This document shows positions 1 through 22,226 of a DNA stretch of 22,226 nucleotides, piece by piece. Origin of the DNA: Promethearchaeota archaeon (GTDB taxonomy: Archaea; Asgardarchaeota; Lokiarchaeia; Sigyniarchaeales; SOKP01). Within the stretch, counting starts at the first letter, position 1. Each line of letters begins with the position of its first letter. The notes below the pieces were generated by a model. It did not search any database. It was given only the letters and a program-made list of their open reading frames with translations, and was not told the origin of the DNA. The position numbers and the translations under genes are program-made. The stretch is taken from positions 1-22,226 of the forward strand of contig JAEOTR010000071.1 of the NCBI GenBank assembly GCA_016839705.1. Direction: 5' to 3'.

Positions 1-132
1 CCAGTCTGTTGTCTATACTTAAGGAGCAAAGCTCAGGCTGAAGGTTTGGAACCTTATTTCCTAAGTAATCTCGTAAGGGAAGCATTAGGTGAGAATCTCC
101 CACAAGGGAGAGCTGGAAAAATATTTGACTAA
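1..132 (+). CDS. 3' end (partial) of a CCG-domain Fe-S oxidoreductase subunit (HdrD/GlpC-like), paralog of 387..1421
   Basis: My translation of frame 1: PVCCLYLRSKAQAEGLEPYFLSNLVREALGENLPQGRAGKIFD*, TAA at 130-132. It aligns with the C-terminus of 387..1421 (PMCQETMNPKIAEKGLKSFLLSDLARMALGE). Not in the ORF track because the window edge truncates it. Confidence 0.8.
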   Translation, partial: PVCCLYLRSKAQAEGLEPYFLSNLVREALGENLPQGRAGKIFD

Positions 133-148
133 AATAAGATAAAATAAA

Positions 149-158
149 TTTTTTTTTT
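149..158 (+). terminator. oligo-T archaeal-type terminator candidate
   Basis: Run of about 10 T starting 17 nt after the TAA at 132. Confidence 0.45.
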
Positions 159-231
159 ATATAATTTAATTTTGAAAAAATAAAATTTACAATACATTTT
201 TTCCTAACTCCTTTAACAGTCTAATTCTTCA

Positions 232-366
232 ACCGCAGTTCTTACTTCAATGTGTATTTTTTGTAGAACAAATTTAACTGATGCGAATAAGAAATATGAT
301 ATGGATTTTGAATTAATTGATCTAATCGAACTAATAGCTCAATTAAAAATTGAAGTAAATATATGA
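232..366 (+). pseudogene. remnant C-terminus of another CCG-domain (HdrD/GlpC-like) gene
   Basis: Frame 1 reads TAVLTSMCIFCRTNLTDANKKYDMDFELIDLIELIAQLKIEVNI* (TGA 364-366), resembling the 'TxCxxCxxNL...xxDLxELIA' end of CCG domains. In-frame stops lie upstream at 181, 205 and 214. Confidence 0.6.
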
Positions 367-386
367 AAAAAATAGGATCAAATCGA

Positions 387-1421
387 CTAACTAATTTCTT
401 CTCCCAAAGCCATCCTTGCTAAATCACTTAATAAAAACGATTTTAATCCTTTTTCCGCAATTTTAGGATTCATAGTTTCTTGACACATTGGACAAACAAA
501 TACGCATGCTTCAGCACCATTATCAACCATATCTTGGATATTTTTGTTTTGAGCTTGTTTTCCTAAATTAACTTTACCAAATGATGCAAAGGGAGCTGTA
601 CAACATAGTGCATTTTCTCTGTCATAAGTTCTTTTAACTCGTTCCACCCCAATTAACTCACAGATATTATCAACAAATTTTTCAATTTCAGGTATAAATC
701 TATTGGAGCAGCTTCGTTGATAAGCAATTTTCATATTAAGCTTATTTATTTCTGATTTATGATCCTTGAGATATCCATATACATATTCAAAGAGATGAAT
801 TGGCTTGAAATCTTTTGGAAGTTCAATATTGTTACGTTTACAATAAGATGTATAGAATCCATAACACTCGTCATGAAAGCAAATCATTTCCTTTATGCCT
901 TGCTTTTTGATATTCTCCAGAATTATTGGGGCTCTCTCCTTGATAACCGAATCTTTAGCGACGTGATGATATAATAAATTACAAAAATATGAAAGTCCAC
1001 TTACATATTGTAAATTTTCAAATAATTTACCCTCCATATTCTTTGCATTTGTTCTCGGAAAAGCGCATTTATTCAACACTGGTTTTTCAGGATCAATTTC
1101 TTTCAATCTTAGTTCATCATGGGGTTTATATCTCCCTATTGTCATTTCCACCATTTGTGGAGGCATGTTATAAGAATTGTATTTTTCTTGTAATTCGGTT
1201 TTTAAATCGAATGGATGTGAATTATACGGGCAATATTCATCACAAGCGAAACAGGTAACACAATCTTTCAAAACGAAAGAATCCTCACCATTAATCATTT
1301 TCTCCATTTCTTTTCTAGCAGTCTCTTTATCAATATCCATCCATTGACATCGGGTTAAACAATCAATATTTTCACATTTTGAACAATTTGATTCATCAAA
1401 CATATTTACATCAATTTTCAA
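387..1421 (-). CDS. (Fe-S)-binding protein, ferredoxin-like N-terminus plus CCG domains (HdrD/GlpC-like oxidoreductase subunit)
   Basis: CxxC...C...C and CVTCFACDEYCP 4Fe-4S motifs; YQRSCSNR, ALCCTAP and CVFVCPMC (CCG-type domain); TTG start. Confidence 0.85.
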   Translation of the reverse strand: MKIDVNMFDESNCSKCENIDCLTRCQWMDIDKETARKEMEKMINGEDSFVLKDCVTCFACDEYCPYNSHPFDLKTELQEKYNSYNMPPQMVEMTIGRYKPHDELRLKEIDPEKPVLNKCAFPRTNAKNMEGKLFENLQYVSGLSYFCNLLYHHVAKDSVIKERAPIILENIKKQGIKEMICFHDECYGFYTSYCKRNNIELPKDFKPIHLFEYVYGYLKDHKSEINKLNMKIAYQRSCSNRFIPEIEKFVDNICELIGVERVKRTYDRENALCCTAPFASFGKVNLGKQAQNKNIQDMVDNGAEACVFVCPMCQETMNPKIAEKGLKSFLLSDLARMALGEEIS

Positions 1422-1601
1422 ATTTATAGAATGTGATTCAAATATTCTGAAAATCTTTTTAATTTTATCAAAATAAGTTTAATAAGTCGAATAAAAATAT
1501 TCAATACAAAGATATCATTAAACATTAATTTTTTGATTCTTTTCTTTCATTATTGCTTAAAGCTTAAAAACTAATTTATGTTTATTGTAAGGTAGATTTA
1601 A

Positions 1602-2060
1602 ATTCCTGAGCTGGATCAAATATTCGAGGTTCATAAAGACCTATACATAGGAGCCTATTGGCCAAGGTTAAACTTTAAAAGGTTTAAAGAAATAGGTATT
1701 ACAGCTATAGTAAATTTAATGGAGGAAAGTTTTTATAATCCGACCAGTTTAGGATTTTCATATTTACATAAGGGATTTCCTGATGATAGCTATCCCCCTC
1801 ATGATTATCTTGAAGAAATTTTAAATTTCATCGATTATCACATTAAAGATAGCGGAAAAGTATTAGTCCATTGCTCCATGGGGATATCCAGAAGTGGAGG
1901 AATAATTGTTGCCTGGTTACTAAAAGAAAATTTTGCGTGGAGTTGGACAGATGCAATTTCATATGTTAACAAATCCAAGTTTATAGCACCAGCCGTAGAA
2001 ATTCGGGAATCTATACTTGATTATCTTGAAGGGTTTGAGAAAATGAGAAGAAATTATTAA
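1602..2060 (+). CDS. dual-specificity protein phosphatase (DSP/PTP family); true start upstream of the ATG at 1719
   Basis: Catalytic loop VHCSMGISRS (HCx5R) and general-acid loop FPDD. The frame is open back to TAA 1599-1601 and encodes the DSP N-terminal motifs ...EVHKDLYIGAY...EIGITAIVNLM, so the start is probably ATT 1602 or CTG 1611. Confidence 0.85.
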   Translation: MPELDQIFEVHKDLYIGAYWPRLNFKRFKEIGITAIVNLMEESFYNPTSLGFSYLHKGFPDDSYPPHDYLEEILNFIDYHIKDSGKVLVHCSMGISRSGGIIVAWLLKENFAWSWTDAISYVNKSKFIAPAVEIRESILDYLEGFEKMRRNY

Positions 2061-2164
2061 ATACCATAAATTCTCAACTAAGTTCTTATAGAAGGCTTAT
2101 TTAAATTCTTCTGAATTGCTTAATTATATAAGGTAATTCTTAGATTAATTTATTAATTAATTTT

Positions 2165-2170
2165 GAGGAG
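2165..2170 (+). promoter_or_regulatory. Shine-Dalgarno-like GAGGAG before the TTG start at 2179
   Basis: GAGGAG ends 8 nt upstream of TTG. Confidence 0.6.
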
Positions 2171-2178
2171 AATTTTAG

Positions 2179-2535
2179 TTGTCAGAATTTGAACAAAAAG
2201 TTTTAAAGCTACTAGAAGACATAAACGGAAAACTTGATACATTATTAAAAGGAGGTACTGGAACAACAACGACTGCTACCGTCACTCCGTCAGTACCTGC
2301 TCCTGCTGCTGAACCTGAACCAAGTCGACCAAAACCCTCTGAACTCGTTGAAAAGCAAAAGGAGGAAGAAAGGTTAATAGAAAAACCTCCTGTTGAGGGA
2401 AGGAGAGTTTGCTCTCAGTGTGGAGGGACTAGTTTTAATGCTGTAGAAGATAAATCCCAGGTTCTGCATCAAATGGGAGGCGTAAAGATTTATGCTAAGA
2501 AATATATATGTAAAGGCTGCGGAGCTGAGGCTTAA
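2179..2535 (+). CDS. small protein: N-terminal short coiled coil, Thr/Pro-rich linker, C-terminal C4 Zn ribbon shared with the gelsolin at 6314..7321
   Basis: EQKVLKLLEDINGKLDTLL heptads; TTTTATVTPSVPAPAAEPEP linker; EGRRVCSQCG...YAKKYICKGCG; SD present. Confidence 0.85.
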   Translation: MSEFEQKVLKLLEDINGKLDTLLKGGTGTTTTATVTPSVPAPAAEPEPSRPKPSELVEKQKEEERLIEKPPVEGRRVCSQCGGTSFNAVEDKSQVLHQMGGVKIYAKKYICKGCGAEA

Positions 2536-2759
2536 AGTCTCTCAAACCTTAAATACAACTTAATATCAACTTTAAAGTTTTCTACCTTAAGGCATTTATA
2601 AACCTTTTTTTTAATTTTTTATGGCTATTCTAAATCATGTCTTCCTTAACACAAACTTTTTAGTTAGATTTTTAATTTGATTTTGCTTAAATTTTTTAAT
2701 GGAAAGTTAATTCAGAGTTAATGGTGTTTTAATCAATTCCACAATTACGAGTAAAACAA

Positions 2760-3821
2760 TTGCTTAAATATGTAAAAAATTTTTTTTTAAATAATTTCTC
2801 AAGCATAACGGTTCCCTATTCAGCACAAATTGAATTAACACTTCGATGTAATGGGAAATGTCCCTTTTGTTCAATACATTCCCTACCATCTTCTGTCCTT
2901 GGTGAAGATATGACTACAGAACAAATAAAAGATTTGATCGATCAAATCGCTGCCTTAGGAGTGCTTGCCTTGTCTTTTACTGGTGGTGAACCTACTTTGA
3001 GAAAAGATCTCCCAGAAATCATATATCATACAGGAGTGGTTCATAATTTTATGAATGGAATTGCTTCTAATGGATATTTATTACCAAAATTATTAAAAGA
3101 GGATGGATTAGAGGGTTTAGATTATGTGCTACTTTCACTTGATTATCCTAAAGCGGAATTACATGACAAATGGAGAGGAATTAAAACATTTGACAAAGTT
3201 ATAGAATCAATAAAACTAGCATCTAGAAATGATATAAAACCAATCATAAGTACAGTGGTTATGAAAGATAATATTCGTTATTTAAAAGATATGTGTGAAC
3301 TGGCAGAAAAATTAAATTCATCGATTGAAATATATCCTTGTGAGAATATTATCAGGGATTTTCCTGAAAACAGCTATCAGATTGAAGATATCGATAATCT
3401 AATCCCGGATATCTCTTTATGGGCGAATCTAATTCGATCTTTAAGAAAAAGATATAAAAATATTTTAACAGATTCGATTAGCATTGAAGTAGTTGAAAAG
3501 GGTGGATTTGGAGGATATCCTTTCTATCATCAGAAAATACTTAGATGTCATGTTGCGGAATCTTATATTTTTGTAAGTCACGATGGATTGGTTCATTACC
3601 CTTGCAAAATTCACCCTATTGTGAGTTTCAATGCTTTAAAACACCCCATATCGACAATCTACACATCAACAGGTGTCAGAGAGATTATGAAAAACCATGA
3701 TAATTATGATTTCTGTGATCATTGTCGTTTAGGATGTGCTATAGCATCTTCAATCCCAACTCGTTGGAAAACAGTCTATGCTAAATATATTAAGGGATTT
3801 TTGGATGGTAATTTGAGATAG
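2760..3821 (+). CDS. radical SAM protein with C-terminal SPASM/twitch-like auxiliary cluster domain; substrate unknown
   Basis: CNGKCPFC (CxxxCxxC), FTGGEP, ASNG, HDKWRG; C-terminal C...YPC...CDHCRLGC; TTG start. Confidence 0.9.
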   Translation: MLKYVKNFFLNNFSSITVPYSAQIELTLRCNGKCPFCSIHSLPSSVLGEDMTTEQIKDLIDQIAALGVLALSFTGGEPTLRKDLPEIIYHTGVVHNFMNGIASNGYLLPKLLKEDGLEGLDYVLLSLDYPKAELHDKWRGIKTFDKVIESIKLASRNDIKPIISTVVMKDNIRYLKDMCELAEKLNSSIEIYPCENIIRDFPENSYQIEDIDNLIPDISLWANLIRSLRKRYKNILTDSISIEVVEKGGFGGYPFYHQKILRCHVAESYIFVSHDGLVHYPCKIHPIVSFNALKHPISTIYTSTGVREIMKNHDNYDFCDHCRLGCAIASSIPTRWKTVYAKYIKGFLDGNLR

Positions 3822-3930
3822 TAGAAAATTGACAAGAGAAATCTCAAAACTTCTCACACCGTTTAAGTAATACAATCGATATCAAAAAATTTAATTAAAA
3901 TTATGCTTTTCCTAATATAGTGATGTTTCT

Positions 3931-4575
3931 ATGTCAAGTGTGGCAGTAATTCTCCAAATTATGGGAATAACCATTGGGATGATAATTTTAGGTATGGTCT
4001 TGAATAAAATATTAGGATTATCAAAAGAAAAAATAACAGAATTTAGGGAAAAGGCTTTAAACATTCAAGAACGCATGAGAAATGCTCAATCTGTTGGTGA
4101 TGTTCGAATGATAGCACAAGTACAACAAGAGACCATGCAATTTACCAAGCAGATTATGTTGAAACAATTTATCCCCTTATGCCTAAGGTGTGTTATTTTT
4201 ATTGTAATTTTTGGTATTATCGGATTAGTTTATGCAGGTTATAGTGAAAACCTTTTACCAGTAAATATTCTATTTTTTGGAAGTGGATGGATTGCTGTAT
4301 ATTTTATTTTTTCTATTAGTTTCTCACTAATCATCTTTGGAATTAAACAACTATATAAAAAAATGACAGGAAAGAAAATATCAACTCAAAGGGATATAAG
4401 AAACATTATCGAGATAGTTTCTCCCACCCAAGCTACTGGAATGCCATTTCAGATTCCAGGAGCAGCTTCCCCCAGACCATCAAGAATAAAAACAGTGACT
4501 GCTACTGAAGTACCTTACACAGAAGAAGAATCTAGTGAAAAATCCGATTCATGGAAAGATCGTATTGATAAATGA
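3931..4575 (+). CDS. EMC3/TMCO1 (DUF106; Oxa1 superfamily) membrane insertase-like protein
   Basis: TM1, cytosolic coiled coil (EFREKALNIQERMRNAQ...QVQQETMQ), TM2, then GWIAVYFIFS TM3 typical of DUF106; low-complexity C-tail. Confidence 0.75.
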   Translation: MSSVAVILQIMGITIGMIILGMVLNKILGLSKEKITEFREKALNIQERMRNAQSVGDVRMIAQVQQETMQFTKQIMLKQFIPLCLRCVIFIVIFGIIGLVYAGYSENLLPVNILFFGSGWIAVYFIFSISFSLIIFGIKQLYKKMTGKKISTQRDIRNIIEIVSPTQATGMPFQIPGAASPRPSRIKTVTATEVPYTEEESSEKSDSWKDRIDK

Positions 4576-4667
4576 TACTATAAAGTTATCTTATCTTTAC
4601 TTCTTTTTTGTTCTACTAATAAAAAGGGTGATTAATAATCGAAGAAGAAAACAGCATTAAACGGCAA

Positions 4668-5120
4668 ATGACACTATACTTTACATTTGCTGCTTTAATG
4701 ATAGGCTTGAATTATTTAATCCAAAAATTAAATCAGTTAGTAATTGAACCATTTATCTGCTTAAATTTTGGTGGAAATGATTTTATCCAAATATTCTACT
4801 GCTCAACTAATCCTAATATGTCTGAGTTAATGGGATCCATTGTTGCCGTTGGAATTACGTATATAATTAAATTTTTTCTGGATAAATATATAGTATTCAA
4901 AAAGAAGGGAACTAAGTTGAAAGAAACTTCATTAGAATTTATTAAATATTTCGGATTTGCTATATTAACCACCATTGAAAATATAGGAATTCAGTTCCTA
5001 TTAACAAATTATCTCAATACCCCACTAGAAATCAGTGTTATAATCGCTTTATCTATAGGATATCTAACAAAATTCTTCATAGATAGAAAATTAGTTTTTG
5101 TAATTGAGAATAGAGAATAA
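4668..5120 (+). CDS. GtrA-family small membrane protein (putative lipid-linked sugar flippase)
   Basis: Four hydrophobic segments; duplicated KFFLDKYIVF / KFFIDRKLVF and EFIKYFGF motifs typical of GtrA. The start may lie upstream (ATA 4635 / ATC 4638 after GGTGA). Confidence 0.8.
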   Translation: MTLYFTFAALMIGLNYLIQKLNQLVIEPFICLNFGGNDFIQIFYCSTNPNMSELMGSIVAVGITYIIKFFLDKYIVFKKKGTKLKETSLEFIKYFGFAILTTIENIGIQFLLTNYLNTPLEISVIIALSIGYLTKFFIDRKLVFVIENRE

Positions 5121-5155
5121 TAAAATTTAATAGATCGGATAGTGATTTAAAACAT

Positions 5156-6238
5156 ATGTCAGATGAAGGAGAAAGACACAAAGAAGAAGAAGATAAATCT
5201 ATTGTCGATGCATTATCAACTCTCGGATGGGTTGAAGAGAAGGATGAGGAAGAAGAAGTCCCAGATTCAGAGGAAAATCTCTTGGAACAACTTAATTTCT
5301 TTAAAAACGAAAACAAGAAGTTGATTCACACGATGAATGAAAAACTAGAAATTATTGGTATCCTTGAAACCAAAGTACAAGAATTATCAACAAAAACCGA
5401 GAAGGAGTCCTCTCAAAGTGAAGCAACTCAAAAACTCTATGAAATTATTGAAAATAAAAATGATGAAATTGAACGTTTGAATTCTGTTCTTGAGGAGGAA
5501 ACAGATAAAACTCAAAAAGTAATAGAAGATCAGCTTCAAAAAATTAAAGAATTAACTACTCAAATAGATGAAACCCAACCTGATCAGAGGGATTTGATAA
5601 ACACCAAGGACGATGAAATTAAAGAATTAAAAGAGCAACTTCAGTATCTCGAAAGTGATACAATTCAAAAATCTAAGTTTCAAAAACTTGAAGTCCTTTT
5701 GGAAAAAAAAGATGAAATTATAACAGAAAAAGAAAAAACTATTTTTAACTTAGAAAACTCGCTGAAAACCGTTAAACAAAAGATTCAAGAAATACAGCAA
5801 CAATCAGAAACATTTAGCTTAGTTAAAAAAGATCTAGAGAAAAAATCTGAAAGGAATAGAGAGTTAGCAGTTAAGATTGAAGAGCTCAATCAAAAAAACA
5901 TTACAAAATTAGAATTAATAGATCGTCTTGAACAAAAGTTAGAAGAAGCTCATAAAAAATCAGGGAATATCACGGGAAAATTTGAATTAGAATTAGGAAA
6001 CCTGCGAAATTTGCTGGATGGGAAAGCTGATGAAATAAAAACTTTAAGAGATAAATTGAGTAGTGTTGATACTGAATTACAAGAATATAAAAAAATTGAG
6101 GATAAAATTTTAGGCGATATCCAGATTATCAAAGATGAAAAACTTAAACTTGAATCTGACACTGAAGATAAGGATAAAGAAATCATAGAACTAAAAAAAA
6201 GAATTAAGTTAATGCGTAGAGACTTACAAAAATCATAG
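5156..6238 (+). CDS. long coiled-coil protein of unknown function
   Basis: About 310 aa of E/K/Q/L heptads after an acidic N-terminus containing IVDALSTLGW; no ATPase or TM motif seen. Confidence 0.8.
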   Translation: MSDEGERHKEEEDKSIVDALSTLGWVEEKDEEEEVPDSEENLLEQLNFFKNENKKLIHTMNEKLEIIGILETKVQELSTKTEKESSQSEATQKLYEIIENKNDEIERLNSVLEEETDKTQKVIEDQLQKIKELTTQIDETQPDQRDLINTKDDEIKELKEQLQYLESDTIQKSKFQKLEVLLEKKDEIITEKEKTIFNLENSLKTVKQKIQEIQQQSETFSLVKKDLEKKSERNRELAVKIEELNQKNITKLELIDRLEQKLEEAHKKSGNITGKFELELGNLRNLLDGKADEIKTLRDKLSSVDTELQEYKKIEDKILGDIQIIKDEKLKLESDTEDKDKEIIELKKRIKLMRRDLQKS

Positions 6239-6313
6239 AGAAAAAAAGTCTATTTAAATACGTTTAAAATTTTTATTAAAAAAAGATAAAAAATAAATTA
6301 GAATAATAGAAAC

Positions 6314-7321
6314 TTATTTTTCACGCCAGAGCACTCCACAGTTCCCACAAGTGTATTTTTTTCCGTAAACTCGTGGGTAGTCTAAAATAACATTTGACTT
6401 GTCAACACTCTCATGGATCATATGAGGGTCGTCAGTGCCACACTCGGGGCATTTTCGCCTTCCTTCGGGGGCTTCAATAGTTACTATTGAACTGTCTGTC
6501 TTACCAGGGATTCCTGGGGCTGCACCGGAAGCTTTTACTTCTGAAATATCGGCTTGGACTTCTGCTGGAGTTACTTCTTTAACTTCAGATTTAAACTCGG
6601 GTTGGATTGCTGCGGCTACTCGATCATCCTCATCTTCTCCTTCTAATACCGATTCTGCTTTTAATTGGACCGCATCAGATTCTTTATACTCTTCTCCCCG
6701 ATCTAACGCAGCATGAAATTCAGCGTCATCACCTTCTTCAAAGATAGTTTCTTGCTGTAATCCGGCCCTATCTGCATCTATAGATCGCCCCCATTGACCC
6801 GCTTTTACTTTTTCAGTTGTAGTACATGCATTTCCCTGCCAAATGTATACTTTATTTCCTAAATCCGCAACAAAACAATCTTCTGATTCCAATGAAGCTT
6901 TAGAAAATGGGACTTGAATCATTTTCATTGCATTAATATCATCAAATTCTTCAGATGATACACGGTACAATATATTTCGCCATTCTGTGAATCCTGCCCA
7001 ATCTCCAGTCGTTACATCTTTCAGTAAAGTCTTTGCGTAATTTTTTTCAACGATTTTCATGGCACCCATTGGAGCAACAAGTTTAAGAAATTCTTTAGTC
7101 TCAAAACCTTGGTCTACGGTAATAATTTTTGCGGCACCTCCACGTTGTTGGTCTAGAGTTCTTGCTTGGGCGGCTCCAGCGGTTTTTTCATCTACAGAGC
7201 ATTTATTGCCAATCCACACATATATTGTTCTTTCATCATCAACGAGATAAACGTCTCCACTGCTAAAAATCGGTTTAGTTATTTCTTTTAATTCGCCTTT
7301 CTCAATTAGAAATAGTTTCAT
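6314..7321 (-). CDS. two-domain gelsolin (Asgard 2DGel-type) with acidic linker and C-terminal Zn ribbon
   Basis: Domain 1 SGDVYLVD...IYVWIG...DEK...DQGFETKEF; domain 2 SEDCFVADLGNKVYIWQG...EKVKA...EEGDDAEF; C-terminal CPECG...CGNCG. Confidence 0.92.
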   Translation of the reverse strand: MKLFLIEKGELKEITKPIFSSGDVYLVDDERTIYVWIGNKCSVDEKTAGAAQARTLDQQRGGAAKIITVDQGFETKEFLKLVAPMGAMKIVEKNYAKTLLKDVTTGDWAGFTEWRNILYRVSSEEFDDINAMKMIQVPFSKASLESEDCFVADLGNKVYIWQGNACTTTEKVKAGQWGRSIDADRAGLQQETIFEEGDDAEFHAALDRGEEYKESDAVQLKAESVLEGEDEDDRVAAAIQPEFKSEVKEVTPAEVQADISEVKASGAAPGIPGKTDSSIVTIEAPEGRRKCPECGTDDPHMIHESVDKSNVILDYPRVYGKKYTCGNCGVLWREK

Positions 7322-7419
7322 ACCAAATTTTCACTCTTACAATTTTTTTAAAATTTTATTTTAAATAGATTATAAAAAAAGGTTTATAAAAATTTGTGTA
7401 AAAATGTGAAAAATTTTAT

Positions 7420-8799
7420 CTAAAAATCGTTCAGAGCAAGTTTTATTCTTTTTATTAATTCTGGGATTTTCGAAAGATCTATTGAACAATAAGCAATACG
7501 GATACCGTTAATTTGTTCATCTAATTTTTCCATAGGTATGATTCCTACTTTATATTTTCTTAAGAGATGATCTCCGAATTCATTAGCCTTTATTTTTTTT
7601 GGGTTCAAATTTAAAAACAGGAAAAATCCTCCTGAGTTAGGATCGATTGAGATGTTAGGATCATCGATTTTGGCAAGTTCTGCATTTATCATTTCGTACC
7701 TCTCTCTAAGTAGCTCTTTCACTTTTGTTCTTGAGGCGAGAATTTTATCAATTCCCTTTTCTTTGAACAATTTTTGAGTTAACGCTTGGTAGAAATGATT
7801 GCAATTTGAAATTGTGGCTCGAGTAAATCCTTCCAATTTATTCTCTATCTCCTTTTTCAATAATTCTAGTTCTTGATCATTATCGACCCATTTTGATTTT
7901 AAGCCTAAAGTAATAAATCCAATCCTTCCTCCGTACATTAACAGTTCTTTCGTAACACCATCCAGTTTTATGGGGATAATATCTTCTTCTAACTGAAGCA
8001 GATCATAGAAGATAGAACGATTTATCGAATCACTACTGTAAACATAAGGTTCATACGCATCATCAACTATGACCACAATTGGTTTATTATGCTTTCTTTG
8101 TTGTCTTTGTAAGAGCAATACGATTTCTTTACCTTCTTCTTTAGAGGGAACATATCCTGTAGGATTATTCGGGAAGTTTAAAATTATAATAATCTTTTCC
8201 TGAACGCTTACAACTTCATTTATTGCTAGTTCTAAGCTCTCAAGATCAATGTTTTGTTCATTAAAGAAAGTAAACGATTTTATTTTAGCTCCTATATACT
8301 TCTTAATAATATTATCATAATTTCCCCATCTCTTATTTGGAGCTATAATAAATTCTCCTGGATTGAGGAATAAAGAGCTACATTGGAAGATTCCATTAGT
8401 AACACCCGCGGTAATTATCGGTGTCGTAATCTGTTTCTCTAGTTTCTCTATCAAATCTTTTTCCTTAATTTCATCAAGTTGTGATTTCTTAAGTACCCAA
8501 TCTTTCCAAATTTCTCGCGTTTCATTTAATCCCCCAATTGAAACATAAGGGACAACATCTTGAATACTTACGTTAAAGTACTCTGAAATTTCAGTAAGGT
8601 AACATGGCATCCAATCCGAACTCCCACCATCAACAAAATCTTTTTCATACCCAAATGCAGAGCCTATTGTCCCAATAATTTCAGCTTCCTTTTTTGCTCT
8701 CCCAGCCCAATAAAAAATTCCATCAGGTAAAAAAATTCTTTTCCCTAGTTCTGAAAAAGCGTTATATAAAGGTGTTTTTTGCAGATATGTAAATTCCAT
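7420..8799 (-). CDS. PLP-dependent aminotransferase class I/II
   Basis: NFPNNPTG, DDAY, DGVTK...GGRIG (Schiff-base Lys), GGFF, IRIAY. Confidence 0.93.
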   Translation of the reverse strand: MEFTYLQKTPLYNAFSELGKRIFLPDGIFYWAGRAKKEAEIIGTIGSAFGYEKDFVDGGSSDWMPCYLTEISEYFNVSIQDVVPYVSIGGLNETREIWKDWVLKKSQLDEIKEKDLIEKLEKQITTPIITAGVTNGIFQCSSLFLNPGEFIIAPNKRWGNYDNIIKKYIGAKIKSFTFFNEQNIDLESLELAINEVVSVQEKIIIILNFPNNPTGYVPSKEEGKEIVLLLQRQQRKHNKPIVVIVDDAYEPYVYSSDSINRSIFYDLLQLEEDIIPIKLDGVTKELLMYGGRIGFITLGLKSKWVDNDQELELLKKEIENKLEGFTRATISNCNHFYQALTQKLFKEKGIDKILASRTKVKELLRERYEMINAELAKIDDPNISIDPNSGGFFLFLNLNPKKIKANEFGDHLLRKYKVGIIPMEKLDEQINGIRIAYCSIDLSKIPELIKRIKLALNDF

Positions 8800-8913
8800 A
8801 ATTATCTCATAAATTATTTTGAAAGCAATCGAAAACTTATCTAATATTAAATAAGGATTATAAATGAAATTAATTTACTGAATTTAAATACTAAAAAATA
8901 TTAAAGAAAAAAT

Positions 8914-9390
8914 ATGACCGAAGAGGATAATTTAAAAGAACCAGAAAAGAAAGAGCATGGTGAAAAACCATTCCAAAAAGGGTGGGGTAACTTTGTAGAT
9001 GGAATTAAAGGTGGTTTTGATAAATTTCAACAATCTTTAGAAAACCAATCAAAGAAAAATAAAGAAGCATGGGAAGAAAATAAGGATAAGTTCAATAAAT
9101 TCTTTAAAGATGCGAAACACGACTGGGATTCTAAAATTAAAGAATGGAATGCTGATATGGAGAAAAGACAAATAGAATCAAAAGAACAATGGGAAGCCCA
9201 TAAAAGTAAGGTTAGTCAGGATTTCAAACAGTGGCAGGAAAAAACAAAACAAGATTGGAAGGAGGGGGTTGCAACATTCAGAAAGGGATTTTTTAAAGCG
9301 TACCTTTGGTTTTGGGCACTGACACTCCCTATTCTTATCGTGGTTATTATTGTTATCGTACTTGTAGTTGGTATATTGCCCTCATACTAA
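8914..9390 (+). CDS. tail-anchored protein with 11-mer amphipathic (apolipoprotein/perilipin-like) helix
   Basis: Aromatic/hydrophobic residues at 11-residue spacing; single C-terminal TM (LWFWALTLPILIVVIIVIVLVVGIL) with a 3-aa tail. Confidence 0.8.
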   Translation: MTEEDNLKEPEKKEHGEKPFQKGWGNFVDGIKGGFDKFQQSLENQSKKNKEAWEENKDKFNKFFKDAKHDWDSKIKEWNADMEKRQIESKEQWEAHKSKVSQDFKQWQEKTKQDWKEGVATFRKGFFKAYLWFWALTLPILIVVIIVIVLVVGILPSY

Positions 9391-9410
9391 AGATAAGAAT
9401 TAACTCAATT

Positions 9411-10070
9411 ATGATTGATATCTTCGTCTTTTCCTTCCTGGTCGCCCTAACAGGGGCATTAACACCAGGCCCCCTACTGACATTCACGATATATAAATCC
9501 CTAAAACAAAAAAAGGGATATCTTGCCGGAATCTTCATAATCTTAGGGCACGCAACAATAGAATTCATTCTAATTCTTATTTTGCTAGCTGGTGCATCTT
9601 TCTTTTTTCAGAATATAATATTCTTAACTTTAATCGGGATAATAGGAGGAATATTTCTAATAATTTTCGGATTTTTAGTTGTTAGAGATACATTAAAGGC
9701 AGATTTAAGTGTAGATTTCAACATTGAGGATAATAACCTTAAAGGATATAAGGGAAATAGTTTTGTCGGAGGTATTATTGTTAGTATGAGTAATCCATAT
9801 TGGACTTTTTGGTGGGCGGTAATTGGATTAGGATTTCTGGTTAATTTTAATATAACATTTGCAACCCCAATTGGGCTCTTGCTTTTCTTTATAGGGCATG
9901 AGTTAGGAGACATAGTTTGGTATCTGCCTATTTCAACTTTTGTATATCTTGGGGGGAAATCCTTAAATCCTAAAATCTATAAGTATGTGTTAATCGTGTG
10001 CGCAGGATTTATGATGGTTTTTGGATTATATTTAATTTTGAATGTTCTTATTTCTCCCCCCCAAGTATGA
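9411..10070 (+). CDS. LysE/RhtB-family translocator
   Basis: ALTPGP, GHATIE, SNPYWTFWW motifs; about 6 TM. Start moved to ATG 9411 to avoid overlapping the previous gene. Confidence 0.9.
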   Translation: MIDIFVFSFLVALTGALTPGPLLTFTIYKSLKQKKGYLAGIFIILGHATIEFILILILLAGASFFFQNIIFLTLIGIIGGIFLIIFGFLVVRDTLKADLSVDFNIEDNNLKGYKGNSFVGGIIVSMSNPYWTFWWAVIGLGFLVNFNITFATPIGLLLFFIGHELGDIVWYLPISTFVYLGGKSLNPKIYKYVLIVCAGFMMVFGLYLILNVLISPPQV

Positions 10071-10153
10071 TCTAAATAATATTTATATATTTTAGCTTTC
10101 ATATTTTCTAATTACCAAGCTATCGACCTTTTTATTTGCCATCTCTGATTATT

Positions 10154-10420
10154 ATGAAAAAGAATTTTATGAATACTGAAACTCGCGCATTTTTAATTCG
10201 GAAACTCTTAACAGTTTGTCCAGTATGTCAGAAACGAATTTATGGGAAAGATATTGACATATTGAAAATTGATAAAAAAAAAATTAGTCATTGGCCATTA
10301 AGATACATTCACTGTCATACTAACAATAATGTACCATTCCATGCCTTAACTATTTATTTAGATAATAATTTTGCCGTGCGTGGAAATGAAGTTTCTAATT
10401 TTATAAAAATAGAAAACTAA
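10154..10420 (+). CDS. small putative Zn-binding protein (CxxC...HCH...H...YLDNNFAVRG)
   Basis: CPVC, YIHCH, FHALTIYLDNNFAVRGNE. Start uncertain (TTG 10136, ATG 10154 or ATG 10169). Confidence 0.75.
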   Translation: MKKNFMNTETRAFLIRKLLTVCPVCQKRIYGKDIDILKIDKKKISHWPLRYIHCHTNNNVPFHALTIYLDNNFAVRGNEVSNFIKIEN

Positions 10421-10478
10421 TCAGATGACACATTCGACAAGAATTTTGTTTTAAAAAGCAGGACGCTACACAGAGATA
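10358..10478. repeat. left boundary repeat: intact 3' end of the 10154..10420 gene plus a decayed copy of the RING gene 3' region
   Basis: 10358-10420 matches 13851-13905; 10426-10478 matches 13977-14029 (45/53 identical, gapless, hand count). Confidence 0.85.
10426..10478 (-). pseudogene. decayed fragment of the RING-finger coding region
   Basis: Minus-strand translation YLCVASCFLKQNSCRMC versus YLCVAFWLSKYNSCPMC in 13907..15982. Confidence 0.85.
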
Positions 10479-10524
10479 CCTCAGAAAGGTTAAAATAATA
10501 GCTTTATCCTTGGTAAAATTATTA

Positions 10525-11772
10525 TCAAGATTTCTTAAAAATTAGAATTAGAAAGTATATAAGAATTGATATAAGTGATAGAAGACCAAGCAGTAGCAAT
10601 AGATTATAAGCAAGAATGACTGGTTTTTCATCACCTTCACCATAAGTACAAGAACCGTTATCACTAAACTTATTTCCTCGACAATTTTCTTCTGCGATGC
10701 ATTGTTCATTTCCCAGTAATGTGTTTCCCGAGAAGATGTTGTAACAACTTTCTGTTAAATATATCCCATAGCTATTATTATTTGCCGTGTTTCCCGAGAT
10801 GATGCTGGAATTACTTTGTGTTAAATATAACCCATAGCTATTATTATTTGCCGTGTTTCCCGAAATGGTGGTATATCTACCTCTATCATAATATATCCCA
10901 TAACTATTATTATTTACCGTGTTTCCTGAAATGGTGTTATAACCTTCAAAAGCTAAATGTATCCCATGATTATTATTATATACCATGTTTCCTGAAATTG
11001 TGTTATAACTATCAAAAGCTAAATATATCCCATGATCATTATTATATGCCGTGTTTCCCGAAATGGTGTTATAACTACAAGAATGAGAATATATCCCAAC
11101 TGCATTGCTATTTTTTAAAACATTTGTTGAAATATTGTTAAAAAAACATAAATATACCATAATGCCAAAATTAGTATTACTATTCACAGTGTTTCCAGAG
11201 ATAATATTATTATTACTATTGCCTAAGCGTATACCGATCCAAGAGTTGTTATTTACTATATTCTCCGAGATGGTGTTATTATCACTAGACTGGAGAAGTA
11301 TTCCTACCCAATTTGAGGAACAATTGTTATTAATTAATTGAGCATTATCAACGTTTAATAATCTGATTCCCCCACTATCGAAGGGATCCGGCGGCATCCA
11401 GCCTGCTGCATTGTAGAGTGTGCAATTTTCTATCCTAAAGTACACATCCGAATTTTCAATAAATATGCCACTTCCCCAACCCCCAGCATCTATCACCAAA
11501 TCTTCTATGACATATGGCTCTGAATAAGTGCCATTCCCTGTACAATTTCCCGCAATTTCAAAGGCAGACCACCCAGAATTACCATCTATATGTATTTTTC
11601 CCGATACAACTGAAATTTTTAAATTATTATGATCGAATTCATCATTGTAATTTGAAGTTATATCGCGATTTCTGGCAGTAAACATTAAAGTATTGATAAA
11701 AATAGGTGATAAAGCGAAATACATTCCTAGAGTTATTAAAATTATTATTTTTATTTTTAGAATTGCTCTCAT
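10525..11772 (-). CDS. secreted/membrane-anchored right-handed parallel beta-helix (NosD/CASH-like) repeat protein
   Basis: N-terminal hydrophobic signal, GNGTYSEPYVIEDLVID motif, 22-aa repeats such as NTISGNTAYNNDHGIYL, C-terminal TM plus KKS. Start placed at ATG 11772 (MRAILK). Confidence 0.88.
   Translation of the reverse strand: MRAILKIKIIILITLGMYFALSPIFINTLMFTARNRDITSNYNDEFDHNNLKISVVSGKIHIDGNSGWSAFEIAGNCTGNGTYSEPYVIEDLVIDAGGWGSGIFIENSDVYFRIENCTLYNAAGWMPPDPFDSGGIRLLNVDNAQLINNNCSSNWVGILLQSSDNNTISENIVNNNSWIGIRLGNSNNNIISGNTVNSNTNFGIMVYLCFFNNISTNVLKNSNAVGIYSHSCSYNTISGNTAYNNDHGIYLAFDSYNTISGNMVYNNNHGIHLAFEGYNTISGNTVNNNSYGIYYDRGRYTTISGNTANNNSYGLYLTQSNSSIISGNTANNNSYGIYLTESCYNIFSGNTLLGNEQCIAEENCRGNKFSDNGSCTYGEGDEKPVILAYNLLLLLGLLSLISILIYFLILIFKKS
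10721..11116. repeat. 66-bp coding tandem repeat (22-aa beta-helix coils)
   Basis: (G/A)TGTTTCC at 10721, 10787, 10853, 10919, 10985 and 11051; more degenerate 69-bp units continue to about 11300. Confidence 0.85.
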
Positions 11773-12350
11773 TTTAATTTCGCCAAAAGTGTATAAATTC
11801 TTATATTGACTAATGATCGTTGAATATTTAAGATTTTTGTCAATTAGGTGTGATTTTTTAATTATATTAAATTGGAAATATGCCAAACCAAAAAACCAAC
11901 TTGGCTTAAAGAAAGATATGGCAAAACAAAAATTTAAAGGAAAGGAGAGAAACTTACTTTAAAATAATAGTACCCGCTTTTCTTAAGGATTTCTTTATTT
12001 TTTTACATATAATGATTCGTCCCAAATTTAATGAAAATTTGGATGGAAAGGTAAATTCAGAGTCTGATTTCAATGAAAATTCTATGGAAAAATTTTAGAT
12101 GATAAGAGACCTGAATTTGTATATAAATAAAACCCAAAAATCTTTTTTTAAAAAGGGGCATGTCTTAAGTATTAAAAAATCATCTCTTCTTTACTTTATG
12201 ATGAAAATTCAGTGTATTAGACATAAAAGTCAAAAGACTTATATGTGAAAAAGAATTTCATATTTATATTCAATCTAGTCTTCATTCTCATCATCTTATA
12301 AGTTTGGGTTGCACTAATAATAATAATTTAACTCCTGATATGTATCTGAT

Positions 12351-13409
12351 ATGTCAAGAAAAAGCCAGAATAAATTTGTATGGATAAATCTTTCATTTCT
12401 AGCTTTAATTCTTGGAACAGCTGGGATTCTACCAGGATGGCTTCTTATAACCAGATTAGATTCAGGTGAGTATTGGACAAGAATAACTCCTGAATTAGTA
12501 CAAATGGACTCAGAGGTATTGGATGATATGATTAATGATGTTGAAAATCACGATTATGATGTTTATAGCATAATAGTAATAAGAGATGGTTTTATCGTAA
12601 CCGAATGGTATGAAGAATATTATGGAAAAAACTCTCTTTTTCAAATATATTCAGCTTCTAAAAGTGTTACATCTGCTTTAATAGGAATTGCAATTGATAA
12701 GGGTTTTATAGATGGTGTAAATGAATTAGTTCTGGATTTTTTCCCTGATAAAAATATTTCTAATCTTGATCCTCGAAAGGAATCTATGACAATTGAACAC
12801 TTGTTAACTATGACTACGGGTTTACATTGGCCAGAGAATTATCCTTATTCGGATCCTCGAAAAATTACCCATGAATTGAGAGCAAGCGATGATTGGGTTC
12901 AATTCGTGCTTGATAGACAAATGATTTTTGCTCCTGGACTTGTTTTTAATTATAATACAGGTGCCTCACATTTATTAACAGCAATTTTAGAGAGAGCAAC
13001 TAATATGTCTACTTTAGATTTTGCCAATAAATACTTATTCGGTCCGTTATCTATTAAAGATGCATTTTGGATGGTAGACCCACAAGGAGTAGCCCAAGGC
13101 GGTAATGGTCTTATGATTAAACCACGAGATATGGCAAAAATTGGTTATTTATTTCTTAAAGAAGGTAGGTGGGAGGGAAAGCGGATTATTTCATCAAGCT
13201 GGATTAGATCATCAACCACTTCAAAAATTATAGTTGAATACGGCTATCAATGGTGGATTAGACCTGAAGAAGATTTATATAAAGCAAGAGGAGTTGGAGG
13301 ACAACAAATTAATGTTTTTTATAAGAAAGAGTTAATTGTAGTTTTCACAGGTAGGAATGGTAATGGTGAATATTTAATTAATTCTTATATCTTACCAGCA
13401 ATAATGTAG
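12351..13409 (+). CDS. serine hydrolase, beta-lactamase class C/NylB-like family, N-terminal membrane anchor
   Basis: SASK (SxxK), LLTMTTG, FNYNT (Y-x-x), DMAKIG, YGYQWW, ARGVGGQ. Confidence 0.92.
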   Translation: MSRKSQNKFVWINLSFLALILGTAGILPGWLLITRLDSGEYWTRITPELVQMDSEVLDDMINDVENHDYDVYSIIVIRDGFIVTEWYEEYYGKNSLFQIYSASKSVTSALIGIAIDKGFIDGVNELVLDFFPDKNISNLDPRKESMTIEHLLTMTTGLHWPENYPYSDPRKITHELRASDDWVQFVLDRQMIFAPGLVFNYNTGASHLLTAILERATNMSTLDFANKYLFGPLSIKDAFWMVDPQGVAQGGNGLMIKPRDMAKIGYLFLKEGRWEGKRIISSSWIRSSTTSKIIVEYGYQWWIRPEEDLYKARGVGGQQINVFYKKELIVVFTGRNGNGEYLINSYILPAIM

Positions 13410-13446
13410 TTTGAATTCTAATAATTTTATGTGAGATAATAAAACC

Positions 13447-13842
13447 ATGGTAGAAATAACAAAACGTTTGAAAATCTTGTTGTTAATTAATGCGATTGTA
13501 GGCTTAATATTCGCCTTCTTATATCTAGCAATTTCACATATATATTTATCATTAATCCAATGGCCTTTTTATGATCCATATTATTCTTGGTCATTTGGTG
13601 GGACTTTACTAATTCTATCAATTTTTACATTATTAGCAATTAAAAGAACGGAATGGGAACAAATAAGAATTATTTTTGAGCTTGTAATAGCTTGGCAACT
13701 AACGATATTAATCCTAAATATTATAGGTTTAATCTTAATTCCTGCTCCAATAACATCATTAATAAGTACGTGGGCTAATAATTTCTTATTAATCATACTA
13801 ATTATCGCAAACCTCTACTTTTATACTAAACAGAAAATCTAA
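13447..13842 (+). CDS. small 4-TM membrane protein of unknown function
   Basis: Four hydrophobic segments; WPFYDPYY loop. Confidence 0.75.
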   Translation: MVEITKRLKILLLINAIVGLIFAFLYLAISHIYLSLIQWPFYDPYYSWSFGGTLLILSIFTLLAIKRTEWEQIRIIFELVIAWQLTILILNIIGLILIPAPITSLISTWANNFLLIILIIANLYFYTKQKI

Positions 13843-13850
13843 ATTTTTTT

Positions 13851-13905
13851 TTAGACAATAACTTCAGTGTACGAGGGTTTAAACTTTATAAAAATAGAAA
13901 ATTAA
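13851..13905 (+). pseudogene. frameshifted remnant of the 3' end of the 10154..10420 gene (part of right boundary repeat 13851-14029)
   Basis: Reads LDNNFSVRG, then an 8-bp deletion, then NFIKIEN*, versus LDNNFAVRGNEVSNFIKIEN*. Its TAA (13903-13905) is 1 nt from the RING gene stop. Confidence 0.85.
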
Positions 13906-13906
13906 C

Positions 13907-15982
13907 CTAGAATTTTTCCAACTCCTGATCTTCTTGTTCCTGATATAAATCTGAATGAGGTTCAAGAAAATGATTTTGACACATTGGACAAGAATTGTAT
14001 TTTGAAAGCCAAAACGCTACACAGAGATAATGATAAGTACTACCACAAAAAGGGCAAGTTATAACTTTATCTCTAGCAAAATTTAAGTGTTTATGGCAAA
14101 CTGTACATTGAACATCTGATTCTGTAACCCCTTTCCGAACTTTAACTCTATTTGATAGTATTGTTTCTAACTTCGATAATTCTATTTGGTAAAGGCCTAA
14201 AGAATTATTTAAATGATTAATTTTAGAATTAATTTCATTTATCCTTTCTCTCAACTCATCTTCGGTTAGTTTTTCTGCCAGAAATGATGATAAAGCAAAG
14301 TTTAAAGGTAATCCTTCAAAATTTTCTGTTTGTTCCGTTATCTCTGTAATCGTTGCAAAAAGAATCCCCTCCTTATCAATTAATTCCTTAAAACTTTTAA
14401 ATAACTTGTTTATTAAAAGAGAAATAAGAAAAGTTAGTTGCTGCCTTTTTCGATTAAAATTATCCTCCCACAATTTAATGATTTGATAAATATCAATATC
14501 ATTTGACTTGATTGAATCTAATCGTTTATACACATCATCTTTTATGATTTGAATTTTTGAATCATGTTCAGTTAAGATCTCTTTCACTTTTTTTAATTGA
14601 GGAAATTCTTCTCGAATAATAAGGGAGGTTTCATCCTCATAACTTCTGATTAAGTCGTTTATCTGTGAGATCTTTTCAGTAACAAATTTCCGTATACTAA
14701 CTCTTATCTCTTCATCTTTTACTGTTTTTATAAACGTTAAATATTCATTTTTTCTTCTAAAAATTTCAGAAGATAAATTTGAAAAGATCTTTTTTAATGA
14801 GTCTGTGATATTTTCATAGGGTACTAGATAATTTTCGAAAGTTAGAATCCAGTTTTCAATAGCTTCAATTTTCCCAGAGAATACCTCAATTTTTTGATAA
14901 TAGAAGTTTGCGATTTCCTCAAATTTTTCAGATTCAATTACATCCTGTATTTTTTCTTGGAAATTCTTTTCTAATCCTTTAATATATAAATCAACAATTT
15001 TCGGTAAGAAATTGCTAATTTTTTGTTGTTTGAGAGAATTAATGTCTAAACCTTTTAAATCGTCTTTTAAGTCAAAATCTCCTAATTCGCTAAAGATATT
15101 TTCCAATTTATCAAATATTACATCTATTAGTAAAGGATTTACGAATTTTTGCAATTTCTGAATTACTTCTTTTCTCTCAAGAATATTGATGAATTCATCT
15201 CCTTGGTATAGCTCAAATCCGTTATTTACATATAATAGATAAATTAAATCAGAATAGTAATTAATTTGTTTTTCATCTTTCGATAAATAATATTGATATA
15301 TTTCGTCAAAATGAAATGTTCTAATATTTTCCTTCATTGCCTTTTTTATCTTTTTAGTAAAAACTTCATTTAAGCTAATAATAAATGCTTCAAGTTCCTT
15401 ATATTCATCCCAATTATCCAATTCATGGGGTAAATTATTTAGTTTGAAATTAAGGTTCATAATTTTATTAACTTCAATCCAGAGAAATACTTCATCATTG
15501 TAGAGATTAACACTTTCTTTCAAGGAGTTTATCACATTTGAAGCAATATCATTACTCTGATGTAGCAAATTTTTCGTTATAGATAATAAGCTATCTAAAT
15601 GAGGATAACCATTCTTTGTAATTCTCTTTATATTGGAACAATTTGAATTTAAATTTTGTAGACTTTCTATTACACGATTTAGCTCTTTAAGAATTCGTGA
15701 TTTCAAATGAAAATGAAGATCATTTTTAACAATAGACGTTGATCCTATTATGTACAAACCAAAAAATGATTTTATTTTAATTAAATAATCAGAATAGAGC
15801 TCAAGAACATTGTTTGAGACATCTAATTTGATTATTATATAATCATATATTTCTGAAGCATCTGCTTTATCGGATTTTAGTTTGTTTAAGGTTTGCTTTA
15901 TCTCGGTTATTTCTTCTTTATTGAAACTTGATATCTTCCCATCATCATTAAAATTATTGTTGAATAGATTCATTGAGCTCAA
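13907..15982 (-). CDS. helical/coiled-coil protein with C-terminal C4HC3 RING finger; putative E3 ligase
   Basis: CTVC-x13-CPFC-x4-HYLC-(VAFW)-CPMC with the conserved Trp after the sixth ligand; preceding coiled coil ELRERINEINSKINHLNNSL. Start TTG 15982 or ATG 15973. Confidence 0.85.
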   Translation of the reverse strand: MSSMNLFNNNFNDDGKISSFNKEEITEIKQTLNKLKSDKADASEIYDYIIIKLDVSNNVLELYSDYLIKIKSFFGLYIIGSTSIVKNDLHFHLKSRILKELNRVIESLQNLNSNCSNIKRITKNGYPHLDSLLSITKNLLHQSNDIASNVINSLKESVNLYNDEVFLWIEVNKIMNLNFKLNNLPHELDNWDEYKELEAFIISLNEVFTKKIKKAMKENIRTFHFDEIYQYYLSKDEKQINYYSDLIYLLYVNNGFELYQGDEFINILERKEVIQKLQKFVNPLLIDVIFDKLENIFSELGDFDLKDDLKGLDINSLKQQKISNFLPKIVDLYIKGLEKNFQEKIQDVIESEKFEEIANFYYQKIEVFSGKIEAIENWILTFENYLVPYENITDSLKKIFSNLSSEIFRRKNEYLTFIKTVKDEEIRVSIRKFVTEKISQINDLIRSYEDETSLIIREEFPQLKKVKEILTEHDSKIQIIKDDVYKRLDSIKSNDIDIYQIIKLWEDNFNRKRQQLTFLISLLINKLFKSFKELIDKEGILFATITEITEQTENFEGLPLNFALSSFLAEKLTEDELRERINEINSKINHLNNSLGLYQIELSKLETILSNRVKVRKGVTESDVQCTVCHKHLNFARDKVITCPFCGSTYHYLCVAFWLSKYNSCPMCQNHFLEPHSDLYQEQEDQELEKF

Positions 15983-16086
15983 ACCCTATATTAGTCACAT
16001 GGTACATTATAAAAGAAAGAAGTCATACAATAAATTATTAATGACATAAAGGTAATCTCTAAATTTTTAGAAAAAGAAATAAAATT

Positions 16087-16704
16087 TTATTCTCCTACTT
16101 CCGTTATTTCAATGTATTTTTCCTTAGCCCCAGTCTTAGTGATTGTTAAAATATCTATACCGTTACCAGACATGACATCTCGAGCAATTGAATTCTGGAT
16201 TGCTTTTTCTACTAATTTTTCCCCTGCAGCTACTGTCATATTAGGTTTGTATTCTGCTTCTAAAATTCCATAAGAAAGTAGCATTCCTGTCCCTACAGCA
16301 CCATAATCATCAGGCATTAAACTTCCGATTTGATCTAAGGTGTATAATTCGGGTCCTTCCTTATCCATACCTGCGATTACTATGATTGACAATAAAGGTG
16401 CCATTTTTCTCGAATACAAATAATTACTTACCATTTTACCCATACTTCGTGTGGATATCGGTTCTCCAGCATCTAAAAGGTATAGATTTGCCTGCGCTCG
16501 TAAGATTTTTACTAAAATTTGGGAGTCTCCGATAAGTCCATAAGTAGCTAACCCTATATTCTCAGTAATTTTAAAGACCTTCCTTGTAGTCTTACTAATC
16601 ACGGTGTAACCCCACGTAGCTCTCCGATCACTCCCTAAAACCACACCATCCTTACACTTAATAGCAACCGATGCTGCACCTGGAACCATTATTTGTTGTG
16701 ACAT
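16087..16704 (-). CDS. psmB: 20S proteasome beta subunit, probably non-catalytic type
   Basis: KDGVVLGSDRR, KVFKI, GLIGD, LYTLD.IGS, GTG, RDVMSGNGID. The position of catalytic Thr1 reads PG/AASV instead of G/TTTV. Confidence 0.93.
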   Translation of the reverse strand: MSQQIMVPGAASVAIKCKDGVVLGSDRRATWGYTVISKTTRKVFKITENIGLATYGLIGDSQILVKILRAQANLYLLDAGEPISTRSMGKMVSNYLYSRKMAPLLSIIVIAGMDKEGPELYTLDQIGSLMPDDYGAVGTGMLLSYGILEAEYKPNMTVAAGEKLVEKAIQNSIARDVMSGNGIDILTITKTGAKEKYIEITEVGE

Positions 16705-16938
16705 GTTAATATCCTTTTACAATAAATTAAATTGAATTTTTAAGTTATTTTTGATAGTATAAATAAACAGAACTAATTAAAATTTTTCTTTTAAATTATA
16801 ACATTTAACATCTAACCCCATTTAATTAAAAATTATTATTCTATTTCAGAATAAATCATTTTTCAATTTTCGATTTATCGAATGATCCCAAGATTGAAAT
16901 TAATTTTTACTTCTTATCCCATTTATTATATAATGTTT

Positions 16939-17305
16939 ATGATCACCCAATCAATCATAATTTATTTCATAAGGATGATTCAATTTAACTTAAATTTTTT
17001 TAATTCCCCCTTCAATTATAGTAAAACTAAGATTAAACACGAATTACTCAATATTACCATTTGAATTGTTGTGTGTCTAACAAAATTACTTCATCTTTTT
17101 CGAATGATTAGTCATTGTATGATCACATAATTTATGATAACTTTTTCAATTATGATTGTCAGTTTCAATTAAAAATTTTTCAATTCCCCTTTAAATTATA
17201 ACAAAACCAATAGTAATGATTAGTTACTCAATATTGATATTCGAATAATTTTGATTATGCAAAAATTAGTTCATATTTTTTGAATGATCAACCATTGGAT
17301 GATCA
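16939..17305. repeat. non-coding 180-bp tandem repeat (two full units plus the start of a third)
   Basis: ATGATCA at 16939/17119/17299; AATTCCCC 17002/17182; TTACTCAATATT 17044/17224; GAATGAT 17102/17282; 126/180 identical with no gaps (hand count). Confidence 0.85.
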
Positions 17306-17388
17306 TAGGTTTTGACTCTTCAATTAAAACCAAAATTTTTTGTCGTGATTTTTTTTTCATTTAACTCTTCTAATTCTGCTGATTTAGT

Positions 17389-17403
17389 CAAAACATTTAA
17401 ATA
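17389..17403 (+). promoter_or_regulatory. candidate BRE + TATA box of the histone gene
   Basis: CAAAACA-TTTAAATA about 105 nt upstream of the ATG; in AT-rich DNA this is not unique. Confidence 0.4.
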
Positions 17404-17495
17404 CCTCTTCAGACATTATACTATCTAAGACACTTTAAAAATAAACTACAATAAAATTAAAAACTTAAATTTTAAAATTTTATACCACAAATTTG

Positions 17496-17500
17496 GAGGA
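17496..17500 (+). promoter_or_regulatory. Shine-Dalgarno GGAGG of the histone gene
   Basis: GGAGG ends 7 nt before ATG 17508. Confidence 0.7.
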
Positions 17501-17507
17501 ATAAAAA

Positions 17508-17726
17508 ATGGCAAAAAAGAAACATTCTTTCGCATGGAGTCCAATCCGTCGATTAATGAAGCAACAAGGCGCCTCTATCGTAGCTCGCAATGCAGTTGAC
17601 TTATTAATCGATCATTTAGAGAAAACCGCTTCTGGTTTGACTGAACAAGCAAGAACCTTTACCATGCATGCGAACAGAAAGAAAATCACAAAGAACGACT
17701 TGCTCCTAGCAATTAAGTACGTCTAA
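17508..17726 (+). CDS. archaeal histone (HMf-type histone fold) with short basic N-terminus
   Basis: FAWSPIRRLMKQQGA.IV...A...HANRKKITKND (R-x6-D L2 salt bridge), 72 aa, strong SD. Confidence 0.95.
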   Translation: MAKKKHSFAWSPIRRLMKQQGASIVARNAVDLLIDHLEKTASGLTEQARTFTMHANRKKITKNDLLLAIKYV

Positions 17727-17759
17727 GAAAATTAGATGGGCTAAGGGTTTAATTTTAAC

Positions 17760-17797
17760 ATTTTTTTCTTTTTTTTTTCTTTACTTTTTCCTTTCTT
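17760..17797 (+). terminator. oligo-T terminator of the histone gene
   Basis: Long T-rich tract TTTTTTTTCTTTTTTTTTTCTTTACTTTTTCCTTTCTT about 35 nt after TAA. Confidence 0.7.
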
Positions 17798-17943
17798 AAC
17801 TCATTTAAGACAAAATAATGGTTGAGCTTAAGAACAAGTAAAAATCTTAGAATCCTTTATTGTACATGAACTTATTGTACTAAAATGTTTTAAGGAAAAG
17901 ATGGTTACTATCATTTATTCCAAAATATTATAAATTATCAAAA

Positions 17944-20001
17944 ATGTCCGATTCTCGACCCAAGAAATTAATCCGTGCGGAAGAACTTATGTATAGTGGG
18001 AAAGTAGAAGAAGCATTTGAAATTATTACAGCTTTCGAAAAAAAAAGTTCTCTGAAACCTAAAGATCAATTATCAGCACTTCTTCTAAGGGGAAGGATAT
18101 ATTCTTCAAAGATACAAATAAAAGAAGCAATAAATGTCGGGGAGCTTGCATTTCCGATGAGCCAAGAACAAGGAAAGGTTCTTGAGTCCATTGAAGCTCT
18201 GCTACTTAAAGCTCTTATATATAACTTTGCTAAATTTGATGAATCTTTGGAATATATCCTGCAAGCTGAAGAATTATTGAATTCTATTTCGCTTGATTCT
18301 GAATCTACACTTTTTAGGTTAAGATTACAAATATTAGTTGCAAAAGCTTGGGTTCATTTTTATAAAGGTGAATCAAATGTATCAATAGATCTAGCACTAG
18401 AAGGTTTGAGGGTAGCAGAAAAAACTGAGAAAAAGTTTGATATTGCACCTGTTTTAACTCAACTCGGGATGATATTTCCTCATGAAGGTAAAGCTCAGTT
18501 AGGCTTAGAATGTGCTTTTAAAGGTTTGGAACTTTTTAAGGATTTAAATTTTCAGGATGGGATCGCTTTTAGTCTTTATGCGGTAGTAGCTGCTTATTTT
18601 TTCATGGGTGAAGTTGATCAAGCATTAAAATTCGAGAATCAGTTTTTAACCTTTAAAGAAATTAGTGATTTTATGAAATTTGGTAATGTAATAATTCTCA
18701 GCTCAATCTATCGAGAAAAAGGAGAACCAAATAAAGCTTTAGAATATCTTAAAAAAGCAGAGAGAAACATACTAACAAATAGTTCTGCATATGGTTCTTA
18801 CATGTTAGAAATGGGAATGATTTACCGATTATTGGGAGAATTTGAGATGGCAATAGAATATCTAAAACAGAGTTTGACATATTTTACCTTTAATAAAATA
18901 CCTCATGGGATGGCGTACCCCCTTCTCTATCTTTTAATCATCAATCTAGATCAAAATTCTATGGCAGAATCAAAGAAATATTTAACACAGTTAGAACAAA
19001 TTAGTAATAAACTTGATAATAAAATAACTAAGCATGCGTATCAATTAGGGAAAGCGAAGGTTTTAATAGCAGGTAATAGAATCCATGATCATGCAGAAGC
19101 AGAAAAATTACTGAAACTTATAACTAGAGATGATATTATTTTTCCAGATTATCATGTATTATCTTTAGTTTCGTTATGTGAGCTTCTTGTGGGAGAACTT
19201 TTAATCTATAATAATCCAGAAGTACTCGGTGAGATACAACAATTAATTCTACAACTAATCAAAATAGCTGAAAGTCAGAATTCATTTTCATGGTTAGCGG
19301 AGGTTAAACTATTGCAGGCTAAATTGTACTTGATTGAAATGAAAATTGAAAATGCAAAACTTTTATTAACAGAAGCCCAACGTATCGCTGAAGTGCATGG
19401 TCTTCAAATGTTAGCAAGGAAAATTTCAAGTGAACATGATAATTTGTTGGAGCAATCAAAAGCTTGGGAAAGTTTAAATGAAGAAGATGCATCCATATCA
19501 GAACGCATTGAGTTAGCTTCTGTTGATGGTGTTATTGATCGTTTACAAGGTAAACGTACGATTGAACCTCCTGAATTATTAGATGAGCAACCAACACTAC
19601 TACTAATCATAGCTGAGGGCGGAGCTCTTTTGTTTTCTCATAAGTTTGTAGAGGATTTTTTATATGAAGAAGATGTAATCAGTGGATTTTTAACCGCCTT
19701 TACCGCCTTCAGTGGTGAAATTTTTTCCAAAGGACTCGATAGAGCGAAATTTGGTGAAGATACAATATTAATGGAACCGATTGATAAATTTTCTGTATGT
19801 TACCTATTTAAAGGTCAAACGTATCCCGCAATGCAGAGACTAAGTCTCTTTGTAGAACAGATTAATAATTCAACCATTATTTTGCAAGCACTTGAAAAAT
19901 ATTTTCAATCAAGTCAAGTTTTAGAATTAAAAGATAGTCCCTTGCTTGAGTCATTAATTGATGAAACCTTCATTAAGAGAAGCATTGAATTAAATGTTTA
20001 A
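17944..20001 (+). CDS. TPR-repeat protein with C-terminal longin-like domain (paralog 1)
   Basis: TPR motifs (IYREKGEPNKALEYL, MGMIYRLLGEFEMAIEYL); C-terminal LLIIAEGGALLFS...ISGFLTAF..FSGEIF...ILM...VCYLF (longin-like beta-beta-alpha-beta-beta-beta pattern). Confidence 0.85.
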   Translation: MSDSRPKKLIRAEELMYSGKVEEAFEIITAFEKKSSLKPKDQLSALLLRGRIYSSKIQIKEAINVGELAFPMSQEQGKVLESIEALLLKALIYNFAKFDESLEYILQAEELLNSISLDSESTLFRLRLQILVAKAWVHFYKGESNVSIDLALEGLRVAEKTEKKFDIAPVLTQLGMIFPHEGKAQLGLECAFKGLELFKDLNFQDGIAFSLYAVVAAYFFMGEVDQALKFENQFLTFKEISDFMKFGNVIILSSIYREKGEPNKALEYLKKAERNILTNSSAYGSYMLEMGMIYRLLGEFEMAIEYLKQSLTYFTFNKIPHGMAYPLLYLLIINLDQNSMAESKKYLTQLEQISNKLDNKITKHAYQLGKAKVLIAGNRIHDHAEAEKLLKLITRDDIIFPDYHVLSLVSLCELLVGELLIYNNPEVLGEIQQLILQLIKIAESQNSFSWLAEVKLLQAKLYLIEMKIENAKLLLTEAQRIAEVHGLQMLARKISSEHDNLLEQSKAWESLNEEDASISERIELASVDGVIDRLQGKRTIEPPELLDEQPTLLLIIAEGGALLFSHKFVEDFLYEEDVISGFLTAFTAFSGEIFSKGLDRAKFGEDTILMEPIDKFSVCYLFKGQTYPAMQRLSLFVEQINNSTIILQALEKYFQSSQVLELKDSPLLESLIDETFIKRSIELNV

Positions 20002-20016
20002 AAATTGTGAGAAATT

Positions 20017-22071
20017 ATGCCCGATTCGCGACCAAAGGAACTTATCCATGCAGAAGAACTCATGTATAAAGGTAAATTAGAAAGAACACTTAACCTTATT
20101 ACCAGCTTTGAAAAGAAAGGTAAAAAATCCTCTAAAGAGCAATTATGGATACTCCTTTTAAGAGGGTGGGTGTATGCTTTGAGAGAACAGATTAATAGTG
20201 CAATAGAAGTAGGGGAATCTACCTATAAGATGAGTAAAGAATTGAAATTAGTACCTGAAGCTATTGAGGCTCTCCTCCTAAAAGTATATTGCGTCTTTTT
20301 AGGAAAATTTGAGGAAGCTAATAGTTATATTTTAGAAGCTGAAAGGTTACTAAGTATTCATCCTGAAATTCCACCTGATAAGTATAAAACTCATATTCTA
20401 CTCCTTAAAACGTGGATTTGTTGGTATAAGACTGATTATGATAACGCCCTAAATTTAGTAAAAGAAGGTTTGGCTTCAGCAGAAAAAACAGAGAGGAACA
20501 TTCAGATAGGACTATGTTTACGTGTGATATGTGTAGTATATTTTTCAAAAGCTGATAATGAAAAAGCTAAGGAATATGGTATGAAAACTTTGAATTTCAT
20601 GAGATCAATAAATTTTCGGACTGGGATTGTTTTAGGACTTCAGGAATTAGGGCAAGTATTTCTTAATACGGGGAACCTAAATAAAGCAATAGAACTCCTC
20701 AAGGAAACTCTAACAATAACGGTTATTTCTGATTGGGTTAAAGTTAGATCATTTTCTATGCTAGGGGAAATCTATCAATATAAAGGAATGTTAGACAAAG
20801 CCTTAGAAAATTGTAAGCAAGAATTAAAATTGGCTCAGAAGGTTTCTCATTTTTTGTTCATAGGAGCATCATTAATAGCTATTGGAATGATTTATAGGAA
20901 AAAAGGTAATTTAAGTAAGGCAAAAAAGTATTTTGAACAAGGTATAATGCATTTTGAAGAATCAGGGTTGGTTATGGCAAAATCGTATTCAACTCTATAT
21001 TTACTTTTAGTAAGTCTTGATATAAATTCTAAAGAACAAGCTAAACATTATTTATCACAGTTAGAAGTAATTCATGAACAATTTAATCAAAAAATTAGTA
21101 AACAGGCATATCACTTGGGAAAGTCTTTTATTTTAAGATCAAGTAACCGAATGCGAGATAATGCCAAAGCTGAAGAATTATTAAAACAAATAGTTGAAGG
21201 AGAATTTTTATATCAGGAATTTCATGTTTTAGCTTTAATTTCTCTATGTGAACTTTACTTGGAGGAATTGGCTTTTAATAATAATCAAGATATTATAAAA
21301 GAGATTAATCCTCTACTTACAAAATTACTTGATATGGGAGAAAGACAAAAATCATTTGTTTGGAAAGCTGAAGGAATGGTCTTACAAGCCAAACTAGCTT
21401 TAATTCAAATGGATCTTAGTAAGACTAAAATATTGTTAACGGAGGCTCAACAGATCGCTGAAGAACATGGTCTAAACTTATTAGCCCGAAAGATTTCTAG
21501 TGAACATGATAATTTACTCGAAAAAACGGATGATTGGAACAAATTGAAAAAAGAAGATTCACCCATGTCAAAACGTATTGAATTAGCATCTTTCGAAGGG
21601 GTTATAAACCGATTACAAGGCAAACAAGCAATCGATCAACCTGATTTAGTTGATGAACAACCAACCCTACTCTTGATCATTGCTGAAGGTGGTTCTCTTT
21701 TATTTTCTCATAAGTTTATAAAAGAATTTCAATACGAAGAAGATGTAATCAGTGGCTTTTTAACCGCTTTTACCACTTTTAGTGGAGAACTATTCTCAAA
21801 GGGACTTGATAGAGCTAAGTTTGGTGAAGATACAATATTAATGGAATCTATTAACCATTTTTCTTTATGTTATCTGTTCAAGGGGCAGACCTATCCAGCA
21901 ATGCAGAAACTAAGTCAATTTAAAGTAAAAATCGAAAACTCCACCCCATTATTACAAACATTTGAAAAATTTAATAAAACAAGCCAAGTTCTTGAATTAA
22001 AGGATATTCCCTTACTTGAGTCATTGATAGATGAAATTTTTATTAAGAAAAGTATTGAATTAAACACTTAA
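20017..22071 (+). CDS. TPR-repeat protein with C-terminal longin-like domain (paralog 2, tandem duplicate)
   Basis: Collinear with 17944..20001 (684 vs 685 aa); LGEIYQYKGMLDKALE, IGMIYRKKGNLSKAKKYF; near-identical C-terminal domain. Confidence 0.85.
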   Translation: MPDSRPKELIHAEELMYKGKLERTLNLITSFEKKGKKSSKEQLWILLLRGWVYALREQINSAIEVGESTYKMSKELKLVPEAIEALLLKVYCVFLGKFEEANSYILEAERLLSIHPEIPPDKYKTHILLLKTWICWYKTDYDNALNLVKEGLASAEKTERNIQIGLCLRVICVVYFSKADNEKAKEYGMKTLNFMRSINFRTGIVLGLQELGQVFLNTGNLNKAIELLKETLTITVISDWVKVRSFSMLGEIYQYKGMLDKALENCKQELKLAQKVSHFLFIGASLIAIGMIYRKKGNLSKAKKYFEQGIMHFEESGLVMAKSYSTLYLLLVSLDINSKEQAKHYLSQLEVIHEQFNQKISKQAYHLGKSFILRSSNRMRDNAKAEELLKQIVEGEFLYQEFHVLALISLCELYLEELAFNNNQDIIKEINPLLTKLLDMGERQKSFVWKAEGMVLQAKLALIQMDLSKTKILLTEAQQIAEEHGLNLLARKISSEHDNLLEKTDDWNKLKKEDSPMSKRIELASFEGVINRLQGKQAIDQPDLVDEQPTLLLIIAEGGSLLFSHKFIKEFQYEEDVISGFLTAFTTFSGELFSKGLDRAKFGEDTILMESINHFSLCYLFKGQTYPAMQKLSQFKVKIENSTPLLQTFEKFNKTSQVLELKDIPLLESLIDEIFIKKSIELNT

Positions 22072-22226
22072 AGAATGTGAGAATTTATATCAATTAACTG
22101 TTTGATAACGGAGTTTAAAAATTCTCTTTCAAAATTGGGAGTAACAATGTATATTTTACTTTAATGATTATTTAAATTATACATTAAAAAATTGATCAAC
22201 AATTTAAAATGACTAAATCTAATGAA

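Follow-up and report, generated by a model that had tools for sequence, protein, structure and literature searches.

Genes and features of the window

The window (i.e. the whole stretch of DNA analysed, 22,226 nucleotides) encodes two proteins ending in similar zinc ribbons, a 118-aa protein, named Z118 here, and a two-domain gelsolin. Translation placed both open reading frames and both ribbon tails where an earlier note on this DNA had located them. The genes had been described as neighbouring; they do share a contig, but are encoded on opposite strands and separated by 3.8 kb containing four other genes. The features are as follows:

1602..2060, + strand: dual-specificity phosphatase gene, directly upstream of Z118
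2179..2535, + strand: Z118, 118-aa ribbon carrier (ORF call; TTG start, GAGGAG upstream at 2165-2170)
2185..2250, + strand: amphipathic N-terminal helix of Z118, residues 3-24 (conservation; model pLDDT 87-90)
2251..2331, + strand: variable Thr/Pro/Ala-rich linker of Z118, residues 25-51 (alignment; low model confidence)
2332..2379, + strand: KPS motif and charged helix of Z118, residues 52-67 (alignment; model)
2395..2532, + strand: Zn ribbon of Z118 with C78, C81, C111 and C114, long beta-hairpin 86-111 (BLASTP, tree, model)
2760-3821, + strand: radical SAM/SPASM gene, between Z118 and gelsolin, conserved with the block
3931-4575, + strand: EMC3/TMCO1-like membrane protein gene, likewise between the two and conserved with the block
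4668-5120, + strand: GtrA-like gene, likewise
5156-6238, + strand: gene of a 360-aa coiled coil without ribbon, likewise
6314..7321, - strand: two-domain gelsolin, 335 aa (Pfam, 7WHG_G match)
6467..6661, - strand: gelsolin linker, residues 221-285, acidic then Ala/Pro-rich (translation)
6317..6466, - strand: C-terminal Zn ribbon of the gelsolin with C291, C294, C325 and C328, DYP subtype (tree, model)

From N to C terminus, Z118 is composed of a helix, a linker, the KPS motif with its helix and the Zn ribbon. The conserved N-terminal helix displays a Leu/Ile face in a heptad-like pattern and is a putative oligomerisation element. The linker is poorly defined in the AF2 model (pLDDT below 50 across most of residues 27-48). 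The KPS motif was invariant among Z118 orthologues and was found in 13 of 149 ribbon carriers, against 0.8 expected from the genome background, a comparison uncontrolled for composition and kinship. The ribbon opens with EGRR at 2395, and its Cys codons are at 2410, 2419, 2509 and 2518. Orthologues of Z118 occurred in all same-genus genomes searched (24/24). The phosphatase gene, whose frame is open from ATT at 1602, 39 codons ahead of the first ATG, adjoined Z118 on its upstream side in most relatives of the family.

Over its full length, the gelsolin is orthologous to Loki2DGel (chain G of PDB entry 7WHG, E 2e-184). Two stretches matched Pfam Gelsolin (89 bits), and LKDV at residues 100-103 retains the Asp through which the LVDV motif binds Ca; the protein has the two domains, LVDV-type Ca-binding motif, linker and terminal Zn domain of Loki2DGel. 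Ca2+-dependent actin capping, severing or sequestration was shown for its orthologue Loki2DGel and for MKD1-2DGel by Akil et al. 2022 (PMC9433394). The gelsolin ribbon, on the minus strand, opens with EGRR at 6466 and has its Cys codons at 6451, 6442, 6349 and 6340; it is the published "Zn domain" of Loki2DGel, and the tail of 7WHG chain G was the sole strong family-level PDB match of the ribbon profile (E 2e-21).

A distinct ribbon family

Pairwise BLASTP of the Z118 and gelsolin ribbons yielded 21/52 identities (E 1e-7). Their local score was 82, against 30.5±5.6 (maximum 48) for the control set, composed of about 217 other CxxC-x12-45-CxxC proteins of the same genome. The likeness beyond the CxxC pairs noticed earlier was thereby confirmed, and a chance Cys match as its origin was rejected. 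Likewise, both ribbons were at the extreme C-terminus behind low-complexity linkers, as had been noted, and both displayed the family hallmark, a long hairpin flanked by two CxxC pairs, with D-K and Y-x-K-K. Nine ribbon carriers, mostly coiled coils, were recorded in the genome; they scored at least 83 bits, a split gene 29 and all others at most 16, a sharp gap that marks the ribbon as a distinct family. The ribbon of Z118 ranked only fifth among genome matches to that of the gelsolin.

The family comprised 511 clusters at 50% identity. Among the top 150 carriers the ribbon was nearly always C-terminal and mostly located behind coiled coils, with a few tandem or internal copies and some membrane-anchored proteins; ribbons were also found on proteins already having transmembrane helices (P0079, P0097). 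Genomes of the Loki order encoded 5-11 C-terminal carriers each, including coiled coils, 2DGel, GTPase-like, TPR-like and membrane proteins. No model for the family was found in Pfam or NCBIfam, and the Atlas gave neither a family name for the lone ribbon nor any match to the domain at the N-terminus of carrier C46.

In models, the ribbon of about 45 residues consists of a long beta-hairpin mounted on two CxxC knuckles. Columns at the tip are 80-100% hydrophobic, or Pro/Gly, and flanked by near-invariant Lys. The ribbon as a whole has a mean net charge of +4.5, and its four invariant Cys suggest zinc binding. Best fold matches were the ribbons of TFIIS, Rpb9/A12, Rpp21, NrdR and eL44 (Foldseek E 0.26-0.4; VIA Z 3.0-4.3), a level reached by any zinc ribbon. 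Ribbons matched TFS_arch with at most 20.1 bits against a cut-off of 64.75, and neither window protein matched this model. A TFS paralogue was rejected on account of this score, the lack of an acidic tip and the lack of an N-terminal ribbon. No FYVE/C1/PX fold appeared among the matches listed, which were weak (best Z only 4.3).

The Zn domain was already described on unrelated Loki proteins, and docking proposed, by Akil et al. 2022 (PMC9433394). The finding as first posed, two genes with a common tail, is a repetition of this published observation. The earlier idea of a shared docking or localisation tag fits the anatomy and received moderate support from the published co-IP described below, but was not new.

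Subtypes and linkage

Two ribbon subtypes were resolved. Subtype DYP is recognised by a Tyr at the hairpin tip and by placement in the DYP branch (support 94/98), both of which apply to the gelsolin ribbon; the ribbon of Z118, with QMGG at its tip, lacks this Tyr and falls outside the branch, and is filed under the wider Zn-domain family only. It was 36% identical to the gelsolin ribbon, vs 61% for two unlinked paralogues. Closest to the gelsolin ribbon were two sequences encoded elsewhere in the genome, namely a stand-alone ribbon of 64 aa and a protein of 262 aa.

Z118 and gelsolin genes occurred on the same contig at 16/20 loci of the same genus; within the family, 7 genomes from other genera also had both on one contig. 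This linkage is whole-block synteny confined to one family, in which metabolic genes are equally conserved, and several kb were frequently inserted beside the Z118 gene. The two genes were unlinked in G023 and G006, as well as in the family of L. ossiferum and MK-D1; in that family 2DGel adjoins a lone DYP ribbon and not Z118. As the 2DGel ribbon and the adjacent lone ribbon of L. ossiferum are sisters in the tree, their adjacency can be a local duplication. Gelsolin-domain genes were close to ribbon genes in three separate arrangements; the head-to-head pair of gelsolin-X and ribbon genes on C52 was recorded in 4/4 cases in the genus and 0/5 in genus g14.

A pair-specific operon was rejected; the genes lie on opposite strands with four others between them. 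The earlier note had proposed a dedicated two-gene actin module, with Z118 as adaptor or competitor for the anchor of the gelsolin. Same-contig linkage and the EGRR start common to both ribbons agree with such a module, yet the subtypes differ, unlinked paralogues are closer to the gelsolin ribbon, DNA is often inserted beside Z118 and the entire block is conserved to the same extent. With nine carriers in the genome and a linkage that breaks down outside one family, as the note itself had named as a counter-indication, the module is unsupported and, in our view, highly improbable.

Distribution among Asgard archaea

New here is the occurrence of the ribbon beyond Loki, as a single-copy lone protein of about 50 aa, in 43/45 genomes of 13 other Asgard families, which include Odin, Jord/Freya, Baldr, Heimdallarchaeaceae, Wukong and Atabeya. 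These lone ribbons matched the ribbon family with a profile-profile probability of 99.6%. Beyond Loki the ribbon was not consistently detectable according to Akil et al. 2022 (PMC9433394); the published restriction to Lokiarchaeota is not upheld, which corrects the range of the family and not its membership. Presence of the lone ribbon in Heimdallarchaeaceae, Odin and others makes the ribbon older than the gelsolin fusion.

At 20 non-Loki loci, the genes around lone ribbons differed from family to family, and neither actin nor gelsolin genes were found within about 6 kb; none of the non-Loki loci belonged to a ribosomal or an RNA polymerase operon. In Thorarchaeia, which have actin and 2DGel, a search of 17 genomes recovered no ribbon. 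Both the missing cytoskeletal neighbours in other Asgard classes and the Thorarchaeia count against a docking tag. A generic family spread over many unrelated proteins, with no cytoskeletal enrichment, had been named as the outcome that would speak against the earlier reading. Spread was indeed wide, yet this is a specific family and not a generic one, and most detected carriers were enriched with Lokiactin (see below).

Predicted mini-introns in relatives

Predicted tRNA-type mini-introns were found inside the ribbon-coding DNA of eight Z118 orthologues; the Z118 and gelsolin genes of the window contained none. The inserts were 29-32 nt long and frame-breaking or stop-containing, and their excision in silico restored the protein. 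A 4-bp central helix, two 3-nt bulges, an inner stem and an exact, frame-restoring junction were present in 8/8 inserts of Z118 orthologues and in 30/30 of the C87 paralogue family, the inner stem being 91% paired, with covariation. The peptide expected after joining is encoded without interruption in five relatives lacking the intron. From their DNA, the inserts are predicted to be BHB (EndA/RtcB-type) mRNA introns. A TAA in G036, upstream of an intact lone ribbon, and a TAG in G033, a single codon change, were rejected as introns. The automated insert scan missed C-terminal site-B inserts and produced false gaps in the coiled coil; its negatives apply to well-aligned genes only.

Ribbon carriers in the Lokiactin co-IP

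Carriers of L. ossiferum were mapped onto the Lokiactin co-IP from formaldehyde-fixed cells (Radler et al., supplementary table 2, bioRxiv 2025.11.30.690169; PMC13716822). Their log2 enrichments were 3.97 (2DGel1), 3.85, 2.53, 2.10, 1.91, 1.74 and 0.57, one carrier not being listed; 5/6 detected non-gelsolin carriers were within the top 54 of about 569 (rank test, p~1e-4). The enriched carriers include two lone ribbons and an acidic protein (pI 4.8). In this species, the lone form exists in both subtypes (UYP47813, UYP47583). A search for partners among the top co-IP proteins recovered mostly background (LysRS, a probable FolE, histone, a Nop5-like protein, ribosomal proteins and two unrelated coiled-coil proteins). 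Histone reached 3.96 and large-subunit ribosomal proteins 2.69 (uL1), 2.2 (eL18), 1.96 (uL24), 1.77 (uL5) and 1.73 (eL19). The ribbon being basic, stickiness or nucleic-acid binding could give the same ranks. This enrichment of histone and ribosomal proteins, together with the one coiled-coil carrier that was not enriched, also counts against a docking tag.

Proposed role of the ribbon

With a confidence slightly short of even, we read the ribbon as a multivalent docking tag for a putative non-actin partner close to the actin network. It would be a portable tag of Asgard archaea, multiplied in the Loki order onto many C-termini, whose hairpin may bind one common Asgard-specific partner, and not actin itself, in or near the Lokiactin network (e.g. 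a scaffold of the cortex). Carriers that oligomerise through coiled coils or helices, Z118 among them, would display several ribbons and gain avidity, while lone ribbons would occupy or modulate the same site. On its leash of about 65 residues, the gelsolin ribbon would keep the gelsolin near the filaments cut by its Ca2+-activated domains, Z118 being probably one client of the network and not a dedicated gelsolin regulator.

According to Akil et al. (PMC9433394), the isolated Zn domain did not associate with rabbit F-actin, no bundling was seen, and in the 2:1 actin co-crystal the Zn domain had no density. Because of the missing density and F-actin association, the link between ribbon and actin is more likely indirect. 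Direct binding to Lokiactin, through a surface not conserved in rabbit actin, would turn the lone ribbons into small regulators of actin and the coiled-coil carriers into cross-linkers of filaments. Two lone ribbons were enriched in the co-IP, and full Loki2DGel is itself weak on rabbit actin (same source), so the missing association may be due to the use of a foreign actin; the absence of the ribbon from the Thorarchaeia searched, whose actin is about 72% identical, speaks against it, and we regard direct binding as very unlikely. A peripheral membrane anchor, with the hydrophobic tip in the bilayer and Lys/Arg shoulders on anionic archaeal lipids such as archaetidylinositol phosphates, appears unlikely too. 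It would explain an indirect co-IP with cortical actin and the absent F-actin binding. The conserved tip, its Lys flanks and the positive charge are consistent with it, and coiled coils with a terminal finger, as well as tandem copies, fit low-affinity surface binding made avid in the manner of FYVE/EEA1. [quoted passage not shown]

Quite improbable, in our view, is binding to RNA, DNA or the ribosome, in which case the co-IP would reflect ribosome or chromatin carry-over and the gelsolin ribbon would tether actin regulation to ribosomes or nucleoid. The fold matches to ribbons of TFIIS, Rpb9/A12, Rpp21, NrdR and eL44, the weak TFS_arch match, the basic surface and the histone and ribosomal proteins in the same enriched range point that way; however, the fold matches are no better than those of any zinc ribbon, hydrophobic residues replace the acidic catalytic TFS tip, the ribbon is fused to coiled coils, to gelsolin and to membrane proteins instead of nucleic-acid enzymes, and lone ribbons lie outside ribosomal and RNA polymerase operons.

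If docking to a common site by the 5-11 carriers of a cell holds, the ribbon would be a simple bait for the anchor, and UYP47813, UYP47583, UYP44320, UYP47237 and others of L. ossiferum, which is in culture, would form a ready list of candidate cytoskeletal scaffolds. A more extended scenario, which we hold to be rather doubtful, would derive an address label for one Lokiactin-cortex anchor in Lokiarchaeia from an ancestral lone mini-protein (in the ancestor of Loki, Odin, Jord/Freya, Baldr and Heimdall), the intact ribbon depending on splicing in some species. Such a label would recruit membrane and GTPase-like proteins as well as the gelsolin and several rods made of coiled coils. The protrusion cytoskeleton would then be organised, in a prokaryote, by a network of modular interactions comparable to those of SH3/PDZ domains.

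Comparison with known systems

EEA1-FYVE, NEMO/optineurin-UBZ and the CLIP-170 knuckles are eukaryotic coiled coils with a terminal zinc finger. They resemble ribbon carriers in architecture alone (an oligomerising rod, a small terminal Zn module and avid binding); no sequence or fold kinship to the ribbon was found, which makes this an analogy and not homology. The ribbons of TFIIS, archaeal TFS and Rpb9 share the two CxxC knuckles and the long protruding beta-hairpin (Foldseek TM 0.56-0.60, VIA Z 2.8-3.6). Yet, the tip is hydrophobic here, in place of the acidic catalytic Asp-Glu pair of TFS, an N-terminal ribbon is absent, the TFS_arch score is far below the cut-off, and the ribbon is fused to coiled coils and gelsolin.

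The predicted mini-introns resemble the BHB intron of crenarchaeal cbf5 pre-mRNA (Yokobori 2009, PMC2738675) in their 4-bp central helix, two 3-nt bulges and inner stem, but differ by their Asgard host and by several independent sites in ribbon-coding DNA.

The nearest known system is composed of Loki2DGel or MKD1-2DGel and the discrete Zn-domain protein TFG08877.1 (PMC9433394; PDB 7WHG), the window gelsolin being the full-length orthologue of 7WHG chain G. The Z118 family, the KPS motif, tandem and internal copies and the co-IP enrichment are absent from the available text of that report. Likewise, the two ribbon subtypes are resolved here, with Z118 set apart from the gelsolin ribbon by its tip.

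The common ribbon and the published Zn domain

Two genes of the window, both uninterrupted, encoded the ribbon:

2179-2535, + strand: 118-aa ORF (Z118), ending in the ribbon
6314-7321, - strand: two-domain gelsolin (2DGel), 335 aa, ending in the ribbon

That these proteins share a C-terminal ribbon, as the earlier note had proposed, was confirmed. Both displayed the pattern CxxC...D-K...Y-x-K-K-x-x-CxxC with 21/52 identities, and their ribbon score was 82 versus 30.5+-5.6 (maximum 48) for all other two-CxxC proteins of the genome. The gelsolin matched PDB 7WHG (Loki2DGel) over its full length (E 2e-184) and is its orthologue. The core of the observation was already known since Akil et al. 2022 (PMC9433394) described the gelsolin tail as the Zn domain, a term found in no other paper during a full-text literature search. 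According to that article, the Zn domain had no density in the actin co-crystal, the isolated domain neither associated with rabbit F-actin nor bundled it, and the GFP-tagged tail was uniformly distributed in human cells. Z118 itself is a new carrier, representing a sister subtype of this domain.

In the AF2 model (pLDDT 82) the fold is that of a zinc ribbon from which a long beta-hairpin extends. The hairpin tip is hydrophobic, near-invariant Asp, Lys, Tyr, Lys and Lys occupy its shoulders, and the mean net charge of the ribbon was +4.5. From model and alignment, Z118 is predicted to comprise a helix (residues 3-24), a disordered linker, a second helix (53-67) following an invariant KPS motif, and the terminal ribbon. 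This second short motif (K/R-P-S-(E/D/A)-hydrophobic, then a charged helix; window 2332-2349) recurred ahead of the ribbon in 13 of the 149 carriers and could be another site for docking or phosphorylation.

Ribbon family and subtypes

A ribbon profile search of the genome recovered eight intact carriers at >=83 bits and a ninth, split gene, after which nothing exceeded 16 bits. Those outside the window included three long coiled coils, one short coiled coil, a protein of 262 aa, and a ribbon of 64 aa that stands alone. Ribbon core identity to the gelsolin was 36% for Z118 versus 61% for the 64-aa and 262-aa proteins. In a tree of 32 ribbons, whose 58 columns leave deeper forks open, the gelsolin-type branch (tip motif DYP, including the C87 paralogue family) received 94/98 support, with Z118 outside it.

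Profile searching of 1.84 billion representatives yielded 511 ribbon clusters. Among the top 150, the ribbon was almost always C-terminal and mostly located behind coiled coils. Further partners, labelled by inspection of the sequences (coiled coils excepted), were small-GTPase-like, TPR-like, winged-helix-like and multi-pass membrane proteins, and some tandem copies occurred on long Pro/Ala-rich proteins (non-coiled-coil fusions among P0001, P0002, P0013, P0032, P0065, P0079, P0097, P0116, P0120; L175, L176). Elsewhere in this genome (G000:C52), a gelsolin-domain gene (L004:120-989, -) lay head-to-head with a short coiled-coil ribbon carrier (L004:1181-1681, +), 191 bp apart; 4 of 4 members of the genus retained this pair, which was absent from genus g14.

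Predicted introns

Of the 24 orthologues of Z118 within the genus, eight carried inserts of 29-32 nt in the part that codes for the ribbon. Two sites were used:

After the YAK codons: L023, L029, L030, L031
After the third Cys codon: L020, L025, L027, L028

All eight displayed a bulge-helix-bulge (BHB) register, with 3-4 of 4 central helix pairs and an inner stem of 6-11 bp. Their removal restores IYAKKY, and the ribbon is predicted to be broken unless spliced. The ninth ribbon gene of the genome was similarly organized:

L007:7078-7285 (C87): ribbon gene, invisible to ORF calling
L007:7179-7207: 29-nt insert, BHB

This insert was kept in the 29 best-scoring relatives, a set biased by a query that contained it. 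Its inner stem was 91% paired with compensatory changes, a value reached by no shuffle, the kin not being independent. Five relatives lack the insert, and their genes read directly into the peptide that joining is predicted to give; the L. ossiferum orthologue, which is intron-free, was detected as protein. Across some 93 kb of aligned genes in the neighbourhood no inserts were seen, though those of the ribbon trace to only a few gains. Two further stop-containing 30-nt inserts were recorded: a second one in the same 165-nt ribbon gene at L075 (G016:C52; central helix 3/4, stem 9 bp), and one in the gene of a coiled-coil carrier (L172:994-1203, G124:C18), where it separates Cys codons one and two and has a central helix of only 2/4. 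Among the papers found, cbf5 is a documented case of splicing within an archaeal coding sequence (PMC2738675). Since ribbon genes are split by predicted introns, standard annotation undercounts the family.

Gene order

The Z118 and gelsolin genes lie on opposite strands with 3.8 kb between them. This interval holds genes for a radical SAM protein, an EMC3/TMCO1-like protein, a GtrA-like protein and a 360-aa coiled coil; profile searching found no ribbon in the last of these. Z118 orthologues occurred in 24/24 same-genus genomes. Both genes shared a stretch in 16 of the 20 loci examined, always within the whole block including metabolic genes; they were unlinked in G023 and G006, and in G017 no gelsolin followed the coiled coil. 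Beyond the genus, seven genomes from elsewhere in the family kept the block, and in many of them several kilobases had been inserted next to Z118. In the L. ossiferum/MK-D1 family, 2DGel adjoins a lone DYP ribbon, and Z118-like genes are located elsewhere. The linkage of the two genes is ordinary, family-level block synteny, which is not pair-specific.

A phosphatase gene (1602-2060) adjoins Z118 in most relatives of the family. Ahead of the first ATG its frame stays open over 39 codons, beginning TAA-ATT and spanning the missing N-terminal DSP elements; ATT is likely the start codon. The conserved block also holds the EMC3/TMCO1-like membrane protein (3931-4575), which scored 29.6 bits with Pfam and so passed the cut-off; it is at least as likely to act as an insertase of the Oxa1 superfamily as to be a Ca2+ channel. 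CLAC-type channels were named as possible Ca2+ sources for gelsolins by Akil et al. (PMC9433394). Further along, a 94-aa Zn-binding ORF (10136-10420) matched in two separate pieces in G010 (L040:10335-10609), and at 13907-17726 a gene for a proteasome beta subunit is followed by one for a coiled-coil RING protein, accompanied by a divergent histone gene.

Range across Asgard archaea

Among 120 genomes sampled across the phylum, those of the Loki order displayed 5-11 ribbon matches, versus one, rarely two, in 43/45 genomes of 13 other families. Hosts included Odinarchaeota, Jordarchaeia/Freyarchaeum, Baldrarchaeia, Heimdallarchaeum aukensis and endolithica, as well as Wukong and Atabeya families (assigned via their actins); 17 Thorarchaeota genomes and several other families of the sample gave no match. 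All named matches in a 5.8-billion search were Asgard. This range beyond Loki is new relative to Akil et al. 2022. At 19 of 20 non-Loki loci examined, the ribbon was a lone one of about 50-65 aa, the remaining one having a Pro-rich tail. Because other families have single lone ribbons, the lone form probably came first, and the fusions probably reflect an expansion within Loki. The non-Loki loci displayed no conserved or cytoskeletal neighbourhood. A DedA/VTT-domain membrane gene followed the lone ribbon at eight Jordarchaeia/Freya-type loci (L089, L090, L092, L094, L097, L099, L106, L107) and was not seen in other classes examined.

Lokiactin co-immunoprecipitation and possible roles

L. ossiferum B35 encodes eight ribbon carriers. 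Six were tied to accessions; for the 374-aa and 404-aa ones, the matching row of the table was chosen solely from mass and position.

Ribbon carriers in the Lokiactin co-IP from formaldehyde-fixed L. ossiferum B35 (Radler et al., bioRxiv 2025.11.30.690169, supplementary table 2; PMC13716822): log2 enrichment, rank
2DGel1: 3.97, 6
374-aa carrier: 3.85, 9
Lone 57-aa ribbon: 2.53, 18
404-aa coiled coil: 2.10, 31
330-aa KPS-bearing coiled coil: 1.91, 47
Lone 62-aa ribbon: 1.74, 54
534-aa coiled coil: 0.57, not significant, rank estimated 200-240
GTPase-like carrier: absent from the table

The six non-gelsolin carriers gave a rank-test p near 1e-4 among about 569 valid proteins, a figure derived from adjusted P values. 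We regard this signal as suggestive but not clean. A histone (3.96), LysRS, uL1, eL18, uL24, uL5, eL19 and more fell in the same co-IP range, and the cells had been fixed with formaldehyde; the ranks do not tell carry-over driven by nucleic acid or charge from a cytoskeletal address. Also enriched were two coiled-coil proteins that lack the ribbon (04085, 02839) and might be cytoskeletal, along with Nop5-like, ubiquitin-like and many large-subunit ribosomal proteins (loci among L192, L194, L198, L201, L214, L215).

The ribbon is a specific and mobile module that sits at protein termini on flexible leashes, with oligomer-prone carriers and lone copies. It showed no rabbit F-actin binding (PMC9433394) and was enriched with Lokiactin in fixed cells. 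We tentatively favour, at somewhat below even confidence, avid docking on one Asgard-specific non-actin partner, which the ribbon would contact near the actin network. An archaeal-lipid anchor is an unlikely alternative reading of the same module. Binding to nucleic acid or the ribosome seems rather improbable.

Direct binding to Lokiactin is improbable in view of the rabbit F-actin and co-crystal results. Least credible is Z118 as a pair-specific adaptor or competitor of the gelsolin, given its position outside the gelsolin-type branch and its lower core identity; if anything does compete for the gelsolin's site, the lone DYP ribbon of 64 aa is a better candidate than Z118. The earlier interpretation is partly supported: the docking tag fits the anatomy and finds moderate support in the co-IP ranks, and the pair-specific module is not supported, the genome having nine carriers and Z118 being of another subtype. 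Together with these ranks, the wide Asgard range makes the Zn domain well suited as a bait in searching for what anchors the Asgard actin cytoskeleton. Its best fold matches, the ribbons of TFIIS, Rpb9, Rpp21 and NrdR, resemble it only in the generic zinc-ribbon fold (best Z 4.3).
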